DNA of 64,000 bases from Candidatus Multivorans sp. (GCA_965247095.1 OZ251997.1:1472001-1536000), one strand, 5' to 3'. Counted from the first letter of the stretch, positions 1 to 64,000 are shown. Translations and numbers: made by a program. The notes: generated from the letters alone by a model not told the origin.

Positions 1-513
1 TCCCTGGTCCAGCCGCTGGTGATCATGACCGCGGTGCCGTTCTCGCTGCTCGGCGTGCTCCTGACCCTCGCGGTCACCGGCACGACGCTGAACATGAACT
101 CCTTCCTCGGCCTGGTGGTCCTGGTCGGCATCGTGGTCAACAACGCGATCGTGCTGGTGGACAACGTGAACCGGATGCGCCGGGAAGTCGGCTGCACCCT
201 CCACGAGGCCCTGGTCCGCGGCGCCCGGCGCCGCCTGCGACCGATCCTGATGACGACGCTCACCACCGCGCTCGGCCTGTTGCCCTTGACCCTCGGAATC
301 GGCGAGGGCTCGGAACTGCAGGCGCCCCTGGCCCGCGTGGTCGTCGGCGGGCTCCTGGCCTCGACCCTGATCACGCTGATCTTCGTGCCCTCGCTCTACC
401 TGCTGGTCGAACGCGGCCGCGAACGCCGCCGGGCGATGCGTGGTCGCCGGAAAGCGGCGCGGAGCGCCGGCCTGAACATCCCGCATGGCGCTCCGGCGCT
501 GCGGGGTTCGTGA
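1..513 (+). CDS. RND efflux permease (AcrB/AcrD/AcrF family), C-terminal part, runs off window
   Basis: Motifs GIVVNNAIVLVD, RLRPILMTTLTT and GEGSELQAPLARVVVGGL; frame open from base 1. Confidence 0.93.
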   Translation, partial: SLVQPLVIMTAVPFSLLGVLLTLAVTGTTLNMNSFLGLVVLVGIVVNNAIVLVDNVNRMRREVGCTLHEALVRGARRRLRPILMTTLTTALGLLPLTLGIGEGSELQAPLARVVVGGLLASTLITLIFVPSLYLLVERGRERRRAMRGRRKAARSAGLNIPHGAPALRGS

Positions 514-549
514 TCGGGATCCAGTCAGAGCAGCTGCCGTCCGGCGAAC

Positions 550-927
550 CGGGACCACCTCAATGAGAACGGGCGCGACAAGAACGATCGCACACATCGG
601 CGCTACCGTGGTTTGGTGCGCATCCTGAAGGAGCTCCGCAGCGAACTGGACGACGCCGGCCATCCTGCCGCTCAGTCGATCCCAGGATACGTCCTCGAGT
701 GCTTGACCTGGAACGCTCCCGACACCTTTTTCGATCGCTACGGCTGGTATGCCCGGGTTGGAGCCGTGTTGGGGTATCTCGGGACCCAGATCGACAGCGG
801 ATCGAGTTGGCAGACGTGGCGTGAGGTCGACAAAGTTAAGCTCCTCTTTGCACAGTCTCAACCGTGGACACCGGTCCAGGCACGCGCCTTCATCAATGCC
901 GCGTGGGCCTACCTGGGAGCACGCTAG
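550..927 (+). pseudogene. CBASS CD-NTase (CdnE-like) C-terminal fragment; catalytic N-terminal half missing
   Basis: In-frame translation DHLNENGRDKNDRTHRRYRGLVRILK...IPGYVLECLTWNAP...WREVDKVKLLF...QPWT...FINAAWAYLG resembles the CdnE C-lobe; no GS/DxD motif before the in-frame TGA at 511-513. Confidence 0.8.
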
Positions 928-929
928 TC

Positions 930-1592
930 GTGAGGCTTGAGCGCCTCCACATCACCGTTTTTGTCGGAATCTCCGCGATCGTATGGTCCATCGTGTTGGT
1001 GGCTCGCGGCACCCCTGTTTCTTGGGATCACGCCGCGCCCTTCTCCAGCGTCGTGGGAGTTTTGGTCTCGCTTGGCTTTCTCTTCGAGCGCTACGCTTGG
1101 CGGCAGTCCTTTCTGAAAGGCTGGCTTGTCAACAGACCGGATCTACGAGGCACTTGGCGAGTCGAACTTCAGTCCAGCTACATTGATCCCGACACGGGCG
1201 AGACAATCCCAACGATCCTCTGCTACATGGGGGTGAAGCAGACGCTGTCGACTCTTCAGATGCACCTCATGACACCTGAGTCGGAGTCGTCCTTCATCGC
1301 CAGCCATGTGCAACCGTCACCCAACGGAGAGGGCTTCCAAGTGATCGGTGTCTACGCCAACGAGCCCAACATTCATCTGCGTAACGAGCGGATCAGCGAG
1401 ATGCATCATGGAGCCATCGTCGTCGGGACGCACGGGCCGCGGCTTCGACCAACCACTCTCACGGGGAAGTACTGGACGGACCGTAAGACGACGGGCACCA
1501 TGGACTTCACCCACCGTCTCGATGAGCTCCATACGCGCTTTGAGTCAGCCGACAAGGCGTTCTCGGCGGAGGAGCCGAGAATCGCAGCATAG
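930..1592 (+). CDS. CBASS Cap15-like effector (2TM + beta-barrel, S-2TM-beta)
   Basis: Two N-terminal TM helices, LFERYAWR, PDLRGTW, MHHGA and GKYWTDRKTTG; GTG 2 nt after the cyclase-fragment stop. Confidence 0.82.
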   Translation: MRLERLHITVFVGISAIVWSIVLVARGTPVSWDHAAPFSSVVGVLVSLGFLFERYAWRQSFLKGWLVNRPDLRGTWRVELQSSYIDPDTGETIPTILCYMGVKQTLSTLQMHLMTPESESSFIASHVQPSPNGEGFQVIGVYANEPNIHLRNERISEMHHGAIVVGTHGPRLRPTTLTGKYWTDRKTTGTMDFTHRLDELHTRFESADKAFSAEEPRIAA

Positions 1593-1689
1593 GGCCAAGC
1601 AGGATCCCAGCAGCTCTCCCGTCACGGACAGGCGAAGATGGAGGTGTAGTGGTTCAGCCATGGTCCTCGGGCCCGATAGGATCACCGCC

Positions 1690-2697
1690 ATGGCTGAGCC
1701 CGCGCACACGGCGACGCTGTCGCCGTCGGAGGAAGAGCGCGACCCGGAAGCGGCGCCGCTCGATCCGGCCGACTTCCCCGGTTGCCGGCCGGTTCACATT
1801 CCACTCGAAGACATCGAGGACTACGAGGGCCGCCTCGAGTACTGGGAGGCGCGCACCGAAACGGCGATGGTCGTCGGCGAACCGACCACGCGGTTCCACG
1901 AAGGCCCGTCACACCGGCTCGCCAAGCTGTCGGAACGACTGGCTGCGGAACGCGGATCGCCGATCGAGGCGTACGGGACGACAGACCTCGTACGGTTCGA
2001 TGCTGGCGGTAGACCTCATGTCCTGATGCAGGCCGACCAGATCCTCTACCTGCACCCACCGCCATCCGATGAACTGACCCCGAAGGTTGACGTGGACGGC
2101 GATGCTCTGCCGGACGTGATCCTGGAGGTCGACTACTCGACCGATGTCAGGGTACGCAAGCTGCCGCTGTACGAAGCGTGTGGCTTCCCCGAGGTCTGGG
2201 TCGACGTGCCCGACGCGCCGTCGCCGAGCCGGCCGAAGTCTCGTGTCTCGGGACTTATGATCCATGTTCTCGAAGGAGGCCGCTTCCGCACCGCGCGAAC
2301 CAGCCGCGCCTTCCCCAGTTGGACCGCGAAGGAGATCCACCGAGCGCTGAACGAGCACACGATGTCGGCCTCGACGGAGGCCGCACTGCATCGCGTCGGG
2401 AGAGCCCTTGGCGCCGCGGAAGGCACCGGTCCGGACGACGATCGATGGCTTCGCCGCCACCGCGACGAGGGCCGGGCCGAGATACGATCCGAGACAGGCT
2501 ACGAGACGGTGACGGCAGTCCTCAGGGAGCGCGGCATCCCGACCACGCCCGCCCTGAAGGTCCGGCTCCTGGAACTCGGGGAGGTACCCGTGGCCGAGTT
2601 GATTCGCGCCGCGCTCAGGTGCCGGAGCGAAGCGGAGTTCCTGGAACTCTGCGCCGCAAACGAACGCGGACCCCGGCCTGAAGGCGCCGACTTGTAG
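1690..2697 (+). CDS. Uma2 family (PD-(D/E)XK, DUF820-like) endonuclease
   Basis: QADQILY, LPDVILEVD, KLPLYEACGFPEVW. Confidence 0.8.
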   Translation: MAEPAHTATLSPSEEERDPEAAPLDPADFPGCRPVHIPLEDIEDYEGRLEYWEARTETAMVVGEPTTRFHEGPSHRLAKLSERLAAERGSPIEAYGTTDLVRFDAGGRPHVLMQADQILYLHPPPSDELTPKVDVDGDALPDVILEVDYSTDVRVRKLPLYEACGFPEVWVDVPDAPSPSRPKSRVSGLMIHVLEGGRFRTARTSRAFPSWTAKEIHRALNEHTMSASTEAALHRVGRALGAAEGTGPDDDRWLRRHRDEGRAEIRSETGYETVTAVLRERGIPTTPALKVRLLELGEVPVAELIRAALRCRSEAEFLELCAANERGPRPEGADL

Positions 2698-2714
2698 CAG
2701 CTAGCGCCCACCGA

Positions 2715-2757
2715 GCCAGCGCTTCACGCCGGATGCGGGCGAGACGCCCGCGTGCCA
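2715..2757 (-). repeat. REP-like palindromic repeat copy
   Basis: gccagcgcttcacgccggatgcgggcgagacgcccgcg matches the copies at 53143 and 56431. Confidence 0.8.
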
Positions 2758-2851
2758 TCCGTGCGCCCGATGACGGGCGGACGGAGTGGTTCGCGTGTGG
2801 CGCGGGTCGCGCCACACGGGTTCCCAGGGTCGGAGCGACAACCGCTGGTTG

Positions 2852-4886
2852 CTAGCCCCCGCCCCAGCGGTACTGCAACCGGGCGTAGTAGAAGCCGCCG
2901 TTGATGTCGAACGGGGCGCGCGTGCTGTAGAGGTTGCCGATCACGGTCGGGTTCGGATTGAGATCGGCCGCCCCGTCCAGCGCGTTGCGGCCTCCGATCA
3001 CGAGCCGGGTTGAGGCGTCGAGCCTGACCGCAGCCTCCAGGTCGAGAAGGTACGAGCCGCCGTAGGCCCAGGCGTCCCGGGGGTCCCACCAGCCGTCGAA
3101 GTAACCCAGGCGCCCGAGCAGTTCCACGCGGCCGATCTCGTGGTGAACGGCGGCGTTCCAGCGCAGGCCGGGAAGTGCGTCGCGCAGCTCGCGGATCCGC
3201 CGCGCGTCCAGAGTGAGCGGGTTGTATTCGGTGACTTCGGTGCGGGTCAGGTTGATCGCGAAGTCGATCGTCGTATGCCCGCCCCAAGCCTCCGGCTGCC
3301 ACGACGCGACCAGATCGACGCCCTCGGTGCGGGTCTCGAAGTCGTTGGCGAAGAAGCGGAAGTTCGCCAGGTTGGCGGCGCTGGCGATGCCCTCCGCCAG
3401 GAGCTGGTCCACTTCGTCCGGCGCCAGGGCGAAGAGCTGGGTCACGCCCAGGCGGTCGCGCAGATCGATCCGGAACACGTCCGCTGTGAGCAGGAGCGAT
3501 CCCCGCTCCAGAACCATTCCGGCCGCCAGGTTGAGCGACTTCTCGGCGTCGAGGGCCCTGCCGCCGCGCAGCGCCGCCACCCGCGAAGTGGACGGGATCG
3601 TGCCGTTGTTGACGAGCTCCAGCAGGTTGGGATCCCACTGCGTCGAGACGTTGAACGCGTTCTGCTGGCCGGGCGCACGCCGCCGACCAGGGAAGCGTCG
3701 GTGCGCTCGCCGCCGAACACCGGCTGGAAGCCGCCCGGGAACATCTCCTGGAAGCTGAAGCAGTTCGGATCGGCGAACACGCGGCCGAGCGCGTCCTGGT
3801 CGGGCAGGCCGTTCGTCACCGAAACGGTGGGACAGCCGGCCGACCCGTCGACGACCCCGTCGGCCGCGTCCAGGGCGTCGCCGATGAGCAGCGTGGCGCC
3901 GCCGTCGTTGCTGAACACGGCGTCCCGGGTGTTCGGGTTGCGGAAGAAGAAGTTCCGCGATCCCACCCGCCGGCTGGCGTAGTTGGCATGGCCGTAGAAC
4001 TGCGAACTGCCGCCGCCCAACGGCCGGCCGAAGTTCATCCACAGCTTGAGGTTGTCTTCGACCTCGGGCGCGCCGAAGAGTTGCGCCGGGTCGGCGACAT
4101 GGGTGTTGCCGGCGGCAACCAGCAGCGCGGCGTCGGCGCGCTGGATGTTCCGGTTCGTCGGCTCGGCGCCGCCGTACTCCAGGCTCAGGTTGAGAAAGCC
4201 GCTCTCTCCCCAGGGCAGGCCGATGTTGCCGGCGAAGGTCACGGACTCCCCGTCCCCCCGGCCATAGGCGCCGGTGAGCAGCTCGAACGACCCGCCGGAC
4301 CTCTTGTCCTTGAGCAGGAAGTTCATCACCCCGGCGATCGCGTCCGAACCGTACTGCGCCGAGGCGCCGTCACGCAGCACCTCGACCTGGCGCAGCGCGA
4401 TGGCGGGAATCGGCGACAGGTCCGGGCCCTGGGCGCCGTGGGAGACGCCGATCCGGGACCACAGGATGACCGCGCCGCGATGGCGCCGCCGGCCGTTGAC
4501 GAGCACCAGGGTGTGGTCGGGCGCCAGACCGCGCAGGTTGGTCGGCCGCACGACGACCGCGGCGTCGCCGGAGGTGGCGCTGATGTTCAGCGACGGAACC
4601 ACGTTGCGCAGCAGCATGTCGAGTTCGTCTCGCCCTGATGCGCGACGTGCTCGCTGGAGATCACGTCGATCGGCGCCATCGACTCGGTGATCGACCGCTG
4701 CCGCGCGCGGGTGCCGGTGACCACGATCTCATCGTGAACGTGCGCCGCCGGATCGTCGGACTCGGCTTCGTCGTGTGCGGCCTCCGCACCTTCGGTCTCG
4801 CCGTCCAGCTGGCCAGACAACGGACCAGCCAGGAACAAGGCAAGCAACAGCGCGCGCGCCGCAAGACGCCAGCAAGGAACTCCCAT
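2852..4886 (-). pseudogene. TonB-dependent receptor, frameshifted and internally deleted
   Basis: Signal peptide and EIVVTGTR/APIDVI in one frame; plug (NLRGLAPDHTLVLVNGRR, VEVLRDGASAQYGSDAIAGVMNF) in a second frame after ~4625; barrel end (PGQQNAF...NGGFYYARLQYRW) in a third frame after ~3675. Confidence 0.88.
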
Positions 4887-4927
4887 CTCCGAAACCTCCG
4901 CCCGGTTCGCGCCGACCAACTCGGACC

Positions 4928-6565
4928 CTACTCCCCAGCCAGGCCGAACACAAAGACGACGTTCCCCATCGCGACGACGACCCGTTGCTCGCCAGAGGCG
5001 GCGTAGGTCATCGGCGAGGCGTGCGGCGCGGCGCCGAGCGAGATCCGCCACAGCGGCTCCCCGGTCTCCTCGTCCAGGGCGAAGAAGTAGCCGTCGACGC
5101 TGGCGCTCCAGACCAGGCCGCCGGCCGTGGCCAGGACGCCGCTGCGGGTTCTCGGCGTGATCGGGAACTCCCAGCGCACCTCGCCGGTCACAGCCTCGAC
5201 CGCCCGGATGGCGCTCTGGTAGTGCTCGGTCGGTTTTGCCATTCGCATGCCGCCGCCGAGGAAGTTGCTGCCCTCCACGTACTCGTCGTCACGCTGGTAG
5301 TAGATGGCCTCGCCGTCGAAGGCGTTCACGTAGAGCAGCCCCGTTTGCGGACTGTAGGCCGGCGACCACCAGTTCGTGGCGCCGCCGGCCATCGGCGCGA
5401 TGAGGGTGCCCTCCTCGGTCGGAAACACGTTCTCGCGCAGCAGCGGCCGCCCTTCCTCGTCGAGTCCGTCGGCCCAGTTCTGCATGGCGAACGCCTCCCC
5501 GAGCACGAACTTGCCGTTCTGCCGGTTCAGCAGGTAGTAGAAGGCGTTCCGGTTGGCCCACAGCATCGCCTTCATCGGCTCGCCGGAGACTTCAACCTCA
5601 GCCAGCACCGGCACCTGGATCGCGTCCCAGTCCCAGACGTCGTGGGGCGTGAACTGAAAGTGCCAGACGATCTTCCCGGTCTTCCCGTCGAGCGCCAGCA
5701 CCGACGACGAGTACAGATTGTCGCCGAGCCGCAGGTCGCCGTTCCAGTCCGGCGCCGGGTTGCCTGTGCCCCAGTAGATGAGGTCGAGATCCGGGTCGTA
5801 GACGCCGGTGAGCCAAGTCGGCGCGCCGCCCGTACGCCAGGAGTCACCCGCCCAGGTGTCGTTGTGCGGCTCGCCAGGGCCCGGGACCGTGTAGGTACGC
5901 CACCTGCGTTCGCCGGTCGCGGCGTCGTAGCCGTCGATGAAGCCGCGGATGCCGTACTCGCCACCGGCGATGCCGGTAACGACCGTGTCGCCGACGACGA
6001 GCGGCGCCGAGGTTTTGCTGTAGCCCTTCGTGTGCTCTTCGACCTCCGTTTCCCACAGCAGGGAGCCGGAGCGCGCGTCGATCGCCACCAGGTGGGCGTC
6101 GTTCGTGCTCATGTAGAGCGTCTCGCCCAGGATCGCGACACCCCGGTTGTTGCGACCGCAGCAGACCCGGATGTCATCCGGCACCGGGTGTTCGTAGCGC
6201 CAGTAGGGGCGCCCCGTCGCCGCATCGACGGCGGTCACGTTGCTGGGCGACTCGGTGATGAACATCAGGCCGTCGACCACCAGGGGCGTCGTCTCGTTCC
6301 GGTCGAGCTGCCGGATCTGGTGGGCCCACTTCAGTTCGAGCCGACCGACGTTCTCGCGGTCGATCTGGTCGAGGCGGCTGAAACGCTGCCCATGCAAGGC
6401 GCCGTGGTACATCAGCCAGTTGTGCGGCTCGTCGTCCGAGTTCAACAGCCGATCCCAGGTCACCGGCGACAGCACCGGTGCTCCCTCACCGACCCCTTCC
6501 TGGGCCAGGAGGACCGGCGCGGAGGCCAGCAGCAGGATGGCCGGCGCCGCGATGAGCCACCTCAC
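4928..6565 (-). CDS. PQQ-dependent dehydrogenase (methanol/ethanol family)
   Basis: Signal peptide, vicinal CC (VCCGRNNRG), GGEYGIRG, GTGNPAP, HDVWDWD. Confidence 0.92.
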   Translation of the reverse strand: MRWLIAAPAILLLASAPVLLAQEGVGEGAPVLSPVTWDRLLNSDDEPHNWLMYHGALHGQRFSRLDQIDRENVGRLELKWAHQIRQLDRNETTPLVVDGLMFITESPSNVTAVDAATGRPYWRYEHPVPDDIRVCCGRNNRGVAILGETLYMSTNDAHLVAIDARSGSLLWETEVEEHTKGYSKTSAPLVVGDTVVTGIAGGEYGIRGFIDGYDAATGERRWRTYTVPGPGEPHNDTWAGDSWRTGGAPTWLTGVYDPDLDLIYWGTGNPAPDWNGDLRLGDNLYSSSVLALDGKTGKIVWHFQFTPHDVWDWDAIQVPVLAEVEVSGEPMKAMLWANRNAFYYLLNRQNGKFVLGEAFAMQNWADGLDEEGRPLLRENVFPTEEGTLIAPMAGGATNWWSPAYSPQTGLLYVNAFDGEAIYYQRDDEYVEGSNFLGGGMRMAKPTEHYQSAIRAVEAVTGEVRWEFPITPRTRSGVLATAGGLVWSASVDGYFFALDEETGEPLWRISLGAAPHASPMTYAASGEQRVVVAMGNVVFVFGLAGE

Positions 6566-7365
6566 GATTCGCTCCTCCGAAGCGAGGACAGATAGGCGAC
6601 CAGGTCGTCGCGCTCTTCGTCCGAAAGCGGCTCCACCGGCATCGACGATTCCTCTATCCGCTCGACCTTGCCAACCGCCGCCTTCGAGAAGGATCGGAGC
6701 TCGTCGTCACCGTCCATCATCCGCAGGTTGAACGTGTCCTCGCCCATCCTCAGGCCCTCGATCACGGCGCCGTCGGCGCGCGTGACCCGCAGCGTCCACC
6801 AGCGCGGCGCGACCTCGGCATTCGGTTCCGTCAGGTCCTCAACCAACTCTGTGGGGTTGCGCCGCTCGCCGACCCTCGACAGATCGGGACCGAGACGGCC
6901 GCCGCGGCCGTGAACCATGTGGCAGCGGCCGCAGTCGAAACGCTCGAACGCTTCCCTGCCGGCCTCCACCGACCCGGGAAGGGAGGCAAGATCGACGGCA
7001 TCCGAGAGCGAACCAAGGTAGGTGACCAACTGCCAGATCACCTGGTCCTTGGCGCGCCGCAAGCCCCGCATCGAGGTGCCCTCGACGCCATTCCGGATGA
7101 CCCGGTAGAGCCCGGCGTCCGTCGTCGCGTGCCGGAATCGCCCGGTCGTGAGGTCCGGGCCGTCGCCCTCCTCTCCCCCGGTGCCGAGCAGCCCGTGGCA
7201 ACTGACGCATCTCAACCCGTACTGCCGTGCTCCCATCCGGGCGTCGACGCTGCTGGTGTACGGGTTCTCCGGTCCCTCCGCGGTTTGCCCGATGGCTACG
7301 ACCGGCAGGAAAAGCAACAGCGCGACCGCTACGCCAGCAAAGCGGGCTTGGCTGCGGCCAGCCAC
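6562..7365 (-). CDS. Di-heme c-type cytochrome with C-terminal putative heme-binding domain
   Basis: CVSCH and CGRCH, GPDL motifs, signal peptide; stop overlaps the PQQ gene start; GTG start inferred. Confidence 0.85.
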   Translation of the reverse strand: MAGRSQARFAGVAVALLLFLPVVAIGQTAEGPENPYTSSVDARMGARQYGLRCVSCHGLLGTGGEEGDGPDLTTGRFRHATTDAGLYRVIRNGVEGTSMRGLRRAKDQVIWQLVTYLGSLSDAVDLASLPGSVEAGREAFERFDCGRCHMVHGRGGRLGPDLSRVGERRNPTELVEDLTEPNAEVAPRWWTLRVTRADGAVIEGLRMGEDTFNLRMMDGDDELRSFSKAAVGKVERIEESSMPVEPLSDEERDDLVAYLSSLRRSES

Positions 7366-7367
7366 TG

Positions 7368-8447
7368 CTACTCCCCACCGCCCTCCGTCTCCGGCCGCCG
7401 CTTCGGTTCCACCTTCGCCACCGCGAGCAGCGACTCCACGCAGTCGCGCAGCGACTCGTCGAAGGGCCGGAACTCGATACCCGTGGCCGCCCGCATCCGG
7501 TCGTTGCGCAGTTCGCAGCCGGCCCAGATCCCGCGCAGTTCCTCCTCCCGTTTCTGCACGTGCTCGGGATGGGGATCCACCACCTCCGGCGTGGCGTGGC
7601 GGATCTCCGGCAGCAGGCGATCGATGCCGGCGTTGATCTCCTCCACCGGCACGGCGTCCGTCGACCAGGCGATGAAGCGTTCGCCGTTGTGCACGTCGAC
7701 ACTCTCGAGCAGCCGGATGTGGCACTCCGCGTCGTCGCGGACATCGACCGTCATCCAGGGCCGGTAGGCCTGGGTCTGCGTGCACGAGCCGCTCAGCATC
7801 AACTCGATGTTGTGCTGCCAGGGCCCCTTGTCCTTCTGGTGCGCCGACAGGATAGGGCCGACGTTGTCGCCTGGGCAGCAGGTGATCGCGTCCCAGCGGC
7901 CGCTCTTCTCCGCCGCGTCGGTGAAGGCCCGCTGAGCGTAGACCTTGCTCATCGAGTATCCGTGGCCGCGCTCCGGCGTGCGCTTCGGGTTCGCTTCGTC
8001 CGGATAGCGGTCCTCGTACAGGACGGGCCGCCGGACGAACTCGTAGATGTCGGCCTCCATGATGATTGCGGCGATGCTCGAGGTGACGACAACGCGCGTC
8101 ACCGACCCCGACTTCTCGATACTCGCGACAATGTGGACGCAAACCTTCTTGACGTAGTCGAAGTCGTCGTAGTCGCTGACGTGCGCGATGTGTGCGACGC
8201 CGTGGCAACCGGCGAAGATGTCGTCGAAGCAGCCCGCCTCGTCCAGGTTCGCGGAGTGGATGGTCAGCCGGCCCGAGGCGTACCCCGGCATCTCGCGCAG
8301 AAAGGTCGTCTTCTCCGGGTCGTTCGCGTCCCGCACACAGGCGCGCACCCGGTAGCCCTTGTCCAGTAGCAGGCGGACCGCCCAGCCGCCGACGAAACCG
8401 GCGCTGCCCGTGACCGCGACCGTGCCGCCCTTCGGTATCGGAGCCAT
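7368..8447 (-). CDS. NAD-dependent epimerase/dehydratase (dihydroflavonol reductase-like extended SDR)
   Basis: VAVTGSAGFVG, TSS, YSMSK. Confidence 0.88.
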   Translation of the reverse strand: MAPIPKGGTVAVTGSAGFVGGWAVRLLLDKGYRVRACVRDANDPEKTTFLREMPGYASGRLTIHSANLDEAGCFDDIFAGCHGVAHIAHVSDYDDFDYVKKVCVHIVASIEKSGSVTRVVVTSSIAAIIMEADIYEFVRRPVLYEDRYPDEANPKRTPERGHGYSMSKVYAQRAFTDAAEKSGRWDAITCCPGDNVGPILSAHQKDKGPWQHNIELMLSGSCTQTQAYRPWMTVDVRDDAECHIRLLESVDVHNGERFIAWSTDAVPVEEINAGIDRLLPEIRHATPEVVDPHPEHVQKREEELRGIWAGCELRNDRMRAATGIEFRPFDESLRDCVESLLAVAKVEPKRRPETEGGGE

Positions 8448-8605
8448 CTCGCTTTCTCCTTCGGTTGGTTCGCGCGACGATACCCGACCGGGATGCGGAA
8501 TCGCGCGTGTGTGTAGTGCGAACCGGCGCATGGTGCTAGCGTTGCCTGGTTGGCCCACTGGGCGCCTCTTCGAAAGGCCCTGCCGTCAACGCGTTCGCTT
8601 CGCGC

Positions 8606-9247
8606 ATGTCCGACCTCCGCAGTGCCCTGACTGCCTCTGTCCTGCTGCCGGGAACCGATCCCGGCGCCGACTGCTCGACTCGGCGCAGCGAGAACAACGA
8701 CGCCGGCGAGCGGGTCCAATGCGGCGACCACGTCTACGAGTTGCGCCGCCTGCGGCCCGAAAACCGCGACGACATCGTGAGCCTCGCCCGCGCCCTGCCC
8801 GAGATCGACCTGCAGTTCCTGCGCTCCGACCTCACCGATCCGGACGTGGTCGAGGGCTGGATCCGCGACGCCAGTTCCGGCAGCCGTTTCACGACCCTGG
8901 CCTACTACGAGGACGAGCTGGTGGGCTATGGAAGCCTGAATCTGCGGGACCTGCAGTGGATGAGCCACCTGGGCGAGATCCGCGTGATCATCGCGGAAGG
9001 CCACCGACGTTCCGGTCTAGGCCGCGTCCTGACCCAGCGCGTGTTCGACACGGCGCGCGACCTGGGCCTGCTCAAGCTCGTGGCGCAGATGACGCGCGAG
9101 CAGATCGGCGCCCGCCGGCTCTTCGAACGGCTCGGCTTCTCGCCCGAGGCCCTGCTCACGGACTGGGTGATCGACCGCTCCGGGCGTACCCGCGACATGA
9201 TGATCATGTCGTTCGACGTGGACGCGGAGAACCGGAGCGGCACCTGA
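8606..9247 (+). CDS. GNAT family N-acetyltransferase
   Basis: HRRSGLGRVL acetyl-CoA loop, ARRLFERLGF. Confidence 0.85.
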   Translation: MSDLRSALTASVLLPGTDPGADCSTRRSENNDAGERVQCGDHVYELRRLRPENRDDIVSLARALPEIDLQFLRSDLTDPDVVEGWIRDASSGSRFTTLAYYEDELVGYGSLNLRDLQWMSHLGEIRVIIAEGHRRSGLGRVLTQRVFDTARDLGLLKLVAQMTREQIGARRLFERLGFSPEALLTDWVIDRSGRTRDMMIMSFDVDAENRSGT

Positions 9248-10053
9248 GTCAGCGAAAGCGGCGCCGCATCCGCGTCGTCTCCTGGAACGTGAACGGCCTG
9301 CGCGCCTGCGCGCGCAAGGGCTTCCTCGACTGGCTCGGGACCAGCCGGGCGCAGATCGTCGGCCTGCAGGAGACCAAGGCCCGCGCCGAACAGTTGCTGC
9401 CGGAGCTGCGGAAGCCGAGCCGCTGGCACACGGCCTTCTCCAGCGCTGAGCGCCCCGGCTACTCGGGCGTCGGCCTCTATTCACGCCTGGAACCCGCTTG
9501 GGTCCAAACCTCGCTGGGCGAGCACCGCTTCGACGCGGAGGGCAGACTGCAACTGGCCCTGTTCGGCAAGCTGCTGGTGGCCAACGTCTACTTCCCCAAG
9601 GGCAGCGGCAGCAAGCGCGACAACAGCCGGGTGCCGTACAAGCTGGACTTCTACCGGGCGCTGTTCGACCAGCTCGACCAGGCCCGTGAAGCCGGCTATC
9701 GCGTCCTGGTGATGGGCGACTTCAACACCGCGCCGCAGCCGATCGACCTGGCGCGGCCGAAGCAGAACGTCCGCAACTCGGGCTTCCTGCCGGAAGAACG
9801 CGAGGAACTCCAGCGGTGGCTCGACGCCGGCTGGATCGACACTTTCCGCAGCCTGCACCCGGACACGGTCCGCTATAGCTGGTGGCGACAGGCCTTCAAT
9901 GCTCGCGAGCGGAACGTCGGCTGGCGGATCGACCTGGTGCTGGCCTCGGAAGCCGCGATGCGCTTCGTCGATCGTGCCTTCATCGCCACGGAGATCGCCG
10001 GGGCCGACCACTGCCCGGTGGGTGTCGATCTCAACGCTGAGGTGCTGGCGTGA
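9244..10053 (+). CDS. xth: Exodeoxyribonuclease III / AP endonuclease
   Basis: SWNVNGLRA, LQETK, GYSGV, GDFN, GWRIDL, DHCP; start uncertain (CTG overlapping the upstream TGA). Confidence 0.92.
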   Translation: MSQRKRRRIRVVSWNVNGLRACARKGFLDWLGTSRAQIVGLQETKARAEQLLPELRKPSRWHTAFSSAERPGYSGVGLYSRLEPAWVQTSLGEHRFDAEGRLQLALFGKLLVANVYFPKGSGSKRDNSRVPYKLDFYRALFDQLDQAREAGYRVLVMGDFNTAPQPIDLARPKQNVRNSGFLPEEREELQRWLDAGWIDTFRSLHPDTVRYSWWRQAFNARERNVGWRIDLVLASEAAMRFVDRAFIATEIAGADHCPVGVDLNAEVLA

Positions 10054-10967
10054 GCGAAGCGCGCTCGGCGCCGAGCCGGGCGACCACTGCGAAGGGCATC
10101 CGGCGCCGGATGGCCGGCTTCGCGACGCCGGAGGGCCTGGCGCGGGGACGGAGCTTCCGGCTGCGGCCGACCGACATCCTGATCGCCACCTATCCCAAGG
10201 CCGGTACGACCCTGATGCAGCAGATCGTCCACGGGCTGCGCACCGGCGGCGACATGGACTTCGGCGAGATCACGGAGGTCGTGCCCTGGCTCGAACTCGC
10301 CCACGACCTCGGCCTCGACCTCGACGCCCCGCAGCGCGCCGAACCGAGGGCCTTCAAGACCCACTTCGACTGGAACGAAGCGCCGAAGGGTGGCCGCACG
10401 CTCTACGTTGTCCGCGACCCGGCCGACTCCCTGGTCTCCTTCTTCCACTTCTTCAACGGCTGGGTGTTCGAAGCCGGAAGCGTCTCGATCGAGGACTTCG
10501 CTCTCGAGTACGTGCACCGCGGCTCGCGCAGCGGCCGGTACTGGGATCACCTCGTGTCCTGGTGGCCCCGCCGCCTCGACCCCGACACCCTCTGGCTCTG
10601 CTTCGAGGACATCGTCGCCGACCTCCCCGCCGCCACAGCTCGCGTGGACCGATTCCTGGGCCTCGACCCGGAGCGCCCGAACGTCGAGATCGCGACCCGT
10701 CAGGCGTCAATCGACTTCATGCGCCGGCACGGCTCGAAGTTCGACGACAACCTGGTACGCCGCACCCGCAACGCCGCGTGCGGCCTGCCCGCAGACGCAG
10801 GCAGCACGAAGGTCCGCAAGGGCCGTGTCGGCGACAGCAAGCGGGAACTGCCGGCCAGGGTCGCCGAAGTGTGGCGCCGCGAATGGAGGCGGGTCGTCGA
10901 ACCGGCGACCGGATGCGCCTCGTACGCAGAACTCCGGGCGAAGGCGGCAGCTCTTCTCGACCGCTGA
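10050..10967 (+). CDS. PAPS-dependent sulfotransferase
   Basis: ATYPKAGTT (5'-PSB), RDPADSLVS (3'-PB), RKGRVGD. Confidence 0.9.
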   Translation: MSEARSAPSRATTAKGIRRRMAGFATPEGLARGRSFRLRPTDILIATYPKAGTTLMQQIVHGLRTGGDMDFGEITEVVPWLELAHDLGLDLDAPQRAEPRAFKTHFDWNEAPKGGRTLYVVRDPADSLVSFFHFFNGWVFEAGSVSIEDFALEYVHRGSRSGRYWDHLVSWWPRRLDPDTLWLCFEDIVADLPAATARVDRFLGLDPERPNVEIATRQASIDFMRRHGSKFDDNLVRRTRNAACGLPADAGSTKVRKGRVGDSKRELPARVAEVWRREWRRVVEPATGCASYAELRAKAAALLDR

Positions 10968-10973
10968 TTGCTG

Positions 10974-11708
10974 CTACAGCAGGCCGCCCTCAGGCGCAGG
11001 GCGGGCGCGCTGGTTGTAGAGCATCTTCTTCAACCGCTCGCGTTCTTCGTCGGAAAGGTTCGTGTAGTCGATCGCCAGGTCGCTTGAGATCTCCATGCCT
11101 CGCTGGACCGCCGGGCGGGCGCTGAGTTCCTCGAACCAGCGCTTGAAGTACGGGAACTCGTCGATGTCCTGCTCCTGGTCCTGCCAGCGGACCGTCCACG
11201 GGTAGCAGATCATGTCGGCGATCGTGTACTCGTCACCGATCAGATAGCGGCGGTCGTAGAGGCGGTTGTTCATCACCCCGTAGAGCCGGTTCACCTCGTC
11301 GGTGAAGCGTCGTACGGCGTAGCTCTGGTCGCCCTCGGTGTCGCCGAGGCGGCGGAAGTGGCCGCACTCGCCCGACTTCGGCCCCTGGTTCGCCATCTGC
11401 CAGATGAGCCACTGGTTCACTTCGTGTCGGCCGCGCAGATCCTCCGGGTAGAAGCGACCCGCCTTCTCCGCGATGTAGATCATGATCGCGCCGGACTCGA
11501 ACAGCGTAATCGAACCGCCGCCGTCCGCCGGCTCGTGGTCGACCATCGCCGGCATGCGGTTGTTGGGCGAGATCTGGAGGAACTCGTCCTTGAACTGGTC
11601 CCCGAAGCCGATCCGGCAGGGCACGATGCGGTACGGCAGCCCGCACTCCTCCAGCAGGATCGTGACCTTCTTGCCGTTCGGTGTCGGCCAGTAGTGCAGA
11701 TCGATCAT
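10974..11708 (-). CDS. Glutathione S-transferase, Nu class (YfcG-like)
   Basis: MIDLHYWPTPNGKK, ISPNNRMP, FESGAI. Confidence 0.9.
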   Translation of the reverse strand: MIDLHYWPTPNGKKVTILLEECGLPYRIVPCRIGFGDQFKDEFLQISPNNRMPAMVDHEPADGGGSITLFESGAIMIYIAEKAGRFYPEDLRGRHEVNQWLIWQMANQGPKSGECGHFRRLGDTEGDQSYAVRRFTDEVNRLYGVMNNRLYDRRYLIGDEYTIADMICYPWTVRWQDQEQDIDEFPYFKRWFEELSARPAVQRGMEISSDLAIDYTNLSDEERERLKKMLYNQRARPAPEGGLL

Positions 11709-11836
11709 CGCGCGCCCTCTCTCTAGTAGTCGCAGGATCGGCCCGCGAGAATAGCCCAGCGACGGCAAGGCGGAAGCGCCGGAACCTCCGTCAGACGGCC
11801 CTGCCGTAGGATGGGCGGCGTCGCACGGAAACCGAC

Positions 11837-13684
11837 ATGCTCACTCGATTCACGATCAAGGGCTTCAAGCGCTTCCGCGACTCAATGACCGTCGACCTCG
11901 AGGACGTCACGGTTCTGGTTGGCGCCAACAACAGCGGCAAGTCCACGGTTCTCCAAGCGCTGACGCTGTTTCAGTACTGCATCGAGATCACGCGCAAGTT
12001 CAACGGTAACGGTCGTCGAGCCGAGGAGTTGTCCCTTGCCAGTCGCACCATTGGGTTTGACGAGTTCGGGGTGTTGCCGGTCGCCCATCCCGGTGACCTT
12101 TGGCCCAATGGTCAGATGTCTCAGAAAGGCAAACAGAGGCCGATCTCACTACGGGCCACCTTCGCCAACGACGCTCATGTCGAGTTCCAGCTCGCGATCA
12201 GCTTCAACCGCTTGAGTATCAGGCCAATCACCAAAGGGGCGTGGCGAGAAGCGATCGGTCGCGGCGACATTCGCCTGATCCCCATCTTCGCGGGCTTCCT
12301 CCCTCAGGAGGAGTATCTGACGCCGCCCGCCCGGCAGGATCGGCTGCGTCTGCAGCGGCACGGCGAGATGGTCCGCAACCAACGGTGGGGCCTCCAACAG
12401 GAGGAACCGAAACGATGGGATCAACTCCGCGCGCTTCTGGCTGAGCTCTTTCCCGAGAGCCGAATCGACGTCGACTTCAACCTTGACATCGACCGATTCC
12501 TTAGGGCCACATACCGGGACGAAGCCCTACGGCGCAGGAGCGACGTGATCACGGCAGGTTCCGGTTTCCACCAAGCTCTTCAAATCCTGGCGTCCGTACT
12601 AACGCCGGGGACCGCGTTGTTCCTCCTCGATGAACCGGACGCCCATCTTCACGCGCGCCTGCAGGGGCAACTGATGGGGATTCTAGGGCGTCTGGCGCAT
12701 GAGGCGCCGCAGCAGTTCGTCCTGGCCACGCACTCGCCGCAGCTCATGAATGCGGCCCCGACCGGCTCGGTCCGAGTCTGCATGGGAGGTCGGGCCGTGC
12801 CGCTGTCCGTACAGCCCGAGCAACTCCAGTTGCTGGGCGACCTGGGCGCCATGGACCAGATGGAACTGGTGCCTCTGCTGTTGAATCGCGCCGTCGTCTT
12901 CGTCGAGAACAAGAGCGACCGAAAACTGCTGGAGGCCTTCGCCCGTAAGCACTGGGACTCGCAGAGGCAGCAGGCCGTCTGGCGGGATCTGACGTTCCTC
13001 TACACGTACCAGGGACCGATCGAGGCCCGTGTCCTCGACCTGGCGCGCCAGGTACGCGACATCGCCTCAAGTCCCATAGCGGAGAGTTCCGCACCAATGA
13101 AGTTCGTGGCGATAGGAGATCGGGATCACCGCACGGACAAAGCGCGCAGAAGAGCCCTGCGAGATCGGAACGCTCGCGCAAAGAGCGACACGTGCAAGCT
13201 CGACTTCAGGTTGGTGCTCTGGGAGGAGAACGAGATCGAGAACTATCTCCTCGACCGCGAGGCGATCCTGCGCCTGCTCGATTCTCAAGCCGCGGAGGCG
13301 CGACGGAAAGGCGAATGGGGCAAGCTGCGGAGGGAGTTCGCGCTCGAATGGGATCGCCTGTTGAGAGATCAGAGCGAGAGCATCTGGGAGCGAGTTGCCG
13401 ACCGACTGCATCGTGAGGATCGCCGCCTGGCTCTGGTGACCGCGATGGACCGCGCTCGAGGCGAGGTCCAACTCAGCGACGAGAACCTGGCCCACTGGTG
13501 CGATGCAAAGACAATGCTGAGCAAGCTGCGGCGCTGGCTCCAGGAACGGGGATTCGCGTCCCACCTGACGCCGGAAGAGATCATCGAGCAGATGACAGTC
13601 GTGCCGCCGGATGTCCAGAAGACGCTGCGCCTGCTGCAACGGCTCAAGCCGCCACGCAGCCGCGCCAGCTCGGTACCGGCGTAG
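11837..13684 (+). CDS. ABC-type ATPase fused to TOPRIM-like domain (OLD-family ATP-dependent nuclease)
   Basis: Walker A GANNSGKS, signature GSG, Walker B LLDEPDAHLH, ATHS; then VFVENKSD, GDRD, EIENYLL. Confidence 0.8.
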   Translation: MLTRFTIKGFKRFRDSMTVDLEDVTVLVGANNSGKSTVLQALTLFQYCIEITRKFNGNGRRAEELSLASRTIGFDEFGVLPVAHPGDLWPNGQMSQKGKQRPISLRATFANDAHVEFQLAISFNRLSIRPITKGAWREAIGRGDIRLIPIFAGFLPQEEYLTPPARQDRLRLQRHGEMVRNQRWGLQQEEPKRWDQLRALLAELFPESRIDVDFNLDIDRFLRATYRDEALRRRSDVITAGSGFHQALQILASVLTPGTALFLLDEPDAHLHARLQGQLMGILGRLAHEAPQQFVLATHSPQLMNAAPTGSVRVCMGGRAVPLSVQPEQLQLLGDLGAMDQMELVPLLLNRAVVFVENKSDRKLLEAFARKHWDSQRQQAVWRDLTFLYTYQGPIEARVLDLARQVRDIASSPIAESSAPMKFVAIGDRDHRTDKARRRALRDRNARAKSDTCKLDFRLVLWEENEIENYLLDREAILRLLDSQAAEARRKGEWGKLRREFALEWDRLLRDQSESIWERVADRLHREDRRLALVTAMDRARGEVQLSDENLAHWCDAKTMLSKLRRWLQERGFASHLTPEEIIEQMTVVPPDVQKTLRLLQRLKPPRSRASSVPA

Positions 13685-13765
13685 GCCGCCGGCCGGCGAG
13701 TACCCCGGCCGCGATACGCTCTCGCTCGCCCCTCTACGCTCGCAGGCTCAACAGGAGGTAACCTG

Positions 13766-14374
13766 GTGCACAACCGCACGTCGACTCTCGCAACTACCAT
13801 CAGCACGCTCGCACTCGGCTTCATCGCGGCTGCCTCCACTGCAGCCGAACCGGCCGACGCCGCGGCGCAACTCGCTGCCGCGATCCAGGCGGCGCCCGAC
13901 GACCGCCGGGACGGCGCGCGGGTCCTGGGCTGGGACGACGACGGCAAGGTCGTCGAGTTGCGCGCGGGCAGCAACGATCTGGTCTGCCTGGCCGCCCGGC
14001 CGGGCGAGGAGCGCTGGAGCGTCGCCTGCTACCACAAGTCGCTGGAGCCCTTCATGGCCCGCGGCCGCGAGCTCCTGGCCCAGGGCATCACCGGCGAGGA
14101 GCGCATCGCGATGCGCGAAACGGAGATCGCCGAGGGCAAGCTGGCCATGCCGCGCGAGCCGCGCACCCTCTACGTCCTCCACGGCAGCGGCTTCGACGCC
14201 GAGGCCGGCAAGGTCGTCGATCCGTATCTGCGCTGGGTGATCTACACCCCTTACGCCACGCCGGAGTCGACCGGGCTCACGACCCGCCCCGTACCCGGCG
14301 CGCCCTGGCTGATGGCGCCCGGCACCGCGGGGGCCCACGTGATGATCAATCCGCCGCAGCCCGACCAGCAGTGA
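13766..14374 (+). CDS. Secreted hypothetical protein
   Basis: AGGAGG RBS, signal peptide, coding-like codon use. Confidence 0.7.
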   Translation: MHNRTSTLATTISTLALGFIAAASTAAEPADAAAQLAAAIQAAPDDRRDGARVLGWDDDGKVVELRAGSNDLVCLAARPGEERWSVACYHKSLEPFMARGRELLAQGITGEERIAMRETEIAEGKLAMPREPRTLYVLHGSGFDAEAGKVVDPYLRWVIYTPYATPESTGLTTRPVPGAPWLMAPGTAGAHVMINPPQPDQQ

Positions 14375-14399
14375 CCGCGGTCGCCACAACCGCTGCCAA

Positions 14400-15311
14400 A
14401 TGATGAGCACCGCCTTCAGCGACAGTCCCTTCCGGGACATTGTCGGCCCGTCGTCGCAGTTCTACATCTCGCAGCGCCTGCGGCTCCACTACCTGAGCTG
14501 GGGCAACGAGGACAAGCCGCCCCTGGTGCTGATCCACGGCGGCCGGGACCACGCGCACAACTGGGACTGGGTGGCGAACGCGCTGCGCTCCGACTACCAC
14601 ATCGTGGCCCCGGACCTGCGCGGCCACGGCGACAGCGAGTGGGCGATCGGCGGCATGTACGCGATCACCGACTTCGTGCTCGACATCGCGCAACTGCTCG
14701 AGGCGCTCGACCGCTTTCCGGTGCGCATCCTGGCCCACTCCCTGGGCGCGAACATCGCCCTCCACTACACCGGCCTCTACCCCGAGAACGTCCACAAGCT
14801 GGTGGCGATCGAGGGCATGGGGCCGCCCCCTCGAATCCTCAGCGACCGGGTCACCACGGCGGTCGATGAGCGCATGCGGGGCTGGATCGGAAGCATGCAG
14901 AAGCTCGCCGGGCGGCAACCGCGGCGCTACCCGTCGCTCGACGCCGCGGCCGAGCGGATGCAGGAGGTGAACAGCTTCCTGAGCCCCGAGCAGGCCCGCC
15001 ACCTCACGGTCAACGGCATGGCGCGCAACGAGGACGGCACCTACACCTGGAAGTTCGACAACTACGTCCGCTCGTTCCCGCCCTACCGCTACGACGAGGA
15101 GGAATTGCGCAGCATCTGGGGCCGGATCACCTGCCCCACCCTGCTGGTACGGGGCACGGAGAGCTGGGCCAGCGACCCGGTCGAGGACGGCCGAATCGAC
15201 GCGTTCCAGAACGCGGAGCGGCGCAACTTCCAAGGCGCCGGGCACTGGGTCCACCACGACCAGATCGACGAGTTCGTGGCTACGACCCGGGCCTTCCTGG
15301 CCGGCGACTAG
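14400..15311 (+). CDS. Alpha/beta hydrolase
   Basis: LIHGG, DLRGHGDS, AHSLG nucleophile elbow, AGHWVH. Confidence 0.92.
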   Translation: MMSTAFSDSPFRDIVGPSSQFYISQRLRLHYLSWGNEDKPPLVLIHGGRDHAHNWDWVANALRSDYHIVAPDLRGHGDSEWAIGGMYAITDFVLDIAQLLEALDRFPVRILAHSLGANIALHYTGLYPENVHKLVAIEGMGPPPRILSDRVTTAVDERMRGWIGSMQKLAGRQPRRYPSLDAAAERMQEVNSFLSPEQARHLTVNGMARNEDGTYTWKFDNYVRSFPPYRYDEEELRSIWGRITCPTLLVRGTESWASDPVEDGRIDAFQNAERRNFQGAGHWVHHDQIDEFVATTRAFLAGD

Positions 15312-15322
15312 CGGAGCGCACC

Positions 15323-16585
15323 GTGACCGCGACCGATCCGGCGAGCGACCCGGCCCCGCGCCCCGCGGCCCCGGTCCAGGCCGGCGAGCGGATCGCCGCC
15401 ATCGACGTCCTGCGCGGCTTCGCCGTGCTGGGCATCCTGGTGATGAACGTGCAGAGCTACTCGATGATCTCGGCGGCGTACCTGAACCCGGCCGCGAACG
15501 ACAAGCTGGCGGGCGCCGGTTTCTCGGTCTGGCTGCTGACCCACGTGTTCGCCGATACCAAGTTCATGTCGATCTTCTCGACGCTGTTCGGCGCCGGCAT
15601 GGCCCTGATGGCCGAGCGGGCCGCCTCCCGCGGCGCCTCGGCCACCGGCATCCACTACCGGCGGCAGTTCTGGCTGCTCCTCCTTGGCCTGGCGCACGCC
15701 CATCTGATCTGGTACGGCGACATCCTGGTGCCGTACGCGCTATGCGGCTTCATTCTCTACAGCCTCCGCAACATGCGGCCGCGGAAGCTGGTGATCGCCG
15801 GGTTCGCCATGACCGCGGTGACCCCGGTTCTCTTCCTGCTGACGGCGCAGTCCCTGCCGAGCATGCCCGCCGACGTACGGGCCGGTCTCGAACTGGGTTG
15901 GGCGCCGGCCGCAGGCGAGGTCGAAGCCGAGATCGCCACCTACCAGTCGGGCTGGCTGACCCAGATGCCGGAGCGCAGCGCCAACGCCATTGGCCTGGAG
16001 ACCACCGTCTTCCTGCTCCTGTTCCTCTGGCGTTCCGGCGGCCTGATGCTGGTCGGCATGGGTCTCTACAAGCTCGGCGTGCTCTCGGCGCAACGCTCGT
16101 CCGCGTTCTACCGGCGCATGGCCGCTGCAGGCCTCGCGCTCGGCCTGCCGATCGTGGCCGCCGGAGTGATCTTCAATACCCGGCACGACTTCGCCTTCGA
16201 GTATTCAATGTTCCAGGGCCAGATGTTCAACTACGTCGGCTCGATCGGCGTCTTCCTCGGCTACCTCGCCATGGTCATGCTCGCGGTCCAGAACGGCTGG
16301 CTTCGCGCCCTGCAGCGGCGGTTTCAGGCGGCGGGCCGGATGGCGCTCTCGAACTACATCAGCCAGAGCGTGATCTGCACCCTGATCTTCTACGGCCATG
16401 GCATCGGCCTGTTCGAGCAGGTCGATCGCCTCGGCCAGACCGCGATCGTCGCCCTGATCTGGGCTCTGCAACTGATCTGGTCGCCCTGGTGGCTGGCCCG
16501 CTTCCGCTTCGGGCCGCTGGAGTGGCTGTGGCGTTCGCTCACCTACATGAAACTCCAACCGATGACCGTGGGCAGACCTGCCTAG
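15323..16585 (+). CDS. DUF418 (YeiB-like) membrane protein
   Basis: ERIAAIDVLRGFAVLGIL, WYGDILVPY, GRMALSNY, FRFGPLEWLWRSLTY. Confidence 0.9.
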   Translation: MTATDPASDPAPRPAAPVQAGERIAAIDVLRGFAVLGILVMNVQSYSMISAAYLNPAANDKLAGAGFSVWLLTHVFADTKFMSIFSTLFGAGMALMAERAASRGASATGIHYRRQFWLLLLGLAHAHLIWYGDILVPYALCGFILYSLRNMRPRKLVIAGFAMTAVTPVLFLLTAQSLPSMPADVRAGLELGWAPAAGEVEAEIATYQSGWLTQMPERSANAIGLETTVFLLLFLWRSGGLMLVGMGLYKLGVLSAQRSSAFYRRMAAAGLALGLPIVAAGVIFNTRHDFAFEYSMFQGQMFNYVGSIGVFLGYLAMVMLAVQNGWLRALQRRFQAAGRMALSNYISQSVICTLIFYGHGIGLFEQVDRLGQTAIVALIWALQLIWSPWWLARFRFGPLEWLWRSLTYMKLQPMTVGRPA

Positions 16586-16603
16586 CAACTTGCGCGGCAC
16601 AAA

Positions 16604-16635
16604 CTGGGTGCGGCGGCGTCCCCGCCGGCATCCGG
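16604..16635 (+). repeat. REP-like repeat, variant subfamily
   Basis: ctgggtgcggcggcgtccccgccggcatccgg, similar to the copy at 58982. Confidence 0.6.
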
Positions 16636-16676
16636 TAGTTCTGCCGCGCAAGCAGCCCCACCGAAAGGAGCCCCCA

Positions 16677-17183
16677 ATGAACCGCAAGCTCTCCGTCGCA
16701 ACGTGCATCCTCTTCTTCGCCGTGGCCGCTCTCGCTACCGGCGGCGCCGCCATGGGACAGATCGGCCCCCGGCCCGAACAGATCGAAGAACTCATGAAGG
16801 GACCGGCCGATACGCCGGTCGTCATGGTCAACCTGCTGCGGTTCAAGGAAGCGGCCGACGCGTCCGACGAGGGCCTGAGCGGGGCCGAGGCCTACCAGCG
16901 CTACGGCACCCAGATGATCCAGTGGATCACATCCCAGGGCGGCCGCCTGATCTGGTCGGGCCGGGTCGACTCGTTCGTGATCGGCGACACGGAGGAGCGC
17001 TTCGACGTGGTCGCGCTGGTCGAGTACCCGTCGCGTGCCGAGTTCCTGCGCATCGCCGGCGATCCGCGGGTGGCGGAGTACTCGGTTCACCGCACCGCCG
17101 GTCTGGAAATGCAGTGGCTGATCGCGTCGACGACCGCGGCCTCGCTCAGCACAAGCGCGCCCGACGAGGCGTCGAACGACTGA
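16677..17183 (+). CDS. DUF1330-like exported protein
   Basis: PVVMVNLLRF, SGAEAYQRY, VALVEYPSR, HRTAGLE; signal peptide. Confidence 0.75.
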   Translation: MNRKLSVATCILFFAVAALATGGAAMGQIGPRPEQIEELMKGPADTPVVMVNLLRFKEAADASDEGLSGAEAYQRYGTQMIQWITSQGGRLIWSGRVDSFVIGDTEERFDVVALVEYPSRAEFLRIAGDPRVAEYSVHRTAGLEMQWLIASTTAASLSTSAPDEASND

Positions 17184-17259
17184 GTTACACTCCCGGCTCG
17201 CGAGCCCGCGACCCGAGTCAACCAACGACGGTTCCCTCAAGGTGAAGGAGATCCCGGAT

Positions 17260-17793
17260 ATGCGTTCGAAGAACCTGGCGCCAGTCCTGGCCGCGGCAGT
17301 GCTTCTCGCTGCCGGCACGACGATCGCCGCGACGCCACTCGCCGCCTCGGAGCACGAGGAACCGGTCGGCAACCTGGCCGAACTGATGCGCGCCATCCTG
17401 TTCCCAAACTCGAACTTCCTGTTCGACGTCCAGACCACGGACCCGGGCGCCCCGCCCGAGGCCGGCAGCGAAGACGACCGCTCCGCATCGTCCCTCTTCT
17501 CCGGCATCTACACCGGCTGGCAGGTGCCGCAGCAGGCGGCGCTCGCCCTGGCCGAGGTCGAGCCGCTGATCATGAATGCCGACCGCAAGTGCGAGAACGG
17601 CAAGCCCGCGCCGGTCGGCAACGAGGACTTCCAGAAGTACGCCAAGCAGTTGACCGCCGTCGCCAAGGAGATCTACGCCGCGGCGCACGAAGAGGATCAG
17701 GAGAAGGTCAGCGACCTGACCAACCAACTCGCGGGCGCCTGCGAGGACTGCCACGCGATCTACCGGAAGTACCAGGACCGCTGCCGCAGGTAG
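17260..17793 (+). CDS. Periplasmic cytochrome c (class II / c'-like)
   Basis: Signal peptide, helical body, C-terminal CEDCH. Confidence 0.8.
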   Translation: MRSKNLAPVLAAAVLLAAGTTIAATPLAASEHEEPVGNLAELMRAILFPNSNFLFDVQTTDPGAPPEAGSEDDRSASSLFSGIYTGWQVPQQAALALAEVEPLIMNADRKCENGKPAPVGNEDFQKYAKQLTAVAKEIYAAAHEEDQEKVSDLTNQLAGACEDCHAIYRKYQDRCRR

Positions 17794-17840
17794 GGCCGTG
17801 CCGGCGCCGCCCGGTATGAGCCGAACAGGGTCACCTTCCG

Positions 17841-18371
17841 ATGTTCATCCGCAGCGCCTTCGAGTGGGTCGACGCGCTTCCCAGCAGCGTCGCGCTGCGG
17901 GAATCGCTGAACGCGTACCCGACCCTGCTGACGGCCCACGTCGTCAGCATGTGCCTGTTCGCCGGCCTGATCGCTTTCTGGGACATGCGGCTGGTCGGGC
18001 TGACACTCAAGAAGGTGCCGGTATCGAACATCCCGGCCCGGATCTTCCCGTGGGCGCTGACCGGATACGCGATCAACCTGATCACCGGCGGTCTGCTGCT
18101 CTACAGCCAGCCCATGCGCTACTACAACAACTTCTACTTCTGGGCCAAGATGCTGCTGATGGTGATCGCCGGCATCAACATGTTCTGGTTCCACTACGCC
18201 ACCTACAAGTCGGTTCAGGCTTGGGACCAGGGACGCGATATCCCGTTCAACGCCCGGGTCGCCGGCGTTGTCTCCCTGGTGCTGTGGGCGGCGGTCGTCG
18301 TGACCGGCCGCATGATGGCCTACGCCGGCCTGATGCCAGACTGGTGGGACAACCTGAACATAGGCGCCTGA
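17841..18371 (+). CDS. DUF6644-like 4-TM membrane protein
   Basis: TAHVVS, DMRLVG, TGGLLL, YYNNFYFWAKM, SLVLWAAVVVTGR. Confidence 0.75.
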   Translation: MFIRSAFEWVDALPSSVALRESLNAYPTLLTAHVVSMCLFAGLIAFWDMRLVGLTLKKVPVSNIPARIFPWALTGYAINLITGGLLLYSQPMRYYNNFYFWAKMLLMVIAGINMFWFHYATYKSVQAWDQGRDIPFNARVAGVVSLVLWAAVVVTGRMMAYAGLMPDWWDNLNIGA

Positions 18372-18391
18372 CCGCGGAGGATCGATCAGTG

Positions 18392-18862
18392 ATGCAGTCC
18401 TTCTTCGAGTGGATGCAGGGTCTATCCCTCAGCGCCTGGATGCTGGAGGAGACCTGGGCGTCGCCGATCATCCAATGCGCGCACCTGGTCGCCCTGGTGG
18501 CCTTTGCCGGCGCCGTGCTGCTGGTCGACATCCGGCTGCTCGGTCGCGGCCTGATCAAGACATCGACCGCCCGGCTCGCGCGCGAGGCCGACCGCTGGAT
18601 GATCTGGAGCTTCGTCGCCCTGTTCGTCACCGGCGCGCCGCAGGTCCTGTCCACGGCGCTCAAGCAGTACTACAGCCCGTTCTTCTGGTGGAAGATGCAG
18701 ATCATCGTCATCGGGCTGCTCTTCAACTTCACCATCCGACGCCGCGTCGCGTTCGCCGAAGAAGGAACGCTGGGGCACTGGCCCAAGGTGGTCGGCGCGC
18801 TGTCGATCGGCATCTGGACCAGCGTCTCGGTGTGGGCACGGCTGATCGGCCTGCTGTCCTGA
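18392..18862 (+). CDS. DUF6644-like 4-TM membrane protein (tandem paralog)
   Basis: CAHLVA, DIRLLG, YYSPFFWWKM, SIGIWTSVSVWAR; same pattern as the upstream gene. Confidence 0.75.
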   Translation: MQSFFEWMQGLSLSAWMLEETWASPIIQCAHLVALVAFAGAVLLVDIRLLGRGLIKTSTARLAREADRWMIWSFVALFVTGAPQVLSTALKQYYSPFFWWKMQIIVIGLLFNFTIRRRVAFAEEGTLGHWPKVVGALSIGIWTSVSVWARLIGLLS

Positions 18863-18880
18863 CCAGGCGTTCCACTCCCC

Positions 18881-18920
18881 ACCTGGGAACGCGGGCATCC
18901 CTGCCCGCATCCGGCGCAAG
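18881..18920 (+). repeat. REP-like palindromic repeat copy
   Basis: acctgggaacgcgggcatccctgcccgcatccggcgc. Confidence 0.85.
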
Positions 18921-18975
18921 TCGCGCAGCGACGAGCGCGGGTTTCTGCTCGGCTTCCAGAGCCGCGGCAACCCTG

Positions 18976-20925
18976 ATGCTCGCTACAGCGCTCTCAAGCC
19001 CGCCCTTGACGGGCCAGACGGGCGCCTCCGGCGACTGGCCGGCCTTCGGCGGCGATCCCGGCAACAGCAAGTACTCGACGCTCGACCAGATCGACCGCGA
19101 CAACTTCCGGGACGTCGAGGTCGTCTGGCGCTGGCGGTCGGTCGCCGCCGACACGGAGGTCCCGAGCACCGTACGGCGGAGCCAGTTCAAGGCGATCCCG
19201 CTCGAGATCGGAGGCCGGATCTTCGTCTCCACTTCTCTCAGCCAGGTCGCCGCCATCGACGCCGAAAGCGGCGAAACGATCTGGACCTACGACCCGGAGA
19301 GCTGGCGTGCCGGCCGTCCCGCGAACCTCGGCTTCCAGCACCGCGGGGTCGCCTACTGGACCGATGGCGAGCGCGAGCGGGTGCTGATTCCCACCCACGA
19401 CCGCCGGCTCGTGTCGCTCGACGCCGCCACCGGCAAGCCCGATCCTGACTTCGGCGACGGCGGCGCGGTCGAGATGACGCCCCATCTCGGGCGCGAGGTG
19501 ATGGAGAGCCGGACCACCCATAGCTCACCGCCCGCGATCTGCGGCAACACGGTGATCGTCGGCTCGATCGTCGCCGATTTCGCAACCCACAAGGAGGCCC
19601 CGCCCGGCTTCGTCCGCGCCTACGACATCCCGACCGGCGAACTCGCCTGGGTGTTCCACACAATTCCCCAGGACGATGAGCTCGGCGTCGAGACCTGGGA
19701 GGAAGAGTCCTGGCGCTACAGCGGCAACACGAACGTCTGGTCGATGATCGCGGTCGACGAGGAAGCGCGAACAGCCTTCCTGCCCATCGGCACGCCGACG
19801 AACGATCTCTACGGCGGCCACCGGCTCGGCGACAATCTGTACGCCGAGAGCATCGTCGCGGTCGACTGCGAGACCGGGGAGCGCCGCTGGCACTACCAGT
19901 TCGTCCACCACGGCCTCTGGGACTACGACCCGCCGACCGCCCCCAACCTGTTCGAGGCGACGGTGGACGGCGAGCGGGTGCGCGGCGTGGTCCAGGTCAC
20001 CAAGCAGGCCTTCGCCTTCGTCTTCGACCGCACGAACGGCAAACCGGTGTGGGAGATCGAGGAACGCGAGGCGCCGCCCAGCGACGTACCGGGCGAGCGC
20101 GCGGCGCCGACCCAGCCGTTCCCTACCAAGCCGGCCGCCTTCGACCGCCAGGGCATCACCGCGGACGACCTGATCGACTGGACTCCGGAACTCCGCGCCG
20201 AGGCGCTCGAGATCGTCGCGGAGTACGACCTGGTGCCGCTCTACACCCCGCCTCGCTACGAGGAAACCGGCAAACCCACGATCCAGTTGCCGTCCGACGG
20301 CGGCGGCGCGAACTGGACCGGGGCCGCCGTCGATCCCGAGACCGGGATCCTCTACGTGGTGTCGCACACCCGTCCCGCCAGCGTCTCCCTGACCAAGCCC
20401 GACCCGAACCGCTCGGACCTGAACTTCGTGCCCGACCGCTGGTACTCGACGGTCCAAGGACCCCGGGGCCTGCCGCTGGTGAAGCCGCCGTACGGGCGGA
20501 TCACGGCGATCGACCTGAACACCGGCGAGCATCTGTGGGTGGTTCCCCACGGCGTCGGCCCGGTGAACCACCCGGCCATCGCCGATCTCGAACTCGGCCG
20601 CCTCGGCAACATCAACCACACGGCGGCGCCCCTGGTGACGCCCACGCTGCTCTTCGTCACCGCGACGAGAGAGCACTCCCGCGATCCCGAAGCGGACGGA
20701 CCCGACATACCGCCCGAGATCAGCGTCTACGACAAGGCGACGGGCGAGTACCTGGGCGGCATCGAGTTGCCGGAGACACCGCACTCGAACGTGATCAGCT
20801 ACGAACACGGCGGCCGGCAGTATCTCGCCGTCGCCACCGGCGGCGGCCGCTTCGCCATCGGCGGCGGCGGTACGCCTCCCGAGCTAGTGACCCTCGCGCT
20901 GCACGTAGGAGATTCCGCGCCATGA
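18976..20925 (+). CDS. PQQ-dependent dehydrogenase, glucose/quinate/shikimate-type, without membrane domain
   Basis: HRGVAYW, PPGFVRAYD, NVWSM, HHGLWDYD, SPTQPFP-like APTQPFP, KPPYG; start uncertain. Confidence 0.88.
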   Translation: MLATALSSPPLTGQTGASGDWPAFGGDPGNSKYSTLDQIDRDNFRDVEVVWRWRSVAADTEVPSTVRRSQFKAIPLEIGGRIFVSTSLSQVAAIDAESGETIWTYDPESWRAGRPANLGFQHRGVAYWTDGERERVLIPTHDRRLVSLDAATGKPDPDFGDGGAVEMTPHLGREVMESRTTHSSPPAICGNTVIVGSIVADFATHKEAPPGFVRAYDIPTGELAWVFHTIPQDDELGVETWEEESWRYSGNTNVWSMIAVDEEARTAFLPIGTPTNDLYGGHRLGDNLYAESIVAVDCETGERRWHYQFVHHGLWDYDPPTAPNLFEATVDGERVRGVVQVTKQAFAFVFDRTNGKPVWEIEEREAPPSDVPGERAAPTQPFPTKPAAFDRQGITADDLIDWTPELRAEALEIVAEYDLVPLYTPPRYEETGKPTIQLPSDGGGANWTGAAVDPETGILYVVSHTRPASVSLTKPDPNRSDLNFVPDRWYSTVQGPRGLPLVKPPYGRITAIDLNTGEHLWVVPHGVGPVNHPAIADLELGRLGNINHTAAPLVTPTLLFVTATREHSRDPEADGPDIPPEISVYDKATGEYLGGIELPETPHSNVISYEHGGRQYLAVATGGGRFAIGGGGTPPELVTLALHVGDSAP

Positions 20926-23096
20926 GGCCTCTACCCATGCCTATCGTCCCAACCCTCGCCGCCGCGACCGCGGCGTTCCTTCTCGCCGGCGCCGCCGTCT
21001 CTCAGTCGCCGCGCCGCGCGGAGGCCGCCTACGCGGTCGACGACGCGGCCCTGGTCGGCGCCGCCGGCCGCACCAGCGACTGGTTGACCTACGGCGGCAC
21101 CTACAAGGAGCAACGCTACAGCCCGCTCGATCAGATCAACAACGGCAACATAGGCGAGCTCGGCATCTCCTGGGTCATGGAGACGAACACGAAGCGCGGC
21201 CTCGAGGGCACGCCCCTGATCGTCGACGGCGTGATGTACGCAACCGGCGCCTGGAACGTGATCTACGCGCTGGACGCGGTGACCGGCGAACCGCTGTGGA
21301 CCTACGACCCGGAGGTGCCTCGTTCCGTTTCGATGAAGGCCTGCTGCGACGCCGTCGACCGCGGCGCCGCCCTCTACCGGGGCAAGGTGATCTCGGCCAC
21401 GCTCGACGGGCGGCTGATCGCGGTCGACGCCGAGACGGGGGAGCTCGCCTGGTCGGCGATGACCGTGCCCGAGGACTCGATGTACACGATCACCGGCGCG
21501 CCCCGGATCGCCAGGGGCAAGGTGATCATCGGCAACAGCGGCGCCGAGTACGGCGTGCGCGGCTACGTCGACGCCTACGACGCCGAGACCGGCGACCTGG
21601 CCTGGCGCTTCTACACCGTGCCCGGCAACCCGGCCGACGGCTTCGAGAACGACGCGATGCGCATGGCTGCCGAGACCTGGACCGGCGAGTGGTGGACCGG
21701 CGGCGGCGGCGGCACCGTGTGGGACTCGATCGTCTACGACCCAGAACTCGACCTGCTCTACATCGGCGTCGGCAACGGCGCGCCGTGGGACCGGAACCTC
21801 CGCAGTCCAGACGGCGGCGACAACCTGTTCCTGTCGTCGATCGTGGCGCTTCGCCCCGACACCGGCGAGTACGTCTGGCACTACCAGACGACCCCGGGAG
21901 ACTCCTGGGACTACACGGCGACGCAGCCGATCGTGCTCGCCGAACTGCCCATCGGCGGCCGCGTGCGCCAGGTGCTTATGCAGGCGCCGAAGAACGGCTT
22001 CTTCTACGTCCTCGACCGCCGCACCGGCGAGCTGATCTCGGCCGAAGAGTTCGTCACCGTAACCTGGGCCAGCCACGTCGACCTCGCGACCGGACGTCCG
22101 GTCGAGCTCGCCGGCGCCCGCTACACCGACCAGGCCGTCGCCGTCTCGCCCGGACCACTCGGCGGGCACAACTGGCACCCGATGGCGTTCAGCCCGGACA
22201 CTGGACTCGTGTACATCCCGGCGATGGAGATGTCGAACTTCTACGTCCCCGACCCGAACTTCAAGTACACCCCGGGCCAGTGGAACCTGGGCGTGCGGGC
22301 GGCGGCGCCCGAGGACATCCCCCAGGCGGTGATCGACGCCACCGGCCTCTCCGGTCAGATGCTGGCCGAGGACGCGCCGCCGGCCCTGCTCTCCGGACAT
22401 CTCCTGGCCTGGGACCCGGTCGCCCAGCGCGAGGCCTGGCGCGTGCAGTACACGATGCCGTGGTCCGGCGGCACGCTCGCCACCGGCGGCAACCTGGTCT
22501 TCCAGGGCACGCCCTTCGGTCTTCTCACCGCCTACCGCGCCGACGACGGCGAGAAGCTCTGGGAGAGCTACACCGGCAGCGGCGTGATCGCCCCGCCGAT
22601 CACCTTCGAGAGCGGCGGCACCCAGTACATCGCGGTGATGTCCGGCTGGGGCGGCGCCTTCGGCATCGTCGGCAGCCGCTCGGCCCGGCAGGCGGTCGAG
22701 AGCGAGGGCCGCATCGTAGTCTACGCCCTCGGCGCCACCGGCCGACCGATCGAGCGGCAGGAGCGCCGCGAGGTGCGCGTCACCCGCGTCGATCACGGAG
22801 CGTCGACCGGGGACATCGACGCCGGACGGCGGCTGTTCAACCAGTACTGCCTGGTCTGCCACGGCTACGGCGCGGTCTCCGGCGGCGTCACCCCGGATCT
22901 CCGCCAATCGTCGCAGCGCGTCTTCGACTCCTACGAGGCGGCCCTTCTCGAAGGCGCCCTCGTCGACCTCGGCATGCCCGACTTCTCGCCCGTCCTCGAC
23001 CGCGACGACGTTGCGTTGATCAAGGCCTACGTGTTGCACCGCCGCAACATGCTCGCGGACGAGCAGGCCGCCGCGGCGGCTGGCGAGGCGCCCTGA
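20922..23096 (+). CDS. Quinohemoprotein alcohol dehydrogenase (type II)
   Basis: ACCDAVDRG, GAEYGVRG, WDYTATQ, QAPKNGFFY, GGHNWHPM, C-terminal CLVCH. Confidence 0.93.
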   Translation: MRPLPMPIVPTLAAATAAFLLAGAAVSQSPRRAEAAYAVDDAALVGAAGRTSDWLTYGGTYKEQRYSPLDQINNGNIGELGISWVMETNTKRGLEGTPLIVDGVMYATGAWNVIYALDAVTGEPLWTYDPEVPRSVSMKACCDAVDRGAALYRGKVISATLDGRLIAVDAETGELAWSAMTVPEDSMYTITGAPRIARGKVIIGNSGAEYGVRGYVDAYDAETGDLAWRFYTVPGNPADGFENDAMRMAAETWTGEWWTGGGGGTVWDSIVYDPELDLLYIGVGNGAPWDRNLRSPDGGDNLFLSSIVALRPDTGEYVWHYQTTPGDSWDYTATQPIVLAELPIGGRVRQVLMQAPKNGFFYVLDRRTGELISAEEFVTVTWASHVDLATGRPVELAGARYTDQAVAVSPGPLGGHNWHPMAFSPDTGLVYIPAMEMSNFYVPDPNFKYTPGQWNLGVRAAAPEDIPQAVIDATGLSGQMLAEDAPPALLSGHLLAWDPVAQREAWRVQYTMPWSGGTLATGGNLVFQGTPFGLLTAYRADDGEKLWESYTGSGVIAPPITFESGGTQYIAVMSGWGGAFGIVGSRSARQAVESEGRIVVYALGATGRPIERQERREVRVTRVDHGASTGDIDAGRRLFNQYCLVCHGYGAVSGGVTPDLRQSSQRVFDSYEAALLEGALVDLGMPDFSPVLDRDDVALIKAYVLHRRNMLADEQAAAAAGEAP

Positions 23097-23380
23097 TCCG
23101 GAGCCGTGAGCACGCACCCGCCTGCGGCGGGGCCATAGGGGGAGGGGCCCCAGCGGTCCTTCGCGCTCGGAGGAGGATGGAAGGGGGTGCGCTCACTTCA
23201 CTCCGCTTGTATTTTGGACTTCCAGTCCGGGGAGGGTGAGATCAGGTTCTTCAAGCAGTCCGCAGCCGCCGGGCCTGTGGAGAACGCGTTGTTTTGCGGA
23301 TTTCGCTTGCATGCGTCGCAGCGAGGGTACGTCGGGCGCCGCAGCGAGTTCAGATTTTCCCCGCCGCTCGCGGGGGATGG

Positions 23381-23545
23381 CCGCCTCGGGGCCTGGCCAG
23401 GCCCCGAGGCGGGCGGCGGGTCGGACCGTTTTCACTCCGTGGGCTTCAGGCCCGGGAGCGAGCTTGGTCGGCCCGTCGCGACCCATCCTGCGCGTCCTGA
23501 ACGGATGCATGGGCTCGAGGCCCGCATAACCAACAAGCGAAGGAG
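23381..23545 (+). ncRNA. Bridge RNA (5' hairpin, target-binding loop, donor-binding loop); 5' end uncertain
   Basis: LTG ttcactccg 23431-23439, RTG ggagcgagc 23455-23463, LDG acggatgc 23501-23508, RDG acaagc 23533-23538; each pair flanks a GGGC/GCCC inner hairpin inside an outer stem. Confidence 0.85.
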
Positions 23546-23554
23546 ACCCAGGAC

Positions 23555-24523
23555 ATGGCCAACCAGAGACTACACGCGGTTGCCGGCATCGATGTAGGCA
23601 AGCACTGGCTCGACGCCCACATCGACCCGCTTGACGTAGCGCGGCGCTTCGAGAACACGCTGCCCGGCCGCCGCGCCCTGCGCAACTGGCTGCGCAGAGA
23701 GGGCGTCCGCCGCGCGGTCTTCGAACCGACCGGCCGCTACCACCGCCGGCTGCACCAGTGTCTGGCCGCGGACGGCTGTGAGACCGTCCTGGTGCAACCG
23801 GCCCGCGCCCGGCGCTTCGCCCAGGCCTTCGGCAAGCTCGCCAAGACGGATCGCGTCGATGCCGCGATGTTGGCCCGGTTCGGGCGCCTGGAAGGCCTGG
23901 AGGCCACGCCGCCAAAAACGGCTAATCTGCGCCAACTCAAGGATCTCGTGCTGATCCGGCGGCGCTTCGTCGACGAGCGCGCCGACCTGGGAAAGCTGGC
24001 GTCGGAGCTCGAATCGAAGGCCGGCCTGCGGCAGGTACGTCTGCAACTGCGCTCGCTCGACACGCGCGTCGAGGCCCTCGATGGGGCCATTCTCGCCGCG
24101 ATCGATGCCGATGAAGAGCTGAAACGCCGCGCCGAAGTGCTGCAGTCGATCCCCGGCATCGGCCCGGCCACGGCAGCCAGCCTGGTCGCCGACATGCCGG
24201 AACTGGGGAGCCTCGACCGGCGTGCCGCCGGTGCCCTGCTCGGAGTAGCCCCCTGGGCCTGCGACAGCGGCCAGCGCCAGGGCCGCCGCCACGTGCGAGG
24301 CGGCCGCGCTGCGCCGAGGCGCGCCATGTTCATAGCCGCCCTGGCGGCGATCCGCTTCAATCCCCCTCTCCGCGACTTCTACCGCAGACTCCGCGAACGC
24401 GGCAAGGAGCACAAGGTCGCCCTCGTCGCCGTCATGAGAAAGCTCGTCGTGCTCGCCAATGTCCTGCTGCAGCAAGACCGCCTCTGGTTGCCCGAACCGC
24501 CCGCGGCGACGACGCCAGCATGA
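23555..24523 (+). CDS. IS110 transposase / bridge recombinase (DEDD RuvC + Tnp20)
   Basis: GIDVGK, FEPTG, KTDRVDA, SIPGIG, catalytic-Ser motif DSG, KVALVAVMRKL. Confidence 0.96.
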   Translation: MANQRLHAVAGIDVGKHWLDAHIDPLDVARRFENTLPGRRALRNWLRREGVRRAVFEPTGRYHRRLHQCLAADGCETVLVQPARARRFAQAFGKLAKTDRVDAAMLARFGRLEGLEATPPKTANLRQLKDLVLIRRRFVDERADLGKLASELESKAGLRQVRLQLRSLDTRVEALDGAILAAIDADEELKRRAEVLQSIPGIGPATAASLVADMPELGSLDRRAAGALLGVAPWACDSGQRQGRRHVRGGRAAPRRAMFIAALAAIRFNPPLRDFYRRLRERGKEHKVALVAVMRKLVVLANVLLQQDRLWLPEPPAATTPA

Positions 24524-24549
24524 ACCCCCGAATTCACCGGCCACTAACC

Positions 24550-24555
24550 TTGACT
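24550..24555 (+). promoter_or_regulatory. -35 box in the IS110 right end (circle-junction promoter half)
   Basis: TTGACT lies 17 bp from TATTTT (23210-23215) once the ends are joined. Confidence 0.65.
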
Positions 24556-24677
24556 CCCAACACGGATGCTCGCTCCGACTTGGTGTCGGTTTGTGTGAGC
24601 ACGCGGGGCGTCGCTCGCTTCGAGCCCGCTGGGCCCCCTTCGCAGGCTGGACGTTGTCGGGCGGCCGGGTCTTCCCA

Positions 24678-24887
24678 ATGGCTGAGCGCGGCTTCGTCGG
24701 CACGTACCACCGGATGTCGCCCAAGCACTTGCACCGCTACGTCGCGGAGTTCGTGGGACGCCAGAACCAGCGCGAGGAAGACACACTCGACCAGATGCTC
24801 GACATGGTTCGCGGCATGATCGGACGACGGCTGATGTACAGCAGCCTCATTGAACCGAACGGCCTACCGTCAGGAGCGCGCCAGTGA
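24678..24887 (+). pseudogene. IS1595-family transposase C-terminal remnant
   Basis: RGFVGTYHRMSPKHLHRYVAEFVGRQN...GRRLMYSSLI. Confidence 0.88.
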
Positions 24888-25799
24888 GTCGGGAAGTTGT
24901 CCTGCCGCCCGTCAACGACATCACCCCCGAAGAACTCGCCCGGAGACTCGTTACGCCCATGCCCAAGCCGCCCTACAAGGTCATCGCTCACCGAGCCGAT
25001 CACCCGCTCAAGATCGGCGACATCGAGATCTCGTGCTTCGTCTTGGAGGACGAAACGCGGGTGCTGAGCCGGAGAGGAACCGCGGCGGGCATCGGAGTTC
25101 AGATCGGCGGAAGTGGTGATGGTGGCGAAATGCCCGTTTTCATGCATCAGAAGTGCTCTCGCCCTTTGTTGATGCGGGTTTGGTGATGGTGGCGAAATCG
25201 CCCATCCCGTTCACCGCGCCGAGCAGCGGCAAGGTGGTTCACGGCTACCCGGCAACGATGCTTTCGGACCTGTGCTTGGCGATCGTGGAGGCTCACCGGC
25301 ACGGCGCCACCACGTCCAGGCAGCAGGTCATCGTGGATCGCGCCTACGCTCTCAACCGAGGGTTTGCAGCGGTCGGCATCGTCGCCCTCGTCGATGAAGC
25401 GACGGGCTACCAGCGCATCCGCGAGGAACGCGCGCTTGCGGCGATCCTGGAGCGCTACCTGAGCGAGGAACTACAGCCTTGGGTGCGGACATTCCCGTTC
25501 GAGTTCTACGAGTTGATGTTCAAGTTGCGTGGGCACCGAATGCCGCCGCCGAACGGCAAGATGCCGGCGTGGGTCGCTTCACCATCGAACTCGTCTATGC
25601 GCGGTTTGCCCCCGGAGTGCTCCGGGACGTGATGGACCGAACCCCGCGTCTGCCGAGCGGTGAACTCAAGTACCGCCTTCAGCGTTGGAGCGGCTTCATG
25701 CAGCGGTTCAACGTCGCGTCGCCGCAGTTTCGCGAAGACACAAACCAGCTTCAACTCGACCTGGAGCAGAAGACCCGGCAGCGGAAGATGGACCTCTGA
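24884..25799 (+). pseudogene. P63C domain protein, two frameshifts
   Basis: LKIGDIEISCFVLEDETRVLS in frame A; HGYPA...VGIVALVDEATGYQ...WVRTFP in frame B; VGRFTIELVYARFAPGVL in frame C. Confidence 0.82.
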
Positions 25800-25880
25800 T
25801 GCCCATGCCCCGCGTGGCCGACACGCTATGCACGCCGCGCTACGATCCGTCAAACTCATCACTGAGAGAGGAGACACCGG

Positions 25881-26321
25881 ATGGGCAACGCCAAATCCCG
25901 CATCGTACTGGCACTCCTGTTCACATGTTCAGGATCACTACTAGCCCAGGCGCTGCGTGCCCAAGAAGCGAAGTGGACCTGTACCGAGACGCTGGAGTAT
26001 CTGCGCGGCAGTCGGTTCGCTCACGTCGCGTTGACCCAACCTGCCGACATGCCCGGCGTCGGCGAGGTCTACATCACGCTGGCGAATGTTCGGCGCTTCG
26101 CCGTAGTCCGCAGCCAGGGATTGGAGATCCGGTGGGACTGGAACGACCCTGACAGCGACAACGATGCCGGCTACCGCTATTCGTTCATCATCGAACCGAG
26201 TGGCGAAGGAAGGTACCTCGACTTCGACTTTGGAGAGGAAGATGACGCTGGCGGGGTCTCGGCAAAAGCCCGCCAGCGTTATACCTGCCGCCGGACGCAA
26301 ACGCCGGCGGAGGCGCAATGA
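25881..26321 (+). CDS. Secreted hypothetical protein (IS cargo)
   Basis: RBS gaggag, signal peptide. Confidence 0.6.
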   Translation: MGNAKSRIVLALLFTCSGSLLAQALRAQEAKWTCTETLEYLRGSRFAHVALTQPADMPGVGEVYITLANVRRFAVVRSQGLEIRWDWNDPDSDNDAGYRYSFIIEPSGEGRYLDFDFGEEDDAGGVSAKARQRYTCRRTQTPAEAQ

Positions 26322-26423
26322 GTGTGCTTACTGACCAACGGCCCCTATACGCGCTGCCATAATCCCCCGGCCTCTCGGCTAGTAGTCGAGGGGCCCTGTT
26401 CCACATCCCGAAAGAGGTCCCCC

Positions 26424-26924
26424 ATGTTGACCGACGTTATGTCTGCGGCCGCCGTCGCCCTCTCCTTGGTGGCGATTCTCGTGTCGGTCGCGACCGGTCG
26501 GAACCTCCAAAAACGACAACACCGTTTCGAGCTGCTGGCAACCTGCCTAGAGGATCTATCCGAGCGGGAGAAGAAGGCCGCCCGGTTCGTTCGATGGGAA
26601 GTGCTGGGCGAGTACGACGAGGACAGCGGCTGGAGCCATTACCAGAGCGCGGTTGAGATCTACGGTTTGATGAAGCACCACCTTCTCGACATTGCGGTCC
26701 TCGAAGAGCAGATCAAACGCGTAGAGGACTTCCGATCCCGGCTACTTCGTGGCGAACGCCGCACACCCGATGGTGAGTGGCATCTTCGCGATGCGCTGCA
26801 CATGGAGACAGCTTCGTTTGTTTGGCTGCTGAAGGACGCTGTCGCTAAAGCACTGTACGGCACCGATCCACGGCCGCCGGGAGCGAAGTGGAGGAAGGCT
26901 GGCAGCGCCGCCTCAACCGTCTAG
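26424..26924 (+). CDS. Hypothetical protein with N-terminal TM helix (IS cargo)
   Basis: RBS gagg, hydrophobic N-terminus followed by a helical domain. Confidence 0.55.
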   Translation: MLTDVMSAAAVALSLVAILVSVATGRNLQKRQHRFELLATCLEDLSEREKKAARFVRWEVLGEYDEDSGWSHYQSAVEIYGLMKHHLLDIAVLEEQIKRVEDFRSRLLRGERRTPDGEWHLRDALHMETASFVWLLKDAVAKALYGTDPRPPGAKWRKAGSAASTV

Positions 26925-26953
26925 TCAAGGTTGTAATCCCCATCTGAAGCATC

Positions 26954-27427
26954 ATGATCATCGAGACTTGGCGGCGGTACCTGCTGTACATCCTGCTCTT
27001 CGGGGCGGTCGGCCTGTTGGCCGAGTTCTACCTCCTCGGCCACTATGAGGATCGGAAGCAGTGGATCCCGCTGGTGCTGCTCGGTGCCGGCACGGTAGCC
27101 GGAACTTGGCTGGCGGTGCGGCCGTCCTGGTTGGCGGCCCGCGTGTTCCGGGTGATCGTCGCCGCCTACCTGCCGGCCGGCCTGCTCGGCGTCTACTTTC
27201 ACTTCCAGTCCAACGTCGAGTTTGAGCGTGAACTGCACCCGACCTCCAATGGCCTGGAACTCGTGATTGAGAGCCTCGGCGGCGCGATGCCGACACTGGC
27301 GCCGGGAGCGATGATCCTGCTCGGCATGCTCGGTATACTGATCGCCCTCCAGCACCCGGCTGCCGGCGGCTCCGCCGGCACGTCACCGGACGGCGACACG
27401 GCGGACCCTGCCGCCCCGCACAACTAG
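26954..27427 (+). CDS. Hypothetical membrane protein
   Basis: About four TM segments, typical codon use. Confidence 0.7.
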   Translation: MIIETWRRYLLYILLFGAVGLLAEFYLLGHYEDRKQWIPLVLLGAGTVAGTWLAVRPSWLAARVFRVIVAAYLPAGLLGVYFHFQSNVEFERELHPTSNGLELVIESLGGAMPTLAPGAMILLGMLGILIALQHPAAGGSAGTSPDGDTADPAAPHN

Positions 27428-27459
27428 CCCTCCAATCCCAGATGAGGACCAATCTCCAG

Positions 27460-27912
27460 ATGAATCGCTCGGCTCTAATGTGGGCTACAACGGTTCTGTT
27501 GACCTGCGCCATCCCCGCCGCCGCACAAGTCGGCGCCAATCAGGGTCTCCTCAACCCGAACCTCGCCAGCGAGGAAGAACTCGCCGCGGTCGACGGTCTC
27601 GACGGCGACGCGGTCAAGGCACTCCTCGAAGGCCGTCCGTTCCTGCGCGCCGCGGACCTCCACGCCGTGATCTCGGCTCACGTCGGCGAGGACGCGTACG
27701 ACGGGATCTACGGGGCTCTCTGGGCGCCCATCGACCTGAACGACGCGACCTCCGAGGAAATCGAGCTCATCCCCGGCGTCGGCCGCCGCATGCGGCACGA
27801 GTTCGAGGAGTACCGCCCGTACGAGGCGATGTCCCAGTTCCGCCGCGAGATCGGCAAGTACGTCGACGACGACGAGGTGGAGCGGCTCGCGCGCTACGTC
27901 GAGATCCGGTAG
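27460..27912 (+). CDS. Exported helix-hairpin-helix (ComEA-like) protein
   Basis: IDLNDATSEEIELIPGVG, repeated HhH units, signal peptide; start 27442 or 27460. Confidence 0.78.
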   Translation: MNRSALMWATTVLLTCAIPAAAQVGANQGLLNPNLASEEELAAVDGLDGDAVKALLEGRPFLRAADLHAVISAHVGEDAYDGIYGALWAPIDLNDATSEEIELIPGVGRRMRHEFEEYRPYEAMSQFRREIGKYVDDDEVERLARYVEIR

Positions 27913-28040
27913 CTCGCCAACGTTGGTACGCCGGAATGCGCTCACACGGTGACCCGCGCACCTCTCTCCAAGCCGTTGCGGTAACCGGCCGGCCCAGGCG
28001 GGGCGTCGGGCGTAGGCCGACTCTGGATTCCATGCGTCGG

Positions 28041-28058
28041 CATAGCGGATACGCTATG
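28041..28058. promoter_or_regulatory. Palindromic operator of TA operon
   Basis: CATAGCG-gata-CGCTATG, 7 nt before the toxin start. Confidence 0.7.
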
Positions 28059-28065
28059 GGGAATC

Positions 28066-28389
28066 GTGAAGTGGTCGGTCGAAACCCATGCCGCCGTCGA
28101 TTCCGAGATCGCGGCCCTACCACCGGGACTTCGAGCCCAGCTGGTGCGCCTGCTCGAGATGGTCGAGACGGTCGGCCTTGACCGGCTGCGCGAACCGCAC
28201 GTACGACACCTGGAGGGCAAGCTCTGGGAGTTGCGGGCCAAGGCGGTTGAGGGAATCGCACGGGGCATCTACGTGACGGCAACGGGGCGGCGCGTAGTGG
28301 TGCTGCATGTCTTTGCGAAGAAGTCGCAGCGCACGCCACGACGGGCCTTGGCAACCGCCCGACAACGACTGGGAGGGGTGACACCATGA
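28066..28389 (+). CDS. RelE/ParE-family toxin (Gp49/DUF891-like)
   Basis: REPHVRHLEGKLWELR, VVVLHVFAKKSQRTP. Confidence 0.9.
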   Translation: MKWSVETHAAVDSEIAALPPGLRAQLVRLLEMVETVGLDRLREPHVRHLEGKLWELRAKAVEGIARGIYVTATGRRVVVLHVFAKKSQRTPRRALATARQRLGGVTP

Positions 28390-28667
28390 CGAAGCTGAAG
28401 GATCTGAAGGCGCGCTTGATGGAGGATCCGGCGTTTCGGGAGGAGTACGCCAGTGCCGACAGCGAGTATGCGTTGATCGAGGCGATGATCCGCGCCCGTA
28501 CTGCGGCGAAGCTGACGCAGGCGGAACTGGCCGAACGGCTCGGCACGACCCAATCGGCGATCGCGCGGCTGGAAGGGGGCCGGGTGTCGCCGTCTTACGC
28601 GACGTTGCGGCGCTATGCGGAAGCGACCGGAACGCGGCTAACGGTCGGATTCGAACGCGCTGGCTGA
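28386..28667 (+). CDS. XRE-family HTH antitoxin
   Basis: LTQAELAERLGTTQSAIARLEGG; ATGA overlap with the toxin. Confidence 0.9.
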   Translation: MTKLKDLKARLMEDPAFREEYASADSEYALIEAMIRARTAAKLTQAELAERLGTTQSAIARLEGGRVSPSYATLRRYAEATGTRLTVGFERAG

Positions 28668-28705
28668 CCAGCTAGCCGCCGGCAGGTTCTTCGCCGTAAC
28701 GAAAA

Positions 28706-28972
28706 CACCCGGGTGCCGCGGCCGACGATCTGCTTGAACTCGGTCATCGAGCCGACCACCCTGTCGAGCACGATGACCCGGCAGGTCTGGATATCGACGC
28801 CGGTGGACAGCAGGCGCGAGGTGGTGACGAGCGGCAGGTTCGTCTCGCGGGGCGTACTGGCCCCCGTGCGGTCGTGGAACACGAAGCCGTCGCCGTTCGA
28901 TGAGAACGCGAAGGGGATGTTCAGGGTCTCGGCGTAATCCAGCGCCTGCTGCATGCCGTCGCCCACGCTATC
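28706..28972 (-). pseudogene. hsdR: Type I restriction subunit R (EcoAI/EcoEI-like) remnant, internally collapsed
   Basis: SVGDGMQQALDYAETLNIPFAFSSNGDGF (nuclease QxxxY) joined directly to TTSRLLSTGVD...SMTEFKQIVGRGTR (helicase motifs V/VI). Confidence 0.85.
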
Positions 28973-29044
28973 CGCCTCAGCGGCCTCCGTGCCGTTCCGC
29001 GTCACTTCGGGCATCCACGCCCGGACCGCCCCCAGGCCGCAAGC

Positions 29045-30301
29045 CTAAGCCACGCCGAAGATCGGCAACGCCGGATAGTCCCCCTTGAGGATGGCCGAGG
29101 CGTCGTCCATGCCCATCCAGCCCTCGATCATCGACGCGTAGACGCGCCGGAAGTCGGTGGTCATCTTCAGGTTGCCGTCGTCCAGGTCGGTAAGGCTGGG
29201 CGGGTCGCCGTAGAAGCCGCCGGCAACGCCCTTGCCGGCGACGAACATCGGACCGGCAGTGCCGTGGTCGGTGCCAAGGCTCCCGTTCTCCTCTACCCGG
29301 CGCCCGAACTCGGTGAACATGAGCACGGCCACGTCGTCGGCACGATCCATACGCTCGATGTCGCGCACGAAACCAGCCACCGCGTCGGACATGTACATGA
29401 GCAGCCGGGCGTGGGTGTCGGCCTGGTGGACGTGGGTGTCGAACGAGTTGCCGCGGAAGCTGACGTAGTAGATGCGGGTCGGCAACTCGGCCTGGATCAG
29501 CGCCGCCACCTTGCGCAGGTCGGCGCCGAGCCCGCCTATGCCGTAGTCGACCGGTGTCTTGTAGCCCGACCAGGCGTCGCGCACGAGAGCCGCGCTCGTG
29601 GCGGCGTTCGAGGCCGTACCGCGCAGGAAGTCGAGGGCGTCGTTGCCGCTCGCCTCGTCGCTGCCGAGCTGCGCGAGCGCCCGCTTCTGCTGCGGCGTAC
29701 CCTGACGCCGCAAGCGTCCCGGATCGTCGAACACCAGGGGCGAATGGCGAGCGGCGCGCACCGCGGGCGACTGCGAACGGGCGACGTTGATGATGTAGTT
29801 CGGGGTGCCGTCGGGACCGTGGTCGTCGGCGAAGCGGCCGAGCCAGCCGAGGGCCTCGCCGCCATTCGGTACGCCGGTGTGCCAGAAGCCCATCGACGAG
29901 AAATGGGAGAGACTGGGGTTCGGGTAGCCGCAGCCTTCGACCACCGCCATCCGCCCCTCCTTGTACAGGCGCTCCATGCCGCTCAGCGACGGATGGAACC
30001 CGGCCTCCTCGGTGAGCCCGATCACGCGCTTCGGGCGGATGCCGAGGTTCGGCCGTACCCGGTAGTACTCGTCGTTGCGGAACGGGACGACCGTGTTCAG
30101 GCCGTCGTTGCCGCCCGACAGCTCGACCACGACGAGGATGCGGCGCGACGCGTCCGAGACGCCGCTCTGTAGTTCCTCGAGCGCCAGCGCCGCCGAAGTG
30201 CGGCCCAGTACCGCGGGCAAACCGGCAGCAACGCCGATGCCGTAGAGGCCCCGGTGCAGGAAATCGCGCCGCGAGCAGCCGCAGGGTAGTCGTTCAGGCA
30301 T
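29045..30301 (-). CDS. DUF1501 domain protein (Tat-exported)
   Basis: SRRDFL, LSGGNDGLNTVVP, NPSLSHF, FDTH, TEFGRR, GTDHG. Confidence 0.92.
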   Translation of the reverse strand: MPERLPCGCSRRDFLHRGLYGIGVAAGLPAVLGRTSAALALEELQSGVSDASRRILVVVELSGGNDGLNTVVPFRNDEYYRVRPNLGIRPKRVIGLTEEAGFHPSLSGMERLYKEGRMAVVEGCGYPNPSLSHFSSMGFWHTGVPNGGEALGWLGRFADDHGPDGTPNYIINVARSQSPAVRAARHSPLVFDDPGRLRRQGTPQQKRALAQLGSDEASGNDALDFLRGTASNAATSAALVRDAWSGYKTPVDYGIGGLGADLRKVAALIQAELPTRIYYVSFRGNSFDTHVHQADTHARLLMYMSDAVAGFVRDIERMDRADDVAVLMFTEFGRRVEENGSLGTDHGTAGPMFVAGKGVAGGFYGDPPSLTDLDDGNLKMTTDFRRVYASMIEGWMGMDDASAILKGDYPALPIFGVA

Positions 30302-30332
30302 ATCGGCTCCTTGGTTCCTGGTTGCGGGTGCC

Positions 30333-32201
30333 TCAGCCCAACTGGTACTCCGGCGAACTGAAGATGAGGTAGAGCGTCGAACGGAGCGCCTTCTCCACCT
30401 TCCCCGGCGCTCCCTCCGCTTCTTCGTCCAGCCCGGTCGAATCGAGTTCCGCTGCTAGGTAGTCCACCAACGCCCGGCGGCCCGGCCCGGTCACCGGCAC
30501 GCGGAGGAACCGGCGCAGCAGATGATCGACCGCACCCTCCGCGTCGGTGGCTCCAGCCGCCAGCACCATCGCCCGCAGGTCGACATCGAGGGTGTGGCGC
30601 GGAATCAGCTTGACCCGTTCGTATGCCATCGCGTAGCCGCGGTAGCCGCCGTACCGCGTGTTGTACTCCTCGTCGGCGTCGGCCATCGCGTTCGAGGCCG
30701 CGTCGCCCTGCCTGGTCGCCGCGGTGATCGTCATGCCCTGCGCCAACCGCTCGCCGACCTGCCGGTAGATGCCCGGCATGCGCCGGTCCGGATGTCCGAA
30801 CTCCTCGAGCCTGGGCGGGAAGAGCACGGAGCGCATCGCGTTGCCGCGTTCGAGCAACGTCGCCGGCGTGATCCAGGTCCGACCGCCGGCCCAACCGGCG
30901 ACATTCGGCGGGTAGAGCAACTGCTGCCCCAGGCGCCCGGTCAGACTGTTCATGTCCGGCACTGTCGGCGCGGTCGCGGCGCCGAGCTTGCGGTAGGTCG
31001 AGACGACAAGCTGGACCGGACTCTTGATCTGCGTCGCGACCGACGGCGGACTGTAGAAGTCGCGCGACGAGAGGATCGTGCGCAGCAGAACCTTCAACTC
31101 GTATCCGGATTCCCGCAGGCGACGCCCCAGTTCCGCCTGGAGCGCGGGCGCCAAATCCGCGCGCACCAGGTAGCGGAAGAGCTTGCCGGCGATGAACTCA
31201 GCGGTGGCCGGCTGCTCGAGGATGGTGTCGAGCACCTCCTCGCCACCGAGGTTTCCCTCGCGACCCAGGAAGGTCTTGGCGCCGTCGTCGTGGAGCTCGG
31301 CGTCGAACCGGAAGTCGAGCACGTCGTTGGTCCAGCCGGTGAAGGCCCGCGACGCCTCCCGAATGTCCTGCTCGGTGTAGTTGCTCGCGTTTCCCAGGTT
31401 GTTCAGGCCCATCGTGAACAGCTCGAGCAGCTCGCGGCCGAAGTTCTCGTTCGGGTGGTCCTTCACGTTCTCCCGGTTGTCCAGGTAGACCAGCATCGCC
31501 GGGTCGCGCATGACGGCGAGCACCAGGCTGCGGAAGTCGCCGGTGGCGTGGGCACGCAGGGTCCGGTTCTGCAGGGCCATCTTCCGGACGTCGCGGACCT
31601 TGACCTCCGAGGTCGCGAAGTGGTCGTGCCAGAAGAGCGTCATCTTCTCTTCGAGCGGCCGCGGCGTCGCGACCATGCGGTCGCCCCACCACAATGCGAG
31701 TCGCCGCGTTTCCAGCACGTTGCTGCGCAGACCGTAGAAGAACTTGTCGACCACCGGCTGCAGCGGGCGCGAGGAACCCTCAGGCAGGACATCCACGCCC
31801 AACGCGCTCCCCCGCTGCCGCCCGATCCGCACTGCCTGGGCGCGGCTGGGAGGAAATGGGTCCATCCCAACGTCCCAGATCCCCGATTCGTCGAACGGAA
31901 GCAGATCCGAGTCGTCTACCTGCTCGTAGTCCACCAGTCTCGCGACCGCACCCTCGAGGCCCAAGGCAACAAGCTCCTCGATCTGCGCCGGCGTGCCGCC
32001 GAAACCCGCGCGTTCCAACAGATGCGCCGCCTGCTCGTAGCCGAAGTCCTTCCCCGCCAACGGGGCCAGGTCGCCCACCCAGACGTGGGCGGCCGAGTCG
32101 ACCGGCGCCCCGAGGGCCGGCACGGAAAGCACAACGGAAAGCGCAGCAGCCCCAGCAATCACCGCCGCAGCGCGGAGTCCTCGACGAGCGCGATGCTTCA
32201 A
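30333..32201 (-). CDS. DUF1800 domain protein
   Basis: HLLERAGFG, EKMTLFWHDHF, DPAMLVYLDN, PNENFGRELLELFTMG, PPNVAGW. Confidence 0.92.
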   Translation of the reverse strand: MKHRARRGLRAAAVIAGAAALSVVLSVPALGAPVDSAAHVWVGDLAPLAGKDFGYEQAAHLLERAGFGGTPAQIEELVALGLEGAVARLVDYEQVDDSDLLPFDESGIWDVGMDPFPPSRAQAVRIGRQRGSALGVDVLPEGSSRPLQPVVDKFFYGLRSNVLETRRLALWWGDRMVATPRPLEEKMTLFWHDHFATSEVKVRDVRKMALQNRTLRAHATGDFRSLVLAVMRDPAMLVYLDNRENVKDHPNENFGRELLELFTMGLNNLGNASNYTEQDIREASRAFTGWTNDVLDFRFDAELHDDGAKTFLGREGNLGGEEVLDTILEQPATAEFIAGKLFRYLVRADLAPALQAELGRRLRESGYELKVLLRTILSSRDFYSPPSVATQIKSPVQLVVSTYRKLGAATAPTVPDMNSLTGRLGQQLLYPPNVAGWAGGRTWITPATLLERGNAMRSVLFPPRLEEFGHPDRRMPGIYRQVGERLAQGMTITAATRQGDAASNAMADADEEYNTRYGGYRGYAMAYERVKLIPRHTLDVDLRAMVLAAGATDAEGAVDHLLRRFLRVPVTGPGRRALVDYLAAELDSTGLDEEAEGAPGKVEKALRSTLYLIFSSPEYQLG

Positions 32202-32276
32202 CCGGGTTTTCCCCCTTTGAGGTCAAGACAGGCCGCCGCCGATGATAGCGGCTGGGAACCCGGCCCGGGCGACGGC

Positions 32277-33326
32277 TCAGGAGTGCCCGAGCGCCAGCAG
32301 GTTCTCCACCGGCTGGTACAGCTCCTCCATGTACTCGACATCGGCCGCGTCGAGCTCGATCTTCGTCGCCTCGACGAGCTGCTCGAGCTGCCCGACCTTC
32401 GACACGCCCACGACCGGCGCGCAGACCTCGGGTTTGTTCACCAGCCAGGCAAGCGAAATCTGCGCCGGGGTGCGGCCGTACTTCTTCGCCACCTCGACCA
32501 CGCGGTCGGCGATGTCGAACGTGGCGGCGCCGCGGTACAGGCCCTCCGTGCGCACCCGGTCGCCGCCCTTCGAGCGGTCGGTGCCGCCCTCATCGAAGCT
32601 CCCCCTGTAGGAGCCGGTGAGGATGCCGCGCGCAAGCGGCGACCACGGGGTCAGCGCAACGCCTGTCCGGGCGCAGTAGGGGTTCATCTCCCGCTCTTCC
32701 TCCCGGTACACCAGGTTGTAGTGGTTCTGCATCGAGACGAACTCGGTCCAGCCATTGTGCTGCGCCGTCATCTGCAGTTCGACGAACTGCCACGCGAACA
32801 TGGACGACGCCCCCAGGTAGAGCGCCTTGCCGGCCTTGACCACGTCGTGCAAGGCCCCCATCGTCTCCTCGATCGGCGCCTTGACCTGACCTGGAATCCC
32901 GTGCGGATGGCGGTGGATGATCAACTGGTCCACGTAGTCGAGGCCGAGACGCCTCAGGCAGCCGTCGACCCCTTCCATGATGTGCTTGCGCGACAGCCCG
33001 CCCTGGTTCGGCGATCTGCCCATCGGTATGGAGACCTTGGTCGAGATCACGTACTCGTCGCGTGGCAGCAGCTCCCGCAGCAACGACCCGACCACCCGCT
33101 CGCAGGCGCCGATGCCGTAGATGTCGGCGCAGTCGAAGTAGAACAGCCCGCGCTCGATCGCCGCCTGGAAGATCGGGCGCGAAGCGTCCAGGTCCAGGGT
33201 CCAGTCGCCCTGGTGGCCCCGGCCCGGCTCGCCGAAGTTCATCGTCCCCAGGCACAACTGCGAGACCCGAAGCCCGCACTTCCGTCCCAGTTGAACCGCC
33301 TTCAACACGTTCGCGCCTTCACCCAT
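32277..33326 (-). CDS. Aldo/keto reductase
   Basis: GLRVSQLCLGTMNFG, DCADIY, STK, MQNHYNL, PWSPLARG. Confidence 0.95.
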   Translation of the reverse strand: MGEGANVLKAVQLGRKCGLRVSQLCLGTMNFGEPGRGHQGDWTLDLDASRPIFQAAIERGLFYFDCADIYGIGACERVVGSLLRELLPRDEYVISTKVSIPMGRSPNQGGLSRKHIMEGVDGCLRRLGLDYVDQLIIHRHPHGIPGQVKAPIEETMGALHDVVKAGKALYLGASSMFAWQFVELQMTAQHNGWTEFVSMQNHYNLVYREEEREMNPYCARTGVALTPWSPLARGILTGSYRGSFDEGGTDRSKGGDRVRTEGLYRGAATFDIADRVVEVAKKYGRTPAQISLAWLVNKPEVCAPVVGVSKVGQLEQLVEATKIELDAADVEYMEELYQPVENLLALGHS

Positions 33327-33406
33327 GTGACCTGCCTCCGCGTTCCATGCGGCGTGAGTCCGCCGCCTTCGACCGGCCGACGATAGCCCACCGGGCCGCC
33401 GGCTAC

Positions 33407-33460
33407 ATGGTCACCCAGCAGCGCGCCTACACGTCGCCGATCTCGTACACGCCGGAGTAG
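33407..33460 (+). pseudogene. Extreme C-terminal remnant of a DUF3604-type gene
   Basis: MVTQQRAYTSPISYTPE* resembles RIQERAWTSPIWY at the end of the intact gene at 54269-56278. Confidence 0.6.
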
Positions 33461-33465
33461 CCCCA

Positions 33466-33489
33466 GGAACGCGGGCTTCTGCCGGTCCG
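33466..33489 (+). repeat. Degenerate REP-like copy
   Basis: ggaacgcgggcttctgccggtccg. Confidence 0.45.
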
Positions 33490-33528
33490 CCGTGGGGTGC
33501 CCGCAATTCTCTCGAACTCGGACGTGAA

Positions 33529-36500
33529 CTACTGGCCAGAGGAAGCAGAATCAGCCTTGCAGACGACCTCGAAGCCATAACTGGGACCCTGGCCCCCTGC
33601 GAACGCCGGAATCGCACCTTCCAGCCCACTGGTCACCGTCATCGCGACCTTCTGCGGTTGGCGCCGATCCCGGCTCTCGGCAGCGCAACGAACCGGGTCG
33701 TCTTCAATGGTGATATCCCAGTAGTAGACAAGGCCGATCTTGTCGAAGTCGTCGGGAGAGGCATATTCCCTCCCGGGACTGAGATGCACGCCCTCGGGCA
33801 GGGGCAGGTCCGTGCCGCGCTCACCGCCCAAGACATCTGCGGCCGCGATGATTGTGCCAATCCTGACGAAGTCCGCGTTGCCCCGCCGCTGCAGAGTAAC
33901 GCGAAGGGTCTTGCCTTGCTCTCGTTCGATCGGACCGCTGATCTCACCATGGAAGTCCACGATGCGACCAACCAGTATCCAATCACTGGCCGCACCGATA
34001 ATGCATGGCTCCTCTGCGGAGCCCTTACAACCAACCTGAGGTTCAGGGAGAATGTGAGACAGGATGCCCACCCGACCGCTCGCTTCGTGCTTGACGAAGC
34101 TCGCGGCGCCGCCTTTCATGGATGTGATCGTGACGCCGCCGGGATCAACCGGCTTAGTCTGTGCGTTGCCCAGCGCGGCTTTCGGTATGAGGAAAGAGAC
34201 CGCCGAGCTCTTCTCGTCGTTGATCCAGTACCAGCCGCCGTCCTTGAGGCCATGTATTTCGATCGCGCCGCCTTCGTTGCAGGCGAGGCCGTTCTCATGG
34301 TTGAACACCTGGCGAACGATGCCCCTGTGGTCCTTCTCGGCCTCGCGAGACATCGTCCGGTCGCCGCAGGTGACCAAGAACGCTACGACGCTCTCGTCCA
34401 CATCCTCGGTGGAGGCCAGGTCGGGCGCCGCTTGACCCACGAAGCCGCCCGAACCCTTGAAATAGAGGGCGACATGGCGTCCCGCGACTGGAGCGTCGAG
34501 CGTGACGTTGATCCCTGTGGCCCCGCTGACTTCGGGTGTGGGGTCGGAGCAACTGCTGCCCTTGCAGGCCTCGACCACGAACGTGTACGTGCTATCGGGG
34601 AGGAGGTCCCCAACGACCAGGGAGGTCGTGTTCGCGGGCACCGTCCGGATCCGCGCGAACCGGTTATTGTACGGCCCGCGGCTTGAGATCGCGAACTCGG
34701 TCTCATCGTTCGAGTTGTCCCGCCAACCGAGCCCCAGCTCGCTGTTGCTGATCCTGGTGACCGTCAGTTGGGAAGGCGCCGACGGACGACGGGCGGGCGG
34801 TCTTACGTAGACCACGAAGCCATCGTGGTCCGACGTGGCGAGCGACGTCGTCGCGTCGCTGCTATGCGCGCTTCGGGCCTCGGCGTTGCCGCGTCCGAAC
34901 TGCATCCCCACGACATACGGCCTGAGAGTGGCGTTCACGAGCGCATGATCCAGGACCTGGGCTTCGCAATCGCGCGGTCCGTCCCGTGCCGAGGAATCGC
35001 ACGGCCAGAGGTACGAGTACTGCTCCGAGGCGGGCAACAGGTTGATCGCGTTGAACAGGCTCGGATAGACCAGGTTCGGTCCCGACTCCACCGCCTGGCT
35101 CGCAATGGCGGTACCCGAGATCTGGCCGATCACATCGACGAAGCCGTCCGTGAACTGGTACGCGTTGAAATCGCCCACGATGATCAGCCTCGAATCCTGC
35201 AGCGACTGCGCCAACTCTGCAACGAACTGCGCCTGCGCCAAGCGCTTGACGCGCACCCGCAACTCGGTCGCCACGCCGATGAGCGAGCGGTTGTGGACCA
35301 CCATGACCGCGAGCGAGAAGCCATCCACGGTCGCGCGGAGCAGGAGCGGCGGCCGGTCGTTCAGAATGTCGTCAGCCGTGAGGTCATCGGGATTCTCGAA
35401 CGGTTCGTTCTTGCCGTACTGTATGACGCTTCCGACCTCGACCCTCGAACCCACCAGGAAGCCGACGTCAATTCTGTCGGGTATCGGCCCTTCCTCCAGA
35501 TAGGGGGTGTAGACGACGTTCGGATCGTCCGCCTTGATCTTGTCGGCGAGGGCCGTCAGGTCCGTGATCGATCCCACTTCCTGCACTCCAAGGATGTCTG
35601 GCGACCCCAGCACTTCGCGAATATAGAGCGACAACTTGGTAAGTTTGGTGGTCGCGCTGGGCGACAACAGGTTCAGCACGTTCAGCGAGCCGACCGTGAT
35701 CTCACCCGACCGCTTCGCCCGTACCGGGCGCGGCAGCGCGACCTCGGTGAGGACGGTCAACTCGGACGGCCAGAGTTCGTAGTTGCGGAACTCGTAGCCG
35801 AGCCCGCCGGTGGCGGTGAAGGTCGAACCCGGGATCAGGGATACGTTCGTCAGGCCCAGTTTGTCGGGGTCGAGTTCAAACACCTGGGGGTTGCCGTCGA
35901 ACACTGGAACGTTGGGGTAGGCGGCGAGGCCGGGATACACGAGGCCGGGCTCGCGGAAGGACCGCTCCGAGGTCGGGGTCACGAACATCTCGGCCATCGG
36001 GTCGCCGCCGAAGCGCTGACTCGGTCCGGCGATGGTGCCGACGGCTACTCGGATCAGCATGCCCTCATAGCACTCGTACTCGAGGGCGCAACTCGGAGAA
36101 TCCGGATCCGGCGATGGCCGTGTCGCATTGAACTCCACGGGATCCGGCACAGTGCCGGCGCCCACCATGGTGACCGTGCTCCCTGAGGCGAATCGAGTGA
36201 AGCCGAAGAACTCCTCCACCGTGCCCACTACGTCGACCAGATCGCCGACCGACACCGTCGGCGTACCGGCCGTCGCAACGAAAATGCCGTCCGATGTGTT
36301 GCGGTTGTTGTCGCTGCGAGCGGCTGGCGTCTGCATGAAGAAGCCGTCGGTCCCCACCGCGGTGACCACGTTGTTTTCGGTGGTTACCGAGGCGCCGACG
36401 TGCGGGCTTGCCGCGCCGTCGCCCTGGATCTGGAAGATCTCGCCCGTGAACGTGGAGGGCGGCGGGGGCGGCGGGGGCGGCGGGTCCATGCCACCGCAGT

Positions 36501-37089
36501 CGTTGGCGGCGCCGGGTGTTCCTTTGTCGCCAGCGCTGCCGGTCCATGCGTTTGCGGACTCGCACCAGTTGTCACCGTTACTGTTGTCGAGATCGGTCGC
36601 CTTGAGGGCCATCGAAGCGCCATTCGGATCCGGAAAGGAGCTGCCGTTGTCCCAGACCACGCGATCCTGCTCCACGTCGCTGGCGTTCGTCAGTATCAGC
36701 CCATCAGTGCCGTTTCCCAGACTGATTCTCATGCTGCCGCTGCTGGGGTACACATAGTCCACCGAAGGAAGGCCGCCGTTGTCCGCGGCCGTGGAACTCA
36801 AGGCGAAGAGCAGATAGCCATCGGCCTGAATAGTCAATGTTCCGCTGATGGTGAAGGTCTCAGCTCCCGTCGCGTCGTCCTTGAGCTTCCATCCGTCGAT
36901 ATCCACGGCCGAGGAACCCGCGTTGTAGAGCTCGAACCACTCACCGTTTGGCGTGTCAGCAACGGCGCCCGGGTTCTGCATGATCTCGTTGATCACGATC
37001 TGTCCAAAGCCGGCCGTCGGCCCGGCCAGCACAAACACGAAACCGACCGTCAGGCTGCGCGACGCACGCCAGAATCCAGAATTCCTCAT
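33529..37089 (-). CDS. Secreted multidomain nuclease: lamin-tail domain, OB fold, EEP (ExeM/NucH-like), FN3, unknown C-terminus
   Basis: IVINEIM/GEWFELYN, poly-Pro linker, IFQIQG, GFFMQ, GVQEV, GDFN, LDH, SDHD, WRDNSNDETEF. Confidence 0.85.
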   Translation of the reverse strand: MRNSGFWRASRSLTVGFVFVLAGPTAGFGQIVINEIMQNPGAVADTPNGEWFELYNAGSSAVDIDGWKLKDDATGAETFTISGTLTIQADGYLLFALSSTAADNGGLPSVDYVYPSSGSMRISLGNGTDGLILTNASDVEQDRVVWDNGSSFPDPNGASMALKATDLDNSNGDNWCESANAWTGSAGDKGTPGAANDCGGMDPPPPPPPPPSTFTGEIFQIQGDGAASPHVGASVTTENNVVTAVGTDGFFMQTPAARSDNNRNTSDGIFVATAGTPTVSVGDLVDVVGTVEEFFGFTRFASGSTVTMVGAGTVPDPVEFNATRPSPDPDSPSCALEYECYEGMLIRVAVGTIAGPSQRFGGDPMAEMFVTPTSERSFREPGLVYPGLAAYPNVPVFDGNPQVFELDPDKLGLTNVSLIPGSTFTATGGLGYEFRNYELWPSELTVLTEVALPRPVRAKRSGEITVGSLNVLNLLSPSATTKLTKLSLYIREVLGSPDILGVQEVGSITDLTALADKIKADDPNVVYTPYLEEGPIPDRIDVGFLVGSRVEVGSVIQYGKNEPFENPDDLTADDILNDRPPLLLRATVDGFSLAVMVVHNRSLIGVATELRVRVKRLAQAQFVAELAQSLQDSRLIIVGDFNAYQFTDGFVDVIGQISGTAIASQAVESGPNLVYPSLFNAINLLPASEQYSYLWPCDSSARDGPRDCEAQVLDHALVNATLRPYVVGMQFGRGNAEARSAHSSDATTSLATSDHDGFVVYVRPPARRPSAPSQLTVTRISNSELGLGWRDNSNDETEFAISSRGPYNNRFARIRTVPANTTSLVVGDLLPDSTYTFVVEACKGSSCSDPTPEVSGATGINVTLDAPVAGRHVALYFKGSGGFVGQAAPDLASTEDVDESVVAFLVTCGDRTMSREAEKDHRGIVRQVFNHENGLACNEGGAIEIHGLKDGGWYWINDEKSSAVSFLIPKAALGNAQTKPVDPGGVTITSMKGGAASFVKHEASGRVGILSHILPEPQVGCKGSAEEPCIIGAASDWILVGRIVDFHGEISGPIEREQGKTLRVTLQRRGNADFVRIGTIIAAADVLGGERGTDLPLPEGVHLSPGREYASPDDFDKIGLVYYWDITIEDDPVRCAAESRDRRQPQKVAMTVTSGLEGAIPAFAGGQGPSYGFEVVCKADSASSGQ

Positions 37090-37326
37090 TCTCTCCCCTC
37101 TCCGGTCGCCGCTCCGGCGGCCTACCGTGGGCCATCCGGGAACAAACGGCAACCGTTGTCCGTCAAGACGAACCTAAACCAAGTTGTAGCGGCCCCCGAT
37201 CCTCCCGAGAGAGGAAGAAGTCCCGATAAAGCCCGGAGCTGTCGACCTGAGTCGCTGATCTGCACCCGGCCTGCGCGCCGATAACCGGCGGCGCGACGAG
37301 GACTTCAGGGACCCGAACGAAGAACT

Positions 37327-38499
37327 TTACTGCATAGACTCAAGATCTCCTACCAGGCTGTGGAAAACCTCGCGGGCACGCGGGTGGTCGGGGTCGATCC
37401 CAAGCGCCTTCTCCAACTGCCGGAGGCCCTCGTCGGCCCTGCCGGTCTTGAAGTAGGCGATCGTCAGCTGGACGTAGGCGTCAGCCCGGTCGGGATCGAT
37501 CTCGACCGCTCTCTCCAGAACAGCGGCGGCCTCCCTGTTGCGGTTGTTGAGGCCATAGAGCACGCCGAGGTTGAGGTGCGCATCGTAAGAACCGGGCTCC
37601 AGACGCAGCACCTCGCGGTAGAGCTGCTCCGCGGCCCGGTAGTTCTTCTCCGCCAGAAGCTGGTTCGCGGTCCGGATCAGCGTCTGCGTGTCTCGAACCA
37701 TTGCGAACACCGCCTGCAGCATCGGATCGCCGAGGCTCGGGACCTGGGCCGTCTCCAGGTCCCGCAACAACTCGGCCGCGCGCCGGGCGTTCCCCAATTG
37801 GCGCTCGGTCATGGCCAGCAGATAGCGCGTCTCGCGATGTTCCGGATCGATAGCCAGAGCCGCGCGGAGGTGCTCGGCCGCTGCAGCGAACCGGCCACGC
37901 CGGCGCTCGATCTTGCCCAGGCCGAGTTCGCCCCAGGGCGCCCGCGGCGCCGACGACCGCGCGGCCCGGAACGCCTGCTCGGCCCCGTCGAGATCACCGG
38001 CCGCAAGCAGCGCGTTGCCGAGCCGTACCCGCGCCGCCCAGTATGACGGACGGAGTTCGAGAACGCGCTCGAAATGGCGCACGGCCTCGCCGTTGGCGCC
38101 GCGGCCGGCGGCGAGAAAGCCGAGGTAGTAAGGCCATTCCGCGGCCCCGGGATCGAGTTCCGCGGCCCGCTCGTAGCAGCCACGGGCCTGGTCGATGTAT
38201 CGGTGGGCTTGGTACAGGCGGCCCAAGGCTCCGATCGCCGCGCCGCTCGCAGGGTCGCGTTCCACGGCAGCCATGGCGTCCCGGACCCCGGTGACGAAAC
38301 CGGGGTCGAGTGCGGAGAGGTTGGGAATGCGGGGGGCTTCGGAGACTACGGAAGAGGCCGTAGGCTCACCCGGCGGCGGGCCGCTACAGCCGATCAGGAT
38401 CGCCGTCAATGCGATGAACACTGCAGTTGTCCACGCCTTGCCAAGGGCAAACCGATCACACCGCATCTCGGCACACTCCCTGCGCGGGCGCAGTTCCAT
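37327..38499 (-). CDS. Tetratricopeptide repeat lipoprotein
   Basis: LIGC lipobox, many TPR units; start uncertain. Confidence 0.88.
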   Translation of the reverse strand: MELRPRRECAEMRCDRFALGKAWTTAVFIALTAILIGCSGPPPGEPTASSVVSEAPRIPNLSALDPGFVTGVRDAMAAVERDPASGAAIGALGRLYQAHRYIDQARGCYERAAELDPGAAEWPYYLGFLAAGRGANGEAVRHFERVLELRPSYWAARVRLGNALLAAGDLDGAEQAFRAARSSAPRAPWGELGLGKIERRRGRFAAAAEHLRAALAIDPEHRETRYLLAMTERQLGNARRAAELLRDLETAQVPSLGDPMLQAVFAMVRDTQTLIRTANQLLAEKNYRAAEQLYREVLRLEPGSYDAHLNLGVLYGLNNRNREAAAVLERAVEIDPDRADAYVQLTIAYFKTGRADEGLRQLEKALGIDPDHPRAREVFHSLVGDLESMQ

Positions 38500-40210
38500 C
38501 CGGCGCGAGCAGGCGCACGATCCGGTTCACTTCGACCGTCCTTCGCTTGCTGACCTTTCCGTTCGGCCAGCGCACCACCAGTTGATCGACCAGCGCCGCG
38601 TCGCCGATCCCGAAGTGAACCCGCGGATCGTTGGCGACCGCGAAGCTGTAGCCGGGCCGCACGTGCCGGGACCAACTGCGGCCGCCCGTCTCCACGGTCA
38701 CGCGAGCGCCGATCGCCGAGCGATCGAAGACACCGCCGCCGCAGAGGTCGACGACCAGCCACGAACGGCTGCTCCCCACCTCGTTGCGCAAGAGCCGGGC
38801 GGGCCCCCCGTTGTTAACCACCACGATGTCGAGATCGCCGTCGTTGTCGAGGTCGCCGAACGCCGCGCTGCGGCTTACCTCAAGGAGTTCCAGCGCGGCC
38901 CCGGCCCGATCCGACACGTCCTCGTACCGGCCGGAAGGCGTGCCCGCCAGCAACTGGTTCGGCTCGCGGTAGTCGAAGGCGGCGGTGTCGCCCGGCGTCA
39001 CCTTGCCGTTGGCGATGAAGAGGTCGAGCACGCCGTCCCCGTCGTAATCGAACCAGGACGTGCCGAAGCCGGTGTACGCCTGACTGACGCCGCCGAGCTG
39101 CTTTTCGTCCGTCACGTCCTGGAAGAAGCCGGCGCCGTCGTTGCGATAGAAGGTGTTCGTCTCGCCGCCCAGGTGGGTCAGGAACAGGTCGAGGTCGCCA
39201 TCGCCGTCGGGATCGGCCACGGCGATGCCCATGCCGGCCTCGGGCTGGCCGAGTTCATTGAGCGCCGCTCCGCGCGCCAGCGCATCCTCCCGGAACGTGC
39301 CGTCGCCCCGGTTGAGCCACAGGTGGTTCACCGCCTGGTCGTTCGCCACGTAGAGGTCGACGAGGCCGTCATCATCGAAGTCGGCGGCAACGACGCCGAG
39401 TCCCGGCCCGGTCACCGAACGGATGCCGGCGGCATCGCTCACGTCGGTGAACCGTCCGTTGCCGTCGTTCCGGTAGAGCGTGTCCGGCGCCGGCGGATAC
39501 TCGGCCGGATTGCAGTAGTTCCGCAGGCCGTTCGGCCCCAGGCAGGGCCGCTCCCGGTCGGCGCTCCAGACGACGTAGTTGACGACGAACAGGTCCAGGT
39601 CGAGATCACCGTCGTAGTCGAAGAAGACGGCGCTCGACGACCAGGAGGCGCCGCCGACGCCGGCGAGTTCCGTCACGTCCTCGAAGGCGCCGCCGCCGAG
39701 GTTGCGGTACAGACGGTTCGCGCCGACGTTCGTCACGTAGAGGTCGACCAGGCCGTCCCGATCGTAGTCTGCGGCCGTTGCGCCGGCGCCGTAGCCGGTG
39801 TCACCGACCCCGGCGGCGTCCGTCGTGTCCTCGAACGTGCCGTTGCCCAGGTTGCGGTAGAGGCGATTGCCCGGCGGGCTGCCGGATTTGGGCGAGACGC
39901 CCGCGTTCCCAGGCTGGGAACCCGGTACAGGGCCGCTCTGCACCAGGTAGACATCGAGGAAGCCGTCGTCGTCGTAGTCGAGAAGCGCCCCGCCGCCGAC
40001 GAGAAGCTCGGGGTAGCTGTACTGACCAACCGCGCCGTTCCGGTGGATGAAGGCCAACCCCGCCTCAGCCGCGCGCTCAACGAAGATCGGCGCCGCCGCC
40101 GCGAGTTCTGCCGGCACAGCAGGTTCGCCCACGGAGTCGCCGCCCGGACCGGCGCAGGCCCAGAGGGCCGTCGTCACCGCGACCGGAAGGAGAATCGGAG
40201 CACACCGCAT
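38456..40210 (-). CDS. CRTAC1-family FG-GAP/ASPIC-UnbV protein
   Basis: Repeated DYDxDGxxD, NRLYRNLGNGTF, AGMG, SRSAAFGDLDNDGDLD, VHFGIG. Confidence 0.92.
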   Translation of the reverse strand: MRCAPILLPVAVTTALWACAGPGGDSVGEPAVPAELAAAAPIFVERAAEAGLAFIHRNGAVGQYSYPELLVGGGALLDYDDDGFLDVYLVQSGPVPGSQPGNAGVSPKSGSPPGNRLYRNLGNGTFEDTTDAAGVGDTGYGAGATAADYDRDGLVDLYVTNVGANRLYRNLGGGAFEDVTELAGVGGASWSSSAVFFDYDGDLDLDLFVVNYVVWSADRERPCLGPNGLRNYCNPAEYPPAPDTLYRNDGNGRFTDVSDAAGIRSVTGPGLGVVAADFDDDGLVDLYVANDQAVNHLWLNRGDGTFREDALARGAALNELGQPEAGMGIAVADPDGDGDLDLFLTHLGGETNTFYRNDGAGFFQDVTDEKQLGGVSQAYTGFGTSWFDYDGDGVLDLFIANGKVTPGDTAAFDYREPNQLLAGTPSGRYEDVSDRAGAALELLEVSRSAAFGDLDNDGDLDIVVVNNGGPARLLRNEVGSSRSWLVVDLCGGGVFDRSAIGARVTVETGGRSWSRHVRPGYSFAVANDPRVHFGIGDAALVDQLVVRWPNGKVSKRRTVEVNRIVRLLAPDGTAPAQGVCRDAV

Positions 40211-40285
40211 CGCCGCCGCAGACACTATCCGGGAGATGCCGAGGCGTCGGACTTTGGAATGGTCCCACGGCCAGCCGCTCCGCAG

Positions 40286-40321
40286 TTGACAGAAATCTGC
40301 CTCCAGTGATACGGATTTCTG
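40286..40321 (+). promoter_or_regulatory. vapBC promoter with operator inverted repeat
   Basis: TTGACA at 40286; arms cagaaatctg / cggatttctg end just before the ATG at 40323. Confidence 0.65.
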
Positions 40322-40322
40322 C

Positions 40323-40562
40323 ATGAGGACCACCCTGAACTTCGATGACCGGCTGATCCGGTCCGCCAAGGCCCGCGCCGCCCAAGACGGCGAACCGCTG
40401 ACGCGCCTGATCGAACGGGCGCTGCGTCAGTACCTTGAGCCCCCGAAACAATCCGAAGTCCCTTTCAAACTCAAACTCCTGACCAAGAACACCCGAACGC
40501 TCCCGGGCGTCGACCTGTCCGACCGCAAGTCCCTATACGACATCATGGACGGGCTGGATTGA
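40323..40562 (+). CDS. VapB-type RHH antitoxin
   Basis: MRTTLNFDDRLIRSAKARAA...LIERALR...PGVDLSDRKSLYDIM. Confidence 0.85.
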   Translation: MRTTLNFDDRLIRSAKARAAQDGEPLTRLIERALRQYLEPPKQSEVPFKLKLLTKNTRTLPGVDLSDRKSLYDIMDGLD

Positions 40563-40699
40563 TCGCGGTCGACACGAACATCCTCGTCTTCGACGCACAG
40601 ATCGTCGCGCTCTGCCGCGAGCACGGCGTGTCCACCCTGGTAACGGAAGACCGCGACTTCGACCGCTTCAAGGGGCTGCGCACGGAGAGGCTTGAGTAA
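40559..40699 (+). pseudogene. vapC: VapC PIN toxin with in-frame internal deletion (46 aa)
   Basis: (M)IAVDTNILV joined to FDAQIVALCREHGVSTLVTEDRDF; TTG start overlapping the antitoxin stop; absent from the ORF track. Confidence 0.85.
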
Positions 40700-40764
40700 A
40701 TGAGCCATCTGGCACACGGGCCGGCGTCAGGACTGGCTAGAATCTCCAACGGAGGACACCAAGA

Positions 40765-41253
40765 ATGTTCGGGACAGCCTTTCGTCGGCCGGTCGGCACT
40801 TTCGGCGCCGCAGCTTTCCTTCTGATCCTGGGCGCCGCCGCCCCAACAACTTCTCCAGCGGCAGCCGCCGAAACGGACCCGGTCTTCACCACGCGGGGCA
40901 ACCTCGCCATTCGCGGCTACGACGCGGTGGCGTACTTCACCGAAGAGAAACCGGTCAAGGGCAGTCGCGACTTCACCCTCGGGTGGCAAGGGGCCGACTG
41001 GCGCTTTGCCAGCGCCGAGAATCGCGATCTCTTCGCCGCGGAGCCTACGAAGTACGCGCCCCAGTACGGCGGCTACTGCGCCTGGGCTGTGAGCCGCAAC
41101 TACACCGCGCCCACCGACCCTGACGCGTTTACGCTCGTGAACGGAAAGCTCTACCTGAACTACAACGCGAAGGTCATGGAGCAATGGCTGGAGGACCGCG
41201 ACGGGAACATCGAGAGCGCCGACGAGAACTGGCCGTCGGTGCTGAAGGAGTAG
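40765..41253 (+). CDS. YHS domain-containing exported protein (Cys form)
   Basis: AIRGYDAVAYF, YAPQYGGYCAWAVS, GKLYLNYN. Confidence 0.9.
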   Translation: MFGTAFRRPVGTFGAAAFLLILGAAAPTTSPAAAAETDPVFTTRGNLAIRGYDAVAYFTEEKPVKGSRDFTLGWQGADWRFASAENRDLFAAEPTKYAPQYGGYCAWAVSRNYTAPTDPDAFTLVNGKLYLNYNAKVMEQWLEDRDGNIESADENWPSVLKE

Positions 41254-41330
41254 CCGTCTATCCCCTCCCCCACCTGCGGTAGAACTCGGCTGGTCGCAGG
41301 CTGCGACCTTTCGTGCGGCGGACCCGACGA

Positions 41331-42521
41331 ATGAAGCTCCTCGCGTTCAGCGACGTCCACCTGGACTCGAAGTTCGGCTGGGCCACCCGCGAGGTCGCCC
41401 GCCGGCAGCGCCAGAAGCTGCGCGATGCGGTGACCTGGGCGTTCGAGCACGCACAGGAGGAAGGGGCGTCCGCCGTCCTGATCGGCGGCGACCTGTTCGA
41501 ACACGACCTGGTCTCCCGCGACACGATCGACTTCCTGCGACGGACCTTCGAACGCTGCGGCCTCCGGGTGTTCGCCGCTCCCGGCAACCACGACTACGCG
41601 GGCAAGGACAGCCCGTACCGGCGCATCGACTGGCCCGAGAACGTCCACATCTTCAGCAAGACCCACCTGACCGCGGCGCCGCTGGCCGACGGCGTCACCC
41701 TCTGGGGCGCCGCGCACCGGAAACCGGTCGACACCCCCAGCTTCTTCGAAGACGGCTTCCACGTCGGCAACTCCCTTGGCGCCGGCAACGGCGTCCACAT
41801 CGCGGTCTTCCACGGCGAGGAACGGCTCGCCGCGTTTCGGGGCCAGTACCGGCACGCCCCGTTCGACGGCGATCAGATCGCGGCCGCCGGCTTCGACCAC
41901 GCCGTCGTCGGGCATTCGCACAAGCCAGTGGACCGCTCCACCTGGACCCGGCTCGGCTCGCTCGAGCAACTTGCGTTCAACAGCGCCTACGGCAGCGCGG
42001 TGGTGCTGGAGGTCGGGAACGGCAAGGTCACCCGGCGGCGCCTCGATCCGCTGCCACCCACTCTCCACTCGCTCAGCGCGAGTCTCTCCGACGTAGAAGA
42101 CCTGGAAGGCGCCCGAGACCGAGTGAGGGAGGCACTCGAGGGACGGACTGGCGCGGCCCGCGTCCGGTTGCTCGGTGAGGTCCCAGACACCCTTCACCTC
42201 CACGCCGACGAATTCGACCCCGGCGCCTTCGAGCCGCCGGAGGGCATCGACCAAGTGTTGGTCGACGTCTCCGGCCTGACCTCACCCTACGATCTGGAGC
42301 ACATCGCGGACGAGCCGACCGTGCAGGGCATGTTCGTGCGCCGCGTCCGCGCCGCCGACCTGGACCGCGAAACCGAGCGCCTGGTCCTGCTCGCAGGTCT
42401 GCGTGCGCTCGACGGCCAGGACAGTCTCGGAGTGATCGACGAACTCCGCATGAGTGGCCTCAAGGCCGATCCACCCGGCGATGAGCCGGCCTCCGTCCCA
42501 GACCACGGAGCGGACGCGTGA
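41331..42521 (+). CDS. Mre11/SbcD-like metallophosphoesterase (YhaO-like)
   Basis: SDVHLD, GGDLFE, PGNHD, FHG, GHSH. Confidence 0.9.
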   Translation: MKLLAFSDVHLDSKFGWATREVARRQRQKLRDAVTWAFEHAQEEGASAVLIGGDLFEHDLVSRDTIDFLRRTFERCGLRVFAAPGNHDYAGKDSPYRRIDWPENVHIFSKTHLTAAPLADGVTLWGAAHRKPVDTPSFFEDGFHVGNSLGAGNGVHIAVFHGEERLAAFRGQYRHAPFDGDQIAAAGFDHAVVGHSHKPVDRSTWTRLGSLEQLAFNSAYGSAVVLEVGNGKVTRRRLDPLPPTLHSLSASLSDVEDLEGARDRVREALEGRTGAARVRLLGEVPDTLHLHADEFDPGAFEPPEGIDQVLVDVSGLTSPYDLEHIADEPTVQGMFVRRVRAADLDRETERLVLLAGLRALDGQDSLGVIDELRMSGLKADPPGDEPASVPDHGADA

Positions 42522-45433
42522 GGATCCTCCGCATCCGCGCCCACGATTTCGGCAAGCTGAACGGCGCACTCGACCTGGCGCCCGGCATGACCGTGGTTCA
42601 CGGCGGCAACGAAGCCGGCAAGTCGACCTGGCTGCAGGCGATCTTCGCCGGTCTCTGCGGCCGGCGCCGCGGCCGTGGCGCGAACACTCTCGAGGATCGG
42701 GAGTTCGAACAGCAGTACGAACCCTGGAACGGCCAGCCGTGGCGCGCGACGATCAAGTTCCAGCTCGACGACGGCCGCCGGATCGAGATCCAGCAGACCG
42801 ACCTGAAGACCAAGGAAAGCTCCGCCCACGATGCCGAGACCGGTCGCCCGCTGGGCGACGAGATCATCTACCGCGGCAGCATCGACGGTTCCCGCTTCCT
42901 GGGCCTGAACCGCCAAGTCGTGCCGTCGACGCTGGTCATCGGCCAGGGCGACATCCAGCGCCTGCGTCAGAAGAGCGAGAAGAAGGGCGACGAGGCCTCC
43001 GCCCTCAAGGAGGAGCTGCAGCGAGCAGCCGCTTCCGCCGGCGGCGCCGCCACCGCGGCCGAGGCGCTTCGCATCTTGAAGAACTACGCCAGCAACGAGA
43101 TCGGGACGGAGCGCAGGAACTCGACCAAGCCGCTGCAACGGGCGATCGAACGGGCCGCTCTTGCCGCGAAAGCCCGGGAAGCGGGCCGGAGCCGCCAACT
43201 GGAACGGAACAGGCTGGAGGACGGTCTCGCCGATGCCGAGGAGCGAGCCCGTCGCGCGGACGACCTGGTCGAGAGCTGCAAGCGGACTCAGACGCGGCGC
43301 GAGTTAGAGCGACTCGACGGACGCCTGGCGGCGATCGACCGCCTGCAGTCGAGGTTCCCCGACGGCAAGCCGCCCGCCGGTCCCGGTGAGGGCCGCGACT
43401 CCGCCGTCGAGCAGGAGCTGCGCGAAGCCGCGTTCGAGTACCGGAGGCGGCCGGACGCGCCCGAGGAACTCGCGGGGCCGAGCGCAGATGAGATGGAGCA
43501 GCAACTGACCGCGATACCCGAGTCGGCGGAGGGGGACCGCGAGATGGCTCCCGAGGTCGCGGTCGCGGCGAGCAGATGGCGCAGAGCCTCAGAAGGACGG
43601 GCGGTCCGTGAGCAACTGGGGCCGGGCGACCCACCAGACCCCTTGATCGCCAAGGCGGACGAAGCGCTCGCCAAGCGCGCCCTCGCGATCCTCGAGTTAC
43701 CGCCGCTCGAACCGATCGACGAAGCGGAACGCCGCGTTCGCGAACTAAGCGAAGAACGGCAGCAGCACATGAGTCAGCTCGTGGCGCACTCCGGCGCCTA
43801 TCGGTGGCTCGGGCTCGGCGCTGGCGCCGGCGGATTGCTTGGCCTGCTGGCGTCGTTCGACGTGCTCCCACGGCTGGTCGGAGCTGCCGGGTGGCTTCTT
43901 GTGGTCCTGTGTTTCCTGCTCCTCTACCGGGTGCAGAGGCGAGCTCCTCGCTCCAGCTTCTCCGAGAAGGCACAGCCGGGCTTCGACATGGCCGACGCTA
44001 CGGCGGACCTGCGCGAGCAGAGGCGAAGGCACAGGCAGAGACAGCAGCAGCTCGAGGCCACCCGTCAGGCACTTAGCGGACTCGGTCTCGAAGCCAACGC
44101 GGACGCAGTGCAAGCTGCCCTCGCTACCCTGAAAGACCGGGAAGCATGGGACCGGGAGCAGTCCGCCTGGCTGCGGCGCACAGCAGCGGCACGAGAGGCC
44201 GAAGTGGAAGCCGAAACCGCCCTGCGCGCGGCCCTGGGCGGCCGCGGCGCCGACGATCCGGAAGCCCCGACCGCCACCCTCCTCGACCAGTACGAACAAT
44301 CGTGCCTGCAGAACGCCGGCCTGGCTGCGGTGACCGACCGGCGCGAGGCACTGATCGCCCGAATCAAGGCTCGGCGACACGCCCAAGACATGGCGGCGTC
44401 ACAGCTCAAGCGGCGCACGGAGGCCGAAGCACGTTTCCAGGCCGCTCTTGCCGCGGCAGGATTCCCCGACGGCTCGACCGAGGCGCCGGAGCAGTGGGCC
44501 GCCCGTTGGCTTCAGGAACGGGAACGGCAGGTCAACCGCCAGCGGAGCGACTGGAGCCAGCTGCAGCACTTGCTGGACGGTCGGGACCGCCAGACACTCG
44601 CAGCCGAACGCGAGGCTGTGGCAGCCCGGCTCGGTCCGGTTTCGAGCGACGACGAGCCGACCGAGCTCCTGGCTCTGCGGGACATCGAGCTGGAACGAAA
44701 GCTGGAAGAGGCCCGAATCCAGGCCGGCAACGCCCGCAGCGAGGTCAGCAACTACGAAGGTCAACTCGCCAAGGACGCCGACCTCCCCTCGCTCGCAGAA
44801 CTCGAAGAGGAGCATTCCGCCGCGGATCGCGAAGTCGCTCTCCTGCGGCTGGCCGGCAAGATCGTAGACACAGCCCAACAACACCTGAAGGAAGCCCAGG
44901 ACGAGGTCCACCGGATGCTCGCCCCCGACCTCCGCCAGGGACTCGAAGAGCGGCTGAGCCGGGTCACTGCCGGCCGCTACTCCAGGGCCCGCGTCGATCC
45001 GGAGCAAGGCCTCGAGGTCCAGCTCGAGGTCGAGGACGACGACTACCGTTCGGCCGCCGAGTTGTCCTACGGCACCCTCGACCAGGTCTACCTCCTGCTC
45101 CGCATCGCTCTGGCCGAGGCCCTCGGGGACAAGAAGGAGTCCGCGCCCCTGTTCCTCGACGACGCCACCGTCCACTGCGACACCGACCGCACCATCCGCT
45201 TCCTCGACCTCCTGCTGACGCTGAGCGAGGAACGCCAGATCGTCGTGTTCAGCCAGGAAGAGGAGGTTCGGCACTGGGCCGAAGGTCGCCTCGTCGGGGA
45301 TGCCCGGCACCGCCTGATCGAGCTGAACCGGCAGGGACGCCCGGTGGGGCCGAACGGCGACGGCGAGCCGGATCCTTCCGACGCCGAGGCCGGCACCGCC
45401 CCGGCGCCGGAGCGCCAGCACTCCCTTCTATAA
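42518..45433 (+). CDS. Rad50/SbcC-like ATPase with central TM hairpin (YhaN-like)
   Basis: GGNEAGKS, coiled coils, two hydrophobic helices mid-protein, LSYGT, LFLDD. Confidence 0.88.
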   Translation: MRILRIRAHDFGKLNGALDLAPGMTVVHGGNEAGKSTWLQAIFAGLCGRRRGRGANTLEDREFEQQYEPWNGQPWRATIKFQLDDGRRIEIQQTDLKTKESSAHDAETGRPLGDEIIYRGSIDGSRFLGLNRQVVPSTLVIGQGDIQRLRQKSEKKGDEASALKEELQRAAASAGGAATAAEALRILKNYASNEIGTERRNSTKPLQRAIERAALAAKAREAGRSRQLERNRLEDGLADAEERARRADDLVESCKRTQTRRELERLDGRLAAIDRLQSRFPDGKPPAGPGEGRDSAVEQELREAAFEYRRRPDAPEELAGPSADEMEQQLTAIPESAEGDREMAPEVAVAASRWRRASEGRAVREQLGPGDPPDPLIAKADEALAKRALAILELPPLEPIDEAERRVRELSEERQQHMSQLVAHSGAYRWLGLGAGAGGLLGLLASFDVLPRLVGAAGWLLVVLCFLLLYRVQRRAPRSSFSEKAQPGFDMADATADLREQRRRHRQRQQQLEATRQALSGLGLEANADAVQAALATLKDREAWDREQSAWLRRTAAAREAEVEAETALRAALGGRGADDPEAPTATLLDQYEQSCLQNAGLAAVTDRREALIARIKARRHAQDMAASQLKRRTEAEARFQAALAAAGFPDGSTEAPEQWAARWLQERERQVNRQRSDWSQLQHLLDGRDRQTLAAEREAVAARLGPVSSDDEPTELLALRDIELERKLEEARIQAGNARSEVSNYEGQLAKDADLPSLAELEEEHSAADREVALLRLAGKIVDTAQQHLKEAQDEVHRMLAPDLRQGLEERLSRVTAGRYSRARVDPEQGLEVQLEVEDDDYRSAAELSYGTLDQVYLLLRIALAEALGDKKESAPLFLDDATVHCDTDRTIRFLDLLLTLSEERQIVVFSQEEEVRHWAEGRLVGDARHRLIELNRQGRPVGPNGDGEPDPSDAEAGTAPAPERQHSLL

Positions 45434-45507
45434 TCCCGGACCCCATGCCCTCCACAGAGCGCGCGGCCTGCCGCGTCGAAACCACGAACTACGCGTCGCC
45501 GTAGCCG

Positions 45508-48500
45508 ATGCGCCGTCTGCTGATCGCGAACCGCGGCGAGATCGCGGTACGAATCGCCCGCGCGGCGATGGACCTTGGCATCCATACGGTCGCGGTGTAC
45601 TCCGAGGACGACGCAAACGGGCTCCACCTGCGGATCGCCGACGAGGCGGTCGCTCTGAACGGTCGCGGCGTGCCCGCGTACCTCGACATCGAAGGTGTCG
45701 TAGGGCGGGCGGTGGATGCGAACTGCGACGCGGTCCATCCCGGATACGGCTTCCTGGCCGAGAACGCGGACTTCGCAACCGCCTGTGCCGAGGCGGGCAT
45801 CACCTTCGTCGGACCGCGGCCCGAGGTGCTGGAACTCTTCGGCGACAAAGGCAGAGCGCGTGCGGCTTCGACCGGCGCGGACGTGCCGGTGCTGCGCGGC
45901 ACGGATCGGCCGACGACGGTCGAGGAGGCGCAGGAGTTCTTCGCCGCCCTGGGCCAGGGCAAGGCGATGATCGTCAAGGCGCTCGCCGGCGGCGGCGGCC
46001 GCGGGACCCGCATCGTCGCCTCGGCCGACGAGATCGAACAGGCCTACGAGCGCTGCCGGTCCGAGGCCGAGCGCGCGTTCGGCAACGGCGGCCTCTACGT
46101 CGAGGAGCTGATCCCGCGGGCACGACACATCGAAGTCCAGCTCCTGGGTGACGAAGAGGGCGGGCTGATCGACCTCGGCGAACGCGAATGCAGCGCCCAG
46201 CGCCGGCACCAGAAGGTGGTCGAGACGGCGCCGGCGCCCAACCTCTCCCCCACCCTGCGCGCAGCGATCATCGACGCCGCGCTGCGCCTCGGCCGCGCCG
46301 CGCAGTACAACAGTTTGGGCACGTTCGAGTTCCTCGCCTTTGCCGGAAGGGGCAGCGACGGCTCCAATGGCGGCAGCCCGTCCGCCGAGGCAGGCGGCGG
46401 CTTCGCGTTCATCGAGGCGAACGCCCGCCTGCAGGTGGAGCACACGGTCACCGAGGCGGTCACCGGTGTCGACCTGGTCCAGGCTCAACTGCGAATCGCG
46501 GCCGGCGAGACGCTTACAGGTCTCGGGCTCGGAGCGCCGGAAGCCGTCCGCCCGCGCGGCTTCGCGATCCAGGCGCGGGTCAACCTGGAGACCCTGGACG
46601 CCGACGGCGCCGTGCGCCCGTCCGGCGGCGTACTCACTGCCTATGAACCGCCGAGCGGACCGGGAGTGCGGATCGACGGCTGCGGCTACGCAGGCTACGA
46701 GGCGAACCCAGCCTTCGACTCCCTGCTGGCGAAGGTGATCGCCCATTCGCCCTCCAGCGACTTCACGAGCGTCGTGAAGCGGGCCTCGCGGGCGCTCGAC
46801 GAGTTTCGCATCGGCGGACCCTCGACGAACATCCCCTGGCTACAGAGCGTCCTCAACCACCCGGACTTTGCCGCGGGCAACCTCTACACCCGCTGGCTCG
46901 ACGACCACTCCCAGGAGCTGGCGGCGGCCGCCGGCAACGGCCGGAGGCAACGCTTCGTCCCGGCCTCCGCTCTTCCCACCGGCCCGGCGCCCGGACCCGG
47001 GGGCACACCGAGCGACGACGCGCGTGACAGCGGCTTCGCCGGCGCCCGCGTCGACACCGTCGATCCTCTCGCTCTCTTCGCCCACGACCAGGCGACCAAG
47101 GCGGCAGAAGCCGCGAAGCCGGACACGGGCGCCGACACGGCCGGACCGCAGGCCGGCCACGAGGGCGCTGTCGGCGTCGTCGCGCCGATCCAGGGCACGA
47201 TCGTCAGCATTGATGTCGCGCAAGGCGACGAGGTGCTGCGCGGACAGCAGGTCGCGGTGATCGAGGCGATGAAGATGGAGCACGTGCTGCGTGCCGGCAC
47301 GAGCGGCATCGTGAAGCAGGTGACGATGGCGGCCGGCGACACGATCCGCGAGGGCTATCCCCTGGTCCTTGTCGAGGAAGCCGAAGGCGGCGAGGCAGCG
47401 GACGCCGCCGAGGAAATCGACCCCGACTACATCCGGCCCGACCTGGAAGAGAACTACCGTCGCCACGCCTACACCCTGGACGAGAACCGGCCCGAGGCGG
47501 TTGCCCGGCGCCGCCGCTTCGGCTTCCAGACGCCCCGAGAGAACATCGAGCAACTCGTCGACCCCGGATCGTTCAAGGAGTACTGGCCTCTGCTCGTGGC
47601 GCGCCAGCACCAGAAGTACAGCGACGAGAAGCTACGCCAGTACACGCCCGCCGACGGCGTGGTCGCCGGCACCGCGTCGATCAACGGCGACCTGTTCGAC
47701 GACGAGCACTCCCGGGCGATCGTGCTCTCGTACGACTACACCGTCCTCGCCGGCACTCAAGGTGGCCGCAACCACTACAAGCAGGATCGCCTGTTCGAGC
47801 TCGCCAACCGCTACCGGTTGCCACTCGTCTTCTTCACCGAAGGCGGGGGCGGAAGGCCGGGCGACGACTACACGGGACCGCGGGTCGCGTTCGACACCTA
47901 CACGTTCACGCAGTTCTCCAAGCTCTCGGGGCTCATTCCCCTGGTCGGCGTGAACAACGGCCGCTGCTTCGCCGGCAACACCGCCCTGCTCGCCTGCTGC
48001 GACGTGATCATCGCCACCGAGGCGTCGACCATCGCGATGGGGGGCCCGGCGATGATCGAGGGCGGGGGCCTCGGTGTCTACACGCCGGAAGAAGTCGGCC
48101 CGATGTCGTTCCAGGTGCCGAACGGCGTCGTCGACATCCTGGTCGAGGACGAGGAAGCGGCGGTCGAGACGACGAAGAAGTACCTCTCCTACTTCCAGGG
48201 AGCGACGTGCGAATGGGAGGCCCACGACCAGCGCCCCCTGCGCCACGTGATCCCCGAGAACCGGCTCCGCCTCTACGACATGCAGGAGATCGTCCACACC
48301 CTGGCCGACGTCGGCTCGGTGCTGGAGATCCGCGAGAAGTTCGGGATCGGCGTGATCACCGCCTTCATCCGCGTCGAGGGCAGGCCGATGGGAGTGATCG
48401 CGAACAACCCGCACCACCTCGCCGGGGCCATCGACTCCGACGGCGCCGACAAGGGCGCCCGCTTCCTGCAGCTCTGCGACGCCTTCGACATCCCGGTACT

Positions 48501-48987
48501 CAGCCTGATGGACTGCCCGGGAATCATGGTCGGTCCCGACCACGAGCGGACTGCCCTGGTCCGCCACTGCGCGCGCATGTTCAACACCGGCGCCAACCTG
48601 TCGGTACCCATGTTCGGCGTCGTCGTGCGCAAGGCCTACGGCCTCGGCGTGCAGGCGATGTGCGGCGCCAGCTCGCTGGTCGGCTTCTTCACTGTCGGCT
48701 GGCCGACAGCCGAGTTCGCGGGCATGAACATCGAGGGCGCGGTCAAGCTCGGCTACCGCAAGGAGCTGGCCGCCATCGAGGATCCCGAAGAACGGCGACT
48801 CGAGTTCGAGCGCCGCGTCGAGGCCTCCTACGAACGCGCCAAGGCCGTGAACGCGGCCGCCGGCGGCGGACTCGACGACGTGATCGATCCGGCGGACACC
48901 CGCTCCTGGATCACAGAAAGCATGAAACGGCTGCCGCCGCCACCACCCCGCACCGGCAAGAAGCGGCCCTACATCGATACCTGGTAA
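45508..48987 (+). CDS. Single-chain biotin-dependent acyl-CoA carboxylase (BC-BCCP-CT)
   Basis: LIANRGEIA, HPGYGFLAEN, RLQVEH, EAMKME, EGGGGRPGD carboxyltransferase domain. Confidence 0.93.
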   Translation: MRRLLIANRGEIAVRIARAAMDLGIHTVAVYSEDDANGLHLRIADEAVALNGRGVPAYLDIEGVVGRAVDANCDAVHPGYGFLAENADFATACAEAGITFVGPRPEVLELFGDKGRARAASTGADVPVLRGTDRPTTVEEAQEFFAALGQGKAMIVKALAGGGGRGTRIVASADEIEQAYERCRSEAERAFGNGGLYVEELIPRARHIEVQLLGDEEGGLIDLGERECSAQRRHQKVVETAPAPNLSPTLRAAIIDAALRLGRAAQYNSLGTFEFLAFAGRGSDGSNGGSPSAEAGGGFAFIEANARLQVEHTVTEAVTGVDLVQAQLRIAAGETLTGLGLGAPEAVRPRGFAIQARVNLETLDADGAVRPSGGVLTAYEPPSGPGVRIDGCGYAGYEANPAFDSLLAKVIAHSPSSDFTSVVKRASRALDEFRIGGPSTNIPWLQSVLNHPDFAAGNLYTRWLDDHSQELAAAAGNGRRQRFVPASALPTGPAPGPGGTPSDDARDSGFAGARVDTVDPLALFAHDQATKAAEAAKPDTGADTAGPQAGHEGAVGVVAPIQGTIVSIDVAQGDEVLRGQQVAVIEAMKMEHVLRAGTSGIVKQVTMAAGDTIREGYPLVLVEEAEGGEAADAAEEIDPDYIRPDLEENYRRHAYTLDENRPEAVARRRRFGFQTPRENIEQLVDPGSFKEYWPLLVARQHQKYSDEKLRQYTPADGVVAGTASINGDLFDDEHSRAIVLSYDYTVLAGTQGGRNHYKQDRLFELANRYRLPLVFFTEGGGGRPGDDYTGPRVAFDTYTFTQFSKLSGLIPLVGVNNGRCFAGNTALLACCDVIIATEASTIAMGGPAMIEGGGLGVYTPEEVGPMSFQVPNGVVDILVEDEEAAVETTKKYLSYFQGATCEWEAHDQRPLRHVIPENRLRLYDMQEIVHTLADVGSVLEIREKFGIGVITAFIRVEGRPMGVIANNPHHLAGAIDSDGADKGARFLQLCDAFDIPVLSLMDCPGIMVGPDHERTALVRHCARMFNTGANLSVPMFGVVVRKAYGLGVQAMCGASSLVGFFTVGWPTAEFAGMNIEGAVKLGYRKELAAIEDPEERRLEFERRVEASYERAKAVNAAAGGGLDDVIDPADTRSWITESMKRLPPPPPRTGKKRPYIDTW

Positions 48988-49088
48988 CCGGCTCGGTACC
49001 TGGTAGCCGGTTGGCGTCCGGTCACCGGGCCCATCCACACCCTTCACCTTCGACCCGTAGTCACCTTCGACCAGGAGGGCTTACCTGT

Positions 49089-49973
49089 ATGTCCTATGAA
49101 CCGCCCACAGTCTGGAAGTGGCAGTCCGAGAGCGGCGGCCGCTTCGCCAACATCAACCGACCGATCGCGGGTCCCACCCACGAGAAGGAACTGCCGGTCG
49201 GCGATCATCCGTTCCAACTCTACTCCCTGGCCACCCCCAACGGCGTCAAGGTCACGGTGATGCTCGAGGAGCTGCTGGCGCGCGGCCACAGCGGCGCCGA
49301 GTACGACGCCTACCTGATCAACATCGGCGAAGGCAACCAGTTTTCGAGCGGGTTCGTCGCGATCAATCCGAACTCCAAGATCCCGGCCCTCCTCGACCGC
49401 AGTACGGCGCCGCCGACGCGCGTTTTCGAGTCCGGCGCGGTCCTCCTCTACCTGGCTGAGAAGTTCGGCGAGTTTCTACCCGAGGATCACGCGGCGCGCA
49501 CCGAGTGCCTGTGCTGGCTGTTCTGGCAGATGGGCAGCGCGCCCTACCTGGGCGGCGGGTTCGGGCACTTCTACGCCTACGCGCCCGAGAAGATCGAGTA
49601 CGCCATCGACCGCTTCACCATGGAGGTCAAGCGGCAGCTCGACGTCCTCGACCGGCGCCTGGCGGACTCCCGGTACATGGCGGGCAGCGAGTACACGATC
49701 GCCGACGTGGCGATCTGGCCCTGGTACGGCGGCCTCGCCGCCGGCAAGCTCTACGGCGCCGGCGAGTTCATCGAAGCGCACACGTACGAGCACGTGAACC
49801 GGTGGTCGCGAGAGATCGCCGGGCGCCCCGCGGTCAAGCGCGGGCAGATGGTGAACCGGGCCTTTGGCCCGCTGGAGAAGCAACTCCGCGAGCGTCACGC
49901 CGCCAGCGACTTCGAGACCAGGACGCAGGACAAGCTCGAGCCCGAGGAGCAACCGGCCGAGGACGACGACTAG
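49089..49973 (+). CDS. yghU: Glutathione-dependent disulfide-bond oxidoreductase
   Basis: FANINRPIAGPTHEKELPVG, SLATPNGVKV, GGGFGHFYAYAP, QLRERHAASDF. Confidence 0.95.
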   Translation: MSYEPPTVWKWQSESGGRFANINRPIAGPTHEKELPVGDHPFQLYSLATPNGVKVTVMLEELLARGHSGAEYDAYLINIGEGNQFSSGFVAINPNSKIPALLDRSTAPPTRVFESGAVLLYLAEKFGEFLPEDHAARTECLCWLFWQMGSAPYLGGGFGHFYAYAPEKIEYAIDRFTMEVKRQLDVLDRRLADSRYMAGSEYTIADVAIWPWYGGLAAGKLYGAGEFIEAHTYEHVNRWSREIAGRPAVKRGQMVNRAFGPLEKQLRERHAASDFETRTQDKLEPEEQPAEDDD

Positions 49974-51004
49974 TCGGCCGTCCCCTCAAGCACCATGTAC
50001 ATCCGCTGAACGCCGCGGAGATCCACCCGCACCCGGGCCGCCGGCAGATGCTCCGCGTGGTGGGACAGGTCGATCCGCTCCACCGCATCCTCAGCCGAGA
50101 CGCCCTCGGCGTGGAGCGCCGAGACGACCTCCCAGAGTTCCGCGTGGAAGGCCTGCACATGGTCGATCAGCTCCCGGTCGCGGAAGTACGGGCCGTGCCC
50201 GGGCAGGATGAGGTCGAAGTCGAGCTGCTTCAAGCGTTCCAGGGTGGCCGGCCACTCGTTGACCCAACCGTCGCCCGGCCAGGGAGGTCCTCCGAGCATC
50301 ATGTCGCCGGTGAACACGAGCCGTTCCTCCGGCAGGTAGGTCACCACATCGCCACCGGTGTGGGCGCGGCCAAGGAAGTGAAGCTGGATCTCCCGACCGC
50401 CGTGAAACAGGGTCATCTTCTCGAGCAGCGTCGTGTCCGGCGCCACGGGGTCGATCTCGCCGGTCGCCTCGACGTGGGCGGCCTGGACGCTGATCTGGGT
50501 CTCGAGCGCCGCGCGCTCCTCTTCGGGCGCCGCCGCAAGCGCCGCGCGCAGATCCTCCAGGGCCTGCTTGTCCCGCCCCGATGAACCCACGAAGGTGTGC
50601 TCATCGAGCGGCGCGGTCGCCATCTTCCGGCGGGTGTACTCATGTCCGACCACGCGCACGCCGGGCCCGAACGCCTGGTTGCCGTGGGAGTGGTCGTAGT
50701 GGAAGTGGCTGTTGACCAGCGTGCGGATCGGCTTGTCCGTGATCTGGTCGATCCCCGCGATCAACCCCCGCGCAGCGGCCGGCGTGATGTGGGAGTCGAC
50801 GACCAGCACGTCCACGTCGGTGACCACGACCATGGCGTTGCTCCTCGTGACCATGGCGCCGGTCCCGGTGACGAAGTAGACCCCGTCGGCCACCTCCTCG
50901 AACCGGTGGGTCTCGGTTTCGATGACGTGCTCCTCGGCTGCCAGACCCGACGCCAGCAGGCCGGCCGCAAGCGACCACAGAACGCTCCGCTTCCAACGCC
51001 TCAT
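49970..51004 (-). CDS. Exported MBL-fold metallo-hydrolase
   Basis: NSHFHYDHSHGN, AHTGGD, FTGD, PGHG. Confidence 0.9.
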   Translation of the reverse strand: MRRWKRSVLWSLAAGLLASGLAAEEHVIETETHRFEEVADGVYFVTGTGAMVTRSNAMVVVTDVDVLVVDSHITPAAARGLIAGIDQITDKPIRTLVNSHFHYDHSHGNQAFGPGVRVVGHEYTRRKMATAPLDEHTFVGSSGRDKQALEDLRAALAAAPEEERAALETQISVQAAHVEATGEIDPVAPDTTLLEKMTLFHGGREIQLHFLGRAHTGGDVVTYLPEERLVFTGDMMLGGPPWPGDGWVNEWPATLERLKQLDFDLILPGHGPYFRDRELIDHVQAFHAELWEVVSALHAEGVSAEDAVERIDLSHHAEHLPAARVRVDLRGVQRMYMVLEGTAD

Positions 51005-51080
51005 TTCCGCTCCCCTTCTTCCAAATCCCAGACTGTGGCCCGAAGCGTACCGCCTCCGCGCTCTCCAACCGGCTAGCGGT

Positions 51081-51707
51081 TCAGGCGATCCAGCCGAGCG
51101 TCCTGGCCCGGTGGACGATCAGGTCCGCCGCGCCATCGAAGCCGAGTCGCTCGGTGTTCAGCACCAGGTCGTAGTGCCGTGGGTCGTCGCAGTCGCGGGC
51201 GTAGTACTCACGGTGGTAGCGGGCACGGTTCGCGTCGCGGCGGACCACGATCGCGTCGGCGTCGTGGTCGGGCACACCCATCACTTCGACCGCCACGCGA
51301 CGCCGGAACTCGGGGCCCCCTACGAGCCGCACATGGAGCGCATCCAGGCGCCGCGCGAGCACGGCGGCCGAAGCGCGGCCGACGAACACGCAGCGCCCCT
51401 GCGCGGCAATCTCACAGACCACGCTGCGGGTGACGCGGATGAGGTTGCCCTCGCCGATCGGCTGTCCCATCGCCGGGGCGGGGAGGAACAGGTCTGGAAG
51501 CTGAGCGCTGGCAATCCGGGCAAGGCGCTCGACGAAGCTGGGCGGCCGGTCTTCCCGTGCCTGAACCTCCTCCGCTGGAATGCCCGCCCGCTGCGCCACC
51601 GCGTCGATCAGTTCGTTGCCAATGACCCGCCATCCAAGCTGCTTCGCCACCAGCGAAGCCACCTGGGCGCCACCGGAGGCGTACTGCCTTGAGATCGTGA
51701 TCAGCAT
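51081..51707 (-). CDS. Cytidylate kinase-like family protein
   Basis: ITISRQYASGG, CVFVGRAS, YDLVLNT. Confidence 0.88.
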   Translation of the reverse strand: MLITISRQYASGGAQVASLVAKQLGWRVIGNELIDAVAQRAGIPAEEVQAREDRPPSFVERLARIASAQLPDLFLPAPAMGQPIGEGNLIRVTRSVVCEIAAQGRCVFVGRASAAVLARRLDALHVRLVGGPEFRRRVAVEVMGVPDHDADAIVVRRDANRARYHREYYARDCDDPRHYDLVLNTERLGFDGAADLIVHRARTLGWIA

Positions 51708-51728
51708 CCAATATCTCCTCTCCGGCGC

Positions 51729-53078
51729 TCAGGGCGCCGACCCTCGCGCGACCGGCTTTGTGGCCGCTCCCGGTCCAACCGGCCGTTCGGCGTCGCCACG
51801 AACCGCATCTCTGAATGCCCTTCGGATCAAGAGGTCCATCCGTCGCAGGTCGGAACTGGCAAGGTAGAACACGGTCGCCACCACCACGGCAAGCAGCGAG
51901 GACAGCCCCACCGCCAGCGGTGCTCCCCAGACCTCGGCCAGGGCGCTGATGGGCGCCACGCCGAGCATCGGCAGCGAGAACGACATCGTCAGAAAGCCGG
52001 ATACCCGGCCGCGCACCGAGTCCGGGATCAGCACATGGATCGCCGTGTTGTTCAAGGTCGTGTAGACGGCCTGGAACGCCGACCCGGCCAGGATCAGGAG
52101 AAGGCCGAGCCAGAACCAGGGACTGAGCGCGAAGCCCATCATGAACAGACCGAAGGCGAAAACGCTGGTCATCATCAACCGGAGGCGGCGGCTCGAGTTG
52201 GAGCGCCAGACCACGAAGGCGGCGCCCACCACCCCGCCGACGCCCGAAGCGCCGCTCAGCATCCCAAGGCCAAACGGCCCCACCTCCCAGATGTCCTCGG
52301 CGAAAACAACGAGCAAGGTCTGGAACGGCATGACCAGGAACATCGGCACCAGGCCGAAGAACAGGAGCACGAGAACCAGGCGGTTCTCCGCGACGTAGCG
52401 GAAGCCCTGGGCCATGTTCCGGAGCATCGAATGCCCCGAGGGATTGGCCACGGGCGCCCGGTGAACCCCCATCATGGCGGCCAGGGCCAGGACGTAGAGA
52501 CCCGCGTTGATCGAGTACGCCACCTTGACGCCCGCGAAGCCGATCAGAAGACCTCCCACGGATGGCCCGACGACCCGGGTCACATTGACCGCGGTCATGC
52601 TGAGCGCCATCGCGTTGGTCAGCCGCCGCCGTCCGACGACGTCCGCAACGATCGCGTTGCGCGCCGGCATGACGAACGGGAAGACCGCCCCAACCACCGT
52701 CACCTGGACCAGGATGTGCCAGTACTCCAGCCCTCCGCTGAACAGCAGGAAGAGCACGACCGCCTCGGCAACCACGACCGTTGCCTGCCCGGCAGCGACC
52801 AGGCCCCGCCGCTCGAAGCGGTCCGCTGCTACGCCGCCAATCGGCCCCAGGGTGAGCATCGAGAGCGCGACCATCAGACTGACGATCCCCAGCGCGAGTT
52901 CGCTGTCCGTGATCGAGTACACGAGCCACGAGCGCACGATCAACTGACCCTGCATGGCCAGGAAGAACGTCGTGTTCGACAGGAAAAGCCAGCGGAACTG
53001 GGGTATCCGCAACGACTCCCACATGCCGCCGCGTCCGGGCAGCGGCACTGGGGGACTGGGAAATCGTTGGACGGTCAT
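51729..53078 (-). CDS. MFS transporter
   Basis: About 12 TM helices, GGVAADRFERR motif A. Confidence 0.92.
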   Translation of the reverse strand: MTVQRFPSPPVPLPGRGGMWESLRIPQFRWLFLSNTTFFLAMQGQLIVRSWLVYSITDSELALGIVSLMVALSMLTLGPIGGVAADRFERRGLVAAGQATVVVAEAVVLFLLFSGGLEYWHILVQVTVVGAVFPFVMPARNAIVADVVGRRRLTNAMALSMTAVNVTRVVGPSVGGLLIGFAGVKVAYSINAGLYVLALAAMMGVHRAPVANPSGHSMLRNMAQGFRYVAENRLVLVLLFFGLVPMFLVMPFQTLLVVFAEDIWEVGPFGLGMLSGASGVGGVVGAAFVVWRSNSSRRLRLMMTSVFAFGLFMMGFALSPWFWLGLLLILAGSAFQAVYTTLNNTAIHVLIPDSVRGRVSGFLTMSFSLPMLGVAPISALAEVWGAPLAVGLSSLLAVVVATVFYLASSDLRRMDLLIRRAFRDAVRGDAERPVGPGAATKPVARGSAP

Positions 53079-53142
53079 CAGGTGGGCACCGGGGTCGCGG
53101 CAGGGTATCCCGGAGCACGCTAGCGCGGCAGAACGACCGGAG

Positions 53143-53190
53143 GCCGGCGCTTCGCGCCGGATGCGGGCAGGATGCCCGCGTTCCCAGGTC
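53143..53190 (-). repeat. REP-like palindromic repeat copy (full length)
   Basis: Reverse complement gacctgggaacgcgggcatcctgcccgcatccggcgcgaagcgccggc. Confidence 0.88.
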
Positions 53191-53283
53191 AGATCGTTCT
53201 ACCGCCCAAGCTCCTAGGCCGCGTCAAACCGCTGGTACACTCCGGCGTCCTTCGCGCTGAGACCGGCTGTCTCGCCCGGTTGT

Positions 53284-53358
53284 GCCGACGTAGCTCAGTG
53301 GCAGAGCAGCTGATTCGTAATCAGCAGGTCAGCGGTTCAAATCCGCTCGTCGGCTCCA
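53284..53358 (+). tRNA. tRNA-Thr(CGT)
   Basis: Cloverleaf: acceptor gccgacg/cgtcggc, anticodon loop ttCGTaa, T-loop GGTTCAAATCC, encoded CCA. Confidence 0.97.
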
Positions 53359-53414
53359 AAACTCCAACACTCCCGACTCCATCGCCCGTGGATCGTGTGG
53401 AGCGGACGCGGTTC

Positions 53415-53450
53415 TTGACCCACCCTCCTCTACATGCAATTCTGCATGTA
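53415..53450 (+). promoter_or_regulatory. vapBC promoter with palindromic operator
   Basis: TTGACC followed by TACATGCA-attc-TGCATGTA (53431-53450) overlapping the ATG. Confidence 0.72.
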
Positions 53451-53689
53451 TGAGCACCAAGACTATCGCCCTTGAGTCGAGCATCTATCGGCGACTCGCG
53501 GCGTTGAAGAGAGACGGCGAGTCCTTCTCCAAAGTCATCGATCATCTGTTGTCCGAGGTGGCGGACGCGCACACTGGACAAGACATTCTCCGAAGCCTCG
53601 GAAGGTTCTCGCGCCTGACCGAGTCTGACGCAGAGCTTTACCTGGCGATCGTCGCCGAGGATCGCGAAAGCGAACGCTGGGAAGGATGA
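53450..53689 (+). CDS. VapB antitoxin (DUF217-like)
   Basis: MSTKTIAL...YRRLAALKRDGESFSKVI. Confidence 0.87.
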   Translation: MSTKTIALESSIYRRLAALKRDGESFSKVIDHLLSEVADAHTGQDILRSLGRFSRLTESDAELYLAIVAEDRESERWEG

Positions 53690-54087
53690 TCTGTCTCGAC
53701 ACCACCTTCCTGGTGGATCTCTGGCGAGATCATCCGTCCGAAGACTCCTCGGCCAGATCGCTGCTCGAGCGCCACTCCGGCGAGGAGTTCGTGGTTCCAT
53801 GCCACGCAGCCGGCGAATTCCTCGAAGGCGGAGCGACGATCTCGGAAGCACGTCTCGCGGAGTCACTCCTCTTTCTGCGTCTTTTCCGAATCGGCGATGT
53901 CACCATCGAGACCGCTCTGCGCTACGCGCGCATCGTGTCTCACTTCAGATCGACAGGCGCTCTCAGCGGGCGTTCCAAACCCGATCTTTGGATCGCCGCC
54001 TGGGCAGCCCAAAACACCGCCCCACTGGCGACCCGGAACACGAAGCACTTCGACGGCATTCCGGACCTTGAGCTCTTGTCCTACTGA
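53686..54087 (+). CDS. vapC: VapC PIN toxin
   Basis: CLDTTFLVD, GEF, DLWIAA, TRNTKHF; ATGA overlap. Confidence 0.92.
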   Translation: MICLDTTFLVDLWRDHPSEDSSARSLLERHSGEEFVVPCHAAGEFLEGGATISEARLAESLLFLRLFRIGDVTIETALRYARIVSHFRSTGALSGRSKPDLWIAAWAAQNTAPLATRNTKHFDGIPDLELLSY

Positions 54088-54268
54088 AGCCGGTGACGCG
54101 GCGCTCGCCGCAGCCAGAAGCTGAACAGCGAGCCACCGCCGTGAGCCCGGAAAGGGGTGCCCGCGCGATCCTAGGCGCACGAGGTGCTGGAGCCGACACA
54201 TGGGAAGACGACGGAAACTCCTGGGAGGGGTTCGCGCACGAACTCCAGGCCTGCGCTACCCTGAGACG

Positions 54269-56278
54269 ATGAAGACACTCCGATTCACAGCCTGCCTTGC
54301 GATAGCCGCCGCATTGGGCTGCGGCCAGGCGGACGAGCAGGGGGGCGACGGCACGCCGCGCCCGGCAGCCCCGAACTACGTCACGCAGGAGTGGCGCCCG
54401 CCCAGCGCGCCGGCCACGCCCAGCGATCTGGTTCCACGCCAGCCTTGCGCCCAGAGCGACCCGCTCCGCCAGGCCTTCTTCGGCGACCTGCACACCCACA
54501 CCGCCTTTTCCCTGGACGCCCTCGGCCGCGGCGGCTTCCAGACGCCCGACGACGCCTACCGTTTCGCCCGCGGCGAGCCGCTCGAACTCGGTCCGCTCGA
54601 CGAGGACGGCCAGCCGCCGCGCACGGCGCAGCTCGTCCGTCCCCTCGACTTTGCGGCAGTGACCGACCACTCGGAGTGGCTGGGCGAAGTGTCCGTCTGC
54701 ACCGACCCGTCGTCGCCGCTCTACGACGAACCGGCGTGCCGCGGCATGCGGCCGGGAGGCACCCCAGAGGAACGCGCCGCGTGGATGGACCACCGACTCA
54801 CCGGCCGGGTAGCAGGACTCTGCGGCGAGGACGGCAGCCGCTGCCGCGAGGGCCTGCTCACCGCCTGGGGCGACACACGGGCGGCCGCGGAACGCCACTA
54901 CGACCGCTCGAGCGACTGTTCCTTCACGACCTTCCACGCCTGGGAGTACACCCGCATGCCGGGCCTGTCCAAGGTGCATCGCAACGTCATTCTGCGCAAC
55001 GAGATCGCCCCCGAGTTGCCGATCTCCTGGATGGACGCCGCCGAACCTCTCGACCTCTGGACCCGGCTCAAGGCGCGCTGCAACGACACCGGCACCGGCT
55101 GCCAGGCGCTGACGATCCCCCACAACTCGAACATCTCGAACGGTCAGATGTTCACGGTCGACTGGGGCGGCATGCCGATCGAGGAGCAGCGGGCGCAGGC
55201 GGCCCTGCAGGCCGAGCTGGACGTGCTGGTCGAGATCATGCAGGCGAAGGGCGACTCCGAGTGCCGGCGCGGCATGTGGGGCGTCGTCGGCGGCGAAGAC
55301 GAGTTCTGCGACTTCGAGAAGGTGCGCTACATCGACGGGGAACGGCCGCCGGACTGCGAGGACGGCACCGGCGTCGGCGGGCTGAGAGGTGAAGGCTGCC
55401 AGTCGCGGCTCGACTTCGTGCGCTACGCGCTGATCGACGGTGTCGCTCAGGAAGAACGCCTCGGGATCAACCCGTTCCAGCTCGGGATCATCGCGTCGAC
55501 CGACGGCCACAACGGCGCTCCCGGCGACACGGACGAGTACGACTACCAGGGTCAGAACGCGAACGTCGACTCGGACCTCGAGAAGCGGCTGACCACGCCC
55601 GCCTACGCGCCGCACCGGCTCCGGAATCCCGGCGGCCTGATCGGTGTCTGGGCCGAGGAGAACTCCAGGGACTCCCTGTTCGACGCGATGCTGAGCAAGG
55701 AGACCTTCGGCACCAGCGGGGTCCGGATCAAGGCGCGTCTGTTCGGCGGCTGGGACCTCCCCGACCTCTGTTCCAGCAACGACATGATCGCCGAGGCCTA
55801 TGAGACGGCGGTGCCGATGGGCGGCGTGCTGCCGGAAGGCGAAGGCGCCGGGGCGCTGACGCTGTTCGTGTCCGCGATCGCCGATCCGGGCGCCAGCGAC
55901 CATCCCGGAACGCCGCTGCAGCGCATCCAGATCATCAAGGGCTGGGTTGGCGACGACGGGCTGTTCCACGAGCGGGTCTTCGACGTCGCCGGCGATCCGG
56001 ACAACGGCGCGGACGTGTCCAGGGATACCTGCGCATTGAGCGGCACAGGCGCGGCGTCGCTGTGCGCCACCTGGACCGATCCCGAGTTCGATCCCTCCCG
56101 CTCGGCCGTCTACTACGCAAGAGTCCTGGAGAACCCGAGCTGCCGCTGGAACGCGCTGCAATGCGCGGCGCTGTCCGAACAGGAACGCCCGGCGGCCTGC
56201 GCCGATCCGAACCAGCCGTGGCGGATCCAGGAGCGGGCCTGGACCTCGCCGATCTGGTACCGCGCCGCGGGTCCGTAG
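54269..56278 (+). CDS. DUF3604 domain lipoprotein (PHP-like metallo-enzyme)
   Basis: FFGDLHTHTAFSLDA, LDFAAVTDHSE, HRNV, IPHNSN, STDGH, QERAWTSPIWY. Confidence 0.9.
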   Translation: MKTLRFTACLAIAAALGCGQADEQGGDGTPRPAAPNYVTQEWRPPSAPATPSDLVPRQPCAQSDPLRQAFFGDLHTHTAFSLDALGRGGFQTPDDAYRFARGEPLELGPLDEDGQPPRTAQLVRPLDFAAVTDHSEWLGEVSVCTDPSSPLYDEPACRGMRPGGTPEERAAWMDHRLTGRVAGLCGEDGSRCREGLLTAWGDTRAAAERHYDRSSDCSFTTFHAWEYTRMPGLSKVHRNVILRNEIAPELPISWMDAAEPLDLWTRLKARCNDTGTGCQALTIPHNSNISNGQMFTVDWGGMPIEEQRAQAALQAELDVLVEIMQAKGDSECRRGMWGVVGGEDEFCDFEKVRYIDGERPPDCEDGTGVGGLRGEGCQSRLDFVRYALIDGVAQEERLGINPFQLGIIASTDGHNGAPGDTDEYDYQGQNANVDSDLEKRLTTPAYAPHRLRNPGGLIGVWAEENSRDSLFDAMLSKETFGTSGVRIKARLFGGWDLPDLCSSNDMIAEAYETAVPMGGVLPEGEGAGALTLFVSAIADPGASDHPGTPLQRIQIIKGWVGDDGLFHERVFDVAGDPDNGADVSRDTCALSGTGAASLCATWTDPEFDPSRSAVYYARVLENPSCRWNALQCAALSEQERPAACADPNQPWRIQERAWTSPIWYRAAGP

Positions 56279-56430
56279 CGTCTCGCCAGCACAACAACAC
56301 CAACCCAGGAAGCGCTGCCATGAAGTCCATCAGGTCCCTCTTCGCGACTGCTGCCTCCCTGCTGCTTGCAGCCTAGGTCGGCGCGCAGGTATCTACGGCA
56401 AGCCGGTGGACCGCGGGTTGCCGGCATCCG

Positions 56431-56477
56431 GACCTGGGAACGCGGGCGTCTCGCCCGCATCCGGCGCGATGCGCCGG
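56431..56477 (+). repeat. REP-like palindromic repeat copy (full length)
   Basis: gacctgggaacgcgggcgtctcgcccgcatccggcgcgatgcgccgg. Confidence 0.88.
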
Positions 56478-56508
56478 TAGGGTTCGTTCCACAAACGAGG
56501 AAACTGCA

Positions 56509-56748
56509 ATGACGACAGCAACGGTGCGGATTCCGGTGGCGAAACGGGACACCCTGAAGACCATCGCGCGCGGCGAGAACACCACCATGAAGGAGGTTCT
56601 CTCCGAACTCATCGACGAGTACGTCGAACGCCACGAGGAGACGCTCGACCTTCTCTCCCGGCCCGAGTGGTTCGAAGCGATCGCTTGCGGAAAGGCGTAA
56701 GTCGTCGCCGGCGTGCCGGGCAAGAGCATCGATGAGCTGGCGGATTGA
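56509..56748 (+). pseudogene. Orphan antitoxin-like gene with probable premature stop
   Basis: RHH-like N-terminus, EETLDLLSRPEWFEAIA; TAA at 56698-56700, then VVAGVPGKSIDELAD*. Confidence 0.6.
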
Positions 56749-56845
56749 GGTCTAGCCGCCAGCCAGTGGGCGTGGACTCCACCGCACCGTTGACACCGGA
56801 CACTCAGCCGCTTAGGTTGCCGGCGAATCTCCGAGGATCTTCAAG

Positions 56846-58963
56846 ATGAGCGAACCGACCGCGACGGCCCGCTGGGCAGCCTGCGCCCACCCCCTCCTTG
56901 TCCTTCTCGTGGCCGCCTGCGGCGGCAACGGCGGCGGCGCGGCCCCAACCGCCGGCAACGTCGACGACGAGCGGATCATGCGCGCCGCCGAGGCGGAGCC
57001 CGGAAGCTGGCTCACCTACGGCCAGACCTATCGGGAACAGCGCTTCTCGACGCTCGACCAGATCACGCGCGAAAACGTCCATGATCTGGGCCTCGCCTGG
57101 TCCAAGCCGATCGGCGGCCCCAGCGAGCGGATGCAGGGAACGCCGCTGGTCGTCGACGGCGTCATGTACGCAACGAACGGCTGGGGCGTGATCTACGCGC
57201 TGGACGCCGCCACCGGGAAGGAGATCTGGACCCACGATCCGAAGACCGACCGCACCTACGTCAAGTACTCCTGCTGCGGCGGCGTGGCGAACCGCGGCGT
57301 TGCGGTCTACAAGGGCAAGGTCTATGTCGCCCTGTTCGACGGCCGGCTGGTGGCGGTCGACGCGGCAACCGGTGAGGAAGTCTGGGACATCGACACGTGG
57401 CACCCCTCGGCTCTCGGCCGCTTCAACATCACCGGCGCTCCCCGTGCCGCCGCAGGCAAGGTGTTCATCGGCCAGGGCAGTTCCGAGAGCGGCCGCCGGC
57501 GCGGCTACGTCAGCGCCTACGACGCCGAGACCGGCGAGCTCGCCTGGCGCTTCTACCTCGTGCCGGGCGCCCCGTCCCAGCCGTTCGAGCATCCCGAGAT
57601 GGAGATGGCGGCCAGGACCTGGGGCGGTGAGTGGTGGAAGATGGGCGGCGGCGGCACCGCCTGGAACTCCCTGGTCTACGACGAGGAGCTCAACCTGCTC
57701 TACATCGGGGTCGGCAACGGCGCCCCCTGGTCGCGCCAGGTCCGCTCACCGGGCGGCGGCGACGACCTCTTCCTGACCGCGATCGTGGCGGTCGACGCCG
57801 ACACCGCCGAGATGAAGTGGTACTACCAGACGGTTCCCGGCGACAACTGGGACTACAGCTCGGCGATGGACATCGCGCTCGGCGAGCTGACCGTAGACGG
57901 CGTGGAGCGCAAGGTGCTGCTGCAAGCGCCGAAGAACGGCTTCTTCTACGTCATCGACCGCGAGACCGGGGAGCTCCTCCGCGCCCACCCGTACACCGAC
58001 ACGATCGATTGGGCAACCCACGTCGACATGGAGACCGGGCGGCCGATCGAGAACCCGGACGTGGTCTTCGAGGAAAAGCCGCAGTGGATCACGCCGGCCA
58101 ACGCCGGCGCGCACAACTGGGAGCCGATGTCCTGGGACCAGGACAAGGGCGTCATGTACTTCTACTACCACGACTACGCGAACTTCTACGCCCTGCCCGA
58201 GGAGTTCGTTGAGACCGGCGCCTACGCGATCCGCGAGTGGGGGCTGAGCCTCGGCGTCGCCTCCGGCGCCTACCGCCAGAAGCTCCAGGACCAGGCCGGC
58301 CCGCGGCCGGAAGACAAGGGATTCCTGGTCGCCTTCGACCCGCTCTCGGGCGAAAAGGTCTGGGAGAACCGGCTGCCCTCGGCCTTCAACGGCGGCGTCC
58401 TGGCAACGACGACGGGTCTGCTCTTCCACGGCGGCGGCCGGGGCGACCTGGGCGCCTACAACGCGGACAACGGCGAGAAGCTGTGGGAGTTCGACGCCTA
58501 CGGCTCGTTCTCGTCGTCGATCATCAGTTACATGGAAGGCGGCACGCAGTACCTGGCAACCATGGTCGGCGGCAGCACCCGGTACGACCGGCCAGGCGAG
58601 TTGCTTGTCTTCTCGCTCGACGGCCAGGCGACCCTTGCCGAACCACCGGCGCGCGACTACTCGATCCCGGAGCAGCCGCCGCTTACAGCCTCTGCCGAGA
58701 CGATCGACCGCGGCAACACGCTCTACCACGAGCACTGCGCCCTCTGTCACCGCGGCCTCGGCCAGACCTCGATCGTCGCCGCCACCTCGCCCGACCTTCG
58801 CCGCATGTCGCCTGAAGTCCACGAAGACTTCATGGGCATCGTCCAGGACGGCCTCCTGCCGCTCGGCATGCCCGGCTACGCGGACGTCTTCGACGAGGAG
58901 GCGACCACCGCGATCCACCAGTTCGTCATCTCGAAGGCGTTGGAGGCCCAGGGCGAGCGGTAG
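56846..58963 (+). CDS. Quinohemoprotein alcohol dehydrogenase (type II), lipoprotein
   Basis: VAAC lipobox, SCCGGVANRG, WDYSS, QAPKNGFFY, GAHNWEPM, CALCH. Confidence 0.92.
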   Translation: MSEPTATARWAACAHPLLVLLVAACGGNGGGAAPTAGNVDDERIMRAAEAEPGSWLTYGQTYREQRFSTLDQITRENVHDLGLAWSKPIGGPSERMQGTPLVVDGVMYATNGWGVIYALDAATGKEIWTHDPKTDRTYVKYSCCGGVANRGVAVYKGKVYVALFDGRLVAVDAATGEEVWDIDTWHPSALGRFNITGAPRAAAGKVFIGQGSSESGRRRGYVSAYDAETGELAWRFYLVPGAPSQPFEHPEMEMAARTWGGEWWKMGGGGTAWNSLVYDEELNLLYIGVGNGAPWSRQVRSPGGGDDLFLTAIVAVDADTAEMKWYYQTVPGDNWDYSSAMDIALGELTVDGVERKVLLQAPKNGFFYVIDRETGELLRAHPYTDTIDWATHVDMETGRPIENPDVVFEEKPQWITPANAGAHNWEPMSWDQDKGVMYFYYHDYANFYALPEEFVETGAYAIREWGLSLGVASGAYRQKLQDQAGPRPEDKGFLVAFDPLSGEKVWENRLPSAFNGGVLATTTGLLFHGGGRGDLGAYNADNGEKLWEFDAYGSFSSSIISYMEGGTQYLATMVGGSTRYDRPGELLVFSLDGQATLAEPPARDYSIPEQPPLTASAETIDRGNTLYHEHCALCHRGLGQTSIVAATSPDLRRMSPEVHEDFMGIVQDGLLPLGMPGYADVFDEEATTAIHQFVISKALEAQGER

Positions 58964-58981
58964 CGGGCTGATTCCATCCGA

Positions 58982-59012
58982 CTGGGTGCGCCGGCCTTCT
59001 GGCCGGCATCCG
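58982..59012 (+). repeat. REP-like repeat, variant subfamily
   Basis: ctgggtgcgccggccttctggccggcatccg. Confidence 0.65.
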
Positions 59013-59078
59013 CCCGCGATGCCGACCTCGCACCGATCGTCCGGCTCCAAAGCCCTCCTGACCGCAACCCTTCAATCC

Positions 59079-60026
59079 ATGCCAGCGCCTAGAAAGAAGC
59101 TCATCCTGGACTGCGATCCGGGGCTGGACGACGCGATCGCGATCCTGGCGGCAGCGCACTACGCCGACCTCATCGGGATCACCACCGTCGCCGGCAACGT
59201 CGGCATCAACCGCACGACCCGCAACGCGCTCGTGGTCGCGCAGATCGCAGGTCTGGACGTACCGGTCCACCGGGGCGCCGCAGGACCGCTCGGAGGTTCC
59301 CCGGTGGACGGAAGCCGGATTCACGGCGCCAGCGGCCTGGGCGATTCGGTCCTGCCCAAACTGGACCGCTCCGAAGCGTCAGACGACGCGGTCGGGTTCC
59401 TCTGCGACACCGCCCGCTCGGTCGACGAGTTGCACCTGCTGGCCATCGGCCCGTTGACCAACATCTCGCTGGCGCTGCAGCGCGACCCCGACCTCCCCCG
59501 CCACTTGACCGGACTGACGATCATGGGCGGCAGCGCCGGCGCCGGCAACATCACGCCGGTCGCCGAGTTCAACATCTGGGCCGATCCGGAGGCGGCGGCC
59601 GTCGTGTTCAACAAGGCCGCGCCGCTCACCATGGTCGGCCTCGACGTCACGAGCAAGGTCGTCTTCGGAGACGACGAGACAGCGCGAATGAGGGCCGCGG
59701 GAAGACCCGTAGCCGAATTCGCCGCCGGCCTGATCGAGTTCCTGCGCGATCGCTTCAGGGAATACGTCGGGCAGTCCACCGTTCCGGTGCATGACGCGAC
59801 GGCCGTCATTGCCGCAACGCACCCCGAGCTGTTCGAGCGGTCGCGCCACCCCCTCGCCGTCGAGGTCCAGGGTGAGCACACCCGCGGCATGACCGTGGCC
59901 GACCTCCGTCCGCCCGCACTGATCCAGGCAATCGGCCCGCCCGGTGTCCCCTCCAGCGACATCGTCTGGGACGCCGAAGTCGACGAGGTCAGGGAGTTGA
60001 TCGTCGAAGCGGTGCTGGCCTTCTAG
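59079..60026 (+). CDS. Nucleoside hydrolase (IU-NH family)
   Basis: ILDCDPGLDDA, TVAGN, IGPLTN, AEFNIWADPEAA, VHD. Confidence 0.95.
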   Translation: MPAPRKKLILDCDPGLDDAIAILAAAHYADLIGITTVAGNVGINRTTRNALVVAQIAGLDVPVHRGAAGPLGGSPVDGSRIHGASGLGDSVLPKLDRSEASDDAVGFLCDTARSVDELHLLAIGPLTNISLALQRDPDLPRHLTGLTIMGGSAGAGNITPVAEFNIWADPEAAAVVFNKAAPLTMVGLDVTSKVVFGDDETARMRAAGRPVAEFAAGLIEFLRDRFREYVGQSTVPVHDATAVIAATHPELFERSRHPLAVEVQGEHTRGMTVADLRPPALIQAIGPPGVPSSDIVWDAEVDEVRELIVEAVLAF

Positions 60027-60044
60027 GCCGCACCATCAGCCGTC

Positions 60045-61442
60045 TCACTCAGCCATCCGCCCAGCCCGCTGATCGACTCCACCTTGGTGCAGTACCAAGT
60101 GGTCCACCGAGCCGTCCTCGGCACGCCCGAACGTGATCTGCGCGTCCACAACGCGCAGGAAGAACCGGCTCTCCGACTCGGGAAACACCTCGAAACGCGG
60201 TTGGCCGGTGAGCTGGACGAACAGCCGATCACCCTGCCGCGTCACCGTGAAGACGAGGTTCTCGACAAGCTGATACCGGCCGACGTAGGCGTCGTAGATC
60301 GCTGGATCCACTTCGACCGCGGTCCGTAGCGCCGGAGGCACCATGAGCCGATAGCGCGAGTCCAGAAGGTGGAAGCCCAGATCGTCGACGCTGTCCCCGG
60401 AGTTCGACAGCACGACGACGCCGGTCTGCGATTCGAGGTCGAAGCCCAGGAAGGACCGGTACCCGCCGGTGCCGCCGTTGTGCCAGTGGAGTTCGCGGCC
60501 ATGTCCGCGGCGTGTGACCCAGCCGAGCCCGATCCGCATGTCGGGCGGCGCAAAGTCGCGCCGCGGTGCGTGGGTAACCGCCATCGCGGCGTGCAAGGGC
60601 GACTCGACAAGGCCGAGGTTCGCCTCGACGAAGGTCAACATGTCGTTCACCGTCGAGCGCAGCGCCCCGGCGCCTGCAAGGGTCGGGAGGTCCCAGTTCG
60701 CGACCGGCCTGAGCTGGACGCTGTGGCCGATGGCCAGCCGTTCCTGCTGGGACGACGACAGCGTGATCGACGTGTCGGCCATGCCGAGCGGCTCGAGCAA
60801 CCGCGCGGACACGAGCGTGTCGTAGTCCGTCTCCTGGCTCAGCGCCAACGCGTGCCCCAGGAGCCCGGCGCCAAGATTCGAGTACTCGACCGCCTCACCG
60901 ATGTCGCGCTCCAGTTCATACGACGACAGGAACTCGTTGAGCTGGGCCACCGTGTAGTCGGCGTAGGGGTTCGCCGCATTGGCCGGCCGCATGTTCGAGG
61001 GCAGACGAGGCAGCCCGGAGCTATGCGTCGCCAGGTGAAGCAGGGTGATCTCGGCGCCGTTCCGGGTCGGCACAGAGACGTCCGGCCCGAGCAGACGCTG
61101 AACCGGCGTCTCGAGTTTGACGGCACCCTCCTCAGCTAGGTCTGCCAACAAGATCGCAGTGAACACCTTCGTGATCGAGCCGATCTCGTACACGGTGTCG
61201 CCATCCAACTCTCGCGGGTCATCGGCGGTCAGCCGCCCGTAGCTGACAACACGACGCTCGCCGGCCGCGATGACACCAACGACGATGCCGACGCTTCGCT
61301 TCTGATCGTCGATCCGCTCCGCGAGGAGTTCGCGGATCTCCGCGTCGGCCGGCATTGAGCCTGCGGGCTGGACGCCGAAGCCGGCCGCTCCAACGAGCAA
61401 GAGGCCGACGAAAGAGCTCGCCACCTTCGACATCGGGTTCAT
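60045..61442 (-). CDS. Serine hydrolase (beta-lactamase class C-like) with C-terminal DUF3471-like domain
   Basis: GSITK (SxxK), THSSGL, YSN, HNGGTGG; signal peptide. Confidence 0.92.
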   Translation of the reverse strand: MNPMSKVASSFVGLLLVGAAGFGVQPAGSMPADAEIRELLAERIDDQKRSVGIVVGVIAAGERRVVSYGRLTADDPRELDGDTVYEIGSITKVFTAILLADLAEEGAVKLETPVQRLLGPDVSVPTRNGAEITLLHLATHSSGLPRLPSNMRPANAANPYADYTVAQLNEFLSSYELERDIGEAVEYSNLGAGLLGHALALSQETDYDTLVSARLLEPLGMADTSITLSSSQQERLAIGHSVQLRPVANWDLPTLAGAGALRSTVNDMLTFVEANLGLVESPLHAAMAVTHAPRRDFAPPDMRIGLGWVTRRGHGRELHWHNGGTGGYRSFLGFDLESQTGVVVLSNSGDSVDDLGFHLLDSRYRLMVPPALRTAVEVDPAIYDAYVGRYQLVENLVFTVTRQGDRLFVQLTGQPRFEVFPESESRFFLRVVDAQITFGRAEDGSVDHLVLHQGGVDQRAGRMAE

Positions 61443-61501
61443 GGGGACGCAAGCCCTCAAGCGAGCGGCTAGCGATCTTGACGAGCGATTGGACCGGTTC
61501 A

Positions 61502-61810
61502 TCAGCCCGCTCTCGCGAGCACTTCAACCTGAGCCTCGAGCAACTCGCCCAAGCGATCCTTCTCCACTTCGAGATCGAAACGCGTCTGGAGATTGAGCCA
61601 GAACCGATCGCTGGTGCCGAAGAAGCGCGAGAGGCGAAGCGCCGTGTCCGCTGTCACGGACCGCTTTCCGTGGACTATTTCATTGATCCGGCGGGGGGGC
61701 ACACTGATGCCCTTGGCGAGCCGGTACTGGCTCAGGCCGAGAGGCTCCAGGAACTCCTCGAGCAGGATCCGGCCCGGGTGGATCGGCTCCAGTACTTTGT
61801 TCGCCATCAT
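61502..61810 (-). CDS. higA: HigA antitoxin
   Basis: PIHPGRILLEEFL, RRINEIVHGKRSVTADTALRL, FWLNLQ. Confidence 0.95.
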   Translation of the reverse strand: MMANKVLEPIHPGRILLEEFLEPLGLSQYRLAKGISVPPRRINEIVHGKRSVTADTALRLSRFFGTSDRFWLNLQTRFDLEVEKDRLGELLEAQVEVLARAG

Positions 61811-61816
61811 GCGCTC

Positions 61817-62098
61817 CTAGTGGTAGTCGACGATCTCGACGGCATCGGCGCCCGCGTTCTTCCAGAAGAAGCAGATCCTGTACCGGTCGTTGATGCGGAT
61901 GCTGTGTTGGCCGGCTCGGTCACCCTTGAGCTTCTCCAATCGATTTCCGGGTGGCACTCTCAGATCCTCGAGCCTCTCCGCGGCGTCCAGGATCAGCAGC
62001 TTCCGAAGCGCAGCCTTCCTGAGGCTCCCTGGAACCGCGCGGTTCCTCTCCCGGTGGAAGAGCTTCTCGCTCCCTCTGTCGCGGAAGCTCCTGATCAC
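61817..62098 (-). CDS. higB: HigB toxin
   Basis: MIRSFRD, DLRVPPGNRLEKLKGDRAGQHSIRIND, EIVDYH. Confidence 0.95.
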   Translation of the reverse strand: MIRSFRDRGSEKLFHRERNRAVPGSLRKAALRKLLILDAAERLEDLRVPPGNRLEKLKGDRAGQHSIRINDRYRICFFWKNAGADAVEIVDYH

Positions 62099-62204
62099 CG
62101 CCTCATGATAACGCCACTCGGTACTATCTCGGGAGTCGCCCTACGGGTACATGTCCGGTACTTGAAGATGGGAGTCAAATGAACGAGCCGTATCATCCGA
62201 TCCC

Positions 62205-62834
62205 ATGTGCGGCCGGTACACCCTCCGCTCGAAAGCACGAACCGTAGCCGATCACTTCGAACTCGACGAACTGCCGGACTTGGAGCCCCGATACAACATC
62301 GCGCCGACCCAGGAGGTCACGGTGGTCGGGCTCGACCCCGAAGGCCGGCGCGCCCTGGGGACGATGCGATGGGGATTCCCCCGCCGTCGCGGCGGTCCCC
62401 AGATCAACCTCCGCGACGACACCGCGGTCGAGGCGCCGAAGTTCCGCAGCCTGCTGAGCCGCCGCCGTTGCCTCGTGGTCGCCGACGGCTGGTACGAGTG
62501 GCAACCGCAACCCGACGGCGCCCGCCTTCCCCACTACATCCGCATGCCGGGCGGCGGACCGTTCGGCTTCGCCGGGGTCTGGAACCGGACGCCCGAGGGC
62601 CTTGCCTGCACCATCCTCACCTGCGCCGCCAGCGAGGCGATCGCACCGATCCACGATCGGATGCCGGTCATTGCTCGGCCGCCCTATGCGCACTGGCTGG
62701 ACGGTCCGCTGCAGGATCCAGACGCCCTGAGCGAACATCTCGAGACTTACAACGGCGAACTCGAGTTCTCCCCTGTCTCGAAGCGAGTCGGCAACTACAA
62801 GAATGACGACGCCGAGTTGATCGAGCCGGCCTAG
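62205..62834 (+). CDS. SOS response-associated peptidase (SRAP, YedK/HMCES-like)
   Basis: MCGRY, YNIAPTQ, RCLVVADGWYEW, IHDRMP. Confidence 0.93.
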   Translation: MCGRYTLRSKARTVADHFELDELPDLEPRYNIAPTQEVTVVGLDPEGRRALGTMRWGFPRRRGGPQINLRDDTAVEAPKFRSLLSRRRCLVVADGWYEWQPQPDGARLPHYIRMPGGGPFGFAGVWNRTPEGLACTILTCAASEAIAPIHDRMPVIARPPYAHWLDGPLQDPDALSEHLETYNGELEFSPVSKRVGNYKNDDAELIEPA

Positions 62835-62879
62835 CCGGCCCTGCGGACCGGATGCGGGCAGGATGCCCGCGTTCCCAGG
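62834..62879 (-). repeat. REP-like palindromic repeat copy
   Basis: Reverse complement cctgggaacgcgggcatcctgcccgcatccggtccgcagggccggc, between convergent genes. Confidence 0.88.
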
Positions 62880-62898
62880 ATCCGAGCGGCAGGTCGTC

Positions 62899-64000
62899 CT
62901 AGGGCGGACCCACCGCCTCCTTCCCCAGACCAATCGACCGCCAGAAGAAATAGACCACCGGAAACACGAACGTCACCCCGAGGAACACCGTCACCAATCC
63001 GCCGACCATGGGCGCGGCGATCCGCTTCATCACGTCGGCGCCGGTGCCTGTCGACCACAGGATCGGCACCAGGGCAATGAACGTGGTCAGCACGGTCATC
63101 GTGATCGGTCGGATTCGCCGCACCGCGGCCTCGACGACCGCTTCGCGAAGGTGGGCCAGGTTCTCCATCCTTCCGGCGCTCTTTCGCTCGCCGAAGGCCA
63201 GATCCAGGTAGAGCAGCATCACCGCCCCGGTCTCCGCGGCAAGCCCCGCCAGCGCGATCATCCCCACCCAGACGGCCACGGACCAGTTGTAGTCGAGCCG
63301 GTCCAGCAACCAGACCGATCCGACCAGCGAGAACGGCACCGCCGAAACGATGAACGCGGTCTTTATCACCGAGCGCGTGCTCAGGTAGAGGATCACGAAG
63401 GTCAACACGAGGGTGAGCGGGACGATGAACAGGAAGCGCTCGCGGGCCCGCTCCATGTACTCGTACTGGCCGGACCAGAGGAGCGTGTAGCCGGGAGGCA
63501 GGACGACCTTGTCGGCGACCTCAGCGCGGGCCCGGCGGATCCAGCCGCCGATGTCGGACACGTTGAGATCGACGTAGACCCACGCGTTCGGCCTGGCGCC
63601 TTCCGACTTGATCGAGGGCGGGCCGTCCCGGATCTCGATCGCCGCCACCTGGCCGAGCGGCACCTGGGCGCCGTTCGGCGCCGTCACCAGGATCTGCTTC
63701 ATCGACTCGGGATCGTCGCGCAGTTCCCGCGGATAGCGCACGTTGATCGGGTAGCGCTCCAGTCCTTCGACGGTCCAGGAGACGTTCATGCCGCCGACCG
63801 CGGACTGGATCGTGTCCTGGATGTCGGCGATCCGCAGACCGAAGCGCGCCGCCGCTTCCCGGTCGATGTCGAAGTCCAGGTAGGCGCCGCCCATGACCCG
63901 CTCCGCATACGCCGAAAGCGTGCCGGGCAGCGGCTTGACGACCGCCTCGACCTGCTCGGCGAGGCGCTCCAGCGTCGAGAGATCCGGGCCGCCGAGCTTG
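62899..64000 (-). CDS. CusA/CzcA heavy-metal RND efflux permease, C-terminal part
   Basis: VEGLERYPINVRYPRELRD, WSGQYEYMERA, ALAGLAAETG, GTGADVMKRIAAPMVGG. Confidence 0.94.
   Translation of the reverse strand, partial: KLGGPDLSTLERLAEQVEAVVKPLPGTLSAYAERVMGGAYLDFDIDREAAARFGLRIADIQDTIQSAVGGMNVSWTVEGLERYPINVRYPRELRDDPESMKQILVTAPNGAQVPLGQVAAIEIRDGPPSIKSEGARPNAWVYVDLNVSDIGGWIRRARAEVADKVVLPPGYTLLWSGQYEYMERARERFLFIVPLTLVLTFVILYLSTRSVIKTAFIVSAVPFSLVGSVWLLDRLDYNWSVAVWVGMIALAGLAAETGAVMLLYLDLAFGERKSAGRMENLAHLREAVVEAAVRRIRPITMTVLTTFIALVPILWSTGTGADVMKRIAAPMVGGLVTVFLGVTFVFPVVYFFWRSIGLGKEAVGPP

Follow-up and report, generated by a model that had tools for sequence, protein, structure and literature searches.

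Background

The described system closest to the element reported here is IS621 of Escherichia coli, whose recombinase is guided by a bridge RNA carrying two target guides (LTG and RTG) and two donor guides (LDG and RDG). As described in PMC11208160, members of the IS110 group combine a long left end with a short right end, and the bridge RNA of IS621 orthologues consists of a 5' stem-loop followed by a target-binding loop (TBL) and a donor-binding loop (DBL). The same source gives the RTG of IS621 as four bases, core included, describes longer RTGs in orthologues, and reports a promoter that is reconstituted at the IS621 junction. Landing in palindromic repeats is presented as typical of the family both there and in the ISPpu10 preprint. 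PMC11208158 applies the term handshake guides to the RTG and RDG nucleotides that immediately follow, on the 3' side, those bound to the core, and that pair with positions 6-7 of the non-cognate DNA; it also reports that the core T is almost invariant in IS621 and related orthologues and is read by the main chain of G63. According to PMC13626964, a gain of handshake pairs drives insertion, cognate pairing before exchange is inhibitory, and the balance of IS621 runs from 1 to 3 pairs. The IS110 bridge-recombinase class and its programmability are thus already published, and the element considered below adds no new class.

This element lies in the window, by which we mean the whole 64,000-nt stretch of DNA that was analysed. 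A sequence-only reading of the window had proposed an intact IS110 element with a decodable bridge RNA and a GC core. The analysis presented here points to an apparently intact, single-copy IS110-group insertion sequence in an acidobacterial (Thermoanaerobaculia-type) genome, with CT as the most likely crossover dinucleotide.

Results and discussion

The element and its recombinase

The mobile element spans 1,363 bp (23206-24568) and is followed by a second CT (Table 1). It has no long terminal inverted repeats and is flanked by a short shared core; its left end is long and its right end short, and it therefore belongs to the IS110 group. The recombinase contains both the N-terminal DEDD RuvC-like domain (PF01548; 72.8 bits, E 3.5e-20, cut-off 29) and the C-terminal Tnp domain (PF02371; 61.4 bits, E 1.1e-16, cut-off 21.3), and is homologous to the proteins in the structures of IS621 (8wt6; phmmer E 1.2e-28) and ISCro4 (9t56; E 1.6e-27 over residues 3-305). 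In the alignment to 8wt6, where the chain numbering stands at +2, residues D13, E57, D99, D102 and S238 correspond to D11, E60, D102, D105 and S241 of IS621. The domains, the two homologies and the layout of the ends all bear out the earlier assignment to IS110. An open reading frame, the full set of five catalytic residues and the preserved pairs of the RNA scaffold described below are consistent with the proposal that the element is intact.

The element occurs once in its 4.62-Mb, 67.7% GC genome, which otherwise encodes only two distant paralogues, and its recombinase is a singleton in a protein cluster at 90% identity. The closest public relatives come from Thermoanaerobaculia and Bryobacterales MAGs. 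The closest relative of the window element, G015, carries an 84% identical full-length copy at another locus, with an LTG of the same form.

Table 1. Positions of the features of the element, its bridge RNA and its target, counted from the first letter of the window
Feature	Position	Strand	Basis or remark
Left half of palindromic host repeat (target); ends with the left target (LT)	23112-23205	+	nhmmer, model positions 14-110; paralogue alignment
Left target; last base G 23205 is position 7	23197-23205	+	9/9 matched by LTG
Left CT core copy, most likely reading	23206-23207	+	junction comparison with homologues
Non-coding left end (LE)	23208-23554	+	347 nt
TATTTT, -10 half of junction-only promoter	23210-23215	+	predicted
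Bridge RNA 5' stem-loop	23381-23412	+	compensatory changes in 13/13 pairs
Target-binding loop (TBL) domain	23413-23479	+	outer stems 23413-23428 with 23465-23479
LTG, same sense as left target, stops at position 7	23431-23439	+
TBL inner hairpin	23440-23454	+	hairpin kept: 23 distinct stems among 36 distinct loops
RTG	23455-23462	+	23455-23460 pairs with CGCTCC; AG 23461-23462 pairs with CT core
TBL handshake-guide positions (CU)	23463-23464	+	register against homologues; definition from PMC11208158
Donor-binding loop (DBL) domain	23486-23553	+	basal stem 23486-23490/23549-23553; second stem 23495-23498/23541-23544
LDG, same sense as right end ACGGATG plus core C	23501-23508	+
DBL inner hairpin	23510-23524	+	helix 5 of covariation test
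RDG and handshake	23533-23539	+	RDG 23533-23537: ACA with TGT of left end, AG with CT; handshake CG 23538-23539
Recombinase gene	23555-24523	+	322 aa; D13, E57, D99, D102, S238
Right end (RE)	24524-24568	+	45 nt; -35 TTGACT 24550-24555; left donor ACGGATG 24562-24568
Right half of palindromic host repeat	24567-24663	+	nhmmer, model positions 105-214
Right CT core copy	24569-24570	+
Right target CGCTCC	24571-24576	+

Host repeat, boundaries and empty sites

The element sits mid-way in a palindromic host repeat of about 210 bp, of which the genome holds about 20 copies; nhmmer with a model of the repeat gives 26 genome hits, 16 of them near full length. Both flanks belong to this one repeat family, and the interrupted copy is split between two hits (23112-23209 and 24567-24663), whereas the two halves are contiguous in the unoccupied paralogues. 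The exact 17-base target site is absent from the source genome, which contains three sites with one mismatch each, all empty. Paralogous sites with A in place of the G of position 7 stand at genome positions 1696264 and 2416926. Of 41 congeneric genomes, 8 carry the exact site in unoccupied form, at 10 places in total (0 for a reversed control word), and several of these places fall within the same palindromic repeat. At the orthologous locus of the congener G016, downstream of the same dehydrogenase gene, the repeat is whole and carries no element; its 38-nt inverted arms are 95% complementary and 106 nt apart, with the site between them. These empty paralogous and congeneric copies fix the boundaries of the element and supply the unoccupied site that the sequence-only reading had named as a check.

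Among the sequencing runs listed as containing the sequence, six in number, four come from one sample that may be the source, and none is of RNA. In metagenome contigs of X1 and X4 both occupied junctions are spanned and identical to the window. No joint matching the empty site or the circle junction was found in the contigs of X1, X4, X5 and X6, a result that cannot show absence. In one X6 record 23207 and 24606 are linked through 35 other letters; this looks like an unoccupied repeat copy of another organism, at a different site.

The bridge RNA scaffold

A bridge RNA of the published architecture is predicted in the left end, at 23381-23554. The region 23370-23555 folds with z = -6.1, and none of 200 shuffles folded as well. 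Between the members of each guide pair lies a GGGC/GCCC hairpin (23441-23444 with 23450-23453, and 23511-23514 with 23520-23523) within an outer stem, just where the earlier reading had placed it. When the left end was aligned with 26 further distinct homologous left ends (27 sequences in all), the scaffold proved highly conserved, the variable stretches being the LTG and RTG positions, and RNAalifold recovered the 5' stem-loop, the target-loop stem, the donor-loop stem and the donor hairpin. Over the 39 pairs of five helices in these 27 homologues, 96.4% of cells pair, versus 85.9% in shuffled alignments, and compensatory change is seen in 18 of the 39 pairs; none of 500 shuffles reaches any of these measures, and sliding the helices as a control drops pairing to 34-49%. 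The inner target hairpin was placed wrongly by a simple finder in six loops (L036, L039, L045, L046, L079 and L102). In Rfam 15 no family exceeded its threshold, the only match being sX15 on the minus strand at 27 bits (gathering threshold 55, E 0.09).

A ribosome-binding site lies inside the basal stem of the donor loop.

Guide matches and their covariation with flanks and ends

Four words of the flanks and ends recur inside the left end: ttcactccg (23197-23205) is repeated at 23431-23439; ggagcgagc (23455-23463) is the reverse complement of gctcgctcc (24568-24576); acggatgc stands at both 23501-23508 and 24562-24569; and acaagc (23533-23538) is the reverse complement of gcttgt (23205-23210). 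These matches, all reported in the earlier reading, are far beyond chance: when the 347-nt left end was shuffled 20,000 times with its dinucleotides preserved, the four words turned up in 34, 221, 93 and 760 of the shuffled sequences respectively, and at least two of them together in 20.

For a test across natural insertions we used 81 loci, namely the window and L035-L114. Finding the ends by a drop in conservation was unsuccessful for several clusters, and conserved end motifs were used instead; as these motifs contain CT and the -10 sequence, features involving either are partly imposed. One or more parts were missing from 25 of the 81 loci, which do not enter the counts over 56 loci given below, and no left end could be located for L066, L096-L098 and the L054 group.

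The RTG could be compared with the right target in 65 loci (49 unique pairs). It predicts 3.82 of the first five right-target bases, against 1.52 +/- 0.17 when the unique pairs are permuted (0/5000), and the LTG agrees with the left target at 3.45 of its last five bases, against 2.03 +/- 0.15 (0/5000; 53 loci, 38 unique pairs), although such permutation figures overstate independence, the families being related and often multicopy. The left-target count is without the window and L042, where the LTG lacks the anchoring CU, and without L035, L041 and L043, where the left-end motif is unmatched. Agreement of the LTG is complete (1.0) at position 7 and declines to 0.18 at a distance of seven bases. 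For the RTG the per-position agreement is 0.84, 0.80, 0.80, 0.73 and 0.65, and then 0.24 and 0.10, that is, at chance at bases six and seven, and the RTG therefore reads five bases beyond the core. Taken by family, 17 of 24 distinct RTGs match the flank consensus at four or more of five positions and 7 do not. The suggestion that the right target guide is long stands in part: the window element matches six bases and the RTG of IS621 has four, core bases included, but covariation in the family extends to five beyond CT and longer RTGs are already on record.

In the related G025 three right-target positions differ from those of the window and its RTG matches all three, and in G015 there is one mismatch in each guide. 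The differences between the window and a related contig from another metagenome lie mainly at 23434-23439 and 23455-23458, which are guides. The donor guides covary with the ends of the elements: an LDG with GGAUG accompanies an end with GGATG (3 distinct end pairs) and GGAAG accompanies GGAAG (15), and RDGs with ACAAG, AAAAG and AAGAG pair off with left ends CTTGT, CTTTT and CTCTT. The covariation of guides with flanks that had been put forward as a check is thus found for both target guides, and together with the fold and the compensatory changes it supports the proposed IS621-type layout of LTG, RTG, LDG and RDG.

Predicted junction promoter and proposed mechanism

Joining the two ends brings TTGACT and TATTTT together across a 17-nt spacer that includes the core. 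All 18 distinct end pairs, which come from 53 loci, show the pattern TTGAC[AT], 17 nt, TAT[GCT]TT; its -10 is partly imposed by the left-end motif, while the -35 and the spacing are not. No sigma-70-like promoter site was found in the integrated element.

Taken together, these observations suggest that the element moves by bridge-RNA-guided recombination, with an RNA composed of the 5' stem-loop, the TBL and the DBL. In the DBL, the LDG (23501-23508) and the RDG (23533-23537) would pair with the junction of right and left ends in the excised circle. The target would be read as TTCACTCCG, CT, CGCTCC and the donor as ACGGATG, CT, TGT; the G before CT would be position 7 in both DNAs and would be read by the handshake nucleotides C 23463 and C 23538. 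Excision would join TTGACT to TATTTT at the 17-nt spacing and so create a promoter that exists only in the circle, and strand exchange by the DEDD/Ser recombinase would follow the course solved for IS621. The anatomy, homology, covariation and empty sites are shown above; expression of the RNA, formation of the circle, the chemistry and present-day activity are inferred from them. That this is a bridge-RNA element can be held with high confidence; the full account, with CT core, handshake and junction promoter, is probable.

Handshake pairing and mobility

We define the handshake balance as the number of Watson-Crick pairs made by both handshake dinucleotides before and after strand exchange. 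In all 56 loci the first DBL handshake nucleotide forms a pair with position 7 of the target (C-G in 50, G-C in 6), and in the window element it pairs with the cognate DNA as well. In the clade of the window element, indeed, each of the two handshake nucleotides can pair with position 7 both in its own DNA and in that of the partner. In the sister clade the pairs go from 0 to 3 (38 loci), 0 to 4 (6) or 1 to 3 (6), whereas in the window element and L036-L040 (6 loci) they go from 2 to 3. By the published IS621 rules, a change from 2 to 3 would remove most of the bias toward insertion, and the clade of the window element may accordingly be less biased in that direction. It is conceivable, though we regard it as improbable, that this clade (the window element, G015, G025 and L035-L043) is naturally more reversible and excision-prone, or that the stretch over which it requires identity has widened to three bases or moved to GC.

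An unlikely alternative is that the window holds a stranded, immobile copy, which inserted once through the bridge mechanism, whose LTG then lost its two core-binding bases, and whose handshake nucleotides pair also with the cognate DNA, a pairing that blocks strand exchange in IS621. The LTG does end at position 7 in the window element and G015, whereas those of other members of the clade end in G-C-U, and the balance of 2 to 3 contrasts with 0 to 3, 0 to 4 or 1 to 3 in the 50 sister-clade loci, cognate handshake pairing being inhibitory in IS621 as reported in PMC11208158 and PMC13626964. The single copy, the three empty one-mismatch sites in the same genome and the singleton status of the protein at 90% identity would also be in keeping with immobility. 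However, the open frame with its five catalytic residues, the intact scaffold pairs and the intact promoter halves speak against this reading, and the perfect match of guides to flanks (9/9 on the left, 6/6 plus core on the right) argues against long decay. Moreover, the 84% identical copy in G015 lies at another locus and has the same form of LTG, indicating that this form has been kept or has moved.

The core dinucleotide

The sequence of the window is ...CCG CT TGT... at the left junction and ...ATG CT CGC... at the right; as GCT is common to both, the window alone cannot separate GC from CT. The homologues favour CT. In the largest family, with 22 aligned copies from a 23-copy cluster of one Bryobacterales MAG, the conserved block runs from CT-TTTAT to GGAAG-CT and the flanks differ. 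Among the 56 loci, C stands at position 7 of the target in 50 and G in the other 6, whereas the donor invariably has G there; only CT can therefore be the shared core in those 50. The base after the core is A in 36, C in 14, G in 13 and T in 7 targets, and T in donors. The window element has the register of its homologues in three of the four guides (RTG-AG-C-UUGGUC, LDG ...G-C-R-UGGG and RDG ...AG-N), and the LTGs of several members of its own clade (L036, L039 and L035/L041/L043) end in G-C-U, covering the T as a CT core requires. In addition, G63 of IS621 aligns to G60 of the recombinase.

Pairing with the core in the window element is uneven under the CT reading. Both core bases are paired by the RTG and the RDG, but only the C by the LDG, which throughout the family leaves the core T unpaired, and the LTG pairs canonically with neither base; the U at 23440, just after the LTG, could wobble with the core C or could close the hairpin. 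All the readable insertions of the window's clade (the window, L035-L040, L042 and L043) share GCT between target and donor, and hence the call of CT rests on the register homology with the sister clade and on the published IS621 data. On these grounds we consider CT the most likely crossover dinucleotide of the element, with good though not complete confidence.

The competing parse, which is that of the sequence-only reading, keeps the same bridge-RNA element but places the crossover at GC, with the target read as TTCACTCC, GC, TCGCTCC and the donor as ACGGAT, GC, TTGT; it would make this a natural bridge recombinase with a non-CT core. The four guides of the window taken alone do fit it more regularly, in that the LDG, RTG and RDG each cover both G and C and the LTG covers the G with a possible G-U pair, whereas the CT parse leaves the LTG without a canonical core pair and the LDG with one; the constant GCT of the clade suits it equally. 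However, the sister clade, which has the same scaffold and the same LDG register (...G-C-R), has C at target position 7 in 50 of 50 loci against a donor G, and the LTGs ending in G-C-U lie within the element's own clade. Furthermore, the nucleotide of the RTG and RDG that would be taken to pair with the G of a GC core occupies the handshake position published in PMC11208158, the DBL nucleotide at this place covaries with target position 7 in all 56 loci, and the core T is reportedly near-invariant in IS621 and its orthologues (PMC11208158). A GC core is therefore doubtful as a reading of this element and finds no support in the related insertions, where CT is the sole shared dinucleotide in 50 of 56 and the G is the position 7 read by the handshake. 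The proposed 'GC' is best taken as position 7 together with the C of the core; most likely, the handshake position was misread as part of a natural GC core.

Finally, it is highly improbable that the internal copies of flanks and ends are protein-binding subterminal repeats or a by-product of insertion into a repeat, and not RNA guides: although the bridge RNA is predicted from sequence and the target repeat has direct repeats (CTCC...CTCC) that raise chance matches to the RTG word (221/20,000), the matches fall in both internal loops of a scaffold whose base pairs show compensatory changes, covary with the flanks across many different targets, and accompany a protein homologous to IS621 and ISCro4, whose RNA guidance is structurally solved.

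Significance

Given a bridge-RNA element with a probable CT core, the locus offers a bridge-recombinase system with clear boundaries, in which each guide can be read, from an acidobacterial lineage of high GC content. In the related multicopy elements the guides, flanks, ends, handshake and promoter covary as the IS621 model demands, which constitutes independent natural support for that model. Orthologues with longer left-target pairing might also be drawn from this family. Among the publications listed by general searches on bridge RNAs none concerned acidobacterial elements, though the tables of predicted bridge RNAs of Durrant 2024 may already contain relatives.

Comparison with known systems

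IS621, as described in PMC11208160 (Durrant 2024) and PMC11208158 (Hiraizumi 2024) and solved in 8wt6, shares with the element the same two protein domains and catalytic residues, a left-end bridge RNA in which a 5' stem-loop precedes the target and donor loops, the guide layout and strand logic, the handshake position, the junction promoter and, most likely, the CT core; both also land in a palindromic repeat. The differences are nevertheless several. The proteins are only distantly related (phmmer E 1.2e-28), and the left end is 347 nt here versus 191 nt in IS621. The LTG of the element pairs with nine contiguous left-target bases and not canonically with the core, its RTG pairs with 5-6 bases beyond the core, in contrast to the four-base RTG of IS621 that includes it, and the LDG of its family lacks pairing to the core T. 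Unlike in IS621, target and donor share a G at position 7, so that the handshake goes from 2 to 3 pairs and not from 1 to 3, and the ribosome-binding site is located in the basal stem of the donor loop.

ISCro4 (PDB 9t56) is the second solved homologue, with a likeness at the protein level (E 1.6e-27, residues 3-305). ISPpu10 and ISPpu9 of Pseudomonas putida, which target REP sequences, resemble the element in inserting into a multicopy intergenic palindromic sequence, but they differ in the repeat family used and in the phylum of the host. The ISPpu10 preprint states that a stem-loop in the target adds specificity, and the location of the present site between 38-nt inverted arms offers a possible parallel to this. 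The IS1111 group, with its seekRNA, is described as having a recombinase of the same family and the same RNA-guided logic; there, however, the RNA lies in a long right end and the subterminal inverted repeats are long, whereas the element described here has a left end of 347 nt and a right end of 45 nt.

Palindromic repeat and its surroundings

The palindromic repeat of about 210 bp that is interrupted by the IS110 element belongs to a family with 26 nhmmer hits in the same genome, of which 16 are near full length. The congeners inspected also carry this repeat, and in one copy (genome G016) the inverted arms are 38 nt long and 95% complementary. The family may represent a MITE-like or a large REP-like element. 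Directly 3' of the right repeat half lies an IS1595/ISXO2-type transposase remnant, which retains only a C-terminal fragment, the remainder of the gene being missing; it aligns with profile positions 121-153 of 153 of PF12762 at 26.2 bits, just below the cut-off of 27. At the orthologous locus of four congeners (L116, L118, L120 and L122, from G026, G065, G024 and G035, respectively), the left repeat half is kept up to ...CCGCTCGCA, and the right half is replaced by different sequence. More than one rearrangement has occurred at this locus within the genus.

Coordinates of the repeat copies, paralogues and features of the element (C1, the window's own genome; L117, a further locus; other positions refer to the window)
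Feature	Position	Strand	Remark
Repeat halves in window	23112-23209 and 24567-24663		nhmmer
Repeat, example copies in own genome	C1 1696264-1696477, 4075450-4075664, 4015236-4015444
Repeat, further copy	L117:2009-2190
Distant IS110-family paralogues	C1:4034431-4034775 and C1:1058311-1058655	both -	~31% identity, residues 9-122
Transposase fragment	24669-24887	+
sX15 match	23398-23552	-	27 bits, E 0.09
Shine-Dalgarno AAGGAG	within 23540-23557
Basal stem of donor loop, 3' strand	23549-23553
Recombinase start codon	23555
Upstream stretch of left end	23216-23380		~165 nt

Related IS110 elements

Both distant paralogues in the same genome are open frames of 446 aa. In two related elements from a Bryobacterales MAG (L044 and L045, CBDBKU010000002.1) the end motifs are about 2.1 kb apart, versus 1.34-1.47 kb in the others, and these two may carry extra sequence; their right flanks fit their own right target guides poorly.

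Bridge RNA and left end

The donor loop holds the Shine-Dalgarno sequence of the recombinase gene, in the 3' strand of its second stem; the 3' strand of its basal stem follows, ahead of the start codon. With this arrangement, and with the basal pairing kept in the 27 homologues, bridge-RNA folding and recombinase translation may compete.

On the strand opposite to the bridge RNA, and spanning it, Rfam gives a weak match to the Xanthomonadaceae sRNA sX15; the bridge RNA and the reverse-complemented sX15 consensus have in common an ...AGCUUGG... motif after a hairpin. In the study that first described it, sX15 is carried on a plasmid, has an antisense partner, asX7, and is reported to have 10 homologues in Stenotrophomonas maltophilia (PMC3300014). 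The strand modelled by RF02234 may be the antisense of an IS110-type bridge RNA.

The upstream stretch of the left end, which follows the -10 hexamer and precedes the bridge RNA's 5' stem-loop, is in parts well conserved with two other genomes, G015 and G025 (e.g. 23264-23304). In IS621 the left end is much shorter than that of the present element.
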